The notes beneath the pieces were generated by a model. That model had not been told where the DNA came from, did not search any database, and saw only the letters and a list, made by a program, of their open reading frames with translations. The translations under genes were made by a program, and so were the position numbers. From NCBI GenBank assembly GCA_021780675.1, contig JAJXYH010000034.1, forward strand, positions 19,889 through 83,888: 64,000 nt of DNA. Direction: 5' to 3'. The number at the start of each line of letters is the position of its first letter. Position 1 is the first letter of the stretch. The stretch is from a bacterium. GTDB taxonomy: Bacteria; Patescibacteriota; Microgenomatia; Levybacterales; UBA12049. Positions 1 through 64,000 of this stretch are shown one piece after another.

Positions 1-1
1 T

Positions 2-139
2 TTATTTAAGTTAAATATGGAATTAAAGCAAAGAAAATTAAAAAAGACCAGCCAAGTATTTTGGAAGAGAAAGGAAATTGCAATGATACTTACGGCTTTA
101 AAAGAAAAGCAGTTAATAAAAAAGGAGGAGGAAAAATAA
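2..139 (+). CDS. rpmC: ribosomal protein L29, 3' partial (window edge)
   Basis: Frame ending at TAA 137-139 immediately before the S17 start. The translated tail (...KRKEIAMILTALKEKQ...) resembles the L29 C-terminus. Position upstream of rpsQ is the conserved one. Confidence 0.45.
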   Translation, partial: LFKLNMELKQRKLKKTSQVFWKRKEIAMILTALKEKQLIKKEEEK

Positions 140-373
140 ATGGTAAAAACATTTACAGGTAAAATTGTATCTTTAAAAATGAACAGAACAGCTGTTGTTG
201 AGATTACCAGAAGAACGGCACATCCTTTATATAAAAAACTTATTAAAAGAACATCAAGAATAAAGGCTGATACAGGAGATTTAACCTTAGAATTAGGTCA
301 AGCAATAAAAATTGCAGAAACAAAACCGATTTCTAAACAGAAATTCTTTAAAGTTACGGAGGTAATTAAATAA
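140..373 (+). CDS. rpsQ: 30S ribosomal protein S17
   Basis: 77-aa ORF with the typical S17 sequence ([17 protein letters not shown]...). Conserved position L29-S17-L14. Confidence 0.9.
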
Positions 374-747
374 TGATACAGCATAGAACAATGTTAAAAG
401 TTGCGGATAACTCAGGAGCAAGAATTTTACAGGTTATCCATGTTTTCGGAGGATCCAAAAGAAGATTTGGATATATCGGCGATGTTTTGAATTGTGTTGT
501 TAAGGAAGCAATTCCTACAGGACAGGTTAAAGAAGGAGAGATTGTAAAAGTAGTTTTGGTAAGAGCAGCCAAAGAGCATAAAAGAGCAGACGGATCATAC
601 GTAAGGTTTTCGGATAATGCCGGTGTGGTAATCGATAACGCAAAAGATAAAAATCCAAGAGGAACAAGAATTTTCGGACCAATTGCAAGAGAAGTAAGAG
701 ATAGAGGATTTACAAGAATAGCCAGTATGGCAGTTGAGGTAGTTTAA
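373..747 (+). CDS. rplN: 50S ribosomal protein L14
   Basis: 124 aa; [17 protein letters not shown]... is the canonical L14 N-terminus. The start overlaps the S17 stop. Confidence 0.95.
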
Positions 748-748
748 T

Positions 749-1054
749 ATGAAAATTAAAAAAGGCGATAGCGTAAAAATTATTAGAGGAAAAGATAAGG
801 GAAAAGACGGTAAAGTTGAAAAAGTTTTTCCAAAAGACGGTAAGGTTTTGGTATCTAATATTAATCAGTATAAAAGACATCTTAAGGCAAGAAGCGAAAC
901 CGAGCCTTCGGAGATTGTAACTTTAACAAAACCGTTACCTGAGGAAAATGTTGTTTTGGTCTGTCCTAAATGTCATAAGACAACAAGAATTGGTTACAAA
1001 TTAGAAAAAAACAAAAAATTAAGAATTTGCAAAAAGTGCAAATCGGAGATTTAA
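749..1054 (+). CDS. rplX: 50S ribosomal protein L24 with C-terminal C4 zinc-ribbon extension
   Basis: KOW-like N-terminus (KIKKGDSVKIIRGKDKGKDGKV). C-terminal CPKC...CKKC motif. Confidence 0.9.
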   Translation: MKIKKGDSVKIIRGKDKGKDGKVEKVFPKDGKVLVSNINQYKRHLKARSETEPSEIVTLTKPLPEENVVLVCPKCHKTTRIGYKLEKNKKLRICKKCKSEI

Positions 1055-1058
1055 AAAT

Positions 1059-1616
1059 ATGGATAATACAAATATAAAAAATTCATTACAAGACAGATAC
1101 AATAAAGAAATTAGTAAAAAGCTCCAGCAGGAGTTGGGGATAAAGAATGTTTTGGCAACACCTAAGCTTTCCAAAATCATAATTAATATGGGTGTAAAAG
1201 ATGCGGTTTCGGATAAAAAACATATGGAAAAAGGAGTGGAAATTTTAGCACAAATAACCGGACAAAAACCAAAGGTTATGAAGGCTAAGAAATCAATTTC
1301 TTCATTTAAACTTAGGGCTGGAGAAGAAATAGCACTTATGGTAACATTACGTGGGAAAAGAATGTATGATTTTTATCAAAAATTAACAGACATTGTTTTT
1401 CCAAGATTTAGGGATTTCCACGGAGTTAAAAAGACCAGTTTCGACGGAAAAGGAAATTATTCAATGGGTTTTTCCGAAAGTACTGTTTTTCCCGAAATTG
1501 ATCCTAGCAAAATCGATAGAATTCAAGGATTTGAAGTATCTGTTGTAACAACGGCAAAAAACGATGAACAGGGTTTTGCATTATTAAAGGCACTGGGGAT
1601 GCCTTTTGTTAAATAA
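1059..1616 (+). CDS. rplE: 50S ribosomal protein L5
   Basis: 185 aa; conserved L5 sequence and operon position. Confidence 0.9.
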
Positions 1617-1620
1617 AAAT

Positions 1621-1806
1621 ATGGCAAAGAAATCAGATGTAGCAAAATTTAATAAAAAACAGAAGTTTACAGTAAGACACGTAAACAGATGTAGTCTTTG
1701 TGGAAGATCCAGAGCTTATATGCGAAGGTTTGGAATTTGCAGAATTTGCTTTAGGGAACTTGCACAGAAAGGAGAGTTACCGGGAGTAGTTAAATCTACC
1801 TGGTAA
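1621..1806 (+). CDS. rpsZ: 30S ribosomal protein S14, zinc-binding type Z (61 aa)
   Basis: [10 protein letters not shown]... with CSLCGR...CRIC zinc motif. The internal ATG at 1621 gives the canonical 61-aa length. The ORF track start at 1606 overlaps rplE. Confidence 0.9.
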
Positions 1807-1812
1807 AAATAT

Positions 1813-2205
1813 ATGAACCATTTAGTATCGGACTTTATTATTAGAATTAAAAATAGCGCTCTTTCAAAAAGGAAAGAAGTATTATTGCCTTTTTCCAACA
1901 TTAACAAAGAGATTGGAAAAGTGTTGGTAAAAGAAGGGTTTTTAGAAAGCATAAAAGAGGAATCAACTAAAGGTAAAAAAGAGTTAAAAGCAGTCATCAG
2001 CTATGATGATAGAACCCCGGTTTTAACTAATGTAATAATTATGTCTAAGCCATCACTTCGAATTTATTCAACGAGCAAAAAACTTTCTGAAATTGCAAAA
2101 AGAGGGAGAAGAAAAGTTATTGTTTCAACAAGTAAAGGAGTAATGACATCATTTGAAGCGCAAAAGAAAGGATTGGGAGGAGAAGTGCTCTTCTCTATTT
2201 GGTAA
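1813..2205 (+). CDS. rpsH: 30S ribosomal protein S8
   Basis: 130 aa; the S8-like N-terminus (DFIIRIKNS) and operon position. Confidence 0.9.
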   Translation: MNHLVSDFIIRIKNSALSKRKEVLLPFSNINKEIGKVLVKEGFLESIKEESTKGKKELKAVISYDDRTPVLTNVIIMSKPSLRIYSTSKKLSEIAKRGRRKVIVSTSKGVMTSFEAQKKGLGGEVLFSIW

Positions 2206-2210
2206 TAGAT

Positions 2211-2771
2211 ATGTCAAAAATTGCAAAAAAACCAATTGAATTAAAAACAGGCGTAACTTTAACAATGCAAGGAATTAAAGCAACTGTTGCAGGTCCTAAG
2301 GGTACTCTTAATTTCGACGTACCAAAGGGTATAAAAGCAGAAGTAAAGGAAAATCAAATTGTTGTTTCGCAGGTTAAGGAAAACGATAAACTTACAAATG
2401 CACTCTTTGGTTTAACCAGAGCAACACTTGCAAATTTTGTTAAAGGGGTAAGTGAGGGTTTTGAGAAAAAGCTGGAATTAACAGGCGTTGGATATAGAGC
2501 ACAAGGGTCGGGGAATAATCTAACCTTAAATCTTGGATTTTCTCATCCTGTAATTATTAATGCAGATCCGGGCATTCAATTTAAAGTAGAAGAAAATGTA
2601 ATATCAATTTCCGGTATAGATAAAATAATTGTCGGCGATACGGCTGCAAAGGTAAGAGCACTAAGACCGCCGGAGCCATATAAAGGAAAAGGAATAAAAT
2701 ATGTAGGGGAAAGAATTAGAAGAAAAGCAGGAAAAGCGGCTAAGGCGGTAGGAGGAGCCGGAGGTAAATAA
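2211..2771 (+). CDS. rplF: 50S ribosomal protein L6
   Basis: MSKIAKKPIELK... L6 N-terminus. The ATG at 2211 avoids overlap with the rpsH stop (2203-2205). Confidence 0.9.
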   Translation: MSKIAKKPIELKTGVTLTMQGIKATVAGPKGTLNFDVPKGIKAEVKENQIVVSQVKENDKLTNALFGLTRATLANFVKGVSEGFEKKLELTGVGYRAQGSGNNLTLNLGFSHPVIINADPGIQFKVEENVISISGIDKIIVGDTAAKVRALRPPEPYKGKGIKYVGERIRRKAGKAAKAVGGAGGK

Positions 2772-2777
2772 ATTTAT

Positions 2778-3119
2778 ATGCAAAAAAATTCAAAAATATT
2801 AAGACAAACAAGAATAAGAGCTAAAGTTAAAGTAAATGTTAATAGACCAAGGCTTTCTGTTTACAGGTCTAATAAATATATCTATGCGCAAGTTATTGAT
2901 GATGTTAATTCAAAAACAGTAGTTGGATTATCGGAAAAAGCATTAACCAAAAAAGCTAAAACCAAAACAGAAAATGCTAAAGAATTAGGTATAGCTATTG
3001 CTAAAAAAGCAATTCAAAAAAAAGTTGAAAATGTTGTCTTTGACAAAGGTTCATATAAATATCACGGAAGAGTAAAAGCATTAGCAGAGGGAGCAAGGGA
3101 AGGAGGTCTTAAGTTTTAA
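2778..3119 (+). CDS. rplR: 50S ribosomal protein L18
   Basis: 113 aa; L18-like sequence and position. Confidence 0.9.
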   Translation: MQKNSKILRQTRIRAKVKVNVNRPRLSVYRSNKYIYAQVIDDVNSKTVVGLSEKALTKKAKTKTENAKELGIAIAKKAIQKKVENVVFDKGSYKYHGRVKALAEGAREGGLKF

Positions 3120-3120
3120 T

Positions 3121-3651
3121 ATGGATAGGAATTTACAAAAAATGGAACGAGAAAGAAATCAAGACGGATTTGAAGAAAAGATAGTACAGGTTTCAAGAGT
3201 TTCTAAAAAAACCAAGGGTGGAAATAAAATTGGATTTTCAGTTCTTATGGTTGTTGGGAATAAAAGTGGAAAAGTAGGAGTAGGTTTAGGTAAAGCCGGA
3301 GACGTATCCCAGGCAATTAAAAAGGGAGTTTCTCTTGCAAAAAAACACGCAATTGAAGTACCGATTATAAACGGATCTATTCCTTTTGAATTTTATATTA
3401 AATTAGGAGCAGCAAAAGTTATCTTAAAACCTGCACCAACCGGTTCTGGTGTTATTGCAGGAGGAGCTGTAAGAAGTGTTGTTTCTTTAGCCGGAATTTC
3501 CAATATTTCTTCAAAAGTTTTAGGTACGGGAAACCAGGCAAGCAATGTTTACGCAACGATAGAAGCTCTAAAGAGATTATCTGAAAGATACAAAAGAGAA
3601 TTAAAAAGAAAGGAAGCCCGCGTTTCGCGAAAAGCTAAGGAGAGTAAATAA
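3121..3651 (+). CDS. rpsE: 30S ribosomal protein S5
   Basis: 176 aa; dsRBD plus S5 C-domain sequence (VGNKSGKVGVGLGKAGDV). Confidence 0.9.
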   Translation: MDRNLQKMERERNQDGFEEKIVQVSRVSKKTKGGNKIGFSVLMVVGNKSGKVGVGLGKAGDVSQAIKKGVSLAKKHAIEVPIINGSIPFEFYIKLGAAKVILKPAPTGSGVIAGGAVRSVVSLAGISNISSKVLGTGNQASNVYATIEALKRLSERYKRELKRKEARVSRKAKESK

Positions 3652-3654
3652 AAC

Positions 3655-4095
3655 ATGCAGCTAAATAAATTAACAAAAATTACAACTAAACCAAAAAGAA
3701 GATTGGGACAGGGTCATGGATCGGGGCGGGTAAAAACTTCGGGAAGAGGTACAAAAGGACAAAATGCCAGAAGTTCGAGGCCTTTATCTTTTGAAGGAGG
3801 AGCACTTCCTTTAATAAAAAGATTACCGTTTAGAAGGGGAAAAGACAGGAATAAAGTCTATAAAATTAAACCGATTATAGTTAATATAAAAGTTTTAAAT
3901 CTCTTAAAAGTAAATTCGGTTGTAGACTTAAAAACGCTGGTAAGTAATAATATAGTTAATGAGCAGGATGCAAAAACTTATGGTGTTAAAATACTTGGAG
4001 ATGGAAAATTGCAGCACGCACTTACTATAAAACTGCCTGTATCAAAGGGTGCGGAAAGCAAAATTAAAAAAGCAGGCGGAAAAATAGAAAAATAA
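3655..4095 (+). CDS. rplO: 50S ribosomal protein L15 (directly follows S5; no L30 gene)
   Basis: 146 aa; L15-like glycine/arginine-rich N-terminus. Only 3 nt separate it from the rpsE stop. Confidence 0.9.
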   Translation: MQLNKLTKITTKPKRRLGQGHGSGRVKTSGRGTKGQNARSSRPLSFEGGALPLIKRLPFRRGKDRNKVYKIKPIIVNIKVLNLLKVNSVVDLKTLVSNNIVNEQDAKTYGVKILGDGKLQHALTIKLPVSKGAESKIKKAGGKIEK

Positions 4096-4100
4096 ATTAA

Positions 4101-5390
4101 ATGGATAAAATTCTTGCCATTTTCAGAAACAGCGTAAAATCGCCGGATGTAAGAAAGAAACTTTTGTTTACCGGATTAATATTTTTAGTCGCAAGAATCT
4201 TTGCACATATTCCGGTTCCCGGGGTAAATCTTGCACAACTTCACGCACTTTTTTCTCAAAACCAATTCTTAGCGCTTTTAGATGTTTTCTCAGGAGGAAC
4301 CCTTGCAAATTTTTCGGTAATGGCACTTGGACTTAACCCTTACATTAATGCTTCGATCATTCTGCAGCTTCTAACCATGGTTTTTCCTAAGATTGAGGAA
4401 ATGCAAAAAGAGGGAGAAGCGGGGAGGCAAAAAGTTAACCAGTGGACGAGAATAATTACGGTGCCTCTTGCGGTTTTGCAAGCAATTGGTATGTACGCAC
4501 TTTTAAGAAACCAAGGACTAATTTCCAACTTAAATGTTTTAAGTCTTATTTCTTTGGTAGTAACAATGACTGCGGGAACAATGCTTATGGTGTGGCTTGG
4601 GGAACTAATTACCGACAGGGGAATTGGTAATGGAATATCACTTCTTATTTTTGCCGGTATCGTCTCAAGACTTCCGGTTGCATTTTCCCAAACTGCAACA
4701 ACGGTTAATGCCCAAAATTTCTTTAACTTGGGAGTATTTATTGTAATGGGGATTTTTGTTATCGCATCAATTGTTATTATTAACGAAGCGACCAGGCAGA
4801 TTACGGTTTATTACGCAAAGCAGGTTAGAGGAAATAAAATGTACGGAGGACAATCAACGCATTTACCATTAAGGCTTAATCAGGCAGGAGTAATCCCGAT
4901 TATTTTTGCAGTTTCCTTAGTACTTCTTCCATCTCTTGTTGCTAATTATTTGGCAGTTGCCAAAAATCCGATTTTACATAATATCGGAACAAGTATTGGT
5001 CTTTGGTTTACTCCAACAGGATTTTTATATAACGCCATTTACTTTATCTTAGTTGTTGGATTTACTTACTTTTATACGGCAGTTATTTTTAATCCTAAAA
5101 AAATTGCAGAGGAAATACAAAAATATGGTGGGTTTATTCCCGGTATTAGGCCGGGTTCACCAACCGCAAAATACTTAAACTATATCTTAACAAGAATTAC
5201 TTTGGCAGGAGCGTTATTTTTAGGATTTATTGCAATTTTTCCAACCGTTGCAAGACTTTTTACCAACGTTCAAAACCTGGTTTTGGGAGGAACAGGTATA
5301 TTAATTGTAGTTTCAGTCGTACTTGAGACCATTAAAGCAATAGAAGCGCAGCTTGTAATGAGAAATTACGAAGGATACGCAAACAGATAA
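4101..5390 (+). CDS. secY: preprotein translocase subunit SecY
   Basis: 429 aa multi-TM protein with SecY signature regions. Conserved position after rplO. Confidence 0.95.
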
Positions 5391-5394
5391 ATAT

Positions 5395-5928
5395 ATGAAA
5401 ATAATTTTAATCGGAATTCAAGGATCAGGTAAGTCAACACAGGGTAACTTACTCGCAGAAAGTCTTAAATTACCATATCTTTCAACTGGGCATATATTCA
5501 GGGAAATGGCAAAGGAAAAAACTCCTGAAGGAAGGTATATTAAAGAAACCATTAATGCGGGATTTTTAATTCCCGACCACAGAACTTACGAAATAGTTAA
5601 GGAGTACCTTTCCCGTTCGGAGTATCAAAAAGGTTATATTTTAGATGGATTTCCAAGAACAGTTAAACAGGCTGAAGAATTCAAAGATGAAATCGATTAT
5701 GTTTTTTATTTTAAAGTTTCCGACAAGGAGGCTTTGTGGAGAATATCCGGAAGAGACGACGAAAGGGATGATGAAACACTGCAGGCAATAAGAAGAAGGA
5801 TTGCTCAATTCCATGAAGTAACGGAACCTGTTTTGGATTATTATAGAAAGAAAAGGTTGCTTGTAGATATGGATGGTGAAGAGACAATAGAACGAATACA
5901 TAAAGATATAATGAGGGTTCTTCGATAA
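5395..5928 (+). CDS. adk: adenylate kinase, short-LID (AK1-like) form
   Basis: P-loop GIQGSGKSTQ. The LID is reduced to SGRDDERDDE with no zinc knuckle. 177 aa. Confidence 0.8.
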   Translation: MKIILIGIQGSGKSTQGNLLAESLKLPYLSTGHIFREMAKEKTPEGRYIKETINAGFLIPDHRTYEIVKEYLSRSEYQKGYILDGFPRTVKQAEEFKDEIDYVFYFKVSDKEALWRISGRDDERDDETLQAIRRRIAQFHEVTEPVLDYYRKKRLLVDMDGEETIERIHKDIMRVLR

Positions 5929-5969
5929 ATCCTAAGTGGTAGGATTTATAATTTCTCCACTAATAAACT

Positions 5970-6686
5970 ATGAATAGTAAAGGTTTTGTAATTGCAATTG
6001 ACGGTCCGGCTGCTTCCGGGAAGGGAACTATTACCAAGATGTTAACGACATCTTTAAAGGGAGTTAATATCTACACGGGAGGCATGTATAGAGCACTGGC
6101 GTTAAAGTGTTTGCGGGAAAAAGTTTCATTCGAAGATAAAGAAGGAATTATTAAATTATTAGAAAATGTAAATATTTCGCTTGGAGTAGAAGATAATTTA
6201 AGTGAAGTTGCAAAAATTTACTTGGACGGAGAAGATGTTACCGAAGAAATCAAAACGCCGCAGGTAGGAATCGGCGCAGGGAAGGTAGTTTTAATTTCGC
6301 AGGTTAGAGCAGAAATGGTTAAAAGGCAATTTAAAATAGCAGAAAAACTGGTAAGGGAAGGAAAAGTTGTAATCTTTGATGGGCAAGACACTGCTCTTAT
6401 TTACCCTGATGCAAAGTTAAAGATTTTTTTAATAGCAAGTCAAAAAGCCCGCGCAATAAGAAGACAAAAACAATATGAAAAGGCGGGACTTAAGAAGTCA
6501 GAAGAAGAAATGTTTTTGGAAATAAAAGACAGAGACGAAAGAGATTGGAATAGGGATTTGCGTCCTCTTTCCAAAGATCCCGTTGGAGACGGATATTTTT
6601 TAATTGATAGTACAAATCTAGATGAAAATAAAACATTTAGAGTTATAATAGATGAGTTAAAAAAGAAAAGGGTAATTTATGATTAA
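5970..6686 (+). CDS. cmk: cytidylate kinase
   Basis: IAIDGPAASGKGT P-loop typical of Cmk; 238 aa. Confidence 0.8.
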   Translation: MNSKGFVIAIDGPAASGKGTITKMLTTSLKGVNIYTGGMYRALALKCLREKVSFEDKEGIIKLLENVNISLGVEDNLSEVAKIYLDGEDVTEEIKTPQVGIGAGKVVLISQVRAEMVKRQFKIAEKLVREGKVVIFDGQDTALIYPDAKLKIFLIASQKARAIRRQKQYEKAGLKKSEEEMFLEIKDRDERDWNRDLRPLSKDPVGDGYFLIDSTNLDENKTFRVIIDELKKKRVIYD

Positions 6687-7431
6687 AATTAAAACACCCC
6701 AAGAAGTTAAAATAATGGAGAAAAGCGGTCAGATGCTTTCCGAAGCTATGTGGGGGCTTGTTAAAGCAATTAAACCGGGTATGAGTGAAATTGAATTGGA
6801 TGTACTGGCAGAAAGACTAATAAAAGAAAAAGGTGGGGAATCCGGATTTAAAAAAGTCGAGGGTTATAAACATACGGTTTGTATGTCTACAAACGATGTA
6901 TGTGTTCATGGAATTCCGTCTAATTATAAGTTTAAAAACGGTGATGTAGTAGGAATTGACTGTGGAGTTTACTACAACGGATTCCACACCGATATGTCGG
7001 AAACGGTTGTTATTGGCGGTACATCTAAACAAGTAGAAAAGTTCCTTAATATCGGCAAAAAAGCCCTCGAGGAAGGCATAAAGCAAGCTAAAGTAGGAAA
7101 TCATGTAGGAGACATTTCTAAGGCTATACAGGACATTGTAGAGGCTCAAAATGGCTACTCTGTAGTTAGAAGTCTGGTTGGACACGGTGTTGGCAGGGAA
7201 TTACATGAAGATCCCGAAATTCCAGGTTATATACATGGAAAAATTGAGAAATCACCGCTTCTTAAAGAAGGAATGGTTATAGCAATTGAGGTTATCTATA
7301 ATATGGGAAAATCAGATTTAACAATTGATGATGATGGTTGGACACTTAGGACGCGGGATGGTTCACTTTCTGGGTTATTCGAGAGAACAATTGCAATAAC
7401 AATGGCAGGTCCTAAAGTTTTAACACCATAG
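6679..7431 (+). CDS. map: methionine aminopeptidase type I
   Basis: 250 aa; pita-bread fold motifs (VCHGIP, GIDCG, HED) in the conserved position after adk. Confidence 0.9.
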   Translation: MIKIKTPQEVKIMEKSGQMLSEAMWGLVKAIKPGMSEIELDVLAERLIKEKGGESGFKKVEGYKHTVCMSTNDVCVHGIPSNYKFKNGDVVGIDCGVYYNGFHTDMSETVVIGGTSKQVEKFLNIGKKALEEGIKQAKVGNHVGDISKAIQDIVEAQNGYSVVRSLVGHGVGRELHEDPEIPGYIHGKIEKSPLLKEGMVIAIEVIYNMGKSDLTIDDDGWTLRTRDGSLSGLFERTIAITMAGPKVLTP

Positions 7432-7482
7432 CTTTATAAATATTATCTTAATATTACATTGCATTTAAATTAAAATAAAATA

Positions 7483-8046
7483 ATGTATAATTATTTTATG
7501 AAAATACTTCATTTTTCAGATCATGATGATCCAGAATTAAAAAATTTATTTGATTTATGCGATGTTTTAATATCAACAGGAGATTTGTCAACTTTTTCTT
7601 TCGAAGAAATAAGAGATGTTATATCTAGTAAACCTGCTTTTGGTGTATACGGAAATCATGATGCTCCCACATACCTAGAAAATTTAGGTATTCAGAATGT
7701 TCATCTAAAAACTGTTCAATTTGGGAATATGGTAATTGGGGGATATCAAGGGTGTCCCCGATATAAGCCCGGCGGAGGCCCACAATTTACCGAGTATGAA
7801 GCTTTAAGAGATTTGGCAAATTTCCCCCGCGTAGATATTCTCTTGTTGCATGCTGCACCTTTTGGATTATTAGATACTCCGGGAGATATTGTGCATAAAG
7901 GATCAAAAGCAGTTAGAGACTATGTTGACCGAACAAAACCGTTATATATATTTTGTGGTCATGATTCTCCTTCGGAGGAAATGGTATACGGTAATACTAA
8001 AATTTATCGAACTGATAGAGCAAAATTAATTCAAGTAGATTTATAA
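7483..8046 (+). CDS. calcineurin-like metallophosphoesterase
   Basis: Motifs HFSDHDD, TGDL, GNHD, CGHD in a 187-aa ORF. It interrupts the conserved map-infA junction. Confidence 0.65.
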   Translation: MYNYFMKILHFSDHDDPELKNLFDLCDVLISTGDLSTFSFEEIRDVISSKPAFGVYGNHDAPTYLENLGIQNVHLKTVQFGNMVIGGYQGCPRYKPGGGPQFTEYEALRDLANFPRVDILLLHAAPFGLLDTPGDIVHKGSKAVRDYVDRTKPLYIFCGHDSPSEEMVYGNTKIYRTDRAKLIQVDL

Positions 8047-8127
8047 GTTTACTTTAGTTTTTAATAAACGGTAGCAACAGAAAACTCCGGACCAAAAGTT
8101 TTTTTGCCTTTATACCCTAAACAAAAA

Positions 8128-8156
8128 TTGACATAAATATAAATTAAATTTATTAT
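8128..8156 (+). promoter_or_regulatory. sigma70-like promoter for the inserted gene at 8164
   Basis: TTGACA (8128-8133), 17-nt spacer, TATTAT (8151-8156), 7 nt before the ATG at 8164. Confidence 0.5.
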
Positions 8157-8163
8157 TAATATA

Positions 8164-9285
8164 ATGCCTGATATCCAAGAGGATAATTTACATCAACCAA
8201 AGCCCAATATTCCTATTCCAACAGGAATTAATACTTCTATTTATAGAGAAGAGATTCCCCAAAATTCATCACAAAGGCAAATAAAATATCCACCCTTTTT
8301 ATGGGATAAGACTCAAGATTTAATAAGACAGATTGAAGAAAAGATAAATATGAAAATTTTAGTATATTTTACAAGCAATACAACAAGAATAACCAATGAT
8401 GATGTTGAATATTTTTTTGCTCATTTAAGAGAGATTGAGCCAGGGACATCCTTGGGATTAATATTAATAAGTAACGGTGGATCGGTTACTGCTTCGTGGA
8501 GAATTGCTAGTTTATTAAGATCTTATTGCAAAGATTTAACTGTGATTATTCCAAGTAGGTGCGCATCAGCTGCCACACTTTTAAGTTTATCAGCAGATAA
8601 GATTTTATTTGGTCCTACAGGATTTTTAACTGCGATAGATTCCTCCATGATGCACGAATTAAATCCGAGGCCAAACGAAAAAGCCCAACCTGTTTCAGTA
8701 TCTGTAGATCAAGTTAACAGAATAAGTAATTATATTATAGAGGATTTAAAAAATCATCCAAACGGAAAAGGTGCATCCGAAATTATGTTTGAGAAAATCC
8801 ATCCCATCGTATTTGCTGAATTACAAAGATCAAGTAGTTTAAGTAAATTAGTTGCTAAAAATATGATGAAATTAAGAATTAATCCACCATCAGAAGAAGA
8901 GACTCTGAAAATTGCAAATTTACTTAATGATGCTTATCCTGCACATATTTATCCCATTGTTTTTAAGGAAGCATCGGAAATGGGACTTCCTGTAGAAAAA
9001 ACTTCCAATGAATTATCTTCTTTATTATGGGAAATGGTAAAAATATACGTTTTAATTACAAAACCAGTTTATAGCGATTTAACAAGTATTTCATATCATT
9101 TTGAAGAAATGCCGGTAGTAATTGAATCTTTAAATAAAAGAACATATTATGCTATTTCAAAAGATAGCAAAATTTCCGATGCAACCAAGCTATGGTATAG
9201 AGATAATGATAAAACAGGGTGGTATGTTGCTAAAAAAAATAATAACCTCGAACAGAATCCAGTAATAAGTCAAATTTTAGATTAA
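8164..9285 (+). CDS. SDH-family / ClpP-fold (S49-like) serine protease homolog
   Basis: ILISNGGSVTASWRIASLL...CASAATLLSLSADKILFGPTGFLTAIDSS matches the ClpP/SppA/SDH proteinase core. 373 aa. Confidence 0.5.
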   Translation: MPDIQEDNLHQPKPNIPIPTGINTSIYREEIPQNSSQRQIKYPPFLWDKTQDLIRQIEEKINMKILVYFTSNTTRITNDDVEYFFAHLREIEPGTSLGLILISNGGSVTASWRIASLLRSYCKDLTVIIPSRCASAATLLSLSADKILFGPTGFLTAIDSSMMHELNPRPNEKAQPVSVSVDQVNRISNYIIEDLKNHPNGKGASEIMFEKIHPIVFAELQRSSSLSKLVAKNMMKLRINPPSEEETLKIANLLNDAYPAHIYPIVFKEASEMGLPVEKTSNELSSLLWEMVKIYVLITKPVYSDLTSISYHFEEMPVVIESLNKRTYYAISKDSKISDATKLWYRDNDKTGWYVAKKNNNLEQNPVISQILD

Positions 9286-9386
9286 ATTCCCTATCGACTA
9301 TCTAGTTTTAAAAGGAGAAATGTCGAATATGTCCCAATCTTTTACATAGAGTTGTATTCTATGATTGTTTTTGTAATAATTTTATT

Positions 9387-9812
9387 ATGACGGTTGTCAG
9401 GACTTTTAAGTGTAATAAATGTGATTTTTCTTTTAAGGGAGCAAACATATATGGTTTTGTAGCATATGATGATAACGGGAATAGATATTCTTGTAATGCA
9501 AGACCCGATAAAGTTGCTGAAACAATTTCGAAGGTGTTTAATTTGTCTCCTGAAATAGCTGAGAAATGGGCTAATTTTAAAAATGACGAAGTCCCTGAAG
9601 ATATCAGGAAAAAATTAGCAGACAATACTGGTATGGAGTCTTTATTTATATGCTTAAATTGCCTTGCGGAAAACTATATTTATGTAAGAAGAGATAAGCT
9701 TCGATGTTCAAAATGTAATTCTGTATCGATTATGAGTCCTTATGATTGTTGTCCAAAATGTAGAGAAGGTAAAATCGAAGCGGAGGGCATCCTTAAACCT
9801 TCTGATAAATAA
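9387..9812 (+). CDS. double zinc-ribbon protein (hypothetical)
   Basis: Four CxxC pairs (CNKC, CLNC, CSKC, CPKC) in 141 aa. Confidence 0.5.
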   Translation: MTVVRTFKCNKCDFSFKGANIYGFVAYDDNGNRYSCNARPDKVAETISKVFNLSPEIAEKWANFKNDEVPEDIRKKLADNTGMESLFICLNCLAENYIYVRRDKLRCSKCNSVSIMSPYDCCPKCREGKIEAEGILKPSDK

Positions 9813-9924
9813 AGAAAGTTTGTGTTGTGCACTGTTTGAATAATTGCTCTTTTTAAAGACTTTTGCTATAATCAACTAATAAATTCTAAATCCATGAAGA
9901 TCATGGTATAGGATTTGTATTTTT

Positions 9925-10143
9925 ATGGCTCATCAGGGATCAATAGAAATGGACGGGATAGTAAAAGAATCTCTTCCCAATACTTTATTTAGGGTTGAGC
10001 TTGAAAATGGTCAAATCATACTTTGTCACTTATCAGGTAAAATGAGAATGAATTTTATAAAAATTCTTCCCGGAGATAAGGTAAAAGTAGAAATGACCCC
10101 ATACGATAAGGAAAAGGGAAGAATAATTTATAGAGGGAAATAA
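9925..10143 (+). CDS. infA: translation initiation factor IF-1
   Basis: 72 aa S1-like OB fold ([31 protein letters not shown]). Confidence 0.95.
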
Positions 10144-10145
10144 TT

Positions 10146-10259
10146 ATGAAAGTTCAAGCAAGTGTTAAACCAAGATGTGCAAAATGTAAAATTATTAAAA
10201 GGCGAGGCGTGCTTTATGTAACTTGCGATAATCCAAGGCATAAGCAGAGGCAAGGTTAA
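10146..10259 (+). CDS. rpmJ: 50S ribosomal protein L36
   Basis: 37-aa [40 protein letters not shown], absent from the ORF track because of its size. Canonical L36 with a C-C-C-H zinc motif. Confidence 0.9.
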
Positions 10260-10274
10260 AATCGGAGATTTTAT

Positions 10275-10667
10275 ATGAGAATTTCAGGAATTAATTTACC
10301 GGATGAAAAAAGAGTTGATATAGGCTTAACCTATCTTTATGGTGTGGGAAGAAATAATGTGTATGATGTTTTGAAAAAAGCCGGAGTGGACGCATCTAAA
10401 AGAATTAAGTCTTTAACAGAAGAAGAGCAAAGGAATATCCAAAAAGTCTTAGAAACATATAAGCTTGAAGGAGACCTTAGGGTAGAAATTCAAGGAAACA
10501 TTAAAAGACTTAGAGAAATTGGAAGCTACCGTGGTATAAGACATGCAAGAAATCTACCGACCAGAGGACAAAGGACAAAGTCTAATGCAAGGACAAAAAG
10601 AGGTAAAAGAGTTACAATAGGGGCAATTAAAAAAGAAGTAGCGGCAAAAATGGGCATAACAGCATAA
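10275..10667 (+). CDS. rpsM: 30S ribosomal protein S13
   Basis: MRISGINLPDEKRVDIGLTYLYGVG canonical S13. Confidence 0.95.
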   Translation: MRISGINLPDEKRVDIGLTYLYGVGRNNVYDVLKKAGVDASKRIKSLTEEEQRNIQKVLETYKLEGDLRVEIQGNIKRLREIGSYRGIRHARNLPTRGQRTKSNARTKRGKRVTIGAIKKEVAAKMGITA

Positions 10668-10677
10668 ATTAATTAAT

Positions 10678-11076
10678 ATGGCAAAAAAACAAGAAATAAA
10701 AACAAAAGCAAAAAAGTCTAACCTTAAAATTACGGAAAAAGGTAGAGTATATGTATCGGCAACCTTTAATAATACTTTGGTAACATTTACCAACGAAAAT
10801 GGCGATACTGTTGCCTGGAGCTCGGCCGGCGCAGCGGGATTTAAAGGAGCAAGAAAATCTACACCGTTTGCAGCAACTACAGCTGTTGAAAAAGCGGCAG
10901 CAAAAGTAATAGAAAAAGGAATAAAAGTAGTAGATGTTTATATCAAAGGTCCCGGATCCGGAAGAGACGCAGCATTAAGAGCAATTAAATCTGCAGGACT
11001 TTCAATATCTTTAATAGCAGACCTTACGCCAATTCCCCATAACGGACCAAGAGCCGAGAAAAGGAGAAGAATTTAA
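10678..11076 (+). CDS. rpsK: 30S ribosomal protein S11
   Basis: 132 aa; S11-like core sequence (VTFTNENGDTVAWSSAG). Confidence 0.95.
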   Translation: MAKKQEIKTKAKKSNLKITEKGRVYVSATFNNTLVTFTNENGDTVAWSSAGAAGFKGARKSTPFAATTAVEKAAAKVIEKGIKVVDVYIKGPGSGRDAALRAIKSAGLSISLIADLTPIPHNGPRAEKRRRI

Positions 11077-11678
11077 TGGCACGATATACAGGTCCAAAAC
11101 ACAGATTAGTTAGGAAAGAAGGTATTAATTTATTAGATAAGCAATCACAAACTCTTTTAAGAAGACTTAATGTTCCTCCAGGAGTTCACGGTAAAAAAAG
11201 AAAAAGAAGATTATCGGAATTCGGATTACAGCTTAGAGAAAAACAAAAAGCAAAGACAACTTACGGGTTATTGGAAAAACAATTTAAAAAACTTGTTCAA
11301 ACAGTACAGGGCAAAAAAGGCGATACAAAAGAATTAATCATTTCCATGCTTGAGAGAAGATTAGATAATATAGTTTACAGATTGGGTTTTGCTAAAACCA
11401 GATATATGTCAAGGCAAATGGTTTCTCATGGACATATTTTAGTAAACGGAAAAAAACTTTCAATTCCATCATACGAAGTTAAAATAGACGACGTTATTAG
11501 TCTTTCGCCCAAGTTTCAGGCCAACCCACAAGTACTAGAGCTTGCCAAAGAAGAATATGAAACCTTATCGTTTTTACAAAGAAAAGCATTTTCAGGGAAA
11601 CTAATTAGAACGCCAAAACTTGATGATATGCAAGTTCCATTTGATTTGCAATTGATTATTGAATATTATTCAAGATAA
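11076..11678 (+). CDS. rpsD: 30S ribosomal protein S4
   Basis: MARYTGPKHRL... and the S4 domain. Confidence 0.95.
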   Translation: MARYTGPKHRLVRKEGINLLDKQSQTLLRRLNVPPGVHGKKRKRRLSEFGLQLREKQKAKTTYGLLEKQFKKLVQTVQGKKGDTKELIISMLERRLDNIVYRLGFAKTRYMSRQMVSHGHILVNGKKLSIPSYEVKIDDVISLSPKFQANPQVLELAKEEYETLSFLQRKAFSGKLIRTPKLDDMQVPFDLQLIIEYYSR

Positions 11679-11695
11679 TGGTAGAATAGTAAGCT

Positions 11696-12619
11696 ATGGT
11701 TGAACCGACATTCAAAATTAAAGAAGAAAAGGTAACAGACGAATACGGAATGTTCGTAATTGAGCCGTTAGAACCGGGATTTGGCGCAACTTTAGGAAGC
11801 GCATTAAGAAGGGTTTTATTGGTTTCAATTCCCGGAGCAGCCGTTACCTCAGTTAAAATTAGTGGTGCAAAACACAAATTTGCAACAATCCCCGGACTTA
11901 AAGAAAATGTTGTTGATTTACTTTTAAACATAAAAGGACTTAATTTAAGATTATTAAATTCAAAAGCAGAAAGCACAATAAAGCTTTCCGTAAAAGGTCC
12001 TAAGGAAATTACAGCCGCAGATTTAGAACTCCCAGAGGATGTAGAAGTTGTTAATAAAGACCATTATTTGGGCTTTTTAAGCGATAAAAAAGCGAAATTA
12101 GATATGGAATTAACCGTAGAAAGAGGCTTGGGATATTCCTTAGCAGACGAAAGAAGAATTAATACTTTGGGAGTAATTTCAACAGATGCTGTATTCACAC
12201 CCATTAGAAGAGTAGTTCCTGAAGTTTCTTCAACCAGGGTTGGAAGACAGACAAATTTAGATAAACTTACACTTCAAATTTGGACAAACGGAGTAGTAAA
12301 ACCAAAAGATGCTTTAGATGAAGCAGCAAAGATCCTTTCTGCTTATTTTAAACAAATTTATCAACCTAAAGAGGAAGTTGTTGAAGAATCAACTGTAGCA
12401 CTTACGGGAATTGCAGAAGCAACACTTAGAATGACGGTGGATGAACTTGATTTACCAACAAGAATTTATAATACCTTAAGAAATGGTGGAATTGAAACAA
12501 TCGGCCAGCTTTTAGAAGTTCCAAGAAAAGAATTAATTTCAATGAGAAATATGGGCGGAAAATCACTCGAAATAATTGAAGATAAATTAAAAGAAAAGGG
12601 TATTAGTCTTCAGATTTAA
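11696..12619 (+). CDS. rpoA: DNA-directed RNA polymerase subunit alpha
   Basis: 307 aa with N-terminal dimerisation domain and alpha-CTD (LELSVRTYNTL-like IYNTLRNGGIETIGQL). Confidence 0.9.
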   Translation: MVEPTFKIKEEKVTDEYGMFVIEPLEPGFGATLGSALRRVLLVSIPGAAVTSVKISGAKHKFATIPGLKENVVDLLLNIKGLNLRLLNSKAESTIKLSVKGPKEITAADLELPEDVEVVNKDHYLGFLSDKKAKLDMELTVERGLGYSLADERRINTLGVISTDAVFTPIRRVVPEVSSTRVGRQTNLDKLTLQIWTNGVVKPKDALDEAAKILSAYFKQIYQPKEEVVEESTVALTGIAEATLRMTVDELDLPTRIYNTLRNGGIETIGQLLEVPRKELISMRNMGGKSLEIIEDKLKEKGISLQI

Positions 12620-12715
12620 AATTGTATTTGATCTCAAAATCTTAGATCTCAAATAAAGAACACTTATAAAGATAGTTTTGAGATTTAAGATTTTTTTAGT
12701 TTTGAAGCAAAATAT

Positions 12716-13219
12716 ATGAAAAAAAATGTTTTTGGAAGAAAATTTAAAAGAACAAAAAATGAAAGAACGGCGCTTTTTAAAAGCCTGATGTCCTCTTTGG
12801 TTTTAAATGAGAGTATTAAAACAACCGAGGCAAAGGCAAAGGCAATAAAACCGGAAATTGAAAAGTTAGTTACCAAAGCAAAAACTTACGAAAAAGGAGC
12901 AAAAGGAGTTTTACACAAAAGTTTATCTAAAGAAGCTTTTGATAAAATAGTTAAAGAGATTGGGCCAAGGTTTGCAAAAAGAAGCGGTGGATACACCAGA
13001 ATTATTAAACTCGGAGAAAAATTTGGAGACAATTCTCCGCTAGTTTTAATTGAGTGGGTAGAAAAAGCGGACAAAGCTTCTTTAGAAGCTGCAGTAATTT
13101 TAAAGAAGGAAAAGGTAGTAAAGGATAAAAAACCGGCTAAAAATGAACCAAAAAAGGTGGAAAAAAAGCCGGTTAAAAAGACTACTGCTAAGAAAAAAGA
13201 AACAAAAAAAACTAAATAG
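12716..13219 (+). CDS. rplQ: 50S ribosomal protein L17 with lysine-rich C-terminal extension
   Basis: L17 core (GPRFAKRSGGYTRIIKLG) plus a K-rich tail of about 45 aa. Confidence 0.9.
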   Translation: MKKNVFGRKFKRTKNERTALFKSLMSSLVLNESIKTTEAKAKAIKPEIEKLVTKAKTYEKGAKGVLHKSLSKEAFDKIVKEIGPRFAKRSGGYTRIIKLGEKFGDNSPLVLIEWVEKADKASLEAAVILKKEKVVKDKKPAKNEPKKVEKKPVKKTTAKKKETKKTK

Positions 13220-13221
13220 AT

Positions 13222-13656
13222 ATGAATACGACAAAATCAACAAAAATTAGCGAAATAAAAAGAGATTGGCATCTAATTGATGTTGAAGGGCAAATTTTAG
13301 GGAGAAGCGCATCAAATATTGCACAACTTTTAATGGGCAAGAATAAGCCTAATTTTGTTAAAAACTTAGACATGGGTGATTATGTAGTTGTATTAAATGC
13401 AAAATCGGTAAAAGTTACCGGCAAAAAAGAAACAGATAAGAAATATTACAGACATTCAGGTTTTCCGGGTGGTTTTAGAGTAGAAACTTTACAAGAATTA
13501 AGAAATAAAAGACCAACAGAAATAGTAAGACGTGCTGTATCAGGTATGCTTCCGCAAAATAAATTAAAAGCATCCATGCTTAAAAGGCTTTTCATTTTTG
13601 AAGATAAAGAGCATAATTATAAAGATAAATTTATGGTAAAAGGAGATAGTAAATAA
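13222..13656 (+). CDS. rplM: 50S ribosomal protein L13
   Basis: 144 aa; WHLIDVEGQILGRSAS typical L13. Confidence 0.9.
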   Translation: MNTTKSTKISEIKRDWHLIDVEGQILGRSASNIAQLLMGKNKPNFVKNLDMGDYVVVLNAKSVKVTGKKETDKKYYRHSGFPGGFRVETLQELRNKRPTEIVRRAVSGMLPQNKLKASMLKRLFIFEDKEHNYKDKFMVKGDSK

Positions 13657-13658
13657 AT

Positions 13659-14093
13659 ATGGCAAATAATTTTATTTCTAGTAAAGGCAAAAGAAAAGAA
13701 GCGGTTGCCAGGGTAAGACTTTATCGGGATCTTAAAGAAATTCTGATGATGGGGGAAAAGACCGTTAAAAAGGGTGAGATATTTGTAAATGGTGATTTAA
13801 TCGAAAACTATTTTAGAGGTATCGTTTCTAAAGCGCATTATGAAGAACCCTTTAAAATTACCAATACTCAAGGAAAATATACAGTTACTGCTGTTGTTGA
13901 AGGCGGAGGAAACAAAAGTCAGTTAGATGCATTTATTCACGGTGTTTCAAGAGCCTTGGCAAGCATTGATGATAAAAGTAAATCAATCTTAAAGAAAAAA
14001 GGCTTTTTAACAAGAGATTCAAGGATTAGACAGAGAAGAAAAGTCGGAATGGGTGGAAAATCAAGAAGAAAGAAACAAAGTCCGAAGAGGTAA
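13659..14093 (+). CDS. rpsI: 30S ribosomal protein S9
   Basis: GKRKEAVARVRL... and a C-terminal RRKKQSPKR-type tail. Confidence 0.9.
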   Translation: MANNFISSKGKRKEAVARVRLYRDLKEILMMGEKTVKKGEIFVNGDLIENYFRGIVSKAHYEEPFKITNTQGKYTVTAVVEGGGNKSQLDAFIHGVSRALASIDDKSKSILKKKGFLTRDSRIRQRRKVGMGGKSRRKKQSPKR

Positions 14094-14121
14094 TTTTAAG
14101 AATTTTATCAATTTTTATAAA

Positions 14122-14664
14122 TTAGAGGTACTTCTTTTTAATAGCCACTTTTACCCACGGAGCGAGATTTTCATAGATTATCCCTTTTTTATTTATTAAA
14201 TCTTCCTTTTTAACTAAAGAAAAACCGTAGGCGAAATCAAGGTTTGGCATGGTTAATTTTTTTAATTTTATTACTACAACATCATTCATTTCGTGTTCTG
14301 TATAAATGCTTTTTTTATCCTTTGCTTTGTAATAAATAGTTCCTAGAATTTTAGGTTTTCCTAAAAAATCTTTAGGTGTTAAGTTCCACTCTCTTTTTAA
14401 GCAACTTAAAGTTGCTTCAATTGTTGGTTGCAGTTTATCATTTACAAATAATTGATGAGATGAAGAAGTTAAGTCGTAAAGACCATCAAAAGCGGGATGT
14501 TTTCGGTGCTGCAAAATATATTGTCCGTTATAAATTAAGGTTACAGTTAGAGCTTTATGTAAAATTCCTTTTCGGTGAGCTTCCCACTTTTCAACCCTAC
14601 CGATAATTTTCCCTTTTCGGTTAACTTTGGCAATTATTTGTTGTTGCTTATAATAATTATTCAT
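14122..14664 (-). CDS. type-1 isopentenyl-diphosphate isomerase-like protein (Nudix fold), catalytic Cys position = Ser
   Basis: It aligns with the E. coli Idi metal ligands H25, H32, H69, E114, E116 and with W161. The motif SVCGHP is replaced by TSSSHQ. Confidence 0.55.
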   Translation of the reverse strand: MNNYYKQQQIIAKVNRKGKIIGRVEKWEAHRKGILHKALTVTLIYNGQYILQHRKHPAFDGLYDLTSSSHQLFVNDKLQPTIEATLSCLKREWNLTPKDFLGKPKILGTIYYKAKDKKSIYTEHEMNDVVVIKLKKLTMPNLDFAYGFSLVKKEDLINKKGIIYENLAPWVKVAIKKKYL

Positions 14665-14734
14665 TGGTTTGCCTTTTAATGCTGAAACTATTATAATGCA
14701 TAGGCTTATAATAATCTACTACCGGTAGATTATT

Positions 14735-15514
14735 TTGTTTATGAAAAGCATTATTTTTATTAAGCTTGGTGGATCCGTTATTACAGATAAAAAAATTCCC
14801 TATAAAGCCGATACTGAGAACATCAGACGGTTTGCCAAAGAGCTTAAGGCTTATAAAGGCGGTATGGTTTTGGCACACGGAAGCGGAAGTTTTGCTCACG
14901 TTTCAGCTAGTAAATATGGTGGTAAAAAAGGGTACAAGAGCTTAAAAGGTATTGCAAAAGTTGCAAGAGATGCAATGGATATTAACAGAATAGTTATGGA
15001 TATTTTGGTGGAAGAAGGATTACCGGTTATTTCCTTTAGGGCAAACAGCTTGATGATCGCTTTAAATGGTAAACTGAATAAAGATTTATTTGATGCAGCA
15101 GAACTTGCTTTAAGTCAAGGTTTAATCCCGGTTTTTTATGGAGACGTAATTTGGGATAAAAAATGGAACAGCACAATATTTTCGGGAGAAAAAATATTAG
15201 ATTATTTTTGTAAATATTTGCTTAAGAAAAAATATAAAATTGAAAAGATAATACAAGCGTCCAATACCAACGGGATTTATGACAACAATGGGAATACGAT
15301 CCCAATAATAACAAAACAAAATTTTGTAAAAATTAAAAAATATGTTTTTAATTCGGAAAATGTAGATGTTACGGGTGGGATGTTACATAAAGTAATAAAT
15401 GCTATGGGTGTTTTAGATTTTGGGATCAGTACTAATATAATAAACGGGAATGTGAAAGGTGAATTAAAAAAAGCAATAAATGGGAAAATAACAGGAGGGA
15501 CCTTAATTAAATGA
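14735..15514 (+). CDS. isopentenyl phosphate kinase (amino-acid-kinase family)
   Basis: IFIKLGGSVITDK and LAHGSGSFAHV match the archaeal IPK signature (IKIGGS, HGGGSFGH). GDVIWDK and DVTGGM motifs are also present. Confidence 0.75.
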   Translation: MFMKSIIFIKLGGSVITDKKIPYKADTENIRRFAKELKAYKGGMVLAHGSGSFAHVSASKYGGKKGYKSLKGIAKVARDAMDINRIVMDILVEEGLPVISFRANSLMIALNGKLNKDLFDAAELALSQGLIPVFYGDVIWDKKWNSTIFSGEKILDYFCKYLLKKKYKIEKIIQASNTNGIYDNNGNTIPIITKQNFVKIKKYVFNSENVDVTGGMLHKVINAMGVLDFGISTNIINGNVKGELKKAINGKITGGTLIK

Positions 15515-16206
15515 CACCGGAAATAGAAATTAATCCAGAGGCAAAAGAAACGGTTATATTTACAAGTAAAGAGACGAAAAATATTCAAAGTGCAGGAATT
15601 GCAGTACTAATACTTGGAATAGATCCATATAGAAACGGCGATAATAGTTCTGATCCATTATTATGGACAATTAAAGAGCTGAAAGAGAAGCCAAGCACAA
15701 TGAAAAAGGCGGGGGAGATTTCAATTCCTGCAGAGACAAGAAAAATCGGTGAAATAAGATCAGATAATATTTTAGGTGCATTAGCAGAATTTTGTGATGA
15801 TACGAACCTAAAATATATTAAAAAACATCTTTTTTTAAAACCGGGTTCTTTTGGAGAAAGAGTGATAAATGTAAGTGGTAATTTGGTGGATTTAACAGCA
15901 TTAATTTATGATGGCGATTTAAGCTTGCCTATTACTCCCGTTAACTTTTCCGAGGTTAGTCCAAACGGATGGTTAAAAGTCAGTCAGATAAGAAATTTTA
16001 ATGACATCAGACCCATTTTAAGCCAGGCACTGGAAAAGGATTTGGAAATTGGTTTAAGTAAGGACATATTTGATACATATTTAAATGGAAAAGATGAATT
16101 GGCACCTGTTTTTGAAGATGATTTTAGTTCAATAGCGGATTTTTACAGAAACAGAGAGACGTTATCGGATATTCCTTTATTAAGTAGAACTACTTCAGGT
16201 AATTAA
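15511..16206 (+). CDS. hypothetical protein, translationally coupled to IPK (ATGA overlap)
   Basis: 231-aa ORF with no recognisable family. Its start overlaps the IPK stop by 4 nt. Confidence 0.4.
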   Translation: MTPEIEINPEAKETVIFTSKETKNIQSAGIAVLILGIDPYRNGDNSSDPLLWTIKELKEKPSTMKKAGEISIPAETRKIGEIRSDNILGALAEFCDDTNLKYIKKHLFLKPGSFGERVINVSGNLVDLTALIYDGDLSLPITPVNFSEVSPNGWLKVSQIRNFNDIRPILSQALEKDLEIGLSKDIFDTYLNGKDELAPVFEDDFSSIADFYRNRETLSDIPLLSRTTSGN

Positions 16207-17267
16207 CTTTGCCGTTTTTCCAATTTGTTTACAAGTTCGATTATTTGTTTTTTATATTCGTTTCCGATATTTGTTTTTTCTACAATTTTTTTTGCCTTTT
16301 CTATATTTTCTTTTATAACTTTTTCTCCTGCACAGATTGCCCGGGATTTTATAAAAAGCGCTTTTATTTGTTTTCTTTTTGTGTCATTTAGTTTTTTACC
16401 AAAAACACTTATTAGTTCTTTTTTTTCTTCAGCCTTTCCGTATTCGAAAATATAATTTGTAAAAAATGTTGGTTCACTCTGAGAAACATCTTCTAAAATG
16501 TTTTTATGTAAAAGTTTTGGATCTCCCATAATATCCAGGTAATCATCCTGTATTTGGAAAGTCATGCCAATTATGGTGCCAAAATCCTTTGTAAACTTAT
16601 CAAAACCGTTGTTAAGGCTTGCTAGATATGCTCCCATTTGCATTGGTCTAATAAAACTATAATAAGCGGTTTTAAGTAGGGTTTTTTCATCAATTAATTT
16701 AAGGTCCGGTTCGTTTTGTGTTGTTAGATCTATATCAATCATTTGTCCTAAGATTACTTCGTCAAGTGTTTTATAAAAAATTTCTTTTACCTGTAGAAGA
16801 TTTTCAGAAGGAAAGTCTTTGTTTAAGTCAATTAACTTACAAGTCCAGGCGAAAAGTAGATCTCCAAGCAGGACAGCTTGAGAATCTGCGACGTGAGATA
16901 GGTCACCTTTTCTGCCCAATGTCTTTAATCTGTTATATACAAATTCATGAGCGGTAGTTGTATCATGTCTTAGTTTGGCTTTATCCATAAAATCATCATG
17001 AATAAGTAAAAACATATGAAAAACCTCCAAGCTTACAAAGAATTTAATCGCTTTTTCATCCTTTTCTCCACCGCTAGCTTTATACATGCAATATGCAATA
17101 TATGGTCTTACTCTTTTTCCTGCATGCATTACTAATTCTTTTCCATGCAGAGATAAATCTTTTACTAAGGGGCCGGAATAATTTTGTAAATATTCACCAA
17201 TTCTTTCATCCAGGAATTCTTCAAGCATTGGATCAAAAATATTTTTAAATTCTTTTAATGAGTACAT
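16203..17267 (-). CDS. trans-polyprenyl diphosphate synthase (FPP/GGPP synthase family)
   Basis: Two aspartate-rich motifs: LLIHDDFMD and FQIQDDYLDIMGD. 354 aa. Confidence 0.85.
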   Translation of the reverse strand: MYSLKEFKNIFDPMLEEFLDERIGEYLQNYSGPLVKDLSLHGKELVMHAGKRVRPYIAYCMYKASGGEKDEKAIKFFVSLEVFHMFLLIHDDFMDKAKLRHDTTTAHEFVYNRLKTLGRKGDLSHVADSQAVLLGDLLFAWTCKLIDLNKDFPSENLLQVKEIFYKTLDEVILGQMIDIDLTTQNEPDLKLIDEKTLLKTAYYSFIRPMQMGAYLASLNNGFDKFTKDFGTIIGMTFQIQDDYLDIMGDPKLLHKNILEDVSQSEPTFFTNYIFEYGKAEEKKELISVFGKKLNDTKRKQIKALFIKSRAICAGEKVIKENIEKAKKIVEKTNIGNEYKKQIIELVNKLEKRQS

Positions 17268-17327
17268 ATGTTTTATTTAGGCCTAATTATAACAAATCTA
17301 TAGCTTAAAAATGCTACAATAGTAGTC

Positions 17328-17861
17328 ATGGAAACAAATCTTGACGGAGTTTTTACAATTAATTTACCAACGTACGAAGATAATAGGGGATTTTTTAGAG
17401 AAGTTTTGAAATTTAGTGGTATAAATGAACAATTGGGAAAAAGTTTTATTCCAAAACAAATAAATCATGCAAGATCTGTTAAGAATACTTTAAGAGGAAT
17501 TCACGTTGCTCCATGGAATAAAATTATTTATGTTACAAAAGGAAAAGTTCAGGTGGTGCTTGTTGACTCTAGAAAAGATTCTAAAACTTTAGGGAAGCAC
17601 CAGTCTTTTATTTTAGGAGATGATAATAGAATCGCGGTTTTTGTTCCGGCTAATTTTGGAAATTCTTACCTTGTATTAAGTGAGACGGCAGATTATATGT
17701 ATGTTACGGATGAGGAATGGAGTCCGAATAAAGAACTTAATGTTTTTTGGAACGATAAAGATTTAAATATAAATTGGCAACTTAACGGGCAGCCTTTTCT
17801 TTCCGAGAGGGATAGTACAGCCTTTTCTTTTTCTTCGCTTTTCCCTGATTTTAAGAAATAG
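17328..17861 (+). CDS. dTDP-4-dehydrorhamnose 3,5-epimerase-like cupin
   Basis: EDNRGFFREV and RGIHVAP motifs (RmlC-like); 177 aa. Confidence 0.6.
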   Translation: METNLDGVFTINLPTYEDNRGFFREVLKFSGINEQLGKSFIPKQINHARSVKNTLRGIHVAPWNKIIYVTKGKVQVVLVDSRKDSKTLGKHQSFILGDDNRIAVFVPANFGNSYLVLSETADYMYVTDEEWSPNKELNVFWNDKDLNINWQLNGQPFLSERDSTAFSFSSLFPDFKK

Positions 17862-17909
17862 AATCCTTAATTTACAAAACTATTTTTAATGCTGTGATAT
17901 AATTTTGTT

Positions 17910-18296
17910 ATGGCAAAAAGAAGCGAAGAGGCGCAAAGAGAGCATGATTTAATTGTAAATAATTCTTTAAAATCATGGATTGATAGAGGCGATGTTAAAG
18001 CGTTTGCAAACCCCGGCGATGAGCACAATTTTTCGGTTGCAGGAATTTATTACCCGGATATTGTAGTTTTAGATCCCAATAATAATTTTTATCTGATAGA
18101 GGAGGTAGAAACAGAAGATACTGTAAACGAGCAGGAGCTTGAGGAGTGGAAGCAGTTTGCCGGTTTTGGTGTAACTTTAAATTTAATCGTCCCCGAAAAC
18201 AAAAGAGAAGATGCCCAAAACTTAGTTAAAGAAATTTCCAATATTAGAGTTCAGACCTACACACTTAAAGATGGAAAATTGGAATTTCAGGTTTAA
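17910..18296 (+). CDS. hypothetical acidic protein
   Basis: 128-aa ORF with no confident family assignment. Confidence 0.35.
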   Translation: MAKRSEEAQREHDLIVNNSLKSWIDRGDVKAFANPGDEHNFSVAGIYYPDIVVLDPNNNFYLIEEVETEDTVNEQELEEWKQFAGFGVTLNLIVPENKREDAQNLVKEISNIRVQTYTLKDGKLEFQV

Positions 18297-18304
18297 ATTT
18301 TAAG

Positions 18305-18375
18305 TCGGGGTGCCAGGAATTGAACCTGGCCCACACGCACCCCATGCGCGCATTCTACCGATAAACTACACCCCG
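18305..18375 (-). tRNA. tRNA-Pro (anticodon GGG)
   Basis: The reverse complement folds as a cloverleaf: acceptor CGGGGTG/CACCCCG, T-arm CCAGG-TTCAATT-CCTGG, anticodon stem CGCGC/GCGTG with loop ATGGGGT, discriminator A. CCA is not encoded. Confidence 0.8.
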
Positions 18376-18532
18376 CTTCTTCGTCGCATTGCGACTTGCT
18401 CCTTTGCTTTAAAATATTTAAAGCTGCGGATTAACGTCGAATGCTCCTTATTAAAAATCCTTCAGATTTTTAGAAATAATCTTAGATTTTGTATATTGAA
18501 TTATAGCAGAAAATTTGACACATTTTGACATA

Positions 18533-18561
18533 TTGCAAACGTTCTAGAAAATTACTAGAAT
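18533..18561 (+). promoter_or_regulatory. recA promoter with embedded inverted repeat
   Basis: TTGCAA (18533-18538), 17-nt spacer, TAGAAT (18556-18561). The inverted repeat TTCTAG-N7-CTAGAA (18542-18560) fills the spacer and the -10. Confidence 0.4.
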
Positions 18562-18568
18562 ACCTACT

Positions 18569-19657
18569 ATGGTGAAAGCGGTAGGAAAAACAGAAAAAAC
18601 TTCAAATTCCCCTTCGGAAGGAACACAAAAAATGGAAGCGGTAAAGCTTGCCATGGAGCAAATTGAAAAGCAATATGGAAGAGGTTCAATTATGCGATTT
18701 GGCGATATTGGAGAAAAGATGGATATCTCCGTTATCTCTACAGGTTGTCTTCCCTTAGATTTAGCACTCGGAGTAGGTGGAGTGCCAAGAGGAAGAATAA
18801 TCGAAATTTACGGACCTGAGGCTTCAGGCAAAACCACGGTCTGTTTATCAATAATTGCACAAGCTCAAAAACACGGAGGAATTGCAGCATTCATTGACGC
18901 CGAACATGCTCTGGATCCGCTTTGGGCAGAAGCAATTGGCGTAAAGCTGGATGATCTTTTAATTTCCCAACCGGACACCGGTGAGCAAGCGTTGGAGATC
19001 GCAGAAAGTTTAATTAGAAGTGGAGGAGTTGACGTTTTAGTAATTGATTCGGTTGCCGCACTTGTACCACGAGCGGAGATAGAAGGAGATATGGGAGATG
19101 CGGTTATGGGTTTGCAGGCAAGACTTATGTCGCAAGCACTACGAAAGTTAACAGCAGTTATTTCCAAATCAAAAACGGTTGTAATATTTACAAACCAATT
19201 AAGGCAAAAAATTGGAGTAATGTTTGGAAATCCGGAAACAACAACCGGAGGACTGGCGTTGAAGTTTTACTCGTCTGTAAGAATTGATATAAGGAAAATT
19301 GAAAGCCTTAAAGAGGGAGATAAGGTAATAGGTAGTAGGCACCGAGCGAAAATTGTTAAGAATAAAGTTTCCGCTCCTTTTAGGATTGCAGAGTTTGACG
19401 TGTTTGGTACAGGAATTTCAAGGGAAGGCGGAATAATGGATGTTGGAGTTGATATGGGAATTGTAAGTAAGTCCGGAGCATTTTTTAGATACGGTGAAAC
19501 AATGCTTGGACAGGGAAAACAAGCGGCAATGCTTTTCTTGAAAGAAAATAGCGATATATCCAAAAAAATTGTTGATGAAATTATGACTAAGTCTAAATCA
19601 CAACCTACAAAAGTAGAAGTTGGTGTAGAAGAAAACGAAGACGAAGCGGAAAGATAA
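18569..19657 (+). CDS. recA: recombinase RecA
   Basis: GPEASGKTT Walker A with L1/L2 loop regions; 362 aa. Confidence 0.95.
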
Positions 19658-19663
19658 TCCTCC

Positions 19664-20125
19664 ATGGATGAACAATACCAAAAATTGTTAGGGGCTACAT
19701 ATAAATATTTGTCATTTCGGCAAAGAAGTGAAAAAGAAATTACCGATTACTTAAAAAAGAAAAAGGCAGATAAGCAAATTGCTCAAAAAATTATCGAAAG
19801 TTTAAAAAGGCAGAAATTTTTAAATGATGAGGAATTCGCAAGAGCTTGGGTTGAGTCAAGGTCTAAGAATAAAGCATGGCGGGTTATTAAATTTGAATTA
19901 AAACAAAAAGGGATATTAGATGATTTAATTGATAAATATGAATCAAGAATTAAGAATCAAGGTCAAGATAAGAAAAATGCACTTTTCCTTGCACAAAAAC
20001 GAGTAGAACGTTTTAAAAATGAACCATTTCAGAAAGCACGTGAGAAGCTTTTTAGGTTTTTATCGTCAAAAGGTTATGATTACGATACGATCAAAGAGGT
20101 TGTTGATAAGATTTTGAGCAAATAG
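19664..20125 (+). CDS. recX: recombination regulator RecX
   Basis: 153-aa helical-repeat protein immediately after recA. RecX-like repeats (YLSFRQRSEKEI, NDEEFARAWVESR). Confidence 0.75.
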   Translation: MDEQYQKLLGATYKYLSFRQRSEKEITDYLKKKKADKQIAQKIIESLKRQKFLNDEEFARAWVESRSKNKAWRVIKFELKQKGILDDLIDKYESRIKNQGQDKKNALFLAQKRVERFKNEPFQKAREKLFRFLSSKGYDYDTIKEVVDKILSK

Positions 20126-20228
20126 TATAATATGTTAAACAAAAGGAAAATTATGGAAAGATCTTTGTTCGAAATATCATCTTATCCATCAGCCCAGTAA
20201 TTTGGGGTTTTCCTCGTGTTTTAAAATT

Positions 20229-21476
20229 ATGGCACAAACAAATCAGGACCTAATAACTTTAGAAAAAAAGCTGCTCGAAAGAGAAGAAAAGCTTGAAGCG
20301 GAACGAAAAAAACTGGATGAGCTTAAGGAAAAATATCAGGAACGTTTAGAAAAAGTATCCTCACTAACTAAAGACGAGGCAAAAAAACTTTTATTGGATG
20401 AATTAGAATTGAGTGAGTCAAAAGTCGCCGCAAAGCTTATTAAAGAAAAGGAAGAGACAGCAAAATTAGAAGCAGATAAAAAAGCTCAAGAGATTTTGGT
20501 TGATTCGATGAGGCATGGTGCAACTAACTATATTGCCGAATTTACCGTAAGTATTGTAAAAATCCCCGATGAAGAAATTAAAGGAAGAATTATTGGTAAA
20601 GAAGGAAGAAATATTAGGACTTTTGAACAAGCAACGGGAGTTGATGTTGATTTAGACGAGGAAGGAGTAATCAGACTTTCTTCATTCGATCAGATTAGAA
20701 GGGAAGTTGCCAGGAGATCTTTAGAAAAATTAATTAAAGATACAAGAATTCAGCCGTTTAGAATAGAAGAGATAATCGAACAGACCAAAAAAGAAGTTGA
20801 AAAAGTTATGTTTGATGAGGGGGTAAAATTAACGCATGAGGCAGGCGTTTATAATTTACCGGCCGATTTAGTTTCGATATTGGGAAGATTTAAATTTAGG
20901 ACTTCGTTTGGACAAAATTTAGTAGTACACACCTTGGAAGATGTAAAAATCGGTGTTCATATCGCTCAAGAAATTGGAGCTGATACAAACATTGTCCGTT
21001 TAGGCTGTCTATTCCATGATATTGGAAAAGTAATGGAAGGAGAGGGAAGTCATGTTACGCTAGGTGTAGACTTACTTAAAAAACATAGCATTCCTGAAAA
21101 AATTGTTAATTGTGTTGCAGAGCACCACGAAGATAAACCATTTTCTTCAATAGAATCGGTAATTGTACATATTGCCGATCAAATTTCCGGAGCAAGACCA
21201 GGTGCAAGATATCAAGATGTTGAAGAATACGGGAAACGCCTAACAGACATGGAAGAAATTGCCAAAAAATATGATGGCGTTGAAGATGCTTATGCATTTG
21301 AGGCAGGAAGAGAACTTAGGGTTATCATTAATCCGGGGCAATTGGATGATGCTCAAACTACAGTGCTAGCCGCAAAAATAAGAGATGAAGTTTCCAAATC
21401 TCAAGCAGTTCCGGGAGAAATAAAAGTTACCGCGATAAGAGAGTTTAGGGCAGTCGCCACCGAATTTTCCTCTTGA
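20229..21476 (+). CDS. rny: ribonuclease Y (KH + HD domains)
   Basis: Coiled-coil N-terminus, KH domain (IIGKEGRNIRTFE), HD domain (LFHDIGK). The ATG at 20229 is preferred over the track start at 20202. Confidence 0.85.
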   Translation: MAQTNQDLITLEKKLLEREEKLEAERKKLDELKEKYQERLEKVSSLTKDEAKKLLLDELELSESKVAAKLIKEKEETAKLEADKKAQEILVDSMRHGATNYIAEFTVSIVKIPDEEIKGRIIGKEGRNIRTFEQATGVDVDLDEEGVIRLSSFDQIRREVARRSLEKLIKDTRIQPFRIEEIIEQTKKEVEKVMFDEGVKLTHEAGVYNLPADLVSILGRFKFRTSFGQNLVVHTLEDVKIGVHIAQEIGADTNIVRLGCLFHDIGKVMEGEGSHVTLGVDLLKKHSIPEKIVNCVAEHHEDKPFSSIESVIVHIADQISGARPGARYQDVEEYGKRLTDMEEIAKKYDGVEDAYAFEAGRELRVIINPGQLDDAQTTVLAAKIRDEVSKSQAVPGEIKVTAIREFRAVATEFSS

Positions 21477-21554
21477 CATCATTTCGATTACATTGTATTG
21501 TTAAGCTAAATTTAAAGCGTTCATTTTCTTTGAACAGAAAGCGAGGTGAATTAA

Positions 21555-21827
21555 ATGACAAAAAAAGATTTAATAGAGCTTGTAGCTAAAAAAGGAAATC
21601 TTACAAATAAAGCATCAAGAGACGCAGTTTCCGCTTTTCTTAACGGAATTAGAGATTCTCTTAAAAGAGGAGAAAAAGTTGTAATTACCGGTTTTGGAAC
21701 ATTTTCGGTAAGAAAAAGGGCAACCAGGCCGGGAAGAAACCCCAAAACAGGAGAAAAAATTACAATTGCGGCAAGAAAAGCGCCGGGATTTACTCCGGGT
21801 AAAACCCTAAAGAAAGCAGTTAGATAA
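21555..21827 (+). CDS. hup: DNA-binding protein HU
   Basis: 90 aa; GFGTFSVRKRATRPGRNPKTGEKITI is the canonical HU arm. Confidence 0.95.
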   Translation: MTKKDLIELVAKKGNLTNKASRDAVSAFLNGIRDSLKRGEKVVITGFGTFSVRKRATRPGRNPKTGEKITIAARKAPGFTPGKTLKKAVR

Positions 21828-21871
21828 TACACAGAAAATATTTAGGTAGCATTTGTTATAATAGGTTTAAT

Positions 21872-22906
21872 ATGACTTTAAGGCTTAAGAATGTTTTTTT
21901 AATTGTAATAGGAGTTGTTCTTTGCTGGTTTTTATATATAGAAAGAGCAATTCTAACACCTTTTATATTAGCTGCTATTTTTGCTTATATTTTTAATCCG
22001 GTTGTTAATTTCTTTTCGAACAAACTTAAATTTCCCCGAACGCTTTCTGTTATAGGTATTTATATTTTTTTAATATCATTAATTATTTTTTCAGGGGTAA
22101 TTTTTTGGCAAAGAGCAGTTAACGAATCTTTTGAATTAAAGAATGAAGCATATAACATAACTAAAACAGCTAGACATCAAATAAATAATATGCCGAATTG
22201 GTTAAAACCGACAGTTAGTGATACTTTGGATACGATAGAAAAATCTTCTAACATTTCTTATCCTTCAATTTTTTCTTTTTTTCCACAAGTTTTTTCGAGA
22301 GTATTGGGTTTTATTATTTTCCTTTTTAGTGCTTTTTATTTCCTTAAAGAGGGTAGGGGTATGATAGACAGATTGTTAAATAATGCTCCACATAGCTATC
22401 GGATAGAGTTGGATATTTTAATTCGTAAAATAAATTCAGTACTGGTCGGGTATTTGCGTGGACAAATTTTTCTAGTGTTTTTTGTTTCATTAATACTTTT
22501 TGTCTTGCTTACAATTTTAGGAGTTAAATTTTCATTAATTTTAGCTGTTTTTTCAGGATTTGCAGAAATTGTTCCGATTATCGGTCCTATTGTTGCCGCA
22601 GCATTAGCTGCAACTGTTTCTTATCTAGCCGGTGCGTCAAATTTTGGTTTGAATCCTTTTCAGATTGTTATTGCCGTAGTCATAATTTATTTTGTGGTAA
22701 GGCAATTTCAGGATTATTTTATAAACCCTATTATTATGGGTAAAATAACAAAATTGCATCCTCTTATTATTCTTTTTGCAGTTATTGCAGGTGAGCATAG
22801 TGGCGGAATATTAGGATTAATTTTAGCAGTTCCCATTGCGGGAATTTTAAGGATAATTTTTGAATATTCTTTAGAAAAAATTAACGGTCACGAACATCAT
22901 TCTTAA
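21872..22906 (+). CDS. AI-2E family (PerM/UPF0118) membrane transporter
   Basis: 344-aa polytopic membrane protein with the typical 8-TM layout and a conserved central region. Confidence 0.55.
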   Translation: MTLRLKNVFLIVIGVVLCWFLYIERAILTPFILAAIFAYIFNPVVNFFSNKLKFPRTLSVIGIYIFLISLIIFSGVIFWQRAVNESFELKNEAYNITKTARHQINNMPNWLKPTVSDTLDTIEKSSNISYPSIFSFFPQVFSRVLGFIIFLFSAFYFLKEGRGMIDRLLNNAPHSYRIELDILIRKINSVLVGYLRGQIFLVFFVSLILFVLLTILGVKFSLILAVFSGFAEIVPIIGPIVAAALAATVSYLAGASNFGLNPFQIVIAVVIIYFVVRQFQDYFINPIIMGKITKLHPLIILFAVIAGEHSGGILGLILAVPIAGILRIIFEYSLEKINGHEHHS

Positions 22907-22909
22907 TTT

Positions 22910-23317
22910 GGGTTTTGCGGAAGATAGTAAGCCAGATTCTGTTTTTTGGCTCTCAAGTAAACTTTCAAGCTTATCTACAATCTATCTCATTTACGATTTT
23001 TAGTCGCTTAATGGTCCGAATTTACGGACTGCCCTCAAACTTTGATATACCTTTAAAGCAAAGTCTGCTTATTTTTTAAGTAAGCATATCATTCGGAAGT
23101 TGCAGCGGGTGGGATTATCCGTTTCACTCCTACTCGTCTCTGTTACTCTCATATTCCGTCAATTCGGAATATGTTTTCGATACCGTATGTAGGTTAAAGG
23201 TATCGAAACACCAGCTATTACTAGTCGGAACTTACATTCCGTCCCCGGCTTTAGTGCTGTCTGGACTTTCCTCGAATACGTTAATAGTATCCGTAGTAGA
23301 TCCACTTCCGCAAAACC
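22910..23317 (-). ncRNA. rnpB: RNase P RNA (bacterial type A-like)
   Basis: On the minus strand, P1 is GGUUUUGCGGAAG paired with CUUCCGCAAAACC. P3 hairpin is GGAUAC/GUAUUC. The P4 5' strand GAGGAAAGUCCAGAC pairs with the 3' strand ACAGAAUCUGGCUUA, with compensatory CCAG/CUGG changes relative to E. coli CCGG/CCGG. GUAACAGAGAC and GUGAAAC modules are present. About 408 nt in a 0.57-kb ORF-free, GC-enriched gap. Confidence 0.8.
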
Positions 23318-23323
23318 ACATGT

Positions 23324-23352
23324 ATTCTAGCAAATTATCACTCAATTGTCTA
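23324..23352 (-). promoter_or_regulatory. rnpB promoter
   Basis: On the minus strand: TAGACA, 17-nt spacer, TAGAAT, 6 nt, then the G start of P1. Confidence 0.45.
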
Positions 23353-23483
23353 GTCTGCTAACAATACGGGATTAATATAGTTTATAAGGCATTATAGAGG
23401 GTTCCAATACCCTTCGGGCACAGCGAATTACTTAGCCGTTACAAAGGATTTTAGTACCCATTGTTTTGCAAGAGTATCTCATT

Positions 23484-26402
23484 TTATGCATTGCATAATA
23501 TCTTGTATTCGCAGTTTTTACATAAAACATTTTTACTGCATTTAAAATCGCTTTTTTCGATTTCCTTAATTTTTGTAAGTAGTTCATTTTCAAAGCTTTT
23601 TAAATCCTTGGCGGTAAAAGTCATTGACTTTTTTTCATTAGTTTCGATGAAGTGCAAAGTTAAAGTTATGTCTTTTGCACTTCTATTTAAGATCTCGTCT
23701 TTTACTTTTATTGCAGCAAGTGCATATATTGCCAGTTGTAGTTCATGCGCTTTTTGAGCTTTGGGATTGTCCTCACCGGTTTTATAATCAATTATATCAA
23801 TTCCCCCATCTTTTCTTTTGTCTATTCTGTCAATTTTTCCGGAAACTTTTATGTTGCCTTTTAGATTAAAAGAGAATGGAAGCTCTAAAGCCAGCGGTTT
23901 TACCGGCAGATTGGCCTTTTTGCCATAAGGAACATTGCCTGTGGGCTCGCATTCGTTTTTGTAAAAATTTTTAAGAGTTTTTATAGCACGTTCATAATTT
24001 TCTCTTTCGTGTTTTTTATTATTATAGCCTTCATTAATCCAATTTTTATCTAAAATGGTTAGCAATTCCTCTTGGGAAGGAATTTTATTTACTTGAACTA
24101 ATTTATAAAAATTATAAAGAGTATTATGCATCGAAATTCCAAAGCTTTGTACAAAAGATTTAGGCGTTGGGATGTTAAGTATAACTTTTGCTTTATAATG
24201 GAGAGGGCATATGTCAAACATTTGCAGGTTTGAATAATTAATGTAAGTAATTTTTAACGGTTTCTGTTTTTCTTTTTTCTCTTCGGTCTTTTCATAAGAT
24301 GATAATGTTTTTAATAGAGATAGTTGTTCTGTTTCTTTTTCGGTCTTTGTAACTTGAAGTTTTGGTAAGCTTTCAAAAATAAACGGGGACAGTTTCTTAA
24401 GTCTTTTACCTTCTGCGTAAGTTTTAGCAGCTGTAAAGTAAAGTAATTCCTTAGCTCTTGTCATGCCAACATAAAAAAGTCTTCTCTCTTCTTCTATATG
24501 AAAATCGGAGGTTACGGGTAAATTTTCTTTTATTAAATTTTTGGGAAGTTGTATTTTTTCCGCGCGTTCTCTTGTTGGAAAACGGTCAATGACAAGATTG
24601 ACTAAAAAAACAACCTTAAATTCCAATCCTTTACTGGAATGGACAGTTAAAATATTAACAGCATTTTCATTTCTTATATCAAGATCTGCAGCAGTTGGGC
24701 TATCACCGGTTTCAAGCATTAGGTTTATCCATTCAGACGCATCAAAAATACTGCTATTAGGATTTTCCGATTCAAAATTTTTTATTCTGTCAAAAAGTTT
24801 GGCAATGTTTTGAATAGCTTTTTCCTTTTTTAACGAGTCAACGCTATTAAAGGTTAGCAAAAGTCCGGTATCTACCAAAAATGAATAAAGAATTTCTCCG
24901 GCTGTTTCCTTTTTAGCTTTTTCAAGATGCCTTTTAGTCATTTCCCTAAAATGAGTTAGTTTATTTTTTGTTTTTTTGTTCAAGAATTTTTGATCAAGTT
25001 CAAAAAGAGCTTCAAAAAGAGAATAATTTTTGGTCTTTGCAAAATTTAATAAATAATTTAATTCAATAATGGAGATATTAAATATTTCCATAGAAAGAAC
25101 TCTAAAAAGTGATACCGAATCTGAAAGGTTAGATAAAAAATTTAGATAAGCAATTAAATCTTTGATTTCCTCCTGTTTAAAAAGATATCCCGGTCCTAGG
25201 AATTGATAAGGAATTTTATGCCGTTGCAAGGCCTGAGTTATACTCTGTGAATGATTATTGGCTCTCACCAAAATTGCTACATCTTTATAATCATAAGTTT
25301 TAGCTAAAGATTTTATTTCTTTGGCAATATCGTCCGCTTCGTCTTCGCCCCTTGCGGATCTAATTACTCTTATATCTTTTTCTTCTAAATTAGAAACACT
25401 TTTTAGTTTTTTATTAATTTTTTCACTTACTTCAAGTCTGTTAGGATTGTTGTATTGGATTAAATTATAAGAAGCATCAAGTATGGTTTGAGAAGAGCGG
25501 TAATTGTTTGTTAAGACAATTATTTTTGCCTGTTTGTAGTTTTTTCTAAACTGTAATACATTAGATATTGCAGCGCCTCTAAATCTATAAATTGATTGGT
25601 CATCATCTGCAACGACGGTAATATTTTTATTTTTTCTGGCAAGCAGCATTGCCAGTTCATTTTGTGCATAGTTGGTATCCTGGAATTCATCAACTAAAAT
25701 ATATTTAAATAAATTTTGGTAGCGTTTTAAAACATTTGGCCGTTTTCTAAAGACGAGCAGAGTATTTGAAATTAAATCCCCAAAGTCCATTAAAGATTCT
25801 TTTACTTTTATTTCTTCGTAAATTTTGTATGCAGTCGCAAGTTCTATGTATTGATTTTTTTCTTCCAAATTTTTTAATTTTTTCGCCCAAAGAAAATATT
25901 CATTTGGTGTAATATCCTCATCTTTAAGTCTTGAGAAATGTTTAAGTAAGGCGTCTAAGAATTTTGTCGGATTTCCAAGGGGTTTATAAAATTTTAATTT
26001 TAAATCGAATAAATGTCTTTTTAAAAGTAAAATAGACCCCGACTCGGAAATCAATTTGTAGTTTGGGTCAAGGCCGATTGTGTAGGCTTCATCTCTTAGA
26101 ATTTTATCGCAAAAAGAATGAAAAGTATAAATCCACATGTTGGTAAGCCCAAAAGGAAGAAGAACATCTATTCTTTCCTGCATTTCAAAAGCCGCCTTTT
26201 CCGTAAAGGTTAAAGCCAGAATATTTTGTGAGGGGATTTTGCGTTCAACTATTAAGTGTTTAACTCTTTCTGTAATTACTGTAGTTTTTCCCGTGCCCGC
26301 GCCGGCAATAATTAAAAGCGGGCCATTTTTATGCTTGATTGCAGCTTGTTGGTTTTTATCTAAATTTTTATTTCTTTTCATTTCGGTATTGTATTTTACC
26401 AT
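23484..26402 (-). CDS. UvrD/PcrA-type superfamily-1 helicase fused to a C-terminal PD-(D/E)XK (RecB/Cas4-like) nuclease with Cys cluster
   Basis: N-terminal GAGTGKTT Walker A and SF1 motifs. C-terminal IIDYKTG, QLAIY and four Cys (CPLHY...CSKNVLCKNCEYKILC), as in AddB/Cas4-type Fe-S nucleases. 972 aa. Confidence 0.8.
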   Translation of the reverse strand: MVKYNTEMKRNKNLDKNQQAAIKHKNGPLLIIAGAGTGKTTVITERVKHLIVERKIPSQNILALTFTEKAAFEMQERIDVLLPFGLTNMWIYTFHSFCDKILRDEAYTIGLDPNYKLISESGSILLLKRHLFDLKLKFYKPLGNPTKFLDALLKHFSRLKDEDITPNEYFLWAKKLKNLEEKNQYIELATAYKIYEEIKVKESLMDFGDLISNTLLVFRKRPNVLKRYQNLFKYILVDEFQDTNYAQNELAMLLARKNKNITVVADDDQSIYRFRGAAISNVLQFRKNYKQAKIIVLTNNYRSSQTILDASYNLIQYNNPNRLEVSEKINKKLKSVSNLEEKDIRVIRSARGEDEADDIAKEIKSLAKTYDYKDVAILVRANNHSQSITQALQRHKIPYQFLGPGYLFKQEEIKDLIAYLNFLSNLSDSVSLFRVLSMEIFNISIIELNYLLNFAKTKNYSLFEALFELDQKFLNKKTKNKLTHFREMTKRHLEKAKKETAGEILYSFLVDTGLLLTFNSVDSLKKEKAIQNIAKLFDRIKNFESENPNSSIFDASEWINLMLETGDSPTAADLDIRNENAVNILTVHSSKGLEFKVVFLVNLVIDRFPTRERAEKIQLPKNLIKENLPVTSDFHIEEERRLFYVGMTRAKELLYFTAAKTYAEGKRLKKLSPFIFESLPKLQVTKTEKETEQLSLLKTLSSYEKTEEKKEKQKPLKITYINYSNLQMFDICPLHYKAKVILNIPTPKSFVQSFGISMHNTLYNFYKLVQVNKIPSQEELLTILDKNWINEGYNNKKHERENYERAIKTLKNFYKNECEPTGNVPYGKKANLPVKPLALELPFSFNLKGNIKVSGKIDRIDKRKDGGIDIIDYKTGEDNPKAQKAHELQLAIYALAAIKVKDEILNRSAKDITLTLHFIETNEKKSMTFTAKDLKSFENELLTKIKEIEKSDFKCSKNVLCKNCEYKILCNA

Positions 26403-26427
26403 AGATATAAGTTGAGCTTGGGGCAGC

Positions 26428-26565
26428 TTATTGTTGTACGTTTCCTACGTTAGTAGTTGAATTCCGGTTGCTTGAATTGTCGGCTTTATTAGAAAGTAGA
26501 ATAAATATTGAAGATACAATAAGGATAGCTAATATTAGTCCAATAATTAAATATTTCTTTTTCAT
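26428..26565 (-). CDS. small membrane/secreted peptide (45 aa), translationally coupled to rmuC (TAATG)
   Basis: MKKKYLIIGLILAILIVSSIFILLSNKADNSSNRNSTTNVGNVQQ. Its ATG overlaps the rmuC stop. It falls below the ORF-track size cut-off. Confidence 0.3.
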   Translation of the reverse strand: MKKKYLIIGLILAILIVSSIFILLSNKADNSSNRNSTTNVGNVQQ

Positions 26566-27536
26566 TAATCTTTTGAATTTTCTTCGAGTTGTTTAGTTAT
26601 ATTAAGTTTATTGCCAAGCGTTGAAACTGCTGTAGATGCATTCGTAAATTGAGAATAAGCATTATTTATGTGTTTTCCTAAAACCGACATGTTTTCCTCT
26701 ATCTTTTCATAATCCATCTGCATATTTCTTAAAATAGCAAAAACCTCGCGCGATTTACTTTCTATTTTTTTGCCTTCAAACGAAAGAAGAATTGTCTGAA
26801 GACTCGCATATAAAGTAGAGGGAGATACAGGATAAATTCTTAATCTTCTTGAGTATTCCATTACGTCTTCATGATTTACGATTTCATAATAAACGGATTC
26901 GCTTGGAATGTACATTAAAGCAAAATCCATGGTCCCTTCGCTTGGTAAAATATATTTTTTAGAAATTGCATCGATGTGTTTTTTGAGATCTCTTATAAAA
27001 TCTTTTTCAAATTGTTCTTTTTCTTTTATTTCATTTGCTTTTGTCATTTTTTGAAAATTTTCCATCGGAAACTTGCTATCAATAGGTAAGATTCCCGCAT
27101 CGGTTTTTATTGCCGCATCAACCTTTTCTCCGGACTTAAATTCGTATTGTAAGAAAAAACTATTCTTGGGAAACATTTGGGAAATCAAATCTTTTAAAAC
27201 TTGCTCTCCGATATTACCTCTTAATTTAGGACTTTTTAAAAACTCCTGAAGCTCACGCATGTTTCTTCCAATCTCCGACATTTGTCCGATTTCTTTTTCA
27301 ACATCTTTTATTACCCGGGCAGCGTTATCTAGTCTTTCATTTAATTGTTTACTATTTTCCTGCAGTGTTCTTACGGTTTGGGAAGAAGATGAGTTAATTG
27401 TTGATTGCATTGTTTTAAGCCACTCCAAAAGCGTATCATCTGGTTTACCGGCTGATAATTTTTTATTAAGAAGATGATAAATCGAAGCAAAGCCTAAAAT
27501 AATTACAGCTAAAATAATAAGAAGATCGAATTGCAT
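26565..27536 (-). CDS. rmuC: DNA recombination protein RmuC
   Basis: N-terminal TM helix, coiled coil, and a C-terminal RmuC nuclease-like domain (LRGNIGEQVL, DFALMYIPSESVYYE). Confidence 0.75.
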   Translation of the reverse strand: MQFDLLIILAVIILGFASIYHLLNKKLSAGKPDDTLLEWLKTMQSTINSSSSQTVRTLQENSKQLNERLDNAARVIKDVEKEIGQMSEIGRNMRELQEFLKSPKLRGNIGEQVLKDLISQMFPKNSFFLQYEFKSGEKVDAAIKTDAGILPIDSKFPMENFQKMTKANEIKEKEQFEKDFIRDLKKHIDAISKKYILPSEGTMDFALMYIPSESVYYEIVNHEDVMEYSRRLRIYPVSPSTLYASLQTILLSFEGKKIESKSREVFAILRNMQMDYEKIEENMSVLGKHINNAYSQFTNASTAVSTLGNKLNITKQLEENSKD

Positions 27537-27627
27537 GTTTATATTTTACCATTATTAGTAAAGTTAAGTTAAGTATGCTATAAATAAATTATGGAAGGCA
27601 ACGAAGAAGGCAATAAACATCAGCCGA

Positions 27628-28671
27628 TTGAAAGTGCGGAAGCCGCAGAGGAGGCATCCGGATTTAGAGCTTCGCCCAGAAGAATGCTTTCTCAAGAAAG
27701 TGAAGGCGATGAAAATAGATAGCCCACTTACAAATATTCAAGGTTATCTTGATGAGTTTAAGGGTTTTGCCAGTAATGAAGAGTTTATTAAAAGAACTGA
27801 GGATTTAAGAAGATTAATAGGGATTCATCAAAAAGTTAAAGAAGGTTTGGAGCTTGACTCAAAAGATCTAAGATTTTTATATCAAGTAGATTCTCCAATA
27901 GATGATTTTGATTTTGGGGAAGATCTGGGAGTAGCAGATTTACTTAATGGTAGAGACAAAGAGAAAGATATATTGAATCTTTTTGAGTGCGAGAAATCTC
28001 AAATTGCCCGAAGTAAAGATCAGATTAACGAGAGTACTAAGATCTATATTGGACCAGTAAGTAAAGATATTTTTGAATCACTTAAAAAATTTAAAATTGA
28101 TTATATCTATACTAGTTTTCCGGGATCAAGAATTAAAATTCAAGACCTAGAAGTTGAAAGTGAAACAAAGTCAGCAATTAGAAGTCAATTAGAAACATCC
28201 GTGGATATTCAATCAAGTGGGTATGCAAAAGAATTGCTAGGAGTTGAAGGTTTTACTACTGTTGTGGATAGAACATCCGGTTCGGTCGGTTTAACACAGG
28301 AAGATAAAGATTTATTAATAAAAGAACATCCAGGAGCTCTAAACAGGAATTATACTTTAGTAACATTATCTACAGAAGATTTAGGTTTTTCTAATGCACC
28401 AACACTTAAAGAAATTTATGAAAAAGCAAAGACTTTAGGTTTAGAATTATGTCCTTCGGAGCTGGGACCAAAATTTAGATTAAAATTAAAAGACCAAGCG
28501 AGAAATGACCTTGTATATGTTGGTATGGAGCCGATTACAGACCAACCAGGAGACCCTCATATTTTTTCTATTGCGCGGCATGAGGATGAGTTATGGTTAG
28601 ACGATGCATGGACACGAGATACTTATAAATTTGATACGAAGGCAAAGTTTATTTTTTCTCTTTCTAGGTAA
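27628..28671 (+). CDS. hypothetical protein
   Basis: 347-aa ORF with no recognisable domain. The true start may be the downstream ATG (MKIDSPL...). Confidence 0.4.
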   Translation: MKVRKPQRRHPDLELRPEECFLKKVKAMKIDSPLTNIQGYLDEFKGFASNEEFIKRTEDLRRLIGIHQKVKEGLELDSKDLRFLYQVDSPIDDFDFGEDLGVADLLNGRDKEKDILNLFECEKSQIARSKDQINESTKIYIGPVSKDIFESLKKFKIDYIYTSFPGSRIKIQDLEVESETKSAIRSQLETSVDIQSSGYAKELLGVEGFTTVVDRTSGSVGLTQEDKDLLIKEHPGALNRNYTLVTLSTEDLGFSNAPTLKEIYEKAKTLGLELCPSELGPKFRLKLKDQARNDLVYVGMEPITDQPGDPHIFSIARHEDELWLDDAWTRDTYKFDTKAKFIFSLSR

Positions 28672-28673
28672 TT

Positions 28674-29699
28674 TTAGTCGAAATAAAGCTCCGGATTTGC
28701 CGATACATCCTTCCAGTTTTTAAGTTCATGGTTAAAAAATCCCGCCGTTGCTATCATGGCTGCATTATCCGTACAAAGTTTTTTATCCGGTATAAAAAAT
28801 TTTACTGCTAATTTGGAATTTAATATTTCAGTTTCAAATTTTTTCTTAAGTGTTTGATTGGCTGCGACCCCCCCGCCTAAAAGTAATGATTTTGCATGAT
28901 ATTTTTCAATAGCTGCAAAGGTTTTTTGTATCAAAATATCAAAAATTGCATTTTGAAGAGCAAAACAAATTTGAGATATTTCTTTTTCATTTAATTTTTT
29001 TTTCTTTTCCACTTCTCTAAGTACTGCTGTTTTTAGTCCGGAGAAAGAAAAATCAAAGTCCTTTGAATCATGTAGCGGACGTGGGAAATTATAAATATCA
29101 ACATCAGTTTTTTCTGCCAGTTTTTCAATTAACGGACCGGCCGGATAAGGAAGACCTAAAATTCTTCCGGTTTTGTCAAATGCTTCGCCTGCTGCGTCGT
29201 CTCTTGTACCACCTAACCAAATTGTTTCTTTGTGCTTTTTAATGAGTACAAGATCGGTGTGTCCGCCGGAAACAATTAGGGCAATTGCCGGAAATTCAAT
29301 GTCTCTTTTATCGTCGGATTTTATCCAATTTGCATATATATGTCCAAAAAGATGATTAACTGCAATTATGGGTTTATCCCAGGCATATGCAAATGTTCTT
29401 GCTGTTTCAACACCCACCAGTAATGATCCGATAAGCCCCGGGCCTACGGTTACGGCAATAGCATCAATTTCTTCTTTAGGTTTTTTTAAATTTTTTATGG
29501 CATTCTTAATAACCGGAAGAATAAATTTAACTTGCTCTCTGGCTGCAATTTCCGGAATAATTCCACCGGTTTTGGCATGAAGGTCAAGCGAAGAAGAAAT
29601 GACATTTGTTAAAAGTTCAACCTTTTTTCCACCCTTTTCCGCTTTTATTAAAGAAGCAGATGTTTCATCGCAGCTTGTTTCAATTCCTAAAATTATCAT
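28674..29699 (-). CDS. tsaD: tRNA N6-adenosine threonylcarbamoyltransferase TsaD (Kae1/YgjD)
   Basis: MIILGIETSCDETSASL N-terminus and the HxxGH metal motif (NHLFGHIYA); 341 aa. Confidence 0.9.
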   Translation of the reverse strand: MIILGIETSCDETSASLIKAEKGGKKVELLTNVISSSLDLHAKTGGIIPEIAAREQVKFILPVIKNAIKNLKKPKEEIDAIAVTVGPGLIGSLLVGVETARTFAYAWDKPIIAVNHLFGHIYANWIKSDDKRDIEFPAIALIVSGGHTDLVLIKKHKETIWLGGTRDDAAGEAFDKTGRILGLPYPAGPLIEKLAEKTDVDIYNFPRPLHDSKDFDFSFSGLKTAVLREVEKKKKLNEKEISQICFALQNAIFDILIQKTFAAIEKYHAKSLLLGGGVAANQTLKKKFETEILNSKLAVKFFIPDKKLCTDNAAMIATAGFFNHELKNWKDVSANPELYFD

Positions 29700-30148
29700 A
29701 AATGGATAATAACAGTATCTCCTTTTTTAAAATTATATTTTTGCGAAAGCCCCGCATTAATCTCTAAAACGTAATTTGCCGGAGTCTCTGGCGTTACCGT
29801 AACGGGAGTTTCCGTACTAGTTTTGGGATAAGGAAGGTCGGGAAAAATTTCAACAATTTTTCCGTTTTCTATATAAATTATATCAATCAGAAATTTCATA
29901 CCCTTCATCCAGAAAGAATACGTGCCCGCTGTCTGAAAAGGGAAAACCATTCCTTTAAATGTAGGTAATTTATTGTAAATATCCAAACCTAATTGTTTTT
30001 GTTCATTAGTTTTTGCAACATCAACAATAAATTTATGATTATTAATGATTACATAAGAATTGTTGATAAATTTTTGATTTACAATTATGAAAAAAAATGC
30101 AATTATGCAAAAAATTAAAATCAGCAATAATATATTAATTTTTTTCAT
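29696..30148 (-). CDS. DUF192 (COG1430) family protein
   Basis: N-terminal TM helix plus the conserved DUF192 core (GLDIYNKLPTFKGMVFPF...SFWMKGMKFLIDIIYI). Confidence 0.6.
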   Translation of the reverse strand: MKKINILLLILIFCIIAFFFIIVNQKFINNSYVIINNHKFIVDVAKTNEQKQLGLDIYNKLPTFKGMVFPFQTAGTYSFWMKGMKFLIDIIYIENGKIVEIFPDLPYPKTSTETPVTVTPETPANYVLEINAGLSQKYNFKKGDTVIIHL

Positions 30149-30630
30149 TTAAAGTTTTCTGAAATAATTTTTGCAAGTCTGGTTGTAGACTTATTTTCAA
30201 TATTATCTACAAAAACAATTTTTGCATTAACTAACATTGCCTGTCTTTTATTATGAATAGCCTGGGGGTTACCTTTTGTAGTAGTAATGATACTTGGATT
30301 TAGTTTTAGGATTAATTCGTCCCAATCTTTATTGGTATTCATGTCGGGTAAAATAATTATGTAATCGATATACGAAATTGCTTCTAAAACCTTAGCTCTT
30401 TCAAGCTGTGAATTAATCGGCCTATTATTTCCTTTAAGTTTCTTAACGCTAGCATCATTTTCAAGCAAGACAAAAAGATAATTACCTTGTTTTTTAGATT
30501 CTTCTAAAAGCTTAATATGTCCGATGTGAAGTATGTCAAAACAGCCACCGGTTAAAACGATAGTTTTATTTTTTGCTTTTATGTTTTTAGAGATTGTTTG
30601 AGCTTCTTGTGTAGTGATTATCTTATTCAT
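30145..30630 (-). CDS. standalone HldE domain II-like nucleotidyltransferase (heptose-1-phosphate adenylyltransferase-like)
   Basis: TGGCFDILHIGHIKLLEES...NDASVKKLKGNNRPIN...ISYIDYIII closely follows the RfaE/HldE domain II signature (NGCFDxLHxGH ... NSDxSVxxLKGxxRPxN). No kinase domain is attached. Confidence 0.65.
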   Translation of the reverse strand: MNKIITTQEAQTISKNIKAKNKTIVLTGGCFDILHIGHIKLLEESKKQGNYLFVLLENDASVKKLKGNNRPINSQLERAKVLEAISYIDYIIILPDMNTNKDWDELILKLNPSIITTTKGNPQAIHNKRQAMLVNAKIVFVDNIENKSTTRLAKIISENFK

Positions 30631-32072
30631 TATTGGGTTCCTACCAGGTATATAGCCTGCCATGGTTTGTAGTTTGAGACAAATTTATCAGAGATTATTA
30701 TTTTACCATTTTTCTCAACAGTTCTTGTGAAGTATACATCTGCTCCCCATGCCGCAAAATCGGTTTGTTTTACTTCTCCTTTAGGAAGTGTCGGGTCATC
30801 CTGATAAAGCGGTGGGGGTGGTGGTCTTTGGTTTGAAACTACTGGAGTGGTCATAGTTACGATTCTTCCATCCTTAGTTCCATAAAAATAAAATGCCAGT
30901 GATAAATTATTTAAGTCAACTGCGCTTTGTACGAGAATATAACGCCCGGTATCATTTTTAAATTTTAAGTCAACGGTCGGTACGTAGATTGTTGCATCAA
31001 TTCCGGGTGGAGAGTCCTCTTCGTAATAACCAACCCTATAAGCATGAGCATACCTTTCAACGACCGGTAAGCCTGAGTTAAGGATTGCCCTAAAAAAAGT
31101 AGTTGAAACCTGACAAACCCCGCCACCATCTCCCAAAATTGTTTTACCATTTTGGATTATGTATGCCTGTTGATAACCTGTAAATGAGGATACATCGCCC
31201 AATGCTTTATCAAAAGAAAAAACTTCTCCTGGTGCAACGAGTACCCCGTTTAATCTTGAAGCGGCAAGAACAATGTTATGAATTCTACTCGCAATGGAAT
31301 GATAAAAAAGCGAGTGACCTTCTCCTATTAACTCTTTAATTCCCAGACTGTTTGCCTTTTCGGTAGTAATATTAGGGTAAAGTATTGTAACTGGAATTTT
31401 TATATAAATTTTTTGTGGTTTTTGAGTTGAAAAAAGTTTTGGAGCTAATAAATAAATTTCATTAGTTAATTTATCAAAATTTAGCTGCTCGCCGTTATTT
31501 GATGGAGTAAAAGTAGTAACTCTGTTATTTTCAAATTTAAATACAGCGTTTACAGCCTTTTTGTTAATTTGATTAGAAAGTGGTTTTAAATCTTTCGTTA
31601 ATTTGTTTTTATCAACGGTATATGAAGGAGACAATTTAACGCCGGTAAAATAACTTTGTAAAAGCGTACTAAGATCGGTTAAGAAATTTCCCGATCTTCC
31701 AATAAGGTAAGCTTGGTCGGAAAGCAAATTAATGTCGTATCCAAAATTTATTTCTTTTGCAGAAACTGTTGCCACGCCATAATCGCTGGTTAGAGTGAAT
31801 GTAGTGTTTGAGACTCTTAAATTTTGTTGATAAAAATATTGTCTTACCTCATCTTTTGTTTTTCCACCAAAATCCGCATTTCCTACAGATACTCCCAAAA
31901 ATACTTTATTACTGAAATATTTTTCATATGCAAAAAAACCAAAACAGGAAACAAAAACAAAAGTCAGTATGGCTCCTGTTAAAAACCAAAATATAGTTCT
32001 GGAAGCTTTTATTATTTGTTTCTTTTTCTTTTGGCTTATCTTAAATTTTAACCGAAGTTTAGAAAAGTTCAT
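30630..32072 (-). CDS. VanW-domain protein
   Basis: N-terminal TM helix and a C-terminal VanW domain with LGDGGGVCQVSTTFF. Confidence 0.7.
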   Translation of the reverse strand: MNFSKLRLKFKISQKKKKQIIKASRTIFWFLTGAILTFVFVSCFGFFAYEKYFSNKVFLGVSVGNADFGGKTKDEVRQYFYQQNLRVSNTTFTLTSDYGVATVSAKEINFGYDINLLSDQAYLIGRSGNFLTDLSTLLQSYFTGVKLSPSYTVDKNKLTKDLKPLSNQINKKAVNAVFKFENNRVTTFTPSNNGEQLNFDKLTNEIYLLAPKLFSTQKPQKIYIKIPVTILYPNITTEKANSLGIKELIGEGHSLFYHSIASRIHNIVLAASRLNGVLVAPGEVFSFDKALGDVSSFTGYQQAYIIQNGKTILGDGGGVCQVSTTFFRAILNSGLPVVERYAHAYRVGYYEEDSPPGIDATIYVPTVDLKFKNDTGRYILVQSAVDLNNLSLAFYFYGTKDGRIVTMTTPVVSNQRPPPPPLYQDDPTLPKGEVKQTDFAAWGADVYFTRTVEKNGKIIISDKFVSNYKPWQAIYLVGTQ

Positions 32073-32113
32073 TGAATATGTTTTATATTTGGTATTATAC
32101 TATAAATTGACTT

Positions 32114-33598
32114 ATGGAAAATGCAAATACGATATTTCAAAGTACAAATCTAAATAATCCCAACATTCAAGGTAACACTGGATTAAATTCTCAATCTGCA
32201 AATTTTCCTTCAGCACTACCCAATACACCACAACCCTTACAACCTAACGCTCCCAAAGGAAATCTCGTGCAAATTAATCAGCAAGAAACCCAAGAAAAAA
32301 AACCTAAAGGGGGCCGCTTTGGCGGAGTAAAAAAACTATTAAATCTTTTACTTTCTATTTTTATTGTTTTGGGGATTGTTATGATTGTTATGATCTTCTT
32401 AATTCCCAGCCTAAATAAGACCTCTCCTTCTACCCAGACGACAATTACTTATTGGGGTCTTTTTGAAGATAATAATGTAATGCAAGGGATTATTTCTGAA
32501 TTTGAAAAACAAAATCCCAATATAAAAGTTGACTATATTAAGCAAGATATAAGTCAATATAGGGAAAGGCTGCAAACAAGAATCAATAACGGAACAGGAC
32601 CGGATATTTTTAGGTTCCATAACACGTGGTATCCAATGCTTAAAAACGACTTACTTCCGCTACCGGAGCAAACAATTTCTAAAGACATGTTTACCAGTGT
32701 TTTTTATCCGGTTGCTCAAAGAGATTTAATTAAAAATGGTGCAATTTACGGAATACCTCTTCAGATAGATACCTTGGCACTTTTTATAAACACAGGAATT
32801 TTTCAATCCGCCGGACGAACTGCCCCTATCAGTTGGGAAGATTTTCTAAATGATGCAAGGGCGTTAACAGTAAAGGATTCTAATGGAAATATTACAACTG
32901 CAGGTGCAGCAATGGGAACATATGGAAATGTTACCCATGCTCCCGATATCATTTCTTTGCTTTTCTATGAAAATAGCGTAGATTTTAATAATCTTTCAAA
33001 TTCTTCAAGTGAAATTAATGATGCGTTAACATTTTACGAATCATTTGCAAATGGAGCAAATGCGGTTTGGAATAACAATCTAGATCCTTCGCAACTCGCA
33101 TTTGCTAAAGGGAATTTAGCAATGTTTTTTGGTTACTCAACAGACTATTTTGCTATAAAACAGTTTAATCCCAATCTTGCTTTTCAGATTGTTCCTGTTC
33201 CACAACTTTCCGGTAAGAACATAACACTGGCAAGTTACTGGGTTGAGGGGGTTTCTGCAAAAAGCAAACATCAAGCGGAAAGTTTATTATTTATGAAATT
33301 TTTAGCAAAAAAAGAAACAGAACAAAAATTATATGCTGATGAATCAAAAGTTAGGGATTTTGGTGAGCCATATGCAAGAGTTGATATTGCCGATCGCTTG
33401 AAGAATAATCCTATGGTTTATCCTTTTGTTATGCAAGCTCCAAATGCATATTCATCGCCTTTTGTAGACGGAACTTTTGATAATGGTTTAAACCAGCAAT
33501 TGGACACTTATTTACAAAAAACAATTGATGCAGGCAACAATCCTGTAGATGCGTTAATAAATGCAGCGAACCAAACCTATCAGCAGTACGGTTTATAA
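32114..33598 (+). CDS. extracellular solute-binding protein (ABC SBP family 1), orphan
   Basis: N/Q/P-rich N-terminus, TM anchor, then an SBP_bac_1-like domain (ITYWGLFEDNN...GPDIFRFHNTW). No permease or ATPase is adjacent. Confidence 0.6.
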   Translation: MENANTIFQSTNLNNPNIQGNTGLNSQSANFPSALPNTPQPLQPNAPKGNLVQINQQETQEKKPKGGRFGGVKKLLNLLLSIFIVLGIVMIVMIFLIPSLNKTSPSTQTTITYWGLFEDNNVMQGIISEFEKQNPNIKVDYIKQDISQYRERLQTRINNGTGPDIFRFHNTWYPMLKNDLLPLPEQTISKDMFTSVFYPVAQRDLIKNGAIYGIPLQIDTLALFINTGIFQSAGRTAPISWEDFLNDARALTVKDSNGNITTAGAAMGTYGNVTHAPDIISLLFYENSVDFNNLSNSSSEINDALTFYESFANGANAVWNNNLDPSQLAFAKGNLAMFFGYSTDYFAIKQFNPNLAFQIVPVPQLSGKNITLASYWVEGVSAKSKHQAESLLFMKFLAKKETEQKLYADESKVRDFGEPYARVDIADRLKNNPMVYPFVMQAPNAYSSPFVDGTFDNGLNQQLDTYLQKTIDAGNNPVDALINAANQTYQQYGL

Positions 33599-33645
33599 AG
33601 CTAATTTATAATAATTTTTATCCTAAAATAATTAACTAGAGGTTA

Positions 33646-33736
33646 TTGACAAACATATATGTTTACTATATCATTCTTAAGGTTAAGAACTTATTTTTAT
33701 TATTCCCTCTAGTTTTACTGTGAGGGATTTTGTTTT
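33646..33736 (+). promoter_or_regulatory. greA promoter plus leader stem-loop with U-tract
   Basis: TTGACA (33646-33651) and a TATCAT-like -10. The 12-bp palindrome AACATATATGTT sits in the spacer. Hairpin TCCCTC-N11-GAGGGA (33704-33727) is followed by TTTTGTTTT and ends 16 nt before the greA ATG. Confidence 0.4.
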
Positions 33737-33751
33737 AAAAGGACGTAAATT

Positions 33752-34225
33752 ATGGATGCCAAAAAAATATATTTAACAAAAGAAGGTTTAGTAGAGTTAA
33801 AAAAAGAATTCGAAGAACTTACTAAAGTAAAAAGACCCGATGTTTTAGAAAGAGTTTCTCAAGCAAGAAGCATGGGAGACTTGTCTGAAAATGCGGAATA
33901 TGTTGCTGCAAGAGAAGAGCTATCATTTATTGACGGTAGAATAGAAGAACTTGAGGAACTTATTAAACAGGCGGTATTAATACAAGAATCCCATAGTAAA
34001 AGCGGATCGGGTGTTGTTAAGCTTGGATCAACTGTTACAGTAAGCATTAAAGGCAAAAAGGAAATATTTACAGTCGTTGGCGAATGGGAGGCAGACCCCC
34101 ATGATAAGAAAATTTCCCATGAATCCCCGCTTGGTAAAGCTTTAATTGGTAAAAAAGTGGGAGAAAAAGTAGAAGTTGAAGCACCGGCAGGAATAGTAGT
34201 TTATACTATTGCATCTGTAAATTAA
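33752..34225 (+). CDS. greA: transcription elongation factor GreA
   Basis: Coiled-coil N-terminus (LTKEGLVELKKEFEEL...DLSENAEY) and a C-terminal FKBP-like domain; 157 aa. Confidence 0.9.
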   Translation: MDAKKIYLTKEGLVELKKEFEELTKVKRPDVLERVSQARSMGDLSENAEYVAAREELSFIDGRIEELEELIKQAVLIQESHSKSGSGVVKLGSTVTVSIKGKKEIFTVVGEWEADPHDKKISHESPLGKALIGKKVGEKVEVEAPAGIVVYTIASVN

Positions 34226-34244
34226 GTTAAAATCACCTCATATT

Positions 34245-35231
34245 ATGGCAGAATTTAATTATGTTGTCTGCGGCGGAACTTTTGATTTATTTCATAAAGG
34301 CCACGAGGAATTAATAAATAAAGCATTATCAATATCAAAAAAAATATTAATTGGTATTACCAGTGATACTTATATAGAATCGTTTAAAAAAGAACACCAA
34401 ATAGAAGATTTTAGTAAACGAAAAAAATCGGTAAAAGCATATCTTAAAAAAATACATGTAGATAAAAAAGTTATATTGGTTCCAATAAATTCAGCATACG
34501 AACCTTATTTAGAAACTTCAAAAAAATATGATGCAATAGTTGTATCGAATCAAACTAAAAAAACAGCGATCCTTATTAATAAAAAAAGAAAACAAAATAA
34601 TTTAATTCCTTTAACAATTATTATTGTTCCGGATGTTTCTGCAGATGATAAAAAAATAATTTCTTCAACCAGAATAAGACATGGAGAGATAAATAGAAAA
34701 GGGAAACTATTTATAGACAGTAAATGGAAGAATAATAACCTTGTTTTGCCGATTAATTTGCGGAAAAAATTACAAGTTCCGTGGGGAAAGGTATTAGAGA
34801 CAGTTCCCAAAAAGCTTGACGGGAAAAAAGCTGTGGTTGTAGGAGACTATACAGCGTTAGAGTTTAATAAAAATAATTTACGTCAATTTTTATCTGTTAT
34901 AGATTTTTTAATAAACCGTGAGAAAAAATTTAATAATTTATTACAATTAGGTTTTAAAGATAAAAAATTTGTAAGAGTAAGAAGTGATCCCGGAATCATT
35001 TCTAAAAATTTATTTAAAGAGATTGAAAATGCATTCAAAAACCCAACAAAAAGAAAAATTATTGTAGTTGATGGTGAAGAGGATTTGGCAGTTCTTCCTG
35101 TAATTTTATTGGCGCCGCTTGAGTTTAGTATTTTTTATGGTCAACCTAAAAAAGGGATGGTAGAAGTATTGGTAACAGAAGAAGTTAAAGAAAAAGCATA
35201 TAAACTTTTAGATAAGTTTATTATTGCGTAA
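34245..35231 (+). CDS. archaeal/eukaryotic-type phosphopantetheine adenylyltransferase fused to a C-terminal DUF359-like domain (putative GTP-dependent dephospho-CoA kinase)
   Basis: N-terminus VVCGGTFDLFHKGHEEL...IGITSD is the COG1019 PPAT signature. The C-terminal roughly 170 aa carry VVGDYT, VDGEEDLAVLPVILLAP and YGQPKKGMV motifs. Confidence 0.5.
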   Translation: MAEFNYVVCGGTFDLFHKGHEELINKALSISKKILIGITSDTYIESFKKEHQIEDFSKRKKSVKAYLKKIHVDKKVILVPINSAYEPYLETSKKYDAIVVSNQTKKTAILINKKRKQNNLIPLTIIIVPDVSADDKKIISSTRIRHGEINRKGKLFIDSKWKNNNLVLPINLRKKLQVPWGKVLETVPKKLDGKKAVVVGDYTALEFNKNNLRQFLSVIDFLINREKKFNNLLQLGFKDKKFVRVRSDPGIISKNLFKEIENAFKNPTKRKIIVVDGEEDLAVLPVILLAPLEFSIFYGQPKKGMVEVLVTEEVKEKAYKLLDKFIIA

Positions 35232-35297
35232 GATAAATTTTTTGTTATAATAATTTAAGATGAAAATTATAAATTTTATAAGAAATGCAAAGAAGAA

Positions 35298-35317
35298 CCT
35301 CGTAATGAGGGGTTTTG
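35298..35317 (+). terminator. intrinsic terminator-like hairpin
   Basis: CCTC-GTAAT-GAGG followed by GGTTTTG, downstream of the PPAT fusion gene. Confidence 0.35.
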
Positions 35318-35352
35318 TCTTTGTCTAAATAGAAAAAAATTAAAAAGATAAA

Positions 35353-35375
35353 CCCCTCAAACGGAGGGGTTTTTT
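35353..35375 (+). terminator. rho-independent terminator
   Basis: CCCCTC-AAACG-GAGGGG followed by TTTTTT. Confidence 0.65.
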
Positions 35376-35468
35376 GATGCTAAAAAAAGCAGCATTTCTG
35401 ATGATGAATCCAAGATTTTACAAAGCTTATTTAGAAAAAGCTAGTAAATCTGGGAGGAGGTGAAAAAT

Positions 35469-35804
35469 ATGGAAAGAGATGGTTTTGTACCATTAGATGA
35501 AAGTTATTCTGGTATGCCCCAAAATTTAGATTTTGTAAATGGGAATGGGCAAAGAGTTAGTGTGGTGTTTGGAATGGAACATGATCTTCCAGCAACAAGA
35601 TTTTCTATATTAGACCAGGAAGATAGAGTTATAAGTAAAGGTGGTAGTTTTGCAATAAACTTTGGCCACGCTTTAACTACAGGTTTAGGTCTGGAAACAG
35701 GATCAAGGGCAATTAGGTTTTTGCGAGAAAATAAATTGGCAGACTTAGGTCCTTTAGCTACAGCAGTATTTTCCGGAGTTGATAATTCTGGAGGAAGAGT
35801 TTAA
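35469..35804 (+). CDS. hypothetical protein (111 aa)
   Basis: A strong SD (GGAGGAGGTGA) precedes the ATG at 35469. No recognisable domain. Confidence 0.4.
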   Translation: MERDGFVPLDESYSGMPQNLDFVNGNGQRVSVVFGMEHDLPATRFSILDQEDRVISKGGSFAINFGHALTTGLGLETGSRAIRFLRENKLADLGPLATAVFSGVDNSGGRV

Positions 35805-35840
35805 TTTAAACACTTTTATAATTGGATAATTTTATGTAGA

Positions 35841-37367
35841 ATGATGGTTAATATGTATTGGGCAGATAAAATTGCTGAAGAAATAATTAAATCGGGAGAG
35901 TATAAACCCTATTGGGTAGATGATATGTTTACTCCTTCGGGCTATCCTCATGTTGGATCTCTTAGAGGGCCACTAGTGCATGATGTGGTATATAAGGCTT
36001 TAAAAAATAAAGGAGCGAAAGTTAAATGGACTTATATAATGAATGATTTTGACCCGATTGATGGGTTGCCCCCTGATTTAATGGATAAGCTTTTTTCTTA
36101 CATGGGTGTTCCGGTTAGACTTGCTCCTTCTCCCGTTGAAGGATTTGCCAGTTTTGGAGAGTATTTTTCTAAAGATATCCAAAGTGTATTAAAAAATTTA
36201 GGGGTAGAGGCACAGTATCTTTCTTCGTGGGATATGTACAAGGAAGGAAAATTCAATGATGTTATTAAAGAAGCACTAGATAATGCTGACAAAATTCAGG
36301 ATATTTATGAAGAGGTTTCAGGTAGTAAAAAAAGAGAAAAAGGTTGGCTTCCGCTTCAGGTTATATGTGAAAAATGCGGAAAATTAGGAACTACAAGAGT
36401 TCATGACTGGAATGGTAAAACTGTAAAATATACTTGCGAACCGGAAATGGTTAAATGGGCAAAAGGATGCGGGTATAAAGGTGAAATCAGCCCATTTGAT
36501 GGGAATGGAAAGTTACCTTGGAAAGTTGACTGGCCTGCACACTGGAAAGTAATCGGGGTAACAATAGAAGGGGCAGGTAAAGACCATTCCTCGGCAGGTG
36601 GATCAAGAGATATTGCTAAGGCACTTTGTAAAGAAGTGTTTAGATATCCAAATCCGTTTAATATTCCCTACGAGTTTATTTTAATAGGTGGTAAAAAAAT
36701 GGCATCTTCAAAAGGATTAGGTTTAAAAGCCCGTGACCTTTCCCAAATTTTACCATTAGATATCGGCAGGTTTTTATTCATTAGAACCGAGTTTAGAAAA
36801 CAAGTTGAGTTTGATCCTACTGATCCAATGGCAATTCCGGTTATTTTTGATGAATATCAAAAGGCTGCGGATGCTTATTTTGATAAAACCAATGAAGAAC
36901 TTGCTAGAGTTTTTGAACTTTCTCAAGTTAGCGATAAAATTATAAAGCCGCCTTCTGTTAGATTTTCTGTGCTTACGCAGTGGGTACAAATGCCGAATAT
37001 GGAAGAAGAAATTATAAAAAATGGTTTAGAAAGTTGGGCAAAATACGCAAGAGTATGGCTTGAGAAATTTGCACCTGAAAAAGACAAATTTGAAGTTCAA
37101 AAAGAACTTCCAAAAGAAGCAAAAGATCTTTCCAAACTGCAAAAAGAACTTCTTAATAACATCTCACAAGAACTTAATAAGAAATGGGATGCGGAAGAGT
37201 TCCAAACCAAAATTTACGATTTGGGAAAAGAATTAGGTTTAGGTGGAAAAGATACTTTCGCTGCGATTTACCTATCATTACTTGGCAAAGACCATGGTCC
37301 AAAAGCAGCCTGGCTTATCTTATCGCTCGACAGGGATTTTGTTAAAGAAAGATTTAGCGTCCTTTAG
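35841..37367 (+). CDS. lysK: lysyl-tRNA synthetase, class I (archaeal type)
   Basis: Class I signature PSGYPHVGS in place of HIGH, with KMASSKG as the KMSKS motif. The length of about 508 aa is typical of LysRS-I. Confidence 0.8.
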   Translation: MMVNMYWADKIAEEIIKSGEYKPYWVDDMFTPSGYPHVGSLRGPLVHDVVYKALKNKGAKVKWTYIMNDFDPIDGLPPDLMDKLFSYMGVPVRLAPSPVEGFASFGEYFSKDIQSVLKNLGVEAQYLSSWDMYKEGKFNDVIKEALDNADKIQDIYEEVSGSKKREKGWLPLQVICEKCGKLGTTRVHDWNGKTVKYTCEPEMVKWAKGCGYKGEISPFDGNGKLPWKVDWPAHWKVIGVTIEGAGKDHSSAGGSRDIAKALCKEVFRYPNPFNIPYEFILIGGKKMASSKGLGLKARDLSQILPLDIGRFLFIRTEFRKQVEFDPTDPMAIPVIFDEYQKAADAYFDKTNEELARVFELSQVSDKIIKPPSVRFSVLTQWVQMPNMEEEIIKNGLESWAKYARVWLEKFAPEKDKFEVQKELPKEAKDLSKLQKELLNNISQELNKKWDAEEFQTKIYDLGKELGLGGKDTFAAIYLSLLGKDHGPKAAWLILSLDRDFVKERFSVL

Positions 37368-37806
37368 GCTTTACTCTTCCTCTTGATTGCGGTTTTCCCC
37401 TTAACTGACCTCTTCGCAGAGAGGTTCTTGCACTTTCCGATCTTCTTGCGACTGTATAGCCTCCGCTCCCAAATGTAGCTTGTTGAGTATTCGGTGTGCC
37501 ATTCATACCATTGTCCACAGGGTCGCCGGTAAAAATAGCTTCAGGTTCATTAGGGATATCTTGACCAAAGTGAGTATCCCCTTCGTGAATATGTTCAATT
37601 TCTGTAACGAATACATGATCAGGTGTCGTATCAATTTCCTCTACGAGAGCTACTACATGCATACCGCTAGCTTCTAATTTATTAAGTTCTGCAATAGCTC
37701 TTATGCGTATTGTAGAATCTGGAGTTCCGGCCAAAGTTTCTAGGTCTACATCTCCAGGTAAATGCTCTTTGTCTACAGGATCAATAGTTTCTCTTTCTGT
37801 GCTCAT
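37354..37806 (-). CDS. hypothetical acidic protein with Arg-rich tail; locally GC-enriched; converges on and overlaps the lysK 3' end by 14 nt
   Basis: 150-aa ORF on the minus strand. The local GC is visibly above the window background. Weak SD. Confidence 0.3.
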   Translation of the reverse strand: MSTERETIDPVDKEHLPGDVDLETLAGTPDSTIRIRAIAELNKLEASGMHVVALVEEIDTTPDHVFVTEIEHIHEGDTHFGQDIPNEPEAIFTGDPVDNGMNGTPNTQQATFGSGGYTVARRSESARTSLRRGQLRGKPQSRGRVKPKGR

Positions 37807-37850
37807 AAGGCTATTATTTTAGTCCTCTTTATGCTAAAGTTCAAGTACTT

Positions 37851-38435
37851 TTGAAATTTATGAAAAATTTAACTTTTGTTACCGGAAATAAAGCAAAGGC
37901 AAAGGATGTGCAAAAAATATTAGATTTTCCAATAAATATTGTCGATTTGGATCTGGATGAGATTCAGGAATTAGATTTAGAAAAAGTAGCTACACATAAA
38001 GTTTCGGAAGCTTATAAAAAAATAAACAGCCCTGTATTTGTTGATGATGTAGGTTTTTATATTGAGGCGTGGAATAATTTTCCAGGACCGTTAATTAAAT
38101 GGGTGCTTAAATCCGGAAACGGAAGATCTGAGTTATTATTAGAGATGTTAAAAAATGTAAAGCAAAGAAATGCAACCGCAAAATTGGCAGTAGCCTATCA
38201 TGACGGTAAAAAAATACGTTGTTTTTTGGGAGAAGTGAGAGGAACAATAGCAACTGAAGTAAGAGCTGGGAATAATTTTGGGTTTGGGTGGGATTCGATT
38301 TTTATCCCGAAAGGATTTAATAAGACTTATGGAGAAATGACTTTTAAAGAAAAAAATAAAATTTCCCATAGAAGAAAAGCATTTGATAAATTCAAAAAAT
38401 ACTTGGATAGTCAAAGAACAAAAAAAGAGCTATAA
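37851..38435 (+). CDS. rdgB: non-canonical purine NTP pyrophosphatase (Ham1/RdgB family)
   Basis: FVTGNKAKAKDV N-terminus. The FGWDSIF and ISHRRKA motifs are typical of ITPase. Confidence 0.8.
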   Translation: MKFMKNLTFVTGNKAKAKDVQKILDFPINIVDLDLDEIQELDLEKVATHKVSEAYKKINSPVFVDDVGFYIEAWNNFPGPLIKWVLKSGNGRSELLLEMLKNVKQRNATAKLAVAYHDGKKIRCFLGEVRGTIATEVRAGNNFGFGWDSIFIPKGFNKTYGEMTFKEKNKISHRRKAFDKFKKYLDSQRTKKEL

Positions 38436-38442
38436 TTGCTTT

Positions 38443-39696
38443 ATGTTAGACATAAAATATCTTCGCGAAAACGCAAAAAAAGTTGAGAAAAAAGCAAAAG
38501 ATAAAGGAATTGTTATTGATATTTCAGAGGTTTTAAAACTAGATGAGGAGTTTAGAAAACTTTCAACTCAAGCTCAAAGTTTAAGAGAAGAAAAGAATAC
38601 TCTTTCTTCTGGTATTAAAGGAAAACCAACGGAAGTACAAATTAAAAAAGGAAAAGAAATTAAAGAACAATTAGAAAGCTTAGATAAAAAACTTGCAGAA
38701 AAAGAACCTCAGTTAAATAAATTATTACTTCAAATTCCAAATCCCGCCAAAGACGATGTTAAGGTTGGTAAGAATGATACCGAAAACGACGTTTTAAGAA
38801 AAGTTGGAACGCCGCCAAAATTTAAATTTACCCCCAAAGACCATTTAACCCTAGGAGAGAATTTAGACATTATTGATGTAGAAAGAGCATCAAAGATTTC
38901 CGGCGCAAGATTTTATTTTTTAAAAAATGACGCTGCACTTTTGGAATTTGCACTAAGACAATTTGCTTTTGATTTACTTCTTAAAGAAGGATTTACGCCT
39001 GTTGTTCCCCCGGTTTTAATTAAAACTGAAGTAATGAAAGGCTTAGGTTACATGGAAAACGGTGGGGACGAAGATATGTATATTTTAGAAAAAGACGGTT
39101 TGGTTTTGGTTGGAACAAGTGAGCAATCGATTGTTTCGATGCACAAAGATGAAGTATTAAATATTAAAGATCTTCCCAAAAGATATGTTGGTTTTTCTAC
39201 TTGTTTTAGAAGGGAAGCAGGAAGTTATGGTAAAGATACAAGAGGAATTTTACGTGCGCACCAGTTCGATAAAATCGAAATGGTTTCGTTTGTCAAAGAT
39301 GGTGACGATGATAAAGAACACGATTATTTACTTTCTTTAGAAGAAAAACTTTTACAGGTTTTAGAAATTCCTTATCAGGTTGTAAAAATGTGTACGGGAG
39401 ATTTAGGAATTCCCGCTGCAAGAAAATATGATTTGGAGGCTTGGATACCATCGGAAAATAAGTACAGGGAAGTAACATCCACTTCAACTACAACAGCCTT
39501 TCAGTCCCGAAGATTAAATATAAAATATCAAGACGGAAGTGAAAAAAAATACGTAAATATTTTAAACGGAACGGCATTTTCAACCCGCCCGATTATTGCA
39601 ATATTGGAAAATTATCAACAAGAAGATGGAAGTATTAAAATTCCGGATATTTTACAAAAATATTTAGGTAAAAAAGTAATAAAAAAAGAAAAATAA
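38443..39696 (+). CDS. serS: seryl-tRNA synthetase
   Basis: MLDIKYLREN... coiled-coil arm and class II motifs (FRREAGS, GTAFSTRPIIAILENYQ). The internal ATG at 38443 is preferred over the track start, which overlaps rdgB. Confidence 0.9.
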   Translation: MLDIKYLRENAKKVEKKAKDKGIVIDISEVLKLDEEFRKLSTQAQSLREEKNTLSSGIKGKPTEVQIKKGKEIKEQLESLDKKLAEKEPQLNKLLLQIPNPAKDDVKVGKNDTENDVLRKVGTPPKFKFTPKDHLTLGENLDIIDVERASKISGARFYFLKNDAALLEFALRQFAFDLLLKEGFTPVVPPVLIKTEVMKGLGYMENGGDEDMYILEKDGLVLVGTSEQSIVSMHKDEVLNIKDLPKRYVGFSTCFRREAGSYGKDTRGILRAHQFDKIEMVSFVKDGDDDKEHDYLLSLEEKLLQVLEIPYQVVKMCTGDLGIPAARKYDLEAWIPSENKYREVTSTSTTTAFQSRRLNIKYQDGSEKKYVNILNGTAFSTRPIIAILENYQQEDGSIKIPDILQKYLGKKVIKKEK

Positions 39697-39920
39697 TTAT
39701 GTAATTTTTGCCTCTAATTCAACCTAAACGTATCATTTTGAAGCTAACAAAAAATCTTGACATAGTATATAAAATAAATCATTATAAAGTTGACCCTTAA
39801 TAGTAATATTAAAGTTAAAAATGAAAATGTTTGTCTTAAAGACGAATTAATAAATTACTAAACTTGTAAGTCTAGATAGACAGATAGTTAAGTAATTTCC
39901 AAAAAGGAGGTGATTAGTCC

Positions 39921-39953
39921 ATGGCAAAGAAAAAAGCAAAGAAAAAGAAATAG
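39921..39953 (+). CDS. poly-lysine micro-ORF MAKKKAKKKK with consensus Shine-Dalgarno
   Basis: AAGGAGGTGA lies 7 nt upstream of the ATG. Ten codons, eight of them Lys (AAA/AAG), then TAG. Confidence 0.35.
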   Translation: MAKKKAKKKK

Positions 39954-40036
39954 TTGGTAAGTAATTTGGAACATTACCAATTATTACCAATTGATCAATT
40001 GGTAAATCCCCTGCCTCAAATGGTGGGGGATTTTTT
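39954..40036 (+). promoter_or_regulatory. nested palindromes plus intrinsic terminator in the secA leader
   Basis: TTGGTAA/TTACCAA arms occur four times. This includes the perfect 22-bp palindrome TTACCAATTGATCAATTGGTAA (39984-40005). The terminator AATCCCC-N13-GGGGGATT with a T6 tract follows at 40005-40036. Confidence 0.45.
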
Positions 40037-40079
40037 ATATCCTCAAGTATGATAAAATTAAGTAACTAAAATTCTACTT

Positions 40080-42791
40080 ATGTTAAATATTTTCGGAAAA
40101 TTATTTGATTCGAATGAAAGGGAACTTGATAAAATACTTCCTATTGTTGAAAAAATAAATTCTTTAGAAAAAGAAACTAAAAAATTAAAAGATAAAGATT
40201 TTCCCAAAAAGACCCAGGAGTTTAAAGAAAGATTAGAAGAAGGGGAACCGCTTGAAAATATTCTTCCCGAGGCTTTTGCTTTAGTTAGAGAAGCGTCGTT
40301 TAGAACAATTGGACAAAGACACTACGATGTTCAGCTTGTTGCCGGTATTTCCTTGGCGCTTGGAAAAATTGCCGAACAAAAAACAGGAGAGGGTAAAACA
40401 TTGTCTGCTACTCCCGCATTATATTTACACGCATTAACAGGTAAAAATGTTCATCTTGTTACGGTAAACGACTATTTGGCAAGAAGAGATGTCGGCTGGA
40501 TGGGGCCTATTTTTAATTTTTTAGGTATCACAGTTGCCTCAATAATTAGCGAAGAATCTTTTGTATTTGATATGGATTTTAAAAATAATCAGGTAACGGA
40601 TTATAGGTTAATGCACCTTCGGCCAATAAATAGAAAAGAAGCTTATGAAAAAGATGTTGTTTATGGCATAAACTCCGAATTTGGATTTGATTATTTAAGG
40701 GATAATATGGCGCAGGATTTACAATCTCAAGTTCAGAGGGGCTTTTACTATGCAATTGTCGATGAGGTTGATTCGGTATTAATTGATGAAGCAAGAACTC
40801 CTCATATTATCTCTGCCCCCGATGAAGCACCAACGCAAAAATATTATGAATATGCAAAGCTGGTAGATAAATTAACGCCTGAGATAGATTATAAAATTGA
40901 TGAAAAATTAAGAACAGCCCATTTAACCGAGCACGGGATAGGAAAAATAGAAAAAATTTATGGGGTAGCAAATATCTACGAAAAAGATTTTGATACGGTT
41001 TATCATTTAGAGGCTGCATTAAAAGCACGTACGCTTTTTCATAAAGAGAAAGATTACATTGTAAAAGAGGGCGAAGTAATTTTAGTTGATGAATTTACGG
41101 GTAGACTTATGACCGGAAGAAGGTTATCTGAAGGACTTCATCAGGCAATTGAAGCAAAAGAAGGAGTTTCAATTCAAAAAGAGTCTAAGACATTGGCAAC
41201 AGTTTCCTTGCAGAACTATTTTAGGATGTATGAACGCTTGGCAGGAATGACCGGAACCGCGGTAACAGAAGCAGAGGAGTTTCACAAAATTTATAAACTG
41301 GATGTAGTTGTAATTCCAACACATAAGAATTTAGTTAGAAAGGATTTGGCAGATGCAATTTATAAAACTTCACGGGCAAAATATACAGCAGTCGCAGCCG
41401 AAATTGAACAAGCTCACAAAACCGGACAGCCGGTCTTGGTTGGAACAACCTCGATTGAAAAAAATGAAATCATTGCCGAACTTTTAAAACGAAAGGGCAT
41501 AAAACACGAAGTATTAAATGCTAAGAATCATACAAAAGAAGCAGAGATTATTTCTAAAGCCGGTGAAAAAGGTGCCGTAACAGTTGCAACCAATATGGCG
41601 GGAAGAGGCGTTGATATTATTTTAGGGGGAGAGGCGCCTAAAAATGAAGACGGTACTGACAAAAAAGGAACCAAAGAGTGGGAAGCTTGGGAAAAGCATC
41701 ACAATGAAGTTTTGAGCCTAGGGGGACTTTATGTAATTGGAACGGAAAGACACGAGTCGCGAAGAATAGATAACCAATTAAGAGGAAGGTCAGGTAGGCA
41801 AGGTGATCCCGGTAAATCTCAATTTTTTGTGTCTTTGGATGATGAAATAATGAGGCTTTTTGGTGGCGATACAATATCAGGTCTTATGACCAGGTTTAAT
41901 ATGCCGGAAGATGTGCCGCTTTCCCATCCGTTAGTAACGAGGGCAATAGAACAAGCGCAAATAAAAGTTGAAGGTTATAATTTTGATATCAGGAAACATT
42001 TGGTTGATTACGACGATGTTTTAAATAAGCAAAGGGAAATAATTTACTCAAGAAGACAAAACATTTTACGATCCGATGATAATCCCCAAAAACTAAAATC
42101 GGAAGTATTAGAAAAAATTCATAGCGCAATTTTGGCAAGTGTAACAATGAATTCCGAAAATTATATGCAAACCTCACCTTCAGAAACTATAGCAACGGAA
42201 TTTGCAACGATTATTCCTTTTGATGAAAATTCATTAAATCAAATTAAATCGCAGCTTGAACAATTAACCAGAATTGATCAAAGAGGAGAATTTTTATATG
42301 CGGTTTCCGACGATATTTATAATGCCAGAGAAAAGCAAGTCGGACCGGATATGGCTCGCCAAATCGAAAAATTTGTTTCGCTTTCTGTTATTGATAATCT
42401 TTGGATCGACCATTTGGATGCAATAGATAATTTGCGCCAAGGGATTGGTTTAAGGGGTTACGGTCAAAAAGATCCGCTAGTTGAATATAAAAATGAAGCT
42501 TTTATTATGTTTGAAAAACTTATTAACGGAATAGATGATGAAATTGTACATAGAATTTTTAAAATTTCTGTTCAGGAGCCACCTGAAGTTCATGCGCAGC
42601 ATGCGCATTTGGTTGAACAGGCTGCAGGTTCAAACATTGCTAGTGAAGTATCAACCGGTTCTACGAGTACCGGTTCCGCTGCATCTACAACTGCTAATAG
42701 TTCATCAACGTCTAAGAAAAAACTCGGACGAAACGATCCTTGCTGGTGCGGATCGGGTAAAAAATACAAAAAATGTCATTGGCCTAACTGA
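40080..42791 (+). CDS. secA: preprotein translocase ATPase SecA
   Basis: 903 aa with DEAD-motor motifs and the C-terminal zinc finger CWCGSGKKYKKCH. Confidence 0.95.
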   Translation: MLNIFGKLFDSNERELDKILPIVEKINSLEKETKKLKDKDFPKKTQEFKERLEEGEPLENILPEAFALVREASFRTIGQRHYDVQLVAGISLALGKIAEQKTGEGKTLSATPALYLHALTGKNVHLVTVNDYLARRDVGWMGPIFNFLGITVASIISEESFVFDMDFKNNQVTDYRLMHLRPINRKEAYEKDVVYGINSEFGFDYLRDNMAQDLQSQVQRGFYYAIVDEVDSVLIDEARTPHIISAPDEAPTQKYYEYAKLVDKLTPEIDYKIDEKLRTAHLTEHGIGKIEKIYGVANIYEKDFDTVYHLEAALKARTLFHKEKDYIVKEGEVILVDEFTGRLMTGRRLSEGLHQAIEAKEGVSIQKESKTLATVSLQNYFRMYERLAGMTGTAVTEAEEFHKIYKLDVVVIPTHKNLVRKDLADAIYKTSRAKYTAVAAEIEQAHKTGQPVLVGTTSIEKNEIIAELLKRKGIKHEVLNAKNHTKEAEIISKAGEKGAVTVATNMAGRGVDIILGGEAPKNEDGTDKKGTKEWEAWEKHHNEVLSLGGLYVIGTERHESRRIDNQLRGRSGRQGDPGKSQFFVSLDDEIMRLFGGDTISGLMTRFNMPEDVPLSHPLVTRAIEQAQIKVEGYNFDIRKHLVDYDDVLNKQREIIYSRRQNILRSDDNPQKLKSEVLEKIHSAILASVTMNSENYMQTSPSETIATEFATIIPFDENSLNQIKSQLEQLTRIDQRGEFLYAVSDDIYNAREKQVGPDMARQIEKFVSLSVIDNLWIDHLDAIDNLRQGIGLRGYGQKDPLVEYKNEAFIMFEKLINGIDDEIVHRIFKISVQEPPEVHAQHAHLVEQAAGSNIASEVSTGSTSTGSAASTTANSSSTSKKKLGRNDPCWCGSGKKYKKCHWPN

Positions 42792-43013
42792 TTAGCTTGA
42801 TTTTACAATCTAAATGTTCATTCTCAACGCCTCATAGTCAATTTTTTTTAGCCTCGTAAATTTATGTGATTTTGGATATTTTAAAGACCCCCAAATTTAC
42901 TAAAGGCTTAAGTTTATAACTATCGGTGACCATATGGTTTTAATTTATGTCGTAGAACTCAAGTTGTAAGACTTAATAAAAATAACTATTGACGTGCATT
43001 ATTAAGTAATGAT

Positions 43014-43033
43014 ATATTCGATATATCGAATAT
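43014..43033 (+). promoter_or_regulatory. perfect 20-bp palindromic operator overlapping the ArsR-family gene start
   Basis: ATATTCGATATATCGAATAT ends inside the ATG at 43032. An upstream TTGACG with an extended -10 TGaTATATT gives a promoter. Confidence 0.55.
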
Positions 43034-43526
43034 GTATTACGAAGTATTTCAGTTACATGCTAAGCTTTTAAAAGCTTTATCAAATCCCAAAAGGCTCGAA
43101 ATTATTCAACTAATTAGAGAAGAGGAACTACCAGTTGCAGAAATTCAAGAAATGCTTGATTTACCCCAAGGAAATTTAAGCCAACATTTACAAGTGCTCA
43201 GAGCTGCAGGCATTGTTAAGACAAGACGGGAAGGAAAACAAATTTATTACAGTATTTCCCATAAAAACTTTATTAAAGCAAGCGATTTATTTAGAGAGGT
43301 ATTGATAGAAAGAAATAAAGACGCTGTTTCAGATATAGCTTTTAAAAAAATGGCCGATCTTGTTCCTTTAACTTCAGATCCGGTATGCGGGATGAGAGTA
43401 AGCCCTAAAACTTCGGCGTTTGCTTACAAAAACACTGGGGATGAATTTTATTTCTGCGGTTCAGGATGTTACGAAAGATTCAAGAAATACCCTAAAAAAT
43501 ACATCAGAGCAGTAGCATTCGCTTAA
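43032..43526 (+). CDS. ArsR/SmtB-family transcriptional regulator with C-terminal YHS metal-binding domain
   Basis: ArsR wHTH (LSNPKRLEIIQLI...LSQHLQVLRAAGIV) plus a YHS/TRASH-like DPVCGMRV...YFCGSGCYERF tail. Confidence 0.7.
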   Translation: MYYEVFQLHAKLLKALSNPKRLEIIQLIREEELPVAEIQEMLDLPQGNLSQHLQVLRAAGIVKTRREGKQIYYSISHKNFIKASDLFREVLIERNKDAVSDIAFKKMADLVPLTSDPVCGMRVSPKTSAFAYKNTGDEFYFCGSGCYERFKKYPKKYIRAVAFA

Positions 43527-43530
43527 TTTT

Positions 43531-43884
43531 ATGGACAAAATTATTGTTAGTATTGTTGGCGTAGTTTTTATCGGTTTTATTTACTGGTTTTTCTTAGGAA
43601 AAAGAGAGAAAGGAGTAAAAGCCGAACGTTCCATTGATGTTCTGGTTAAAGGTGGTTATACCCCATCAAAAATTATTATTCCTCAAAATAAAACTACGAC
43701 CATCAATTTTACAAGAGAAGACTCCAATAGCTGTCTTGAAGAAGTTGTCTTGTCTGATTTTAAAATAAGAAAATATCTTCCCATCAATAAAACGGTCAGT
43801 ATACAAATAAATCCATCAAAGAAAGGAGATTTTAATTTTTCCTGTGGAATGGGAATGTTTCACGGAAATTTAATTGTCGAATAA
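43531..43884 (+). CDS. membrane-anchored cupredoxin-like domain protein (paralog of the 46082 gene C-terminus)
   Basis: N-terminal TM helix. The C-terminus YTPSKIIIP...SNSC...[16 protein letters not shown] aligns with the C-terminal domain of the 344-aa protein. Confidence 0.5.
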
Positions 43885-46085
43885 TGGATAATAAAAAAAC
43901 ATATGCGGTAAAAGGAATGCATTGTGCTTCATGCGTAAGGGTTTTAGAAAAAGCAATTGGGAAAGTTGATGGTGTTAAAGAAGTTAGTGTAAATTTAGCA
44001 ACTGAAAAAGCAGCTGTATCTTTTTCGAAGAAAGTAGAAGATCAGGAAATAAAAAATGCCGTACAAAAAGTAGGGTATGGATTAGAAGAAGTAAATGAAG
44101 ACGCCGAAAAAGTTGAAAAACAAAAACAATTAAGTGATTTAAGAAATAAACTTACACTCAGCTTAGTTTTGGGTTTTTTGATCTTTTATGGAAGTTTTCC
44201 AGGTTTAATGAAATTTTCACCTGTGTTACTTCAAAACTTTTTAGTTCAACTTCTCTTATCATTGCCCGTTCAATTTTGGGCAGGACTAAGCTTTTATAAA
44301 GCCGCAATTCCAGCTTTTAAGAATAGGACTGCCAACATGGACACTCTGGTTGCGGTCGGAACATCGGTTGCTTTTTCTTATTCGGTTTTTGTAACTCTTT
44401 TTCCCCAGATTCCAAAATCGATTGGAATAGAGCCAATGCCCTATTTTGACGTTTCAACAATTATTATTGGTTTAATTCTTTTAGGCAGATATTTTGAGGC
44501 AAGAGCTAAAAGCAATACCTCAGAAGCAATTAAAAAGTTAATGGGACTATCTCCCAAAACAGCTAGAGTGATTAGAAATGGAGAAGAATTGGATTTGCCA
44601 ATTAGTGAAGTTATTGTGGGTGATGAAATAAGAGTTAGGCCTGGGGAAAAGATTCCGGTTGACGGAACTATTTTAGAGGGCGAATCTTCAATTGATGAAG
44701 CAATGATTACAGGCGAAAGTATTCCTGTAGATAAACTTAAAGGCGATGTCGTAATTGGTGCGACCATGAATAAGTCAGGAAGCTTTACTTATAAAGCTAC
44801 AAAAGTAGGAAGTGAAACTATGCTCTCACAAATTATAAAACTTGTTCAGGAGGCTCAGGGAAGCAAGGCCCCAATCCAAAGAATTGCCGATTTAATTTCT
44901 TCGTATTTTGTTCCGGTTGTCATAATGCTATCGGTATTAACTTTTGTAATCTGGTATGATTTCGGACCTGTACCGTCATTTTTATTTGCTCTCTTAAACA
45001 TGGTTGCAGTTTTAATTATTGCTTGTCCTTGTGCCATGGGACTTGCAACACCAACGGCCATCATGGTCGGAACGGGTAAGGGAGCGGAAAACGGTATTTT
45101 AATTAAAGATGCGCAGAGTTTAGAATTGGCTCATAAAATAAATGCGATTGTTTTTGATAAAACCGGAACTTTAACAAATGGAAAACCGGAAGTAACTGAT
45201 ATATTAGGAGAAGATAAAAATAAGATTTTAATGTTGGCAGCATCCTTAGAAAAAGGCTCAGAACATTCTCTTGCTACTGCGATTATTCAAAAAGCGGAAA
45301 AAGATAAAGTTAAACTTATTAAAGTTGAAAAATTTCAATCAGTCGTAGGGCATGGTATTCAGGGTGTAATAGCAGGAGAAAAAGTAGTCCTAGGTAATAA
45401 ACGCTTTATGAAAAAAGAAAACATTGATATTTCTAGTTTGGAAAAAGATATAGACCAATTAGAAGAAAGCGGCAAAACAGTAATGATTTTGGCTGTTGAT
45501 GGAAAAGAAGTGGGAGCTATTTCTGTTGCCGATACCCTTAAGGATAGCGCTAAAGAAGGAGTTTCACTTTTGAAGAAGATTGGCATTGAAGTTTTTATGA
45601 TAACCGGTGATAACGAGAAAACAGCAAACGCAATTGCGAAATCGATAGGAATACAAAACGTTTTAGCAGAAGTTTTGCCAAGTCAAAAAGAAGAAGAGGT
45701 CCGAAAAATACAGGCAAAAGGAAAAATTGTTGCAATGGTTGGAGACGGAATAAACGATGCTCCTGCTTTGGCAGCAGCCGACATAGGAATTGCCATGGGA
45801 ACGGGAACAGATGTAGCGATTGAGGCAGCGGATATAACTTTACTAAATAAAGACTTAAAATCAGTTTCGCAATCAATTAATCTCTCGAAAAAAACAATGA
45901 GAACAATAAGACTTAATTTATTTTGGGCATTTGGTTATAACATCGTGTTGATACCTGTTGCGATGGGTTTACTTTATCCGTTTTTTCATCTGTTCCTAAA
46001 TCCTATCTTTGCGTCTCTGGCAATGGCCTTAAGTTCAATATCGGTAGTAACTAATTCACTTACCCTAAAAAGAGTCGCAATATGA
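43884..46085 (+). CDS. copA: copper-translocating P1B-type ATPase
   Basis: N-terminal HMA (GMHCASCV), CPC in TM6, [15 protein letters not shown]; 733 aa. Confidence 0.9.
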
Positions 46086-47116
46086 ATATAACCAGCTTAA
46101 TTTCAATATTTTTAACAGGACTGTTAACAGGCGGTCTTAGCTGCATGGCCGTTCAAGGAGGACTTCTGGCGGCAACATTGGCTCAAAGGGAGGAAGAAAG
46201 ACTGAAGAGCAATTTAAAAAGTGGCGGTAATGCTATACCAATTATCTCGTTTTTAGTTGCAAAATTGGTTGCTTATACGATTCTAGGATTTTTGTTGGGT
46301 TCATTAGGTTCTGTATTCCAATTGTCGTTATCTTTAAAAGTTATTATGCAAATCGCAGTAAGTATTTTTATGCTTGGGACTGCTTTTAATATTTTAGATG
46401 TTCATCCTATTTTTCGATATTTTGTAATCCAACCCCCTAAATTTCTAACAAGACTTGTTAGAAAACAATCCAAGAGTCAGGATGTTTTTGCTCCGGCTAT
46501 CTTAGGATCCCTTACCATTTTTATCCCTTGCGGTATTACGCAGGGAATGATGGCTTTAGCCATAGGGTCAGGTAGTCCTTTATCGGGGGCATTGATACTT
46601 TTTGCATTTATTCTTGGTACATCACCCATATTTTTTGTGTTGGGATACTTTGCAACAAAGCTCGGAGATATATTCCAGCAAAGATTTATGAAAATTGTAG
46701 CTTTTGCAATCATTTTCCTGGCAATATTTAACATCAATAATGCAATTACCTTAAGTGGAGTTAAGCTTCCATTTGGTGATATAGCTAAAAATGTTTGGTG
46801 CACATTTACTATATGCGACAATGTTACTTCGGGAACTAATGTTGCAATAAACAATAGTCCTACGATTACTATTGGAGCTGTAAGTTATACCCCAAATATT
46901 ATAAGTGTAAAAGCAGGAGCACGGGTAAAATTGAAGCTTGTGAACACAGAGGGAACAAGTTGTATTCAGGCCTTTACAATACCTAGCTTAGGATTGCAAA
47001 AAATAGTTCGTCCCGGAACATCTGATGAATTAGATTTTATAGCCCCAAGTACACCTGGACAAATTCCATTCATGTGTAGTATGGGAATGTTTAAGGGGGT
47101 GATTAACGTACTATGA
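46082..47116 (+). CDS. CcdA/DsbD_2-like polytopic membrane protein fused to a C-terminal cupredoxin-like domain
   Basis: TM Cys motifs LSCMAV and [16 protein letters not shown] resemble CcdA TM1/TM4. The C-terminal domain YTPNIISV...GTSC...[14 protein letters not shown] is paralogous to the 43531 protein. Confidence 0.5.
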
Positions 47117-47331
47117 TAAAGAAAGTTTTTAAAATAAAAGGAATGCATTGCACTAGTTGTGCAATAAATATAGACGGAGAGTTAGAGGATACAGATGGAG
47201 TAAAACAAGCTAATACTAATTATGCAAAGGTTATTACTGAGGTTGAATTTGACCCAAAAAAAATAAATGAAGAGCAAATTGTGAAGTTAATTAAAAAGGT
47301 TGGTTATGATGCTGCTCTAGTAACAAATTAA
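47113..47331 (+). CDS. copZ: copper chaperone CopZ (HMA domain)
   Basis: 72 aa with GMHCTSCA and a ferredoxin-like fold. Confidence 0.85.
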   Translation: MIKKVFKIKGMHCTSCAINIDGELEDTDGVKQANTNYAKVITEVEFDPKKINEEQIVKLIKKVGYDAALVTN

Positions 47332-47433
47332 AATGAGATTCAAGCGATAACTATATAAAACTATATTATCAATGAAATACCCTTTTTATACTGTTTTATA
47401 TGTCTCATTTAGCCTCAAAAGCAAGACATCACT

Positions 47434-47470
47434 ATAATGATATAATGGGTCTAGACTGGAATGCTCAGCA
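47434..47470 (+). repeat. intergenic repeat copy A (about 37 nt)
   Basis: ATAATGATATAATGGGTCTAGACTGGAATGCTCAGCA. Related copies lie at 49061 and 50491. Confidence 0.6.
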
Positions 47471-47482
47471 AATGAAAAATAG

Positions 47483-47508
47483 TGGCTAATCGCCACCTTT
47501 TTTATTTG
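47483..47508 (+). terminator. rho-independent terminator after copZ and repeat A
   Basis: GTGGC-TAAT-CGCCAC followed by CTTTTTTATTT. Confidence 0.6.
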
Positions 47509-47600
47509 CTGTTGGTGGTAGAGATTTGTTTCGAATCTCGAAGCGAAGCGGAGATACTCGTAAGAGTACATTGCTCGGCAGCAAAACCTTGAATTAGACT

Positions 47601-48074
47601 ATGAATGATCTACTCATAAGAAGCTATAAATCTTCCGATAATCAGGAAATAAAAGACCTCTACAAACTGGCCTCAGTAGAATCCGAAATTGGTTTTCGGG
47701 ACGGTCCGTGGTATAAAGATTTTGATATTATGGAAAATTTTTATATGGATAAGGGAGATTTTTTAGTGGGAGTAATGGGTAATAAAATTGTAGCAATGAT
47801 AGGACTAGAGAAATCATTAAAAACGGTAGGGCACATTAGGAGGATGAGGGTGCATCCAGAATATAGGAGAAGAGGGTATGCCCAAGCGCTTCTTAAGGAA
47901 TTGGAGGAGAGGGCGGTTAAAAAAGGATTTACAGAGCTTCGTCTTCGTACATCAATCCAGCAGATAATGGCACAGAGGCTTTATGAAAAAAACGGATATT
48001 CAAAAATGAAGTCAAAAAAAGAGTTTTATTTGGAAGGTCCTTTTGAGGTGATTTGGTATAGGAAATTGCTATGA
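47601..48074 (+). CDS. GNAT family N-acetyltransferase
   Basis: RRMRVHPEYRRRGYAQALL acetyl-CoA-binding motif; 157 aa. Confidence 0.75.
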   Translation: MNDLLIRSYKSSDNQEIKDLYKLASVESEIGFRDGPWYKDFDIMENFYMDKGDFLVGVMGNKIVAMIGLEKSLKTVGHIRRMRVHPEYRRRGYAQALLKELEERAVKKGFTELRLRTSIQQIMAQRLYEKNGYSKMKSKKEFYLEGPFEVIWYRKLL

Positions 48075-48099
48075 GGTTCAAACGGTTCGAGAGCGGCAC

Positions 48100-48125
48100 G
48101 CTCATGTGAATTGGATTCGAACGGA
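48100..48125 (+). repeat. intergenic repeat copy D (shared 3' module)
   Basis: GCTCATGTGAATTGGATTCGAACGGA is near-identical to 50519-50545. Confidence 0.5.
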
Positions 48126-48310
48126 AGAGCCACTAAGGATTAGATTGTGATAGTAAGCTAATCTTGTATAACTTAAATTTCCATTTTTACGGTTCTAAGC
48201 CTTCTTAAATTGTTCTTAAACCAACTCAGGGTTTAAGACATAAAAATGAAAATATTTAAAATGGTTGATTTATTAAACTGAATTTTCTACGAAGTTTGAT
48301 TTTTAAGTCC

Positions 48311-48751
48311 TTAATTGTCTGATCTTTTTTTGAGTAATTCTAAAATTTCGCTTTGTTTTTCATTAATGTTATGAATTTCAGAAGTAAGAGTATGAATTGC
48401 AATTAACGTTTCGTGGTCGTTTAGAGCTCTAGCATCACTTGCTTCTGCCTGAACATTTTGACCAACTATAATTATTGGCAATAATACTAATTGCAAAAAT
48501 GCCTGAGAAATCCAAGCAACAATTATGATGGGGTCATGCGACATAATAGCAGCCGGTAATGCTACTAAGGAAATTAAAGCAAATAAGTATGCCATCCACA
48601 TAGAACCAACGGACTTTGTAATTATTACTGCAATGCGTGTGTTAAAACGACCAATTGGATTGTCTCCATGAACCGTTTTATGTGCATCCCGATTTAAAAT
48701 CAGTTTTGGTTTGTGGGATTTTGCTTTAGTAACTTCTTCTCTATTTGTCAT
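48311..48751 (-). CDS. small two-TM membrane protein (DUF1003-like)
   Basis: 146-aa ORF with two central hydrophobic helices flanked by charged segments. Confidence 0.4.
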   Translation of the reverse strand: MTNREEVTKAKSHKPKLILNRDAHKTVHGDNPIGRFNTRIAVIITKSVGSMWMAYLFALISLVALPAAIMSHDPIIIVAWISQAFLQLVLLPIIIVGQNVQAEASDARALNDHETLIAIHTLTSEIHNINEKQSEILELLKKRSDN

Positions 48752-49060
48752 AATTTTTTATGCAAAATTTATAGATGTAATAATACGACTACTAAAAAGA
48801 TTATAGCAGATTTTTAAATACTTTATAAACTTTTAAACCCACAAGTTTTCCAATGTTATGGCAGATAAATTTTACTTAGAGGCTCTAAAAAGAAGAAAAG
48901 AATTAGACAGTAAGAATTTAAAACCATACCTTAATATTTATCTAAATAAATTAGATAAGCTTGACAAGAAAGAAAAAAAGGGGCTGCTGAAGACGCGCTT
49001 TTATATAGCACTATTTTTCAAAACGCTGCAACAATAATCTCCTAATGCTATAATTTAACT

Positions 49061-49097
49061 ATAACGACTAACTGGATCTAGACCGGTATGCTCAGCA
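49061..49097 (+). repeat. intergenic repeat copy B
   Basis: ATAACGACTAACTGGATCTAGACCGGTATGCTCAGCA, preceded by gcTATAAT. Confidence 0.6.
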
Positions 49098-49145
49098 TTT
49101 TAACCTAAAAATTGACATTTTTTATGTTTATGAGATGATTTAGTT

Positions 49146-50414
49146 GTGGATCCGAATAGAGCATTGCAAGCTGAACAATCTAATATTCCACTTAATCAAC
49201 AAGTAAGTGCAATACCTCCTAAACCTTTATCGAGAATAAAATGGATTTCAATTTCAGTAGTAATAATTATTTTAATTATTACTTCAATAGCTGGAATATA
49301 TTACCTTGGATTAAAAAATTTATTTAATAATCAAAGTAAGATATCTACCTCTCCAGCAAATAACGAATCTATAAATGTTGGGAAAGGCTACATAGTTGGT
49401 ATAAGTAAGGATAAATTGGCATGGTATAACCCGAGCACAGGAAAAACAATATCCTCTTCAATAGCATTGTCACCAAAACAGTTTATCCTTTTCTCACCTG
49501 ACAAATCTAAATTTCTTACAGTTTCAGGTGATAGATATGATTTTAAAAATCAAAAGAGATCAATAGCTGTTTATGATAATTATGGTAACAATATTCTTTC
49601 AAAAAATATAGAAATACCTAAAGGTTATGGTATTTCATCTGGCATGGCTGATATTTCAGCAAATTTTGGGTGGGGATTGAATAGTGATGGAATCGTATAT
49701 TATTTGATGAAGCTGGTTAAGGAGAATCAGCCTATTGGAGGAGTTTATGATTTCGAATTTCATTTCGTTTCACTAGTTGATAAAACAGACACCGTAATTT
49801 ATAAAATGGAAAAAATTATTACAGAACAAAATTTTCTTGTGCAAGGATATGAGAGTGAAACGAAAAAATTAATATTGGAAGAACTCCTCACGGTGGGTGG
49901 AAATATTATCGGTATTCAGACCACAACAAATGAACAAAAAACGCTGTTTTATAATAACAATGTTCGAAATTTATCTTTAAGCACGGATGGGAAAGGCTTT
50001 ATTAACATTTCTCAACTAGATTCTACCATCTATCCTATTTCTCAAGATTTATCTAAAAAAAATTTACTTCCTCTACTTAATTTACCTGCAAAAATAGATA
50101 TGTTTTACCCCATGCCAGTGCCTATTTCTATATCCAATAATCTTATTGCCATCGTTTCATTTGAAACTAGAAAATATGGTAATTTGCTTCCCGCAGAACC
50201 CGTAAAAGTATTATTAATTGATCCAAATACTCTTGTTCTTGTAAAGACAATACCTGTTTCTGCAAGCCTTATTGAAAAGGGACAAGAATGGAAAGGCGTG
50301 ATAATAGAAGACGTAAATGAAAACGGAGATATATTAACAAATAATAAACTTTTAAGAAATAATACTGTAATAAATCTCCCTTTAGATTTTGAAGGATTAT
50401 CATTTATAAGGTAA
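49146..50414 (+). CDS. hypothetical membrane-anchored/secreted protein (GTG start)
   Basis: 422 aa with an N-terminal TM helix (ISISVVIIILIITSIAGIYYLGL). No recognisable domain. Confidence 0.45.
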   Translation: MDPNRALQAEQSNIPLNQQVSAIPPKPLSRIKWISISVVIIILIITSIAGIYYLGLKNLFNNQSKISTSPANNESINVGKGYIVGISKDKLAWYNPSTGKTISSSIALSPKQFILFSPDKSKFLTVSGDRYDFKNQKRSIAVYDNYGNNILSKNIEIPKGYGISSGMADISANFGWGLNSDGIVYYLMKLVKENQPIGGVYDFEFHFVSLVDKTDTVIYKMEKIITEQNFLVQGYESETKKLILEELLTVGGNIIGIQTTTNEQKTLFYNNNVRNLSLSTDGKGFINISQLDSTIYPISQDLSKKNLLPLLNLPAKIDMFYPMPVPISISNNLIAIVSFETRKYGNLLPAEPVKVLLIDPNTLVLVKTIPVSASLIEKGQEWKGVIIEDVNENGDILTNNKLLRNNTVINLPLDFEGLSFIR

Positions 50415-50490
50415 ATGTTGAAAATAGGTTATAACGCCATCTATAATCCCCGCAATTACGGACTATAATTCTAAAGCTCGTATCCTGGTT

Positions 50491-50545
50491 ATAACGATAA
50501 ACTGGGTTTAGACCGGTATGCTCATGTGAATTGGATTTGAACGAG
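50491..50545 (+). repeat. intergenic repeat copy C (5' module shared with A and B, 3' module shared with D)
   Basis: ATAACGATAAACTGGGTTTAGACCGGTATGCTCATGTGAATTGGATTTGAACGA. It matches repeat B at 30 of 34 positions over the core ATAACGA...GCTCA. Confidence 0.6.
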
Positions 50546-50811
50546 GCTATGTGATACCCTATTATGATAGCAGTTCAAAAAATGTCACTATCCCAATTAA
50601 TTTTTGAATAAAATCATTCATGTCTTACGCCGATAGTAAAAATAATTTATCCAATAATAAGCAGCTTTTTATTATTTTAAAGTATGTTACCATTGGTATC
50701 GGAATTTCCGGAATAGGTATTTTAATTGCAATCATATGTTTTTTATTAACCAAGCATTAATCTTCTTGACACCTTTAATAAAATCTTAAATTTTGCTACG
50801 ATAAAAGTAGT

Positions 50812-52491
50812 ATGTTACTGTCCAACGAACAGGTTAAAAATCTGTTGTTACATTCTGGTCAGGTAAGTCAGGAGACGCTTACAAGCTTAGAAGAATTTGC
50901 TAAGAATGCAAGAACCCCCTTGCAGGAAGCTGCAATAGAAAAAGATGTAATTTCCGATGAGAACTTAGGTATTTTGGTTGCAAATTTTCTTAAATTCCCT
51001 TTTATATATTTGGCAAAAACCGCAATCCCCGAAAATATATTTTCAATAATTCCTGAGAGGATTGCCCGAAAGTTTAAACTGGTTGCTTTTGCAAAAACAG
51101 CAGGTGGAATTCTTTTGGCAATGGTAGATCCTACAAATAAGGAACTTATAGAAATGATTTCTAAAAAAACAGGTCTTAAAGTTATTCCTTATTATGCAAC
51201 GGGAAGAGACATCGAAAACACACTACAACTTTATAGAAAAGATTTGCAGCAGACTTTTGATGATCTATTAAAGAGGGAAGTTGGGGAAAATGTCGAAGCC
51301 CAGGATGCGCCGATTGCCAAAATGGTTGATCTTCTTATTACTTACGCTTACAGGGATAAAGCATCGGATATTCATATTGAGCCGGAAGAAAATGATTTGT
51401 TGGTAAGGTTTAGAATAGACGGAATTTTGCATGACATGTTGTATTTGGACAAAAAACTAACAGAAAGAATTTTAACCCGCATCAAAATTTTATCAAGGCT
51501 TAGAACAGATGAGCATTTAAGTGCACAAGACGGAAAAATTAGGATGATGGTCGATGACGATAATTTGGATCTTCGTGTTTCAATAGTTCCGATTGCAGAA
51601 GGAGAAAAAGCAGTAATGCGTTTACTTTCTTCTCATTTTAGAGCTTCATCGCTTTTGGATTTAGGAATGAGAGAAGAAGATTTTAAAAAGGTGAATAATG
51701 CTATAAATAAATCTTACGGAATGATTCTGGCAACAGGACCAACCGGTTCGGGTAAAACCACCAGTATTTATTCTATTCTTAAAATATTAAATACCAGAGA
51801 AAAAAATATTACAACAATTGAGGATCCTATTGAATACCGCATGAAAGGCGTTAATCAAATTCAAGTTAATTCCAAAACTAATTTAACTTTTGCAAATGGA
51901 CTAAGAAGTATTTTGCGTCAGGATCCTAATGTAATTTTTGTAGGAGAAATTAGAGATGACGAAACAGCAGAAATTGCCGTAAACGCAGCATTAACGGGCC
52001 ATTTAGTCGTTTCTACACTTCACACCAACGATGCCGCAACTGCGCTTCCAAGACTTGTTGATATGAAAGTAGAGCCATTTTTAGTTGCATCAACAGTTAA
52101 TGTTATTATTGCCCAAAGGTTGGTTAGAAGAATATGTGAATCTTGTAAGGCGCAGGTGTATATTAAAAAGGAGGATCTTTTAAAAAATATTCCTCAGGAT
52201 TTAATAGAAAAACATTTTCAAGGTGGAGATGAAATTCCGGTTTCTCAAGGAAAAGGTTGTAAGCTTTGCCACCATACAGGTTATTTGGGAAGAATCGGAA
52301 TTTATGAAGTTTTGCAAATGTCAGAATCGATTAGGAAAATGGTTGTTGATAAAAAAGATTCGGATGTAATTACGGAAGAAGCGATAAAAGAGGGAATGAC
52401 AACCATGCAGGAAGATGGTGTTGATAAAATTGCAAAAGGGTTTACAACGCTTGAAGAAGTACTAAGGGTAACAAAGGTGGAAAGAGCATGA
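50812..52491 (+). CDS. pilB: type IV pilus assembly ATPase PilB/GspE
   Basis: N-terminal GSPII_N-like domain, Walker A GPTGSGKTT, and a C-terminal tetracysteine motif CESC...CKLCHHTGYLGRIGIYEV. Confidence 0.9.
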   Translation: MLLSNEQVKNLLLHSGQVSQETLTSLEEFAKNARTPLQEAAIEKDVISDENLGILVANFLKFPFIYLAKTAIPENIFSIIPERIARKFKLVAFAKTAGGILLAMVDPTNKELIEMISKKTGLKVIPYYATGRDIENTLQLYRKDLQQTFDDLLKREVGENVEAQDAPIAKMVDLLITYAYRDKASDIHIEPEENDLLVRFRIDGILHDMLYLDKKLTERILTRIKILSRLRTDEHLSAQDGKIRMMVDDDNLDLRVSIVPIAEGEKAVMRLLSSHFRASSLLDLGMREEDFKKVNNAINKSYGMILATGPTGSGKTTSIYSILKILNTREKNITTIEDPIEYRMKGVNQIQVNSKTNLTFANGLRSILRQDPNVIFVGEIRDDETAEIAVNAALTGHLVVSTLHTNDAATALPRLVDMKVEPFLVASTVNVIIAQRLVRRICESCKAQVYIKKEDLLKNIPQDLIEKHFQGGDEIPVSQGKGCKLCHHTGYLGRIGIYEVLQMSESIRKMVVDKKDSDVITEEAIKEGMTTMQEDGVDKIAKGFTTLEEVLRVTKVERA

Positions 52492-53543
52492 AACCAAACA
52501 ATATAAAAATATCAAATAACGAAAAATTAAGTTTTTATAGCACAATGTCGACGATGATTTCTGCCGGAATCCCAATACTGGAAGTAATAGATTCGATATT
52601 AGAGGATTCTAAGGGGAACACAAAAAAAATTGTACTTTCAATCAGAGAAGATTTAATTCAAGGAAAGTCACTTTCTGCAGCATTTTCTAAATTTCCAACC
52701 ACTTTTAATAAAGTTACGGTAAATGTTGTAAGGGCTGCGGAAGAAGCAGGTACGTTAGAAGTTGTACTAAAGGATTTAAAAGATCAACTTCAAAAAGACA
52801 TGGAATTTATGGATAATGTAAAATCTGCGGTTACTTATCCAACAATCATTTTCTTTCTGTTTTTGGCAGTTATGGTATTAATATTGGTTGTTGTTATGCC
52901 TAAGATTGCAACGGTTTTTACCTCTCTTAAAGTAGACCTTCCACTTCCAACCAGAATTTTAATTTTTATGTCGAATATTTTAATTAATAATACGGTGCCA
53001 TTTATTATGGGACTTTTGAGTATCTTTTTAGGAATTTATCTTTTGTTTAAATTTAAAAAATCAATAATTATTAATATTTTATTTTCACTTCCGATTGTTT
53101 CTAAATTAGTTAAAGAGATTGATTTGGTAAGGTTTTCAAGAAGCATGTATCTTTTACTTAGTTCAGGAATCACGATCACCGCTGCTTTAACTTTGGCAGA
53201 AGAAATAGTAATTAAAAAGGACATAAGTAGGGTAATTTTACAGGCGCAGGATATAGTCCAATCAGGGAAAAAGCTATCAGAAGCATTTAAAGGTAAAAAG
53301 ACTGCTTTTCCGGTAATTGTAGTGAAGATTATCGAAGCCGGAGAAAGAACGGGTACTTTAGATAAGTCGATGCAAGAAATTGGTGAGTTTATGGATTATC
53401 AGGTTAATTCGACTCTTAAAACATTAGTTTCTCTACTTGAGCCTTTAATGTTAATTTTTGTAGGTGTATTGGTTGGAGGAATGATGATGTCGATTATTGC
53501 CCCAATTTACGGACTTATTAGTACAATCGGTAGCCAAAAATGA
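52488..53543 (+). CDS. pilC: type IV pilus platform protein PilC/GspF
   Basis: 351 aa with GspF-type repeats and three TM segments. Its start overlaps the pilB stop. Confidence 0.8.
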   Translation: MKPNNIKISNNEKLSFYSTMSTMISAGIPILEVIDSILEDSKGNTKKIVLSIREDLIQGKSLSAAFSKFPTTFNKVTVNVVRAAEEAGTLEVVLKDLKDQLQKDMEFMDNVKSAVTYPTIIFFLFLAVMVLILVVVMPKIATVFTSLKVDLPLPTRILIFMSNILINNTVPFIMGLLSIFLGIYLLFKFKKSIIINILFSLPIVSKLVKEIDLVRFSRSMYLLLSSGITITAALTLAEEIVIKKDISRVILQAQDIVQSGKKLSEAFKGKKTAFPVIVVKIIEAGERTGTLDKSMQEIGEFMDYQVNSTLKTLVSLLEPLMLIFVGVLVGGMMMSIIAPIYGLISTIGSQK

Positions 53544-54019
53544 AAATAAATAATAACGCAGGATTTACCCTTATTGAGTTAATCGTAGTAATAATAATAG
53601 TATCTTCACTTTTGGGATTATTGGTTTTTAATTTAGTTGGAACACAAAGAAACACGGAGATTAGCTCTCAGACAGACATTATTGTTTCGGATTTGTCTTC
53701 GCAGCAAAATAAAGCAATGCTTGGTGCCGGAGGTTCAAGCGGAAATGATTACGGAATTCATTTTGAATCAAATCAATACACTTTGTTTGAGGGTAGTACA
53801 TATAATCCTGCCGATTCCGGCAATTTTGTAGTAAATCTTGATTCGGGGTATCAACTAACAAGCACATTTCCTTTTGGAGACATAGTATTTGATTCAATAA
53901 CCGGAACTGTGAGCGGATTTTTAAATGGGAATAATACGGTGACGTTGCAAGAGATAAATGGAGGAAAGTCAAAAACAGTTACTATTAATAAATATGGTGT
54001 GGTTACGGGAGAAAATTAA
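53540..54019 (+). CDS. prepilin-type N-terminal methylation domain protein (minor pilin)
   Basis: GFTLIELIVVIIIV class III signal/helix. Confidence 0.75.
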   Translation: MKINNNAGFTLIELIVVIIIVSSLLGLLVFNLVGTQRNTEISSQTDIIVSDLSSQQNKAMLGAGGSSGNDYGIHFESNQYTLFEGSTYNPADSGNFVVNLDSGYQLTSTFPFGDIVFDSITGTVSGFLNGNNTVTLQEINGGKSKTVTINKYGVVTGEN

Positions 54020-55990
54020 ATGAAAAATATTTTCAAAAACTCAGGTCAAACTTTGGTTGAACTATTAATAACAATTGGACTTGCGGCAATTTTACTTCCT
54101 GCTCTTTTAGGTGCGTTTTCGATAACCAGAAGCGGAAGAGCCCAGATGGACCAAAGAATTAAAGCAATCGCTTTTTTGCAAGAGGGTGAGGAATCGCTTC
54201 GTGTAATAAGAGCAAATGATTGGACTAATTTGGCAGATGGAACTTTTCATCCTGTTGCAACTGCAACCACTTGGACTTTGGCTCCAAATGCAGAAAATCT
54301 AGGAGACTTTACAAGACAAATTGTAATTTCGGATATTTACCGCGATGCAAACGGAAATATTGCAACTACAGGGGGGGTTTTAGATCCATCAACTAAACAA
54401 GTAACGGTTACTGTTTCTTGGAATAATCCACTTACAGGGTCGGTTACAGATGTATCTTATTTAACAAGACACAAGAATATTGCCGAGGTTCAAACAACAG
54501 TTACTGATTTTTCTACGGGCACATTTGTAAATACTGCGGCGGTTAGTACGGTTGGCAGTAGTCTTCCAAATGATGGGCAGGTTCAACTAGGCGCCGGAGG
54601 AGGAGCTAATGGAGGAGACTGGTGTAAACCTTCGCAATACATTTTAAAAACTTATGATTTACCTGGACAAGGGGTTGCACAAAATTTGTCTGCTACATCA
54701 ACTGCAACACAAAACGTTGCTTATACAACAACCGGAGGGAATGCATCTGGTGATGCTGTTGATGGTTTAACTGTTTCGTTTGCAAATCCGCCCGCTGTTA
54801 ATCCCTCTGCATCAAATAATGAGGCTAAAGCATATGGAATTTTTGTTGATGCCGGCGGAAACTATGTTTATTTTAATGAAAATAATCCGCCTAACCATTT
54901 AGTGCAAATTGTAAATGCCAGTAATTTGATCGATGTAGGAACTTTGGATGTGAGCGGAAAAACAGGCAGCAGCGTTTATGCTTTGGGGAATTACGCTTTT
55001 GTTGTTTCTGGAAATACTTTATATAGTTTTAATGTAACAAGTAAAATCGGTTCACATTCACCGGTAAGTTCTGTCGCATTAGCGGGAAACGGCAAAAGGG
55101 TAATGGTGGTTGAAAGTAATGTATATGTTGCTACCGATAGCACAAATAGTCAATTGCAAATAATTCCTTATAATTTGAATACCGGTGTTTTGGGAAATCC
55201 AACAAGCATAAATTTAAACAATAACTTAGCCGGTGTTGACGCATTTGTTAATAGTAGTGCAAGTTTTGCTTATGTGGTAACAGCCTCGTCTTCCGGAATA
55301 AACAATTTTTATATTGTTGACTTGAATAATACAAATAATAAATATGGATATGCAACTCTTGGCTTAAGTCCAAAAGGGATTACCGTTGTTCCCAGGAATA
55401 GGGCGATTATTGTTGGAACAGGTAATACAAAATATGAAGTTTTTGATACCACAATTCCAAGTGCTGCAAGCTATTGTGGAGGAATGAGTCCAACTGGTGT
55501 TAATTCAATAAATGCGGTTGCATCTGTTGCTCAGCCAGACGGAAGGGTATTTTCTTATATTCTTACCGATAATTCATCTGCAGAGTTTCAAATAGTTTTA
55601 GGAGGTCCCGGAAGCGGTAATTTTGCAACTTCGGGAACTTACACTTCTGCTCCTATTGCCCTAGCTAATGCATCAAATTTTAATTATTTTAGTGCGGATG
55701 TTAGCCAGCCGGCCAGTACGCATATTGCAATTCAAGTCGCTACGGCAAATTCCGTAGGAGGCTCATGCGCATCGGCACAATACGTATATGTTGGTCCTGA
55801 TGGGACGACCGGAACATACTTTACGCCGGTTGGGAATGTAATTTCAGGACAAATTCCGATTACAAGCCCTACAACTCCTGCAAATTATCAAAATCCGGGA
55901 GAATGTTTTAGTTATCAGGTAACGATTACATCAAGTGACCAAACCCTAACACCTGTTTTAAATGATATTTCAATAAATTATTCGCCATGA
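54020..55990 (+). CDS. large pilin-like protein (656 aa) with prepilin-type N-terminus
   Basis: MKNIFKNSGQTLVELLITIGLAAILL followed by a Ser/Thr/Gly/Asn-rich domain of about 600 aa. Confidence 0.65.
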   Translation: MKNIFKNSGQTLVELLITIGLAAILLPALLGAFSITRSGRAQMDQRIKAIAFLQEGEESLRVIRANDWTNLADGTFHPVATATTWTLAPNAENLGDFTRQIVISDIYRDANGNIATTGGVLDPSTKQVTVTVSWNNPLTGSVTDVSYLTRHKNIAEVQTTVTDFSTGTFVNTAAVSTVGSSLPNDGQVQLGAGGGANGGDWCKPSQYILKTYDLPGQGVAQNLSATSTATQNVAYTTTGGNASGDAVDGLTVSFANPPAVNPSASNNEAKAYGIFVDAGGNYVYFNENNPPNHLVQIVNASNLIDVGTLDVSGKTGSSVYALGNYAFVVSGNTLYSFNVTSKIGSHSPVSSVALAGNGKRVMVVESNVYVATDSTNSQLQIIPYNLNTGVLGNPTSINLNNNLAGVDAFVNSSASFAYVVTASSSGINNFYIVDLNNTNNKYGYATLGLSPKGITVVPRNRAIIVGTGNTKYEVFDTTIPSAASYCGGMSPTGVNSINAVASVAQPDGRVFSYILTDNSSAEFQIVLGGPGSGNFATSGTYTSAPIALANASNFNYFSADVSQPASTHIAIQVATANSVGGSCASAQYVYVGPDGTTGTYFTPVGNVISGQIPITSPTTPANYQNPGECFSYQVTITSSDQTLTPVLNDISINYSP

Positions 55991-56523
55991 TAAGACTAAT
56001 TTTAAATTTTAAAAATTCTGTTTTACAAAAAAATAAAGGTTTTACTCTTATTGAAATTCTTATATTCATGGGAATATTCTCGATTTTAATTACCGTAATG
56101 CTTCAGCTGTTTACCGCAATCTTTGATAATCAACTTGAATCACAAAGTACGACAGCTGTTTCTACGGATAGCAGATATATAGAAAATAAGTTAACAGCAG
56201 ATATTAAAAATGCTACATCATCTTCTATATTAAGCCCTGCAATAGGAGCATCTTCTTCTGCGCTAAGTATTTCTAATGGTTCGTCAACATACACATATAG
56301 TCTGTCCGGAAATAATCTGGTAGTAAATGAGCAACCGGCCGGAACTACGGATCAACTTAATAGTGTAAATACGAAAGTATCATCACTTAATTTTTTTAGG
56401 TTAGCAGATAATTCAGGACAAGATATAAGCACAATTACTGTGAGTTTTACATTAACAAGTGGAACAATTAAAAGAAGCGGGGCAGTTAGCGAAGATTTTA
56501 ATTTTACAGCAGGAACGCGTTAA
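55987..56523 (+). CDS. prepilin-type minor pilin
   Basis: KGFTLIEILIFMGIFSILI N-terminus. Confidence 0.7.
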   Translation: MIRLILNFKNSVLQKNKGFTLIEILIFMGIFSILITVMLQLFTAIFDNQLESQSTTAVSTDSRYIENKLTADIKNATSSSILSPAIGASSSALSISNGSSTYTYSLSGNNLVVNEQPAGTTDQLNSVNTKVSSLNFFRLADNSGQDISTITVSFTLTSGTIKRSGAVSEDFNFTAGTR

Positions 56524-56527
56524 TAAT

Positions 56528-56920
56528 ATGTTTAAATTAATTAAAAATAAATCAGGTCAAGCACTGGTTACATTATTATTTATATCTGTAATTGGTGTTA
56601 CCGTTATAACTGCTGCAGCTATTCTAATATTTCAAAATATTCAAAGCTCAAGTATTGTAGAACAGGGTACACAGGCTTATTATATTGCAGAAAGTGGAAT
56701 AGAAGAGGGAGTTTTAAGAATGCTTAGAAATCCTGGCTACAGCGGAACGTCCCCCGGGCAACCACTTGATGTTGACGGTGGTAGCGTGGTAATTTCTACG
56801 GCAAGCGGCGGGATAATCAGCGCAACGGGAACTTACCATGACACGTCAAGGACAATACAAGTTAAAACAGTGTACAATAATGGTGAACTAACCATTAGTT
56901 CATGGAAGGAGATAAAATAA
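56528..56920 (+). CDS. prepilin-type minor pilin (PilX-like)
   Basis: MFKLIKNKSGQALVTLLFISVIGV. The ATG at 56528 is preferred to the overlapping track start. Confidence 0.6.
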   Translation: MFKLIKNKSGQALVTLLFISVIGVTVITAAAILIFQNIQSSSIVEQGTQAYYIAESGIEEGVLRMLRNPGYSGTSPGQPLDVDGGSVVISTASGGIISATGTYHDTSRTIQVKTVYNNGELTISSWKEIK

Positions 56921-57730
56921 ATGAGTAAAAGAATTAACGCAATACTTTTTGTTGATAGTAATAGGTTATTATTTTATTCTAAAGGTGCAACTGCTACGTA
57001 TCAGATTAAGCTAAATCCCGATATATTTGTGGATTTGGAGGTTATTAACAGAGAAAAATTTGAACATTTAATTGACAATTTTTTTCAAGTACCAAGTATA
57101 AAGGGTAAGGAATTTGATATTACGATTATTTTCTCTCAGCGTACTACGTTTGAAACCGAATTAACCAGTGCAAATTCTAAGGCAGAATTTGAAGAAACCC
57201 AGCGTTTTTTAGATATGGTTCCATTTGAAGAGGTTTTAAATAATTCATACCGAATAAACAAAAAGACAAAAATTGTGGCTATAAATAAAATTTTATATAA
57301 TATTTTAAAATTAGCACTTGAGAAGAATAAGGCACATGTAGTGGTATTATTGCCGATGGGAGTATTAGCTACTGCAAATTCGGAGTTGGCCAGCAAAATT
57401 GATTTTCCTTTAATTGAAAGTAAATTAGAGTCTTTTATGCAATATAGCATAGTTGATTTGGGGGAAATGGGACTTGGTGGCGAGGTTCCAAACGCAATAG
57501 GAATAAAAAGAAAAGATGTGAGACTTTATATTTTAGTTATAGTTTTGATTGGGCTATTTGCCGTATTGATATTTTTAATTTATACAACCTTTATTGCACC
57601 TCCTAAGAGGGTTCAATCTGTAAATACTTTTCATACTTCGACAGCAACTAGTCGTGATCAAAATACTAAATCTTTTAATGCAACAGATTCCGCACAAATT
57701 TCTACTCCGAGTTCACAACTCTCCAAATAA
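56921..57730 (+). CDS. putative pilus assembly protein (PilM/PilN-like; single TM near the C-terminus)
   Basis: 269 aa embedded between the pilin genes, with a TM helix at about residue 205-228. It has no strong motif. Confidence 0.35.
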   Translation: MSKRINAILFVDSNRLLFYSKGATATYQIKLNPDIFVDLEVINREKFEHLIDNFFQVPSIKGKEFDITIIFSQRTTFETELTSANSKAEFEETQRFLDMVPFEEVLNNSYRINKKTKIVAINKILYNILKLALEKNKAHVVVLLPMGVLATANSELASKIDFPLIESKLESFMQYSIVDLGEMGLGGEVPNAIGIKRKDVRLYILVIVLIGLFAVLIFLIYTTFIAPPKRVQSVNTFHTSTATSRDQNTKSFNATDSAQISTPSSQLSK

Positions 57731-57818
57731 TTAAAATTATTTTACCCATAAATTTAATTTAGCCTTAAAATACCCCCTTGACAAAGTATTTTTTTCTATG
57801 CTAATGTTGATATAGAAC

Positions 57819-58334
57819 ATGAAAAGACTGCCCAACATTAAAAACGTAAAAGGTTTTACCCTCATCGAACTTTTAGTTGTAATCGGAATTTTAGCAATTT
57901 TACTTTCAATCGTTTTAATCGCAATTAATCCTGCCAGACAATTTGGTCAAGCAAACAATACTAGAAGAAGGAGTGATGTCACTCAAATTCTTAATGCAAT
58001 CGGAGCTTATGCAGCAGATAATAAAGGAGTACTACCAATAGGAATTCCGGTAGGTACAGCTTCTGCGGTATTTATTTCTGGATCGACAGCTACACCACCA
58101 ACGGGATTTGCGTCAGCACCAGTAGCCGGATATGCAGATTTGTGCTCAGAATTAGTTCCAAATTATATTCCTGCATTACCACAAGATCCTCAAGCTTATG
58201 CAGGAACATCAGTTACAAATTGTAGTGATACAACCTACTTTACAGGCTATACAGTATCACAAGATGCAAATCATAGAGTAACAGTATCCGCACCAAACGC
58301 AGAGAATAACGAGATCATTAGTAACACTCGCTAG
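57819..58334 (+). CDS. type IV major pilin (PilA-like)
   Basis: KGFTLIELLVVIGILAILLSIVLIAINP followed by a pilin-like globular domain. It has its own TTGACA-containing upstream region. Confidence 0.8.
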   Translation: MKRLPNIKNVKGFTLIELLVVIGILAILLSIVLIAINPARQFGQANNTRRRSDVTQILNAIGAYAADNKGVLPIGIPVGTASAVFISGSTATPPTGFASAPVAGYADLCSELVPNYIPALPQDPQAYAGTSVTNCSDTTYFTGYTVSQDANHRVTVSAPNAENNEIISNTR

Positions 58335-58344
58335 CTTCAAAACT

Positions 58345-58596
58345 ATGCCTACTAAAAAAGCTAAAAAATCTGTAAAAAAGTCAACTAGATTAGTTAAGCA
58401 CGAACCCAATATAAAAGCGATATTATCTTTATTAGTTCTACTTGTAGCATTTTCTGTTTTTTTATTATTTAGTAATTATAAGGATACATTAATGGCAGAC
58501 GCTAATTCGTTAAAAATATTTTTAATTTTAGTTATAGTATTAGGTGCATTGCTTTTAGCACTTTTATTTCTTGTTAATCCTCAAAAGAATAAATAA
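58345..58596 (+). CDS. small two-TM membrane protein
   Basis: 83 aa with a K-rich N-terminus and two hydrophobic helices. Confidence 0.4.
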   Translation: MPTKKAKKSVKKSTRLVKHEPNIKAILSLLVLLVAFSVFLLFSNYKDTLMADANSLKIFLILVIVLGALLLALLFLVNPQKNK

Positions 58597-58647
58597 CTTT
58601 TTTCGTTTACATTTTTCTTTAATTGATAAATTTGTTATTATTTAATT

Positions 58648-59529
58648 ATGCTTAAGAAAGTTTCCAATTCAGGTTTTTTTAAACTAAATAAGCTTTGGAC
58701 ACAAAGGCATGAAAAACTTTCTAAAGAGATATTTAAGTCACATAAGGAATCTTTCGAATGGCTTGCAGATAGCTCTAAACAACTCACTGTAGGTTCGCTA
58801 GCCGGTCTTTTTTTGTTAACACAACCAATTGTAGCCAAGATTCCCGTTACTTTTTCACAAAGCATGCATCAAGCAAATAACACTGTAGATAAAAAAACAT
58901 TTTTAGTTTTTGAGTTGAAGTCAATTTTACCGGATCATGTTCAATCTTTAACTCCACAGCAAGAGCAAAGTGTAAGTACGGTATTAACAAGAGATTTTGG
59001 GATAACAGTTGCTCCAGAGCTTAATGGGAAGAGGCTTAATACAACTTATGGGTATATCGGTCAAGAGCAGCATCTGGCTCTCTATCCGGGTGATAACATG
59101 TTTATACATTTTCAGACATCAGATGAGGCAACTAGGTACTTTAAATACGGCATGGCGCCAGGTTTGGGTGGTTGGGGATATTTCGCTCCTTCAAAGGATG
59201 AATTGACACAGCAAGATATAAATAGAGAAAAGTATTATATTGCTGTCCAAACATTTTTGGCACCAGGTTTTGAAAATAACCCAAAAGAATATATAGATTT
59301 TTTTAATTACAAAAAAATGCTGGTTGTTAATCCCCAAAATGGCAAAGCAGTTGTTGCCGACATTGCAGATGCAGGTCCGGCTCCATGGACAGGAAAACAA
59401 TTAGGCGGGTCGCCGGAGGTCATGCATTATCTTGAAAGAGTAGACGGAGTTCAAAAAGGTGGAGTATTATATTTTTTTATTGATGATCCTAATGATACAA
59501 TTCCATTAGGACCGATTAATTCATTATGA
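58648..59529 (+). CDS. secreted protein with C-terminal RlpA/3D-like (double-psi beta-barrel) domain
   Basis: The C-terminus MLVVNPQNGKAVVADIADAGPAPWTGKQLGGSPEV resembles the peptidoglycan-binding/lytic RlpA/MltA 3D core. Confidence 0.35.
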   Translation: MLKKVSNSGFFKLNKLWTQRHEKLSKEIFKSHKESFEWLADSSKQLTVGSLAGLFLLTQPIVAKIPVTFSQSMHQANNTVDKKTFLVFELKSILPDHVQSLTPQQEQSVSTVLTRDFGITVAPELNGKRLNTTYGYIGQEQHLALYPGDNMFIHFQTSDEATRYFKYGMAPGLGGWGYFAPSKDELTQQDINREKYYIAVQTFLAPGFENNPKEYIDFFNYKKMLVVNPQNGKAVVADIADAGPAPWTGKQLGGSPEVMHYLERVDGVQKGGVLYFFIDDPNDTIPLGPINSL

Positions 59530-59858
59530 AAATAAAACATTTTTATACACACTTAATACAAATAAATGATATAACATTAGATCTTGGTAATGTAGAGATG
59601 TCCAAAGAAGAAAGACTACATCTTTTATCGCTTCTTGATGCAAATATTCACGCTACAGTTATGCATACAGTTTTATCAGAGCTTCCAACTGGCGAAAAAA
59701 AGATATTTTTAATAAATTTAGTAGAAAATAACCACGATAAAATATTTAAGCATTTAAGGGTACATATTAATGATATAGATACAAAAATTACTGAAGCCGC
59801 CGATAGGTTAATTGATGAGATGAGAAAGGATATTAAATTAGTTAAGAGTTCAGAATAG
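59526..59858 (+). CDS. hypothetical protein
   Basis: 110-aa ORF coupled to the preceding gene. No recognisable domain. Confidence 0.35.
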   Translation: MKIKHFYTHLIQINDITLDLGNVEMSKEERLHLLSLLDANIHATVMHTVLSELPTGEKKIFLINLVENNHDKIFKHLRVHINDIDTKITEAADRLIDEMRKDIKLVKSSE

Positions 59859-60152
59859 AAAATAACCGAATTTTTCCAAATCTATTTTCCCGTTTTTATC
59901 AAATTTAATTCCCTCTTTTATAAGTAATTTAGCTTGTGTATCAAGGCCTCCAAAAGCGTAACCGCTGGAAACCATCCCTTTTGAATTAATTACCCTATGG
60001 CATGGTACATCCTTAGGGTTTTTATTTGCGTGTAGTGCATATCCAATAACTCTAGGGTCTATACCGACTGCCTTTGAAATAGCCCCATAAGTAGTAACTT
60101 TGCCTTTAGGAATAGATGAAACAATTTTATAAACTTTGTCGAAAGTGTTCAT
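59850..60152 (-). CDS. MGMT-family DNA-binding domain protein (O6-alkylguanine alkyltransferase C-domain, Cys retained)
   Basis: VPCHRVINSKG active-site motif within a 100-aa protein. Confidence 0.75.
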   Translation of the reverse strand: MNTFDKVYKIVSSIPKGKVTTYGAISKAVGIDPRVIGYALHANKNPKDVPCHRVINSKGMVSSGYAFGGLDTQAKLLIKEGIKFDKNGKIDLEKFGYFLF

Positions 60153-60194
60153 TATTGATTAGACAATTTTTTAATGCTATGCTAATTATACTTT

Positions 60195-60668
60195 ATGCTA
60201 AACTTGTTGATGATAATTATCGCAAAATATTTTTATTTAGTAATTGTTTTGTTGGGAGTAATTTTTGTAGCAACCAAATTTATACAAAAAGAGAAAGGAG
60301 TGGCAATGTTTTCTATTATTACATTACCTCTAATACTTATAATCGCTAAGATTTCCGGTATAATTTATTATGACCCAAGGCCTTTTGTTGTAAGACATTT
60401 TATCCCTTTAGTAGCGCACGCAGCAGATAATGGCTTCCCTTCAGACCATGCATTATTAAGTTTTGCAATTGCATCGGTGATTTTCGTTTACAACAAAAAA
60501 ATAGGTTTGATCCTATTTTTAGCAGGATTTTTGGTAGGCATTTCTAGAATATACGTAGGAATTCATTCTATCATTGATATTATGGGAAGTTTTGTTATAT
60601 CGGTAGCAGTAACCTACTTGGTATATTTGGTTTTAAAAAAATATCCCCTAGTACCAATTGAAAAATAA
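60195..60668 (+). CDS. PAP2 family phosphatase (undecaprenyl-diphosphatase-like)
   Basis: PAP2 motifs DPRPF (KxxxxxxRP-like), FPSDHA (PSGH) and SRIYVGIHSIID (SRxxxxxHxxxD). Confidence 0.7.
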   Translation: MLNLLMIIIAKYFYLVIVLLGVIFVATKFIQKEKGVAMFSIITLPLILIIAKISGIIYYDPRPFVVRHFIPLVAHAADNGFPSDHALLSFAIASVIFVYNKKIGLILFLAGFLVGISRIYVGIHSIIDIMGSFVISVAVTYLVYLVLKKYPLVPIEK

Positions 60669-60682
60669 TAGTTTGCCTTGAT

Positions 60683-61093
60683 TTGTTTGCAAATGGTAAA
60701 TATATTGCCTACAATTATTTTATGGATAAAATGAAGACAAAAGTTACTAAGCAGGAGTCCGAATGGGATAAAAAAAGGATTATTCTTGTAACAATTATAG
60801 TAATTATTTTATTAATCTTAGGTTTTTCGGCAAAAAACGCAATCTTAGGTAGTTCATATAATAAACCGCTAGTTTCACAATCAATTACTACAAACAACCC
60901 ACCTTTGAGTATTAAAAAAAGTGCACAAGATCAAATTTATGCACTTAAACAAGAAGCGAGTAATATTAACTTAGTAGACGTTGCAACGTCTTCTCCACAA
61001 GTTCAAAAAATAATTAATGACCTAAAAGCAATTAAAGATTATCCTAATAACCAATTAAAACAAACTTGTATTAACCTTTGTTCTAAATTGTAA
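60683..61093 (+). CDS. hypothetical membrane-anchored protein
   Basis: 136-aa ORF with one TM helix. The likely start is at the internal Met (MDKMKTK). Confidence 0.35.
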   Translation: MFANGKYIAYNYFMDKMKTKVTKQESEWDKKRIILVTIIVIILLILGFSAKNAILGSSYNKPLVSQSITTNNPPLSIKKSAQDQIYALKQEASNINLVDVATSSPQVQKIINDLKAIKDYPNNQLKQTCINLCSKL

Positions 61094-62388
61094 TGGAAAA
61101 AAAAAATATAAAGCACAAATTTAGTAGAATACTAAGAATTTTAGGACCTGGTCTTATTACGGGAGCTGCCGATGATGACCCATCCGGAATTGCTACATAT
61201 TCTCAAACCGGTGCTCAGTTTGGGTATGGACAATTATGGACAGTACTGTTTATGTATCCTCTTATGACTGCTGTTCAAGAAGCGTGTGCCAGGATTGGTG
61301 CTGTTACGGGAAAAGGGATTGCTTCGGTTGTTAAAACAAATTACAGTAAAAAATTATTATATTTTGTTGTATTTTTAGTTGTTGTTGCTAATACAATAAA
61401 TATTGGAGCAGATTTGGGAGCAATGGCCGCTTCTGCTCAGTTAATAGTACCTGTTAATTTTGCATTTTTGGCAATATTTTTTACAATATTAATCCTACTT
61501 TTAGAAATTTTTACCTCGTACAGAATTTATGCAAGAATTCTTAAATGGCTTTCTTTAGCATTATTTTCATATGTTTTCACTGCGGTTATTGTGGGTCAAA
61601 ATTGGATTGAGGTTATTAAATCAACTTTTGTTCCACACATAGAATTTACGGTTGGTTTCTTTTTTCTATTAACGGGAGTTTTGGGAACAACGATTTCACC
61701 ATATATGTTTTTTTGGGAGGCATCGGAAGAAGTTGAGGAAGAAAAAGCAGCGAGTATTTTAAAAGAAGGTAATAAACCAATACTAAAAAAACAATATCTT
61801 AAAGATATAAGAATTGATAATGCAATCGGAATGTTATTTTCGGAATTGATAACTTTTTTTATAATTATTACAACCGCTTCTGTTTTAAATTCACACGGAA
61901 TCACAAATATTGCAACAGCTTCGGAAGCGGCAAAGGCATTGGAGCCATTAGTTTCAACTTTTCCGAATTCAGGATTAATTGCTAAAGTAATATTTGCCTT
62001 TGGTGTAATTGGAATAGGAATTATGTCAGTACCCGTATTAGCTGGTTCTGCTTCGTATGCACTCTCGGAAAGCTTAAATTGGAAAGAAGGTTTAAACCTA
62101 AAGCTTAAAAAAGCGCATGGTTTTTATGGTGTTATTACAATTGCGACCTTAATAGGTCTTTTAATAAATTTTATTGGTATAAATCCTATTCAGGCCCTGG
62201 TTTATACGGCTGTCTTTAACGGTATCGCAGCTGTACCGCTGATTTTTATAATTGCAAAAATTGCAGGAAACGAAAAAATAATGGGTGAGTATAAAAGCGG
62301 GAAATTATCAAGTTCATTAGTGTGGTTGACTTTTATAACAATGTTTTTATCGGCTTTGGCACTTATTGCAACGAACATTTATCATTAA
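61093..62388 (+). CDS. mntH: Nramp-family divalent metal cation transporter
   Basis: [28 protein letters not shown] matches the Nramp signature (GPG...DPGN...Q.GA). 431-aa polytopic protein. Confidence 0.75.
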
Positions 62389-62392
62389 AATT

Positions 62393-63397
62393 ATGGATCA
62401 ATTGAAGGAAAGAATAAAAAAACTATTAGAGAAGTTTGACGTTGATAATAAGCGTAGATTAGTGCGTGAAATTGAGGTTGAAAGCACCCATCCCGATTTT
62501 TGGAAGGATCAAAGAACAGCTTCTCAAAAAATGAAATACCTTGCAAGTTTACAGGATGAAATTACGAAAACAGAAACACTTCAGGAATTAGCAAAAGCGG
62601 AAAATCTAAATGAAGCCGAAAAACTTTTGGATGAACTTGAAACACTGCTTTATTTTTCAGGATATTATGATAACTCATCGGCAATTCTTTCAATTCATTC
62701 GGGTCAAGGTGGGGTTGAGGCAATGGACTGGACAAATATGCTGTATAGAATGTACTCCCGGTATTTTGAAAAAAAAGGTTGGCAATTTAAAACCCTGGAG
62801 GAAACACCCGGTGATGAAGCGGGATTAAAAAGTGTAATTATAGAAGTAGACGGAGACTTTGCATATGGTTTTTTGCGCGGAGAAGCCGGTGTCCACCGTT
62901 TGGTAAGACAATCCCCATTTAATGCCGATAGTTTAAGGCAAACGTCTTTTGCTTTAGTTGAAGTTTTGCCGGAAATTGAAGAATCGCCTGATATTAATAT
63001 TAAAGATGAAGATTTAGCGTGGGATTTTTTTAGAAGTGGTGGGCATGGAGGTCAAAACGTAAATAAAGTATCAACTGCCGTAAGATTAACCCACAAGCCA
63101 ACAGGTATTACTATTACGGCCCAGGGACAGCGTTATCAGGGTCAAAATCGCGAATACGCTTTAAAAATGTTAAGGGCAAAATTATGGCTTTTGCAGGAGG
63201 AAGAGCGAAAAAAGCAGGAAGCAAAGCTTAAAGGAGGATATAAAACTCCAGGTTGGGGAAATCAAATCCGTTCATATGTGCTCCATCCTTATAAAATGGT
63301 TAAAGATCTTCGTACAAATTATGAAACTTCCAATACTGAAGCAGTATTAGATGGTGACATAGATTCGTTTATTGATGAAGAGCTACGAAAGTTATAG
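62393..63397 (+). CDS. prfB: peptide chain release factor 2 (single ORF, no programmed frameshift)
   Basis: The SPF tripeptide (RQSPFNA) is RF2-specific, and the GGQ motif is present ([12 protein letters not shown]). The ATG at 62393 immediately follows the Nramp stop. Confidence 0.85.
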
Positions 63398-63472
63398 GAT
63401 TTGCCTTAAAAAGGGTTGCTAAAGTGGCTAAAATATGGTTTACTTAATTATCACAGGAGGTGATTCATTTTT

Positions 63473-63976
63473 ATGGATAAAAGTAAAGAAACGATTGAAG
63501 TAAAAAAAGAAGAAACTGAAGAAGAAACAAACGATAAAACCTTAATTCACGATTTTAGTACACAGACTGCAAAAAACGCATTCACTCCCAAGATAATCGG
63601 TCTTTTAGCCTTAGTTATTATTGTAGGAATAGCAACAGGATTTTTACTATCCGGAAGATCTTCTTCGGTAAGTTCAGGAAATAGCTTAGGTTCGATTTTA
63701 AGTGGGTCTTCGATACCAAAAGGAACTGTTGTAGGATCTAGTGATACCGCAACTTTTAAAGACACGGCTGAAGGAACACTAAAAGAAGGTGGCATAGATG
63801 GAGAAGGAGCATATCATTTAGAAAGACCGGGTGGAGATAGTCAAAATGTCTATTTAACCTCATCAATTGTAGATTTATCTAAATATATTGGTAAAAAAAT
63901 TAAGGTATGGGGGCAAACCCAAAAAGCTCAAACTGCAGGTTGGTTAATGGACGTTGGGAGAATTGAGGTTTTGTAA
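63473..63976 (+). CDS. hypothetical membrane-anchored protein
   Basis: 167 aa with an acidic N-terminus, one TM helix (IIGLLALVIIVGIATGFLL), and a Ser/Gly-rich region. Confidence 0.4.
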   Translation: MDKSKETIEVKKEETEEETNDKTLIHDFSTQTAKNAFTPKIIGLLALVIIVGIATGFLLSGRSSSVSSGNSLGSILSGSSIPKGTVVGSSDTATFKDTAEGTLKEGGIDGEGAYHLERPGGDSQNVYLTSSIVDLSKYIGKKIKVWGQTQKAQTAGWLMDVGRIEVL

Positions 63977-64000
63977 ATGATCCTTTTAAACAGTGTTTCT

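Follow-up and report, generated by a model that had tools for sequence, protein, structure and literature searches.

The window analysed here, a 64-kb (64,000-nucleotide) stretch of DNA, contains the conserved ribosomal gene string of a member of the Levybacteria (Patescibacteria/CPR), in which map is the final gene of an upstream secY-adk-cmk-map unit and infA heads a downstream infA-rpmJ-rpsM-rpsK-rpsD-rpoA-rplQ unit. The first-pass annotation had reported that three genes split map from infA, and the insertion is real: the map–infA gap spans 2,493 bp and encloses three plus-strand open reading frames, hereafter genes 1 to 3, which are separated by intergenic spacers of 117 bp (genes 1 and 2) and 101 bp (genes 2 and 3). 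The start of gene 1 is most likely the second of two possible ATG codons, given a family length of about 180 aa.

Table 1. Features at the map–infA junction, in window coordinates
Feature	Position	Strand	Basis and remarks
map (methionine aminopeptidase)	6679..7431	+	ORF; PF00557; left flank of insert
Lineage-specific inserted segment, about 2.41 kb	7432..9843		From map stop codon to conserved infA promoter
Promoter-like TTTAAA-16-TATAAT	7464..7491	+	Consensus match; -10 ends 6 nt before gene 1 ATG at 7498; leaderless-type
Gene 1, stand-alone calcineurin-like metallophosphoesterase, 182 aa	7498..8046	+	PF00149; alternative upstream ATG at 7483 (187 aa)
Promoter-like TTGACA-17-TATTAT	8128..8156	+	Consensus match; -10 ends 7 nt before gene 2 ATG
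Gene 2, SDH-type ClpP-fold serine protease homolog, 373 aa	8164..9285	+	PF01972; phrog_11747; AlphaFold; Foldseek
Gene 3, four CxxC pairs (two predicted zinc sites) with three-helix insert, 141 aa	9387..9812	+	Exhaustive HMMER family; predicted model
Conserved infA promoter	9844..9872	+	-35 TTGCTC, 17-nt spacer containing TGc, -10 TATAAT; right insert boundary
infA leader hairpin	9880..9917	+	Pairs with AGGA Shine-Dalgarno-like motif; dG -12.3 kcal/mol, z -1.9
infA (IF1)	9925..10143	+	ORF; right flank of insert

As the source is a metagenome-assembled genome, the segment might have been joined to map and infA by an assembly or binning chimera, its true position lying elsewhere. However, contigs of up to 88 kb that come from three or more independent assemblies or samples, GCA_021833605.1 and two ENA assemblies among them, all show the identical arrangement, neither GC nor codon composition breaks at either junction, and a relative (locus L044) carries map, a gene 3 homolog and infA on a single contig. 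Because the same gene order is found in three independent assemblies, an artefact of this kind can be set aside as extremely improbable.

Promoters and the boundary between transcription units

The promoter that the first-pass annotation had assigned to gene 2 is present as a promoter-like element, with the reservation that promoter calls at this locus are consensus matches in AT-rich DNA. The TTGACA-17-TATTAT site is the best match in a 7-kb scan (11/12); sites of this quality occur three times in the window versus 1.1 expected, which is not statistically exceptional on count alone, and the site is plausible because it ends 7 nt before the ATG of gene 2. Each of the three inserted genes has a -10-like hexamer ending 6–7 nt upstream of its ATG and lacks a Shine-Dalgarno motif, and a similar arrangement occurs in only 1 of 25 neighbouring genes. 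Each would have a promoter of its own and probably yield a leaderless mRNA, and this leaderless-type architecture contrasts with that of the ribosomal neighbours, which are led by Shine-Dalgarno motifs.

At the right edge of the insert the infA promoter is intact. The motif TGnTAnAAT occurs in 70 of the 72 related infA leaders, compared with 3.5% of control windows, and in the relatives the -35 element starts 0–60 nt past the map stop codon. The hairpin motif of the infA leader is common to the closest relatives only, and an Rfam search over positions 7300–10300 gave no match. Judged by promoter conservation, the map/infA seam is a boundary between two transcription units. The earlier proposal that the three genes sit inside a ribosomal operon is thus not borne out, because the insert lies upstream of the conserved infA promoter, at the junction of these units; for the same reason, it need not disturb the expression of ribosomal proteins.

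Occupancy of the junction in related genomes

Among 71 distinct related loci of Levybacteria the median gap between map and infA is 96 bp, and 65 of them have a gap no longer than 200 bp. The Map protein of the window is 55–80% identical to those of related Levybacteria, the closest genome compared standing at about 80% Map identity. Searches with tblastn and HMMs of about 115 related loci found no member of the gene 1, gene 2 or gene 3 families, except for a gene 3 homolog in L044 (Map 80% identical), where it is the sole gene between map and infA. The insertion at this junction is lineage-specific, one of the two outcomes that the first-pass annotation had left to synteny to decide, and the uniform presence across the clade that would have marked a fixed housekeeping insertion was not seen.

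In other genomes the junction holds other cargo: in L020 an ORF of 208 aa with a TTGACA promoter, in L051 a Nudix gene, in L102 an ISNCY transposase (3.8e-115), in L125 and L078 ORFs of unknown kind and, on a JGI contig that also has a gene 3 homolog between map and infA, an LCM methyltransferase gene and a 201-aa ORF. The seam is a recurrent landing site for diverse cargo, at about 8–10% of junctions, and the junction looks like a local gene-accretion hotspot rather than a new functional module.

The base composition of the three genes (GC 0.31–0.34, GC3 0.19–0.25) falls within the range of their neighbours, and the deviation for which a check had been proposed is not seen; native values of GC and GC3 offer no compositional sign of recent transfer.

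An ISNCY transposase at the same junction in L102 invites the idea that a mobile element or prophage once integrated there and that the segment is what is left of it after decay, as does gene 2, which matches phrog_11747 (4.8e-32) and has a 34%-identical relative on an IMG/VR contig, beside genes for terminase and portal proteins. Such a remnant seems very unlikely in light of the insert itself, which has no integrase or transposase in or beside it, no meaningful direct or inverted repeats around it and no tRNA in or near it (the only one lies at 18.3 kb), and which shares the native composition of its surroundings. In addition, when 50,697 phage genomes were searched by tblastn with genes 2 and 3, nothing was returned, and genes 1 and 3 are without viral signal; for gene 3, scans of metagenomes with a sub-alignment of the family and of viral sequences with a single relative were likewise empty.

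The three encoded proteins and their relatives

The metallophosphoesterase assignment of gene 1 stands, with a score against PF00149 (Metallophos) of 39.5 bits, above the gathering cutoff of 21.5 (1.1e-9), and with residues 6–161 spanning profile positions 1–188 of 191. The family counts more than 130 Microgenomates proteins of about 180 aa, up to 73% identical to gene 1, and no solved structure is matched at the sequence level. Calcineurin-like phosphoesterases share five metal-binding motifs, DxH, GD, GNH[D/E], H and GHxH. Across 15 family members D8, G28-D29, G52-N53-H54, H118 and G154-H155 are invariant. In its single domain and length gene 1 resembles the small stand-alone metallophosphoesterases (PF00149/PF12850, the YfcE/MJ0936-like size class), with which it shares the GD, GNH(D), H and GH motifs together with the Asp of motif I. 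However, its family differs from them in that neither the His of motif I (DxH) nor the second His of motif V (GHxH) is conserved; the conserved H5 and H133 might substitute for them. Gene 1 would be a divalent-metal phosphoesterase. Homologs directly follow pth in L009 and L010 and have different contexts in L011 and L046, a small sample of four loci. It is most likely that gene 1 was relocated or copied from a usual position elsewhere in Microgenomates genomes; second copies of genes 1 to 3, pth or secDF loci were not found within the window.

Gene 2 had been called an SDH/ClpP-fold protease, and profile and predicted structure both uphold this. It scores 45.7 bits against PF01972 (SDH_protease; gathering cutoff 31.3; 5.6e-12), with a best stretch covering only profile positions 73–161 of 286, and its AlphaFold model (pLDDT 85.7) has a ClpP/SppA fold, the top Foldseek matches being ClpP (E 5e-5, target TM 0.6) and SppA. 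In SDH-type ClpP-like proteinases the catalytic residues follow one another as Ser, Asp and His. S135, D159, H213 and H261 are invariant in 24 family sequences; S135 aligns with the ClpP nucleophile, and the invariant Asp and His lie downstream of it in an order that would match S-D-H. With these proteinases (PF01972, MEROPS S49-related, with SppA and ClpP-like phage prohead proteases as kin) gene 2 shares the predicted core. It departs from them in an extra conserved MPDIQ N-terminus and a disordered linker, both ahead of the ClpP-like core, in a C-terminal beta domain of about 75 aa, which comes after the core and a helical region, and in having no membrane segment. It also reaches only 59.9 bits against NCBIfam NF047768 (Clp_like_SDH), far under the equivalog cutoff of 250, and is by this measure a distant relative of Clp_like_SDH, not an equivalog. 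Gene 2 would be a self-compartmentalising or oligomeric serine protease with an S-D-H catalytic arrangement. Two homologs, in L005 and L047, are neighbours of secDF, and those of L004 and L007 lie in other places, the context sample being small (five loci). The family is a small, sporadically distributed CPR family with a partly phage-associated wing. Searches of the literature for PF01972 and for serine dehydrogenase proteinase, as well as for ribosomal operons in Levybacteria, found nothing relevant.

The four CxxC pairs noted at first reading in gene 3 (C9/C12, C89/C92, C107/C110 and C122/C125) prove to be conserved through a family of 23 sequences, in which C9, C12, C89, C92, C122 and C125 are invariant and C107 and C110 are kept in at least 90%. 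A word-indexed search had retrieved only gene 3 itself, and its standing as an orphan was overturned by an exhaustive HMMER search. No Pfam model matches gene 3; some of its relatives weakly match Zn_ribbon_8, RPAB4 or DZR. It resembles zinc-ribbon proteins (Zn_ribbon_8, RpoP/RPAB4-like, DZR) in its four CxxC knuckles and differs from them in matching no curated Zn-ribbon family model. The predicted model is confident (pLDDT 92.6), has no whole-fold match among solved structures, and includes sub-structures of about 35 residues that superpose on the zinc ribbons of RpoP, Trx2 and MCM at 1.1–2.0 A rmsd. Apparent PDB matches to designed TPR proteins were discarded as sums of sub-threshold repeats of about 5 bits each. 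Gene 3 may be a two-zinc adaptor that binds nucleic acid or protein.

The two closest relatives of gene 3, in L044 and on the JGI contig, also sit at the map–infA junction, where genes 1 and 2 do not accompany them, at an identity of 38–44%. Gene 3 is, as far as this synteny indicates, a resident of the map–infA junction in a Levybacteria sub-lineage. It would be tempting to regard it as a lineage-specific translation-associated factor, which would explain the position, with genes 1 and 2 as passengers that landed nearby: gene 3 and both these relatives share the junction despite such low identity, the zinc-ribbon modules resemble those of ribosomal proteins and RNAP subunits, and a confident model has a fold unmatched among solved structures. 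We consider this unlikely. Gene 3 is dispensable, because it is missing from most Levybacteria junctions, including those of the close relatives L037 and L012; its family is very rare and consists mostly of singleton clusters; and the linkage may reflect no more than a neutral hotspot insertion passed on vertically.

Origin of the inserted segment

The first-pass annotation had treated the three genes as one module. They are indeed adjacent, co-oriented and confined to this lineage, and it could be supposed that all of them, or at least genes 1 and 2, were acquired together as a single functional cassette, perhaps with a stress-response, proteolytic-regulation or anti-phage function in which phosphoesterase and protease cooperate while the zinc protein acts as sensor or substrate. 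A weak match of gene 1 to the PADLOC defence-candidate single-gene model PDC-S10 (4.2e-10; PADLOC-DB v2) and the occurrence of the wider gene 2 family in PHROGs and on one viral contig lean in this direction, as would a Metallophos gene two genes upstream of the gene 2 homolog in L007. However, the phosphoesterase of L007 shares only the GNHD motif with gene 1 and is otherwise unrelated to it, and the 153-aa protein next to it does not resemble gene 3; no gene 1 or gene 3 lies near the gene 2 homologs of L004, L005, L007 and L047; and the three genes do not co-occur in any of 12 homolog contexts (five for gene 2, four for gene 1 and three for gene 3) or in about 115 related loci. In PADLOC-DB v2, gene 2 has no match, gene 3 has only a spurious one (0.0098), and no system has all its components matched by the three genes. 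Furthermore, the gene 1 family is broadly conserved and often beside housekeeping genes (pth), unlike a defence gene, and each gene has its own promoter-like element and is set apart by spacers of more than 100 bp. Because each gene has its own history, with a different phyletic spread and home context and only gene 3 shared at the junction, the three-gene module finds no support, and a common cassette is distinctly unlikely.

We suggest instead that the 2.4-kb segment probably arose as three unrelated units of one gene each accumulated, specifically in this lineage, at the permissive boundary between secY-adk-cmk-map and infA-rpmJ-rpsM in Levybacteria. Gene 3 would have come first, being already resident at the junction in the sub-lineage, and genes 1 and 2 would have been added later between map and gene 3, an order that we infer from only three junctions bearing gene 3. 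Gene 2 may have been drawn from the sporadically distributed family with its partly phage-associated wing. Genes 1 and 2 could also have arrived together as a pair in a single event; no intermediate genomes (map, gene 1, gene 3 or map, gene 2, gene 3) were found.

An accumulation of this kind resembles the genomic islets, in which variable accessory genes occupy intergenic hotspots between core operons: map and infA are conserved core flanks, occupancy varies among relatives with unrelated cargo that includes an IS element, the cargo brings its own promoters and the site is a boundary between transcription units. The insert differs from such islets in being very small (three genes), in having no recombinase, tRNA, repeats or compositional signature, and in lying within the ribosomal-protein cluster of a reduced CPR genome. 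At its most ambitious, the evidence could be read jointly to mean that the map|infA boundary is actively targeted as a docking site by leaderless cassettes of one gene with its promoter, that gene 3 is an unrecognised CPR-specific factor of new fold with a functional link to N-terminal methionine processing or the initiation of translation, and that the protease, with its family's strictly conserved Met-Pro-Asp-Ile N-terminus, and the phosphoesterase were recruited to that function. We regard this as very unlikely indeed.

In summary, the junction looks like an ordinary hotspot of gene accretion, the family of the zinc protein is of minor interest as a curiosity and the current understanding of ribosomal operons is unchanged. 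Two protein families nevertheless take shape: gene 3 defines a rare Patescibacteria family with eight conserved Cys and a confidently predicted fold without a solved counterpart, and gene 2 a small subfamily of ClpP-fold proteases with a distinctive conserved N-terminus. The locus also cautions that a place side by side in a famous conserved string of genes is not enough to make a module. The string here consists of two transcription units with a tolerant seam, whose occupancy hints at where small, reduced CPR genomes can accept new genes.

The interval between map and infA

The window opens with a ribosomal-protein cluster that runs from rpsQ to rplO-secY-adk-cmk-map and then infA-rpmJ-rpsM-rpsK-rpsD-rpoA-rplQ-rplM-rpsI; judging from the similarity of its Map, SecY and IF1, the host is a Levybacteria-type member of Patescibacteria/CPR. 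Three plus-strand ORFs, genes 1 to 3, lie between map and infA as the first-pass annotation had described. Since contigs of three or more independent assemblies (NCBI GCA_021833605.1, ENA ERZ27236853 and ERZ27233572) share the arrangement map-gene 1-gene 2-gene 3-infA, the insert is not a chimera, and that reading was ruled out. For gene 1, the ATG at 7498 is favored by gene callers and by a family length of ~180 aa.

In a retrieval anchored on the window's Map protein, species-representative genomes yielded 32 loci and metagenomes another 79; once duplicates were removed, 71 distinct loci remained that contained both map and infA and whose Map was at least 50% identical. The map-infA gap had a median of 96 bp and was at most 200 bp in 65 of these 71 loci, whereas the window's gap of 2,493 bp is the largest of the set. 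By tblastn and family HMMs, no relative of genes 1, 2 or 3 was found in the fetched loci except a gene 3 homolog in locus L044. The insertion is thus lineage-specific, as had been suspected. A deviation in base composition had also been considered, but GC and GC3 of the inserted genes are native-like. Neither flanking repeats nor an integrase was found at the insert, and the sole tRNA of the 64-kb window lies far away, at 18.3 kb.

Elsewhere in the cluster, cmk overlaps the start of map by 8 nt; it stands between adk and map in many, not all, related Levybacteria loci, and extra adk-like paralogs replace it in several relatives. Directly after rpsI, a Nudix/IDI-like ORF (by eye) adjoins an amino-acid-kinase-fold gene (PF00696) that may encode isopentenyl phosphate kinase; the two could be a pair of isoprenoid genes right beside the ribosomal cluster.

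Coordinates of the insert, its surroundings and cargo at the same junction in related loci
Locus	Feature	Position	Strand	Description
Window	rplX	749-1054		L24
Window	cmk	5970-6686		between adk and map
Window	map	6679-7431		left flank
Window	insert	7432-9843		
Window	gene 1	7483/7498-8046	+	metallophosphoesterase (putative)
Window	gene 2	8164-9285	+	373 aa; SDH/ClpP-fold protease homolog
Window	gene 3	9387-9812	+	141 aa; four-CxxC, predicted two-zinc protein
Window	infA promoter (predicted)	9844-9872		
Window	infA leader hairpin	9880-9917		dG -12.3 kcal/mol
Window	infA	9925-10143		right flank
Window	ORF	14122-14664	-	180 aa
Window	kinase-fold gene	14735-15514	+	PF00696
L020	ORF	7813-8439		208 aa; own TTGACA promoter
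L051	Nudix hydrolase	2079-2549		
L102	ISNCY transposase	6912-8210	-	3.8e-115
L125	unknown ORF(s)	309-1010		
L078	unknown ORF(s)	1564-3012		

Predicted promoters at the seam

Comparison of infA leaders (9844-9924 in the window, and loci L012-L126) indicates that infA has its own predicted, clade-wide promoter. In the window it consists of a -35 TTGCTC, 17 nt including TGc, and a -10 TATAAT, followed by a leader, and the sequence is conserved in the clade. The extended -10 TGnTAnAAT occurs in 70 of 72 related leaders vs 3.5% of size-matched control windows, the full TTGnnn-N13-16-TGnTAnAAT pattern in 69 of 72 loci, and in relatives the promoter begins 0-60 nt past the map stop codon. Because this conserved promoter follows map so directly, the insert falls exactly at the seam of two transcription units, not inside an operon as first annotated. 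In the closest relatives, a leader hairpin pairs with an AGGA Shine-Dalgarno-like motif and may be a translational control element; a search of Rfam gave no match to it.

Ahead of each inserted gene, a -10-like hexamer stops 6-7 nt short of the ATG (7486-7498, 8151-8164 and 9375-9387), and a Shine-Dalgarno-like motif is lacking. Among 25 neighboring genes, many of which carry such motifs, only rpoA has a similar start architecture. This suggests three independently transcribed, leaderless-type units. The TTGACA-17-TATTAT promoter assigned earlier to gene 2 stands as the best match of the region, at 11/12; matches of this quality are not significant by count alone (3 observed vs 1.1 expected in 64 kb).

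Separate affinities of the inserted genes

The phosphoesterase and protease calls were both upheld by Pfam. Gene 1 exceeds the Metallophos threshold (39.5 vs 21.5 bits) and its family retains D8, GD, GNH, H118 and GH, while the motif I His and the second motif V His are not conserved; it is plausibly a slightly atypical metallophosphoesterase. The family is large and well conserved in Microgenomates (>130 matches, up to 73% identity). Of four relatives sampled, two (at 68% and 71% identity) lie directly 3' of pth, in a conserved ligase-pth-MPE-VTT-acylphosphatase neighborhood, and the other two, including the single closest (P0045, 73%), lie in other contexts. PADLOC returned a weak single-gene candidate match for gene 1 and nothing else.

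Gene 2 passes PF01972 SDH_protease (45.7 vs 31.3 bits) and scores far under the NCBIfam equivalog cutoff. Its confident model (pLDDT 85.7, from a 24-sequence alignment) matches ClpP and SppA best. S135 aligns to the ClpP nucleophile. The invariant S135, D159, H213 and H261 are compatible with the Ser-Asp-His order by which the SDH protease family is defined. A strictly conserved N-terminal MPDIQ (Met-Pro-Asp-Ile(-Gln); window 8164-8300, family alignment A1) precedes a variable, Pro-rich, predicted-disordered linker of ~35-45 residues, the ClpP-like core and a C-terminal beta domain. The 38 relatives (28-59% identical) of this small family are scattered: two, including the closest (59%), are convergent with secDF, one adjoins an AAA ATPase and a HAD-Nudix gene, and one lies 3' of an unrelated phosphoesterase and a 153-aa ORF. 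A 34%-identical relative at the end of a viral contig (L127 6704-7543; IMG/VR UViG_3300008420_000088) is divergent from a block of small-terminase-like DNA-binding protein, large terminase, head-tail adaptor and portal, a setting with which the phrog_11747 match of gene 2 agrees; tblastn against phage genomes matched neither gene 2 nor gene 3. On present evidence this distinctive ClpP-fold subfamily is a low-priority curiosity.

Both closest relatives of gene 3 (44% and 38% identical) also lie between map and infA: alone in L044, the closest relative found (Map 80% identical), and upstream of an LCM methyltransferase and a 201-aa ORF in a JGI 3300075153 contig. A sub-lineage therefore shares gene 3 at this junction, to which the window's genome alone is seen to add genes 1 and 2. 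The uncharacterized, putative two-zinc family linked to the seam is likewise, at present, a low-priority curiosity. Separately, the C-terminal CxxC...CxxC zinc-ribbon tail of L24 gave the only weak matches (E ~1e-3) to the gene 3 HMM in related loci.

Unrelated cargo at the same junction of other Levybacteria points to a recurrent insertion hotspot. The three genes had been read as one module, for which no support was found and against which several observations speak; with their relatives in differing contexts, and gene 3 alone shared at the junction, the locus is best explained by the accretion of genes at a tolerant seam between operons rather than by a novel three-gene system.

What the first reader, a model, noticed from the sequence alone, without database searches (positions are those of the whole stretch)
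14122..17267. Compact isoprenoid module: IPP-isomerase-like gene with Cys to Ser at the catalytic position, isopentenyl phosphate kinase, a coupled unknown gene, and a polyprenyl synthase
The minus-strand 180-aa protein aligns residue-for-residue with the type-1 IDI ligands (E. coli H25, H32, H69, E114, E116, W161). The catalytic Cys67 of SVCGHP is Ser here (TSSSHQ). Next to it is a clear archaeal-type isopentenyl phosphate kinase with the GGS and HGSGSF signatures. A 231-aa unknown ORF is translationally coupled to the kinase by an ATGA overlap. A DDxxD polyprenyl synthase converges on the pair. An isopentenyl phosphate kinase implies a modified or alternative mevalonate route, or isopentenyl phosphate salvage. 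The Cys-less IDI homolog and the coupled unknown gene are candidates for non-canonical steps.
Basis: partly seen in the sequence, partly recalled or inferred. Interest (0 to 1): 0.65.

Follow-up and report, generated by a model that had tools for sequence, protein, structure and literature searches.

The report
Cys-less IDI, IPK and Nudix partner
A tiny-genome (CPR/Levybacteria-like) bacterium carries a conserved isoprenoid-building gene cluster whose isomerase lacks the usual catalytic cysteine and whose isopentenyl phosphate kinase is always paired with a previously unnamed Nudix-fold protein, which gives concrete handles on the unexplained role of this kinase in these bacteria.

Summary
All four genes are at the stated coordinates. 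The ATGA overlap and both DDxxD motifs are real. The 180-aa protein matches E. coli IDI at every metal, diphosphate and acid ligand, with Ser68 in place of Cys67.

The interpretation needs three corrections.
1. IPK/IDI-1/prenyl-synthase synteny in CPR Microgenomates was published in 2018, where the IPK was called enigmatic.
2. Ser is invariant only in the close family (121/121, all four TCN codons). Sister-clade proteins have Ala or Val, and a remoter one Ile, at that position. The family is therefore Cys-less rather than Ser-catalytic. Human IDI2, its best PDB match, also has Ser there. Canonical Cys-IDIs fill the same genomic slot in sister genomes.
3. The 231-aa "unknown" is a divergent Nudix-fold protein (AF2 pLDDT 86.7; only Nudix hits) with a degenerate Nudix box. 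Its family has 176 clusters at 50% identity. It sits directly downstream of IPK in 19 of 23 loci, lies inside a mevalonate cluster in one distant lineage, and is fused to IspH in one protein.

Best reading: a C5 isoprenoid end-game locus made of three modules, a Cys-less isomerase, an IPK plus Nudix-fold pair handling the IP/IPP pool, and an FPP/GGPP synthase. The biochemistry is untested. This is a new variant of a known kind, of moderate interest.

The parts
14122..14664 (-). Cys-less type-1 IDI-like protein (180 aa). Ser68 sits at the Cys67 position; all metal, diphosphate, Glu/Tyr acid and Trp residues are retained.
14669..14697 (+). Sigma-70-like promoter TTGCCT-N17-TATAAT for the IPK/Nudix bicistron. 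Much of the -35 hexamer and the extended ATTATAAT -10 block are conserved in six related loci.
14741..15514 (+). Isopentenyl phosphate kinase, archaeal type (257 aa from the conserved ATG; the mechanical ORF starts at TTG 14735).
15494..15514 (+). Translational coupling signal: AGGAGG Shine-Dalgarno inside the IPK 3' end, and an ATGA stop/start overlap at 15511-15514.
15511..16206 (+). Divergent Nudix-fold protein (231 aa, acidic, degenerate Nudix box, helical C-terminal lid). It belongs to an unnamed family tied to IPK, IspH and mevalonate genes.
16203..17267 (-). Short-chain trans-prenyl diphosphate synthase (FPP/GGPP type), convergent with the Nudix-fold gene; the stop codons overlap.

Best explanation
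This is the conserved C5-isoprenoid end-game locus of a Levybacteria-like (Microgenomates, CPR) bacterium. It lies between the rpsI end of the ribosomal/rpoA operon and recA, and is built from three separable modules.

(1) Isomerase. A strongly conserved, highly divergent type-1 IDI. It keeps the Zn/Mn site, the Mg-diphosphate site, the Glu-Tyr proton donor and the carbocation-stabilising Trp, but has lost the Cys base. Inferred: it still interconverts IPP and DMAPP using a different base (a water molecule or another residue), as Ser-bearing mammalian IDI2 does.

(2) Kinase pair. A bicistronic, translationally coupled operon with its own conserved promoter. It encodes isopentenyl phosphate kinase (IP + ATP -> IPP) and a Nudix-fold partner. 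Inferred, low confidence: the partner binds the Mg-diphosphate of IPP/DMAPP or a related pathway diphosphate, and most likely hydrolyses it to the monophosphate. Together with IPK it would then set or recycle the IP/IPP pool, a prokaryotic counterpart of the plant IPK/Nudix pair.

(3) Synthase. A short-chain trans-prenyl diphosphate synthase that condenses the C5 units to FPP/GGPP, ultimately for undecaprenyl-phosphate carrier lipid.

Shown: gene identities, residue conservation, Nudix fold, synteny, one fusion. Inferred: every catalytic activity.
For: Isomerase module:
- Only IDI models and IDI structures match.
- All ligand residues are invariant across Cys-less and canonical sequences.
- The protein is 53-67% identical across loci where S9 is 55-71% identical, so it is under purifying selection.
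- It sits in operons with UppS, trans-IPPS and IspH in other genomes.
- Canonical Cys-IDIs that pass the NF002995 cutoff occupy the same slot after rpsI in L004, L021 and L024. One follows IPK-Nudix in L035.
- IDI2, which has Ser at this position, is needed for DMAPP-derived isoprene in humans.

Kinase module:
- IPK passes its NCBIfam cutoff and matches solved IPKs.

Nudix-fold partner:
- AF2 pLDDT is 86.7 and every Foldseek PDB hit is Nudix.
- The only sub-threshold sequence hits are Nudix proteins.
- E75, E81, E93, K78, E148, W154, R167, R215 and D220 are conserved at 93% or more in 101 diverse members, as expected of a metal/phosphate site.
- IPK is directly upstream in 19 of 23 loci, down to 23% identity.
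- The pair is present or absent together at the locus.
- A distant member lies between IPK, MVK and MVD genes.
- One member is fused to IspH.

Precedent: the plant IPK/Nudix pair.
Against: - The IDI-like protein fails the curated IDI cutoffs by a wide margin (34.6 vs 105.8 bits).
- The Cys position holds Ser, Ala, Val or Ile in different clades, so there is no obvious replacement base. From my own recollection of the Poulter-lab mutagenesis, Cys-to-Ala/Ser mutants of canonical IDI are nearly dead.
- The Nudix box is degenerate. It has no Arg, and at most two or three of the four Glu, depending on register. That pattern is typical of non-hydrolytic Nudix proteins.
- A hydrolase coupled to the kinase that reverses it would be a futile cycle.
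- 3 of 23 loci have the Nudix-fold gene without IPK.
- No source of IP is identified. The window has no MVA or MEP gene.
Confidence: 0.55

Rival explanations
1. The Cys-less IDI-like protein is no longer an isomerase. It keeps the IPP/DMAPP binding and protonation machinery but does something else: hydration of the double bond, another carbocation-quenching reaction, diphosphate hydrolysis, or ligand sensing.
For: - The base position holds chemically inert Ala, Val or Ile in sister clades.
- The score is far below the IDI equivalog cutoffs.
- Some relatives sit next to IspH, which already makes both IPP and DMAPP, so an isomerase would be dispensable there.
Against: - The acid, metal and Trp residues are fully conserved.
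- It is the only IDI-type gene in these isoprenoid operons, and canonical IDI replaces it in the same slot.
- IDI2 has Ser and is functional in vivo.
Confidence: 0.25
2. The 231-aa Nudix-fold protein is a non-catalytic ligand-binding partner. It would sense IPP/DMAPP or a prenyl diphosphate and regulate IPK (or IspH in the fusion), as NrtR, NUDT9H and CFIm25 use a degenerate Nudix domain for binding only.
For: - The Nudix box is degenerate.
- NrtR and AraR Nudix domains are among the top structural hits.
- 1:1 translational coupling to IPK.
- Fusion to IspH.
- This reading avoids a futile cycle.
Against: - Three invariant Glu, plus Lys, two Arg and an Asp conserved across members that share only 22-44% identity with the window protein, look like a catalytic metal site.
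- The protein is acidic (pI 4.75; C-terminal domain 4.3), so it is not a DNA-binding NrtR-type regulator.
Confidence: 0.3
3. The Nudix-fold protein catalyses a new step that produces isopentenyl phosphate (or DMAP) from an as yet unknown precursor, for example a nucleotide-linked or diphosphate-linked C5 compound or a scavenged host metabolite. IPK would then complete a two-step salvage route that is the main IPP source in these reduced genomes.
For: - The pair is gained and lost together and always lies in one tight operon.
- CPR that lack most MVA genes still keep IPK-IDI.
- No MVA or MEP gene lies in the window.
Against: - No candidate substrate is known.
- The gene order is kinase first.
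- A distant member lies within a full-looking MVK/MVD/IPK cluster where no extra step is needed.
Confidence: 0.12
4. The 231-aa gene is functionally unrelated to isoprenoid metabolism and merely hitch-hikes in a conserved syntenic block next to the ribosomal protein operon.
For: - The whole rpsI-to-recA block is syntenic in Levybacteria.
- In three loci it lies after cysS or without IPK.
Against: The IPK linkage persists outside the rpsI-recA block and at 23-28% identity (L006, L032, L034, L035). An IspH fusion also exists.
Confidence: 0.04

Closest known systems
Type-1 isopentenyl-diphosphate isomerase (E. coli Idi; human IDI1, PDB 2dho/2icj)
   Same: Same fold and length. The residues for the His3Glu2 metal site, Mg/diphosphate binding (K21, R51, E87), the Glu116/Tyr104 acid and Trp161 are identical. 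It has the same genomic company (IPPS, UppS, IspH, IPK).
   Different: The catalytic Cys67 is absent: Ser here, Ala/Val/Ile in relatives. Only about 20% identity. It scores 34.6 bits against a 105.8-bit family cutoff, with no PF00293 hit.
Human IDI2 (PDB 2pny)
   Same: It is the best solved-structure match to the family profile (E=1.2e-12). It carries Ser at the same position (DSCSSHP vs LTSSSHQ). It supports DMAPP formation in vivo (PMC10542801).
   Different: IDI2 keeps a Cys immediately before that Ser. It is a recent paralogue of a Cys enzyme. The CPR family has no Cys in the motif and tolerates Ala or Val.
CPR (Microgenomates) mevalonate/IPK gene sets described by Hoshino & Gaucher 2018 (PMC6107057)
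   Same: IPK of archaeal type in Microgenomates, typically syntenic with IDI-I, and MVA genes syntenic with the cis-IPPS gene. The function of IPK is called enigmatic.
   Different: That paper mentions neither the loss of the catalytic Cys nor any Nudix-fold or hypothetical gene coupled to IPK. The terms 'Nudix' and 'cysteine' do not occur in it.
Plant IPK / Nudix hydrolase pair (AtIPK with AtNUDX1/3; Henry et al. 2015, 2018, as summarised in PMC8248349)
   Same: An IPK working with a Nudix-superfamily protein on the IP/DMAP <-> IPP/DMAPP balance. This is the only known system that pairs these two protein types.
   Different: The plant Nudix enzymes are canonical Nudix-box hydrolases encoded at unlinked loci. 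Here the partner has a degenerate box and a C-terminal helical domain, is operon-coupled, and its activity is untested.
Non-hydrolytic or regulatory Nudix domains (NrtR 3gz8, AraR 5bs6)
   Same: Similar size (about 230 aa: Nudix domain plus C-terminal domain), a degenerate Nudix box, and a place among the top Foldseek hits.
   Different: The C-terminal domain here is strongly acidic (pI 4.3) and not a winged helix-turn-helix by composition. Its conserved Glu/Lys/Arg set suggests a metal-phosphate site.

Membership tests
Type-1 IPP isomerase (TIGR02150 / NF002995) | Scores above the curated family cutoff | tested here: not met
   34.6 bits vs 105.8, and 33 vs 127. Canonical neighbours L004 and L035 pass with 185 and 232 bits.
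Type-1 IPP isomerase (TIGR02150 / NF002995) | Metal ligands His25, His32, His69, Glu114, Glu116 (E. coli numbering) | tested here: met
   H30, H36, H70, E123 and E125 are invariant in 121 homologues and in the 13-sequence alignment with E. coli Idi.
Type-1 IPP isomerase (TIGR02150 / NF002995) | Catalytic Cys67 thiol opposite Glu116 | tested here: not met
   Ser68 here (121/121 close homologues). Val/Ala in L005, L010, L011 and L031; Ile in L034.
Type-1 IPP isomerase (TIGR02150 / NF002995) | Glu116/Tyr104 proton donor, Trp161, and diphosphate-binding Lys21, Arg51, Glu87 | tested here: met
   E125, Y112, W170, K26, R54 and E92 are aligned and conserved.
Type-1 IPP isomerase (TIGR02150 / NF002995) | IPP<->DMAPP isomerase activity | not testable with these tools
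   Needs an enzyme assay or complementation.
Isopentenyl phosphate kinase (NF040647, AA_kinase fold) | Scores above the curated cutoff; best structural relatives are IPKs | tested here: met
   187.3 bits vs cutoff 120. The top six of eight PDB hits are named IPK (E 2e-29 to 4e-25); the other two are an IPK homologue deposited as a gamma-glutamyl kinase-related protein (3lkk, E 7e-18) and FomA (E 4e-8).
Isopentenyl phosphate kinase (NF040647, AA_kinase fold) | N-terminal K-x-GGS glycine loop and catalytic His in the HGxGSF motif | tested here: met
   IKLGGSVITDK and LAHGSGSFAH in the translation. They align to the solved IPK 7lnt.
Nudix hydrolase superfamily (PF00293) | Nudix alpha/beta/alpha fold | tested here: met
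   AF2 model pLDDT 86.7. All significant Foldseek PDB hits are Nudix proteins, probability 0.97-1.0 among the top 30 and target-normalised TM (TMt) up to 0.64. The long-form model gives the same result.
Nudix hydrolase superfamily (PF00293) | Nudix box GX5EX7REUXEEXGU | tested here: not met
   The sequence reads E75-x5-E81-x7-G-A-L-A-E93-F, or A-E93-F-C-D-D in the alternative register. There is no Arg, and only 2-3 acidic positions are kept.
Nudix hydrolase superfamily (PF00293) | Significant Pfam/NCBIfam match | tested here: not met
   No hit for the window protein. 9 of 101 family members match PF00293 weakly, best E=2.9e-4.
Trans-prenyl diphosphate synthase (PF00348) | Pfam match plus first and second Asp-rich DDxxD motifs | tested here: met
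   E=2.5e-45. DDFMD and DDYLD in the translation. PDB relatives are GGPP/FPP synthases.
Plant-type IPK/Nudix IP-IPP regulatory pair | The Nudix partner hydrolyses IPP/DMAPP to IP/DMAP | not testable with these tools
   Only the genomic coupling is shown. The activity is unknown.
NrtR/AraR Nudix-related transcription factors | Basic C-terminal winged-helix DNA-binding domain | tested here: not met
   C-terminal 70 residues have pI 4.3; the whole protein has pI 4.75.

The most novel reading that the evidence does not exclude
CPR Microgenomates run a non-canonical end of isoprenoid precursor synthesis. In this reading a large family of type-1 IDI homologues works without the thiol base, by a new isomerisation mechanism or a different reaction on the same carbocation. 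A new Nudix-fold enzyme family, physically and genetically tied to IPK (and in one case to IspH), would catalyse an undescribed step at the monophosphate/diphosphate level. That step would explain why these bacteria keep an 'archaeal' IPK.
Probability: 0.2. Interest if true: 0.78.

Novelty: new variant of a known kind. Interest (0 to 1): 0.55.

Why it matters
Why CPR bacteria keep an archaeal-type isopentenyl phosphate kinase was left open in the 2018 evolutionary study of the mevalonate pathway, where it bears on which pathway LUCA had. This locus supplies two testable handles.

1. A constant, translationally coupled Nudix-fold partner of IPK. It also turns up in a mevalonate cluster and fused to IspH. 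It is the obvious candidate for the missing context of that kinase, either as the source or regulator of IP, or as a bacterial analogue of the plant IPK/Nudix rheostat.

2. A large, well-conserved natural family of type-1 IDI homologues without the catalytic cysteine. This is a ready-made experiment on how far the protonation/deprotonation mechanism depends on that thiol. If the proteins are active, they could also be oxidation-insensitive isomerases for pathway engineering.

If both proteins turn out ordinary (a weak isomerase and a housekeeping hydrolase), the finding is a useful annotation fix for several hundred 'hypothetical proteins'.

Tried and rejected
- **Locus search with the broad alignment.** The search for related loci with A3 failed for lack of a conserved stretch. 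A1 was used instead and gave 5 loci from genomes and 16 from metagenomes.
- **The 170-aa C-terminal extension of long-form family members.** There is no Pfam hit. The AF2 model was only moderate (pLDDT 72.8). Foldseek returned only Nudix hits for the N-terminal domain. It gave no functional clue.
- **Is the 231-aa family a second IDI?** A profile-profile comparison of it (A3) with the IDI-like family (A2) found no relationship (probability 0.3%). That idea was dropped.
- **NrtR-like transcription factor reading.** Rejected because the protein and its C-terminal domain are strongly acidic.
- **Ser68 as a conserved catalytic substitute.** Rejected after finding Ala, Val and Ile at that position in related proteins.
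- **Cys127 (E. coli C118 equivalent) as a relocated base.** It is Cys in 112/121 homologues but Asn in this window's protein, so it is not essential.
- **Third homologue search.** The search with A3 added little: 36 proteins and no new fusions.
- **Literature.** Searches for explicit statements on the IDI2 Ser or on Cys67 mutants in open-access text found nothing direct. The mutant kinetics are therefore cited from memory only.
- **The 10-bp palindrome CTACCGGTAG (14719-14728) upstream of IPK.** It is not conserved in relatives.
- **Rfam.** No regulatory RNA was found.


Full report
**Source and setting.** The window is low-GC (about 33%). It encodes a ribosomal-protein/rpoA block, RecA, RecX and RNase Y. 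Identical genes lie on contigs of the MAG GCA_027353285.1. The closest named relatives of its proteins are Candidatus Levybacteria / Microgenomates, in the Patescibacteria (CPR). The finding lies between rpsI (13659-14093) and rmlC/recA.

**Observation check.** All four ORFs are present.

The minus-strand 180-aa protein (14122-14664):
- It has no Pfam hit, not even PF00293.
- Over its full length it matches only the two NCBIfam IDI models, TIGR02150 (E=1.6e-8, 34.6 bits, cutoff 105.8) and PRK03759 (E=4.3e-8).
- Its only PDB sequence matches are human IDI1 and IDI2. A profile of 35 family members raises these to E=1e-12.
- I fetched the real E. coli idi gene and aligned it. So are K26=K21, R54=R51, E92=E87 and Y112=Y104.
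- Ser68 aligns with Cys67.
- The Ser is not an error. It is Ser in all 121 close homologues from independent assemblies, and its codon is TCA, TCT, TCG or TCC in different loci.

The other three genes:
- The IPK passes its curated cutoff (NF040647, 187 vs 120 bits). Its best PDB matches are solved IPKs at E about 1e-29. The GGS and HGSGSF motifs are there. The conserved start is ATG 14741.
- The ATGA overlap (15511-15514) and an AGGAGG seventeen bases upstream of that start codon (15494-15499) are real.
- The prenyl synthase (PF00348, E=2.5e-45; DDFMD and DDYLD) converges on the 231-aa gene with overlapping stop codons. It resembles FPP/GGPP synthases.

**What was already known.** Hoshino & Gaucher (2018, PMC6107057) reported several points:
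- Most Microgenomates carry mevalonate-pathway genes plus an archaeal-type IPK.
- MVA genes in CPR typically cluster with the cis-IPPS (UppS-type) gene.
- The role of this IPK is unknown.

So the module as a gene set is not new. That paper mentions neither the catalytic cysteine nor a Nudix or hypothetical partner of IPK.

**The IDI-like protein is Cys-less, not Ser-catalytic.** In the close family the motif is T-S-S-S-H-Q with Ser68 invariant. The orthologues in loci L005, L010, L011 and L031 are 53-57% identical and sit in the same position after rpsI. They read D-L-S-S-[V/A]-S-H-Q, with Val or Ala at the Cys position. A remoter CPR IDI-like protein (L034) reads T-A-I-S-H-P, with Ile there.

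Across all of these plus three canonical IDIs, the invariant residues are H30, H36, R54, H70, A84, E92, Y112, E123, E125, N141 and W170. The binding and protonation apparatus is therefore under strict selection, while the base position carries no conserved functional group.

Three observations argue that the protein still serves as the isomerase:
1. It is as conserved as ribosomal protein S9 across these genomes.
2. In other genomes it is co-operonic with UppS, trans-IPPS or IspH (L015, L016, L017).
3. In sister genomes (L004/L025, L021, L024) the same slot after rpsI holds a canonical IDI with NSCCGHP and ENEICP that passes the NF002995 cutoff. In L035 a canonical IDI directly follows IPK and the Nudix-fold gene.

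The best solved relative, human IDI2, itself has Ser at this position (DSCSSHP). It is required for DMAPP-derived breath isoprene in humans (PMC10542801).

Against this, Cys139/Glu207 (yeast numbering) are regarded as the key proton-transfer pair (PMC5925831). As I recall, Cys-to-Ala/Ser mutants of canonical enzymes are nearly inactive. The mechanism, and even the reaction, remain open.

**The 'unknown' 231-aa ORF is a divergent Nudix-fold protein.**
- It has no Pfam, NCBIfam or PDB sequence match.
- An AF2 model built from 30 homologues is confident (pLDDT 86.7, pTM 0.83). All Foldseek PDB hits are Nudix proteins, including RenU, the NrtR Nudix domain, Ap4A hydrolase, NUDT5, NUDT15 and rose NUDX1 with GPP, at probability 0.97-1.0 among the top 30.
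- At sequence level, the only sub-threshold PDB hits of the family profile are Nudix proteins. PF00293 is the only Pfam family matched repeatedly, by 9 of 101 members.
- The exhaustive profile search found 176 clusters at 50% identity (126 at E<=1e-10), almost all 200-240 aa.
- Across 101 diverse members, E81 and E93 are invariant. E75, K78, E148, W154, R167, R215 and D220 are conserved at 93% or more, and T76 in 91 of 101.
- The Nudix box is degenerate. With canonical spacing it reads E75-x5-E81-x7-G-A-L-A-E93-F. In HMMER's alternative register, A-E93-F-C-D-D aligns to R-E-U-x-E-E. Either way the Arg and one or two Glu are missing.
- The protein is acidic (pI 4.75; C-terminal helical domain 4.3). 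This excludes an NrtR-type DNA-binding regulator.
- It is unrelated at profile level to the IDI-like family.

**Genomic linkage of the Nudix-fold family.** I collected loci by exact-protein lookup and by pattern scans of GTDB genomes and JGI metagenomes. Neighbours were annotated with tblastn and HMMs.
- In 19 of 23 distinct loci where the upstream DNA is available, an IPK gene lies immediately upstream on the same strand. It usually overlaps or is separated by 0-60 bp. This holds for members only 23-35% identical to the window protein (L006, L034, L035).
- The exceptions are L013/L026 and L027 (downstream of cysS) and L023 (IDI-like | Nudix-fold | IPPS with IPK missing). In L032/L033 an IPK is adjacent but divergent, and a second IPK lies 2 kb downstream.
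- L032 is a mevalonate cluster: IPPS, cis-prenyltransferase-like, IPK, the Nudix-fold gene, mevalonate kinase (TIGR00549, 200 bits, cutoff 163), diphosphomevalonate-decarboxylase-like (TIGR01240, 239 bits, cutoff 171) and a second IPK.
- One family representative (P0209, 531 aa) is a fusion of this domain to LytB/IspH. IspH is also adjacent in L006.
- At the rpsI-recA locus, IPK and the Nudix-fold gene are present together or absent together. They are absent in L015 and L017, which keep the Cys-less IDI.
- The pair occurs with Ser-type, Ala/Val-type, Ile-type and canonical Cys IDIs. The pair and the Cys-less isomerase are therefore independent modules.
- In the window the pair has its own promoter-like site, TTGCCT-N17-TATAAT (14669-14697). 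Much of the -35 hexamer and the extended -10 block (ATTATAAT) are conserved in six related loci.

**Mechanism, as far as it can be argued.**
- Shown: IPK identity, Nudix fold, conserved acidic/basic cluster, tight operon coupling, and association with IspH and MVA genes.
- Inferred: the Nudix-fold protein binds a Mg-diphosphate ligand of the C5 pathway.
- The only known system pairing IPK with a Nudix protein is the plant IP/IPP rheostat. There, Nudix hydrolases make IP/DMAP from IPP/DMAPP and IPK reverses this (PMC8248349). I take a bacterial analogue of that as the single most likely function, at about 0.3.
- A non-catalytic regulatory partner is about equally likely (0.3).
- An undescribed IP-forming step is less likely (0.12).
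- Whether this genome has a mevalonate or MEP pathway could not be determined. The 64-kb window has none of those genes, and no tool gives the rest of the genome.

**Verdict.** The cluster is a known kind of CPR isoprenoid locus with two undescribed variants inside it: a large Cys-less IDI-1 family, and a new Nudix-fold family dedicated to IPK. I rate it a new variant of a known kind, interest 0.55. There is a 0.2 chance that it hides new chemistry, which would merit about 0.78.

Noticed in passing
P0209 (531 aa; found by the profile search): A natural fusion of the 231-aa-family Nudix-fold domain (residues 3-195) to a complete LytB/IspH domain (219-503, PF02401 E=1e-65). It links the family to the last MEP-pathway enzyme.
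   Followed up: partly
L032:604-8141 (also L033): A distant member of the Nudix-fold family (28% identity) sits inside a mevalonate cluster holding two different IPK paralogues, a mevalonate kinase, an MVD-like decarboxylase, a canonical 135-aa NUDIX protein and a cytidylate-kinase-like gene.
   Followed up: partly
P0135, P0143, P0144, P0301, P0151, P0153, P0154, P0156, P0172 (alignment A5): About one in fifteen family representatives carries an extra C-terminal domain of about 170 aa ending in a conserved G-I-K-D-L-K-L-R-P-Y-D-A-Y-G-M tail. It has no Pfam or PDB match, and the AF2 model is only moderate.
   Followed up: partly
L030:871-1511 and L031:5001-5665: In two independent metagenome contigs the Nudix-fold gene matches in two overlapping reading frames, switching near residue 104-108. 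This is a shared frameshift: a pseudogene, an assembly error or recoding.
   Followed up: no
L034:5648-6190: An IDI-like protein (90 bits to NF002995, below cutoff) with the motif T-A-I-S-H-P, that is Ile at the catalytic Cys position. It lies downstream of IPK, the Nudix-fold gene and a DoxX-like gene.
   Followed up: partly
window 14284-14286 (codon for residue 127 of the IDI-like protein): The residue two after the second metal Glu is Cys in 112 of 121 homologues and in E. coli (C118). It is Asn in this window's protein.
   Followed up: partly
window 14719-14728: A perfect 10-bp palindrome, CTACCGGTAG, between the IPK promoter and start codon. It is not conserved in five related loci.
   Followed up: yes
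window 17910-18296 and 18304-18375: A 128-aa acidic ORF with no family (weak BsuBI/PstI-endonuclease-like hit, E=0.047) lies directly before a minus-strand tRNA-Pro(GGG). A lone rmlC (17328-17861) lies upstream, with no other rhamnose genes nearby.
   Followed up: no
L015:6953-8552: In a near-complete 818-kb Levybacteria contig the Cys-less IDI overlaps the end of an IspH-like gene by 14 bp, in a trans-IPPS -> IspH -> IDI operon. That IspH scores below the TIGR00216 cutoff (134 vs 188 bits).
   Followed up: partly
window 50812-58334: A type-IV-pilus-like cluster (T2SSE ATPase, T2SSF platform, several N-methyl pseudopilin genes and large unannotated ORFs), as often seen in CPR genomes.
   Followed up: no

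What the first reader, a model, noticed from the sequence alone, without database searches (positions are those of the whole stretch)
22910..23317. RNase P RNA on the minus strand in an ORF-free, GC-enriched gap; P4 covariation supports it
The 0.57-kb gap after the AI-2E transporter gene has no ORFs. Read on the minus strand it gives:
- P1: GGUUUUGCGGAAG pairing with CUUCCGCAAAACC;
- a P3 hairpin;
- the universally conserved GAGGAAAGUCC paired to ACAGAAUCUGGCUUA at the 3' end;
- internal GUAACAGAGAC and GUGAAAC modules.
Compared with E. coli, the P4 strands changed from CCGG/CCGG to CCAG/CUGG. That compensatory pair is strong evidence for a functional RNA.
Basis: partly seen in the sequence, partly recalled or inferred. 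Interest (0 to 1): 0.55.

Follow-up and report, generated by a model that had tools for sequence, protein, structure and literature searches.

The report
Divergent RNase P RNA, pseudoknot replacing P12
This is the gene for RNase P RNA, the ribozyme that trims tRNA precursors, in an uncultured Levybacteria (candidate phyla radiation) bacterium. It is a housekeeping gene, but standard RNA annotation misses it, and one normally universal hairpin (P12) is replaced by a pseudoknot that I did not find described in the papers I could search.

Summary
Window 22911-23317 (minus strand) encodes an RNase P RNA. Every motif it listed is present, and the gap is GC-enriched (0.40-0.44 against about 0.31).

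Rfam RF00010 (bacterial type A) aligns end to end with E = 2e-16. The score is only 56.2 bits against a cut-off of 100, so a default scan reports nothing. All 20 related genomes tested are missed in the same way.

The host is a Levybacteria/Patescibacteria bacterium. In 39 related genomes the RNA sits in the same gene neighbourhood and has its own extended -10 promoter. An alignment of 35 distinct RNAs supports 88 base pairs: 95.6% are paired and 59 show compensatory changes.

The catalytic half is type A (P4, P6, P15-P17). The specificity half is not:
- There is no P12 hairpin and no P13 or P14.
- Two hairpins (X and Y) sit where type B and type C RNAs carry P10.1.
- The loop of X pairs with the 5-nt remnant of P12. 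This pairing holds in 98.5% of cells across 96 distinct sequences, and I saw 18 stub variants.

Diverged and "P12-less" CPR RNase P RNAs were reported in 2021. That paper's text does not mention this pseudoknot.

Verdict: a real gene and a new variant of a known kind, of moderate interest.

The parts
23324..23352 (-). Promoter: TAGACA, 17-nt spacer, TG-TAGAAT (extended -10). It ends 6 nt upstream of the first base of P1.
   Evidence: 10 of 12 consensus matches, with TG. An equivalent TTGnnn...TGnTAnAAT lies 5-7 nt upstream of P1 in nearly all 39 homologues.
22911..23317 (-). RNase P RNA gene (rnpB), 407 nt.
   Evidence: RF00010 full-length match 22912-23312, 56.2 bits, E = 2e-16. MFE z = -7.25. 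88-pair structure 95.6% paired across 35 homologues.
23305..23317 (-). P1 5' strand, GGUUUUGCGGAAG. It pairs with 22911-22923.
   Evidence: Perfect 13 bp. 11 of 13 P1 pairs show compensatory changes.
22911..22923 (-). P1 3' strand, CUUCCGCAAAACC.
23273..23293 (-). P3 hairpin, CGGAUAC-UAUUAAC-GUAUUCG.
   Evidence: 6 of 6 modelled pairs are compensatory.
23260..23273 (-). CR-I and P4 5' strand, GAGGAAAG-U-CCAGA (bulged U).
   Evidence: Eight P4 pairs are 100% paired; one pair switches A-U to G-C in L027.
22928..22942 (-). CR-V and P4 3' strand, ACAGAAUCUGGCUUA.
23248..23252 (-). P6 5' strand, AAAGC. It forms a pseudoknot with the P17 loop GCUUU at 23055-23059.
   Evidence: 19 variants of this strand. 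The complement of a sequence's own strand is found in its P16-enclosed region in 64/92 exactly and 80/92 allowing G-U. Foreign strands match in 3.2% and 21%.
23226..23241 (-). P8 hairpin, CGGAAU-GUAA-GUUCCG.
   Evidence: 6 of 6 pairs are compensatory and 99.5% paired in 96 sequences.
23215..23224 (-). P9, CUA-GUAA-UAG (GNRA-capped).
   Evidence: 3 of 3 pairs are compensatory; variants include CGC-GAAA-GCG and CUG-GAGA-CAG.
23175..23208 (-). Hairpin X, 10 bp with a 14-nt loop, between the P10 5' strand and the P11 5' strand. This is the position of P10.1 in type B and type C RNAs.
   Evidence: 6 of 6 modelled pairs are compensatory and 98.8% paired. A mutual-information scan recovers the helix independently.
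23189..23193 (-). Pseudoknot strand in the loop of X, CCUAC.
   Evidence: Pairs with GUAGG at 23129-23133. 98.5% paired in 96 sequences and 5 of 5 pairs compensatory.
23150..23173 (-). Hairpin Y, 9 bp, with a nearly invariant loop AAUURA (window: AAUUGA).
   Evidence: 7 of 9 pairs are compensatory and 99.2% paired.
23136..23144 (-). CR-II (J11/12), AACAGAGAC.
   Evidence: Invariant in the alignments and matched to the RF00010 consensus.
23129..23133 (-). P12 remnant ('stub'), GUAGG, the second pseudoknot strand. It takes the place of the whole P12 hairpin.
   Evidence: 18 stub variants. The exact complement of a sequence's own stub is present in its hairpin X in 117/130; foreign stubs match in 7.8%.
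23121..23128 (-). CR-III (J12/13), AGUGAAAC, followed directly by the P11 3' strand. There is no P13 or P14.
23033..23099 (-). P15-P16-P17 arm. J16/15 reads AAGUUU, with no GGU.
   Evidence: P15 and P16 pairs are compensatory. P17 pairs are recovered by the mutual-information scan.
23067..23085 (-). Extra hairpin GCUUA-CUUAAAAAA-UAAGC between the P16 5' strand and P17. This is a variable expansion site.
   Evidence: Absent in most homologues and replaced by other hairpins in L013, L017, L024, L025 and L036.
23014..23029 (-). P18 hairpin, GUCCG-UAAAUU-CGGAC (the loop is not GNRA).
   Evidence: Absent in L027, L031, L033, L036 and L039.
22993..23007 (-). Hairpin Z, GCGA-CUAAAAA-UCGU, between P18 and J18/2.
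   Evidence: 4 pairs, 98.3% paired, 2 compensatory.
22948..22972 (-). Window-specific 25-nt insert at the P19 position (J2/4). Its fold is unresolved.
   Evidence: Other homologues carry unrelated hairpins at this position, and no close relative has this insert.

Best explanation
The locus is rnpB, the gene for the catalytic RNA of RNase P, in a Levybacteria (Patescibacteria/CPR) genome.

Expression. It is transcribed from its own extended -10 promoter, starting at about 23317. The transcript ends at about 22911, convergent with the AI-2E transporter gene.

Catalytic domain. This half is type A. It has P1-P5, the P4 pseudoknot with its bulged U, P15-P16-P17 with the P6 pseudoknot, and P18. It should cleave 5' leaders from pre-tRNAs at the P4 metal-ion site, presumably together with an RnpA protein encoded elsewhere in the genome.

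Specificity domain. The tRNA-elbow reader (CR-II and CR-III) is kept, but its scaffold is rebuilt. P13, P14 and the P12 hairpin are gone. Two hairpins, X and Y, are inserted between P10 and P11. The loop of X (CCUAC) pairs with the 5-nt remnant of P12 (GUAGG) that lies between CR-II and CR-III.

Inferred role of the pseudoknot. I infer that it clamps the CR-II/CR-III module against the P10-P11 stack. Type B RNAs do this job with the P12 tetraloop / P10.1 receptor contact, and type A RNAs with P13/P14.

L15. The loop lacks the GGU that pairs with tRNA 3'-CCA, so the substrate 3' end is probably not read by base pairing.

Shown here: identity, gene ends, promoter motif, all helices and both pseudoknots (by covariation). 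Inferred: catalysis, the protein partner, and the structural role of X, Y and Z.
For: - Rfam: RF00010 full-length alignment at E = 2e-16.
- Conserved regions: CR-I to CR-V are invariant in 35 and 96 homologues.
- Synteny: recA-recX-rny-hup-AI2E-[RNA]-helicase-rmuC is conserved.
- Promoter: conserved 5-7 nt upstream of P1.
- Whole structure: 88 pairs, 95.6% paired. 59 pairs have changes on both sides against 20-24 in slid controls. Covariation score is 0.43 against 0.06-0.09, and 0 of 500 shuffles reach it.
- RNAalifold without my model: 50 of 72 predicted pairs are compensatory.
- Unbiased mutual-information scan: recovers the same helices, including three pseudoknot pairs.
- X-loop/stub pseudoknot: 98.5% paired in 96 distinct sequences, all 5 pairs compensatory, slid controls 22-60% paired.
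- Free-stub test: with the stub left unspecified in a metagenome scan, 18 stub variants were found. 117 of 130 sequences carry the exact complement in hairpin X, against 7.8% for foreign stubs.
- P6 pseudoknot: 19 variants; own complement 70-87% against 3-21% for foreign strands.
- Two relatives that keep a normal P12 hairpin (L014, L024) have a GAAA tetraloop on X instead of the complementary loop.
- Type B analogue: the P12-P10.1 tetraloop-receptor contact is documented in PMC11779636 and PMC2813881.
- The tRNA-Pro gene in the window has no encoded CCA.
Against: - The score is below Rfam's curated cut-off (56.2 against 100 bits), and nothing is reported at gathering threshold.
- There are no expression or activity data. 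The organism is known only from metagenomes.
- No rnpA was found in the 64-kb window, so the protein partner is unverified.
- P4 and P5 are almost invariant in the clade, so covariation cannot test them here.
- The metagenome set was retrieved with a pattern that fixes CR-II and CR-III. It therefore samples only this architecture and says nothing about how widespread it is.
- The absence of GGU does not track CCA encoding. L100 encodes CCA on tRNA-Pro but also lacks GGU.
Confidence: 0.93

Rival explanations
1. It is an ordinary type A RNase P RNA. The low Rfam score would only reflect AT-rich composition and a few insertions, with nothing structurally new.
For: RF00010 is the best-scoring family and aligns over all 367 model positions. 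P6, P16 and P17, the type A hallmarks, are present. P13, P14 and P18 are known to be dispensable in some type A RNAs (PMC8172020).
Against: - The Rfam alignment leaves the P12, P13 and P14 blocks empty (6, 3 and 4 nt against 28, 19 and 23 model positions). It also forces a 56-nt insertion after P9.
- Two covarying hairpins occupy the P10.1 site, which by definition is empty in type A (PMC7191817).
- The P12 position holds 5 nt that covary with a distant loop.
- Relatives without the window's two insertions score no better, at 44-75 bits.
Confidence: 0.04
2. It is a decaying rnpB relic, and the cell relies on a protein-only RNase P.
For: The score is below threshold. There is no P12, P13 or P14 and no GGU in L15. 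CPR genomes are reduced. No rnpA was found in the window.
Against: - CR-I to CR-V are invariant across more than 100 sequences.
- Compensatory changes are pervasive, which requires selection on the folded RNA.
- The promoter is conserved.
- The 64-kb window is only part of the genome, so the missing rnpA means little.
Confidence: 0.02
3. The X-loop/stub complementarity is not an intramolecular pseudoknot. Both segments would be constrained separately, or would pair with a third partner such as a substrate or another RNA.
For: Only 5 bp are involved. Most sequences share CCCAC/GUGGG, and relatedness of sequences inflates shuffle tests.
Against: - 18 different stub sequences each meet their own complement, with changes at all five positions, including G-C to C-G and A-U to G-C.
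- Slid-register controls, which keep phylogeny intact, fall to 22-60% paired.
- An external partner would have to co-vary with both strands at once.
- Relatives with a normal P12 lose the complementary loop.
Confidence: 0.05

Closest known systems
Bacterial RNase P RNA type A (Rfam RF00010; E. coli M1 RNA)
   Same: Best Rfam match. It shares CR-I to CR-V, P1-P5, P7-P11, P15-P17 with the P6 pseudoknot, and P18, and has no P5.1 or P15.1.
   Different: It scores 56 bits against a cut-off of 100. It has no P12 hairpin, no P13 or P14, and no GGU in L15. Two extra hairpins sit at the P10.1 position, and there is an extra hairpin Z after P18.
Type C RNase P RNA (Chloroflexi, Thermomicrobium roseum)
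   Same: PMC7191817 describes type C as an A/B intermediate with P6, P16 and P17 plus P10.1. That is the same mixture seen here: a type A catalytic domain with a hairpin at the P10.1 site.
   Different: The phylum is different. I recognised no P15.2 here. There are two hairpins rather than one at the P10.1 site. The papers I read do not report type C as lacking the P12 hairpin. I could not compare sequences directly.
Type B RNase P RNA (Rfam RF00011; Bacillus subtilis)
   Same: It has a hairpin between P10 and P11 (P10.1) whose contact with P12 stabilises the specificity domain (tetraloop-receptor; PMC11779636, PMC2813881). P13 and P14 are absent.
   Different: Type B lacks P6, P16 and P17 and has P5.1, P15.1 and P15.2; this RNA is the reverse. 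In type B the contact is a tetraloop docking between two intact helices. Here it is five Watson-Crick pairs that take the place of P12 itself.
Diverged CPR RNase P RNAs of Lui, Nielsen and Arkin 2021 (PMC8172020)
   Same: They report the same phenomenon. CPR rnpB genes were found only by lowering the RF00010 threshold. Two Microgenomatia RNAs were drawn as missing P12, P13, P14 and P18, and 23 of 35 lacked the CCA-binding motif.
   Different: Their text treats P12 as simply lost and does not mention hairpins at the P10.1 position or a pseudoknot. The covariation here shows that the P12 position is still paired, with a distant loop. Their figures are not held, so I could not check their sequences or drawings.
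P12-less RNase P RNAs (Mycoplasma fermentans; archaeal type T of Thermoproteaceae)
   Same: They lack a P12 hairpin (cited in PMC8172020 and PMC7191817).
   Different: Type T also loses CR-II, CR-III and P11. Here CR-II and CR-III are intact, and a replacement helix forms at the P12 site.

Membership tests
RNase P RNA (Rfam clan CL00002, any type) | Conserved regions CR-I (GAGGAAAGUCC), CR-II (ACAGARA), CR-III (GUGAAA), CR-IV (AGAUnnAU) and CR-V (ACAGAAnnnGGCUUA). | tested here: met
   All are present in the window, aligned to the RF00010 consensus, and invariant or nearly so in 35 and 96 homologues.
RNase P RNA (Rfam clan CL00002, any type) | P4 long-range helix between CR-I and CR-V with a bulged U. 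| tested here: met
   AAG-U-CCAGA / UCUGGCUU. Eight pairs are 100% paired in 35 sequences, and one pair switches A-U to G-C in L027. There are two compensatory differences from the RF00010 consensus.
RNase P RNA (Rfam clan CL00002, any type) | Core helices P1, P2, P3, P5, P7-P11 and P15, supported by covariation. | tested here: met
   P5 is invariant, so it is consistent with the model but untested.
RNase P RNA (Rfam clan CL00002, any type) | Cleaves the 5' leader of pre-tRNA and works with the RnpA protein. | not testable with these tools
   No assay is possible. No rnpA was found in the 64-kb window by tblastn.
Bacterial type A (RF00010) | Score at or above Rfam's gathering threshold (100 bits). 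| tested here: not met
   56.2 bits and no hit at gathering threshold. Relatives score 44-75 bits.
Bacterial type A (RF00010) | P6, P16 and P17 present (PMC7191817). | tested here: met
   P16 has 5 of 6 pairs compensatory. P17 pairs are recovered by the mutual-information scan. The P6 pseudoknot shows 19 covarying variants.
Bacterial type A (RF00010) | Absence of P5.1, P10.1, P15.1 and P15.2 (PMC7191817). | tested here: not met
   P5.1 and P15.1 are absent in the window. However, two covarying hairpins (X, Y) occupy the P10.1 site between the P10 and P11 5' strands.
Bacterial type A (RF00010) | P12 hairpin between CR-II and CR-III. | tested here: not met
   Only 7 nt separate CR-II from CR-III. 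Five of them pair with the loop of X.
Bacterial type A (RF00010) | GGU in L15 that pairs with tRNA 3'-CCA (usual in type A, not universal). | tested here: not met
   J16/15 reads AAGUUU. Homologues read GAAAA or AAAGU.
Bacterial type B (RF00011) | P5.1, P15.1 and P15.2 present; P6, P16 and P17 absent. | tested here: not met
   The opposite pattern is seen.
Type C (Chloroflexi) | P6, P16 and P17 plus P10.1 and P15.2 (PMC7191817). | tested here: inconclusive
   P6, P16, P17 and hairpins at the P10.1 position are met. I recognised no P15.2. No type C sequence or model was available for direct comparison, and the host phylum differs.

The most novel reading that the evidence does not exclude
Levybacteria-type RNase P RNAs would form a distinct structural class of bacterial RNase P RNA. 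In this class the supposedly near-universal P12 helix is not lost. It is rebuilt as a 5-bp pseudoknot between the remnant of P12 and the loop of a hairpin at the P10.1 position. A tertiary tetraloop/helix contact, still seen in relatives such as L014 and L024, would have been converted into Watson-Crick pairing. This would reinterpret the 'P12-less' CPR RNAs reported in 2021. It would also explain why the whole clade falls below Rfam's threshold.
Probability: 0.6. Interest if true: 0.6.

Novelty: new variant of a known kind. Interest (0 to 1): 0.45.

Why it matters
- Annotation. RNase P RNA is used as a completeness check for genomes. In this clade every copy tested scores 44-75 bits against Rfam's cut-off of 100, so pipelines report the gene as absent. 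A clade-specific covariance model built from the alignment made here would fix that.
- RNA structure. The locus is a natural example of a peripheral stabilising helix (P12) being replaced by a pseudoknot with a newly acquired hairpin, while the tRNA-elbow reader (CR-II and CR-III) stays intact. It mixes a type A catalytic domain with a specificity-domain layout like that of types B and C. Intermediate forms survive in the same clade. This adds a documented case of how large ribozymes swap equivalent scaffolds.
- Prior work. It refines the earlier claim that some CPR bacteria have lost P12.
- Limits. It does not change what RNase P does, and the gene itself is ordinary.

Tried and rejected
- A default Rfam scan of the window gave only a tRNA. 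The RNase P hit needed E-value mode.
- My first strict motif regex found only 22 of 43 homologues, because many start with CAGGAAAGUCC or end with GGCUUAU. A relaxed pattern found 39.
- A naive longest-helix search for P1 picked up promoter sequence in five loci. I corrected this by requiring the 3' strand to lie next to CR-V.
- I first read P9 as a 5-bp ACUAG/CUAGU helix. I rejected this because variants such as ACGCGAAAGCGCUAGU keep only the 3-bp GNRA hairpin. The trailing CURGU is instead the P10 5' strand, which covaries with CYA.
- I looked for a mini P12 hairpin within GACGAGUAGGAG. No pairing is possible there.
- RNAalifold paired the P4 5' strand with the P11 3' region, paired UGC with GCA next to P15, and drew a 3-bp hairpin inside CR-V. 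All of these pairs are invariant or change on one side only, and they conflict with P4 or P5, so I rejected them.
- The whole-RNA MAFFT alignment is out of register in upper X, P17 and P18. I therefore tested P6 and the pseudoknot with alignment-free own-versus-foreign complement tests as well.
- A tblastn search for rnpA and rpmH in the window found nothing.
- I found no correlation between an encoded CCA and GGU in L15.
- I found no close relative carrying the window's two private insertions, so their folds remain open.
- A mutual-information scan found no partner for the invariant Y loop.
- I did not build a full-length covariance model, because the RNA exceeds the tool's size and time limits.

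Full report
**Observation**

- a perfect 13-bp P1 (GGUUUUGCGGAAG / CUUCCGCAAAACC);
- a P3 hairpin;
- GAGGAAAGUCC and ACAGAAUCUGGCUUA;
- GUAACAGAGAC and GUGAAAC.

The RNA lies in the 577-nt gap between an AI-2E transporter gene (21872-22906, +; Pfam PF01594, E = 4.6e-61) and a UvrD/PD-(D/E)XK helicase-nuclease gene (23484-26402, -). Only two small mechanical ORFs, of 54 and 48 aa, cross the gap. GC content rises to 0.40-0.44 against 0.26-0.35 in the flanks. The strand folds far better than shuffles do, at -123 kcal/mol with z = -7.25.

**Identity**

At Rfam's gathering thresholds the whole window yields only a tRNA. In E-value mode, RF00010 (bacterial RNase P class A) aligns over all 367 model positions to 22912-23312. 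The score is 56.2 bits and E = 2e-16, against a curated cut-off of 100 bits.

Compared with the RF00010 consensus, P4 changes from CCGGG/CCCGG to CCAGA/UCUGG. These are two compensatory G-C to A-U changes.

A sigma-70-type promoter (TAGACA, 17-nt spacer, TG-TAGAAT) ends 6 nt upstream of P1.

**Host and relatives**

The transporter's homologues are from 'Candidatus Levybacteria / Levyibacteriota' and 'Patescibacteria group' metagenome-assembled genomes. The gene order recA-recX-rny-hup-AI2E-[gap of about 0.4 kb]-helicase-rmuC is conserved.

In 39 loci the gap holds a homologous RNA of 318-481 nt. Each has its own TTGnnn...TGnTAnAAT promoter 5-7 nt upstream of P1, and P1 covaries from genome to genome. 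In five loci the RNA gene is inverted relative to the transporter gene.

None of 20 such loci gives an RNase P hit at gathering threshold. Sub-threshold RF00010 scores are 44-75 bits, and one RNA scores best against the archaeal model. The whole clade is an annotation blind spot.

**Structure and covariation**

I aligned 35 distinct RNAs (A2).
- RNAalifold, run without any input from me, predicted 72 pairs, of which 50 show compensatory changes.
- My 88-pair model includes the P4 pseudoknot and the new pseudoknot. It is 95.6% paired.
- 59 of its pairs change on both sides, against 20-24 in registers slid by 1-3 columns.
- Its covariation score is 0.43 against 0.06-0.09, and 0 of 500 shuffles reach it.
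- A mutual-information scan over 133 sequences recovers the same helices.

**Catalytic domain**

This half is type A. It has P1, P2, P3, P4, P5, P15, P16, P17 and P18.

The P6 pseudoknot forms between AAAGC (23252-23248) and the P17 loop GCUUU (23059-23055). Its 5' strand occurs in 19 variants, such as AUUGU/ACAAU, AAAAC/GUUUU and UAUAC/GUAUA. The complement of a sequence's own strand is found in 64 of 92 sequences exactly and in 80 of 92 allowing G-U. Foreign strands match in 3.2% and 21%.

J16/15 reads AAGUUU and lacks the GGU that pairs with tRNA CCA. The only tRNA gene in the window, tRNA-Pro, has no encoded CCA. The two traits do not track each other in relatives, however.

The window's RNA also carries three extras:
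- a private hairpin between P16 and P17 (23085-23067);
- a private 25-nt insert at the P19 position (22972-22948);
- the clade-wide hairpin Z after P18 (23007-22993).

**Specificity domain**

This is where the RNA departs from every type I could compare.

P7, P8, a GNRA-capped P9, a 3-bp P10 (URG/CYA, covarying as A-U, G-C and G-U) and P11 are present. Between the 5' strands of P10 and P11 lie two hairpins:
- X (23208-23175) has a 10-bp stem and a 14-nt loop.
- Y (23173-23150) has a 9-bp stem and a nearly invariant loop, AAUURA.

Both covary strongly. This is the position of P10.1 in type B and type C RNAs (PMC7191817).

CR-II (AACAGAGAC) and CR-III (AGUGAAAC) are separated by only 7 nt, so there is no P12 hairpin. 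CR-III runs straight into the P11 3' strand, so there is no P13 or P14.

Five of those 7 nt (GUAGG, 23133-23129) are complementary to CCUAC in the loop of X (23193-23189).

**Testing the pseudoknot**

*Within the 35 genome-derived RNAs.* The five pairs are 93.6% paired, against 23-62% in slid registers.

*With the stub left free.* I scanned metagenome contigs for AACAGAGACGA-N7-UGAAACGG, which leaves the stub unspecified. Combined with the genome set, this gave 130 distinct RNAs with 18 different stub sequences:
- 117 of 130 carry the exact Watson-Crick complement of their own stub in hairpin X.
- 128 of 130 do so when G-U pairs are allowed.
- Stubs taken from other sequences match in only 7.8%.

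Examples of loop/stub pairs are CCCAC/GUGGG, CUCAC/GUGAG, CCUAC/GUAGG, CUCGC/GCGAG, UCCAC/GUGGA, CCGAC/GUCGG, CCUGC/GCAGG, CCAGU/ACUGG and CUAGU/ACUAG.

*On a fresh alignment.* On a MAFFT alignment of 96 distinct specificity domains (A3), the helix is 98.5% paired and all five pairs show changes on both sides. Slid registers give 22-60% paired.

I regard the pseudoknot as established by comparative analysis.

**Intermediate forms**

Two relatives, L014 and L024, keep a conventional P12 hairpin and one P13/P14-like hairpin. In these two, X ends in a GAAA tetraloop instead of the complementary loop, and Y is retained.

This fits a history in which X first contacted P12 by tetraloop docking and the contact was later hard-wired as base pairing while the P12 hairpin was lost. 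That order of events is inference. The direction of change was not tested.

**How it most likely works**

By homology, the RNA is the catalytic subunit of RNase P. P4 and its surroundings bind the metal ions and the cleavage site. [quoted passage not shown]

- In type A, P13 and P14 brace the CR-II/CR-III module.
- In type B, the P12 tetraloop / P10.1 receptor contact does so (PMC11779636, PMC2813881).
- Here I propose that X lies along P10/P11 and its loop clamps the junction between CR-II and CR-III directly.

The roles of Y and Z are unknown.

**Comparison with what is known**

Lui, Nielsen and Arkin (2021, PMC8172020) already reported diverged RNase P RNAs in CPR genomes. These were detectable only below the RF00010 noise cut-off. 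Two Microgenomatia RNAs were drawn as lacking P12, P13, P14 and P18, and 23 of 35 lacked the CCA-binding motif.

Five of my homologues (L027, L031, L033, L036, L039) lack P18 and Z and are probably that form. All five carry the pseudoknot.

Neither that paper's text nor the other literature I could search mentions hairpins at the P10.1 position or a P12-replacing pseudoknot in CPR. That literature includes a 2020 survey of structural types and a 2026 phylogenetic survey of 337 bacterial RNAs. Subscription-only papers and figures were not searchable, so prior description cannot be excluded.

**Verdict**

The gene itself is an ordinary housekeeping gene.

The added value is threefold:
- a clade-wide failure of standard annotation;
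- a hybrid architecture, with a type A catalytic domain and a specificity-domain layout like types B and C;
- a well-supported new pseudoknot in place of P12.

I rate it a new variant of a known kind, with interest 0.45.

Noticed in passing
L005-L043 (20 loci tested), RNA gene next to the AI-2E gene: No Levybacteria RNase P RNA reaches Rfam's gathering score. RF00010 scores are 44-75 bits, and L031 scores best against the archaeal model RF00373 (67 bits). This is a clade-wide annotation blind spot.
   Followed up: yes
L014:3536-3987 and L024:1048-1489: These two relatives keep a normal P12 hairpin plus one P13/P14-like hairpin. Their hairpin X ends in a GAAA tetraloop instead of the stub-complementary loop. 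They may be an intermediate or ancestral form.
   Followed up: partly
window 23150-23173 (hairpin Y): The loop AAUURA is nearly invariant in more than 96 sequences, including those with a normal P12. A mutual-information scan found no covarying partner. Its function is unknown.
   Followed up: partly
window 22993-23007 (hairpin Z): A conserved small hairpin with loop CYAAAWA lies between P18 and J18/2. I know of no counterpart in type A. It is lost together with P18 in L027, L031, L033, L036 and L039.
   Followed up: partly
window 18304-18375 (-), tRNA-Pro(GGG): The gene has no encoded 3'-CCA; the discriminator A is followed by CUU. 19 of 22 tRNA-Pro genes in related loci are the same, and 3 encode CCA. 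L15 of the RNase P RNA lacks GGU in either case.
   Followed up: partly
Helicase gene of L012, L014, L016, L024, L027, L031 and L039 (for example L016:4856-4950); the equivalent gene is window 23484-26402: Sub-threshold matches (44-65 bits, cut-off 65.2) to Rfam RF03531, 'C. difficile sRNA included into helicase gene', lie inside the UvrD-type helicase ORF. This is probably conserved coding sequence rather than an RNA.
   Followed up: no
L028, L029, L031, L039, L043: The RNase P RNA gene lies in the same slot but is inverted relative to the transporter gene. In L003 and L004 a cupredoxin gene is inserted further along, between the helicase gene and rmuC.
   Followed up: no
L014, L025, L028 (alignment A2 columns 79-111): An extra hairpin sits between P5 and P6, the position of type B P5.1. 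It is flanked by a repeated GUAAAG-like motif, which suggests it arose by local duplication.
   Followed up: no
alignment A2 columns 221/284 (base of hairpin X; window about 23209 and 23174): This pair alternates between G.A (70), U-A (34), A.G (18) and C-G (8). It may be a switch between sheared and Watson-Crick geometry.
   Followed up: no
window 22900-22925: The 3' end of the RNA (22911) lies 4 nt from the stop codon of the convergent AI-2E gene (22906), with no U-run. In many relatives a U-run follows P1 directly, which makes P1 resemble an intrinsic terminator.
   Followed up: no
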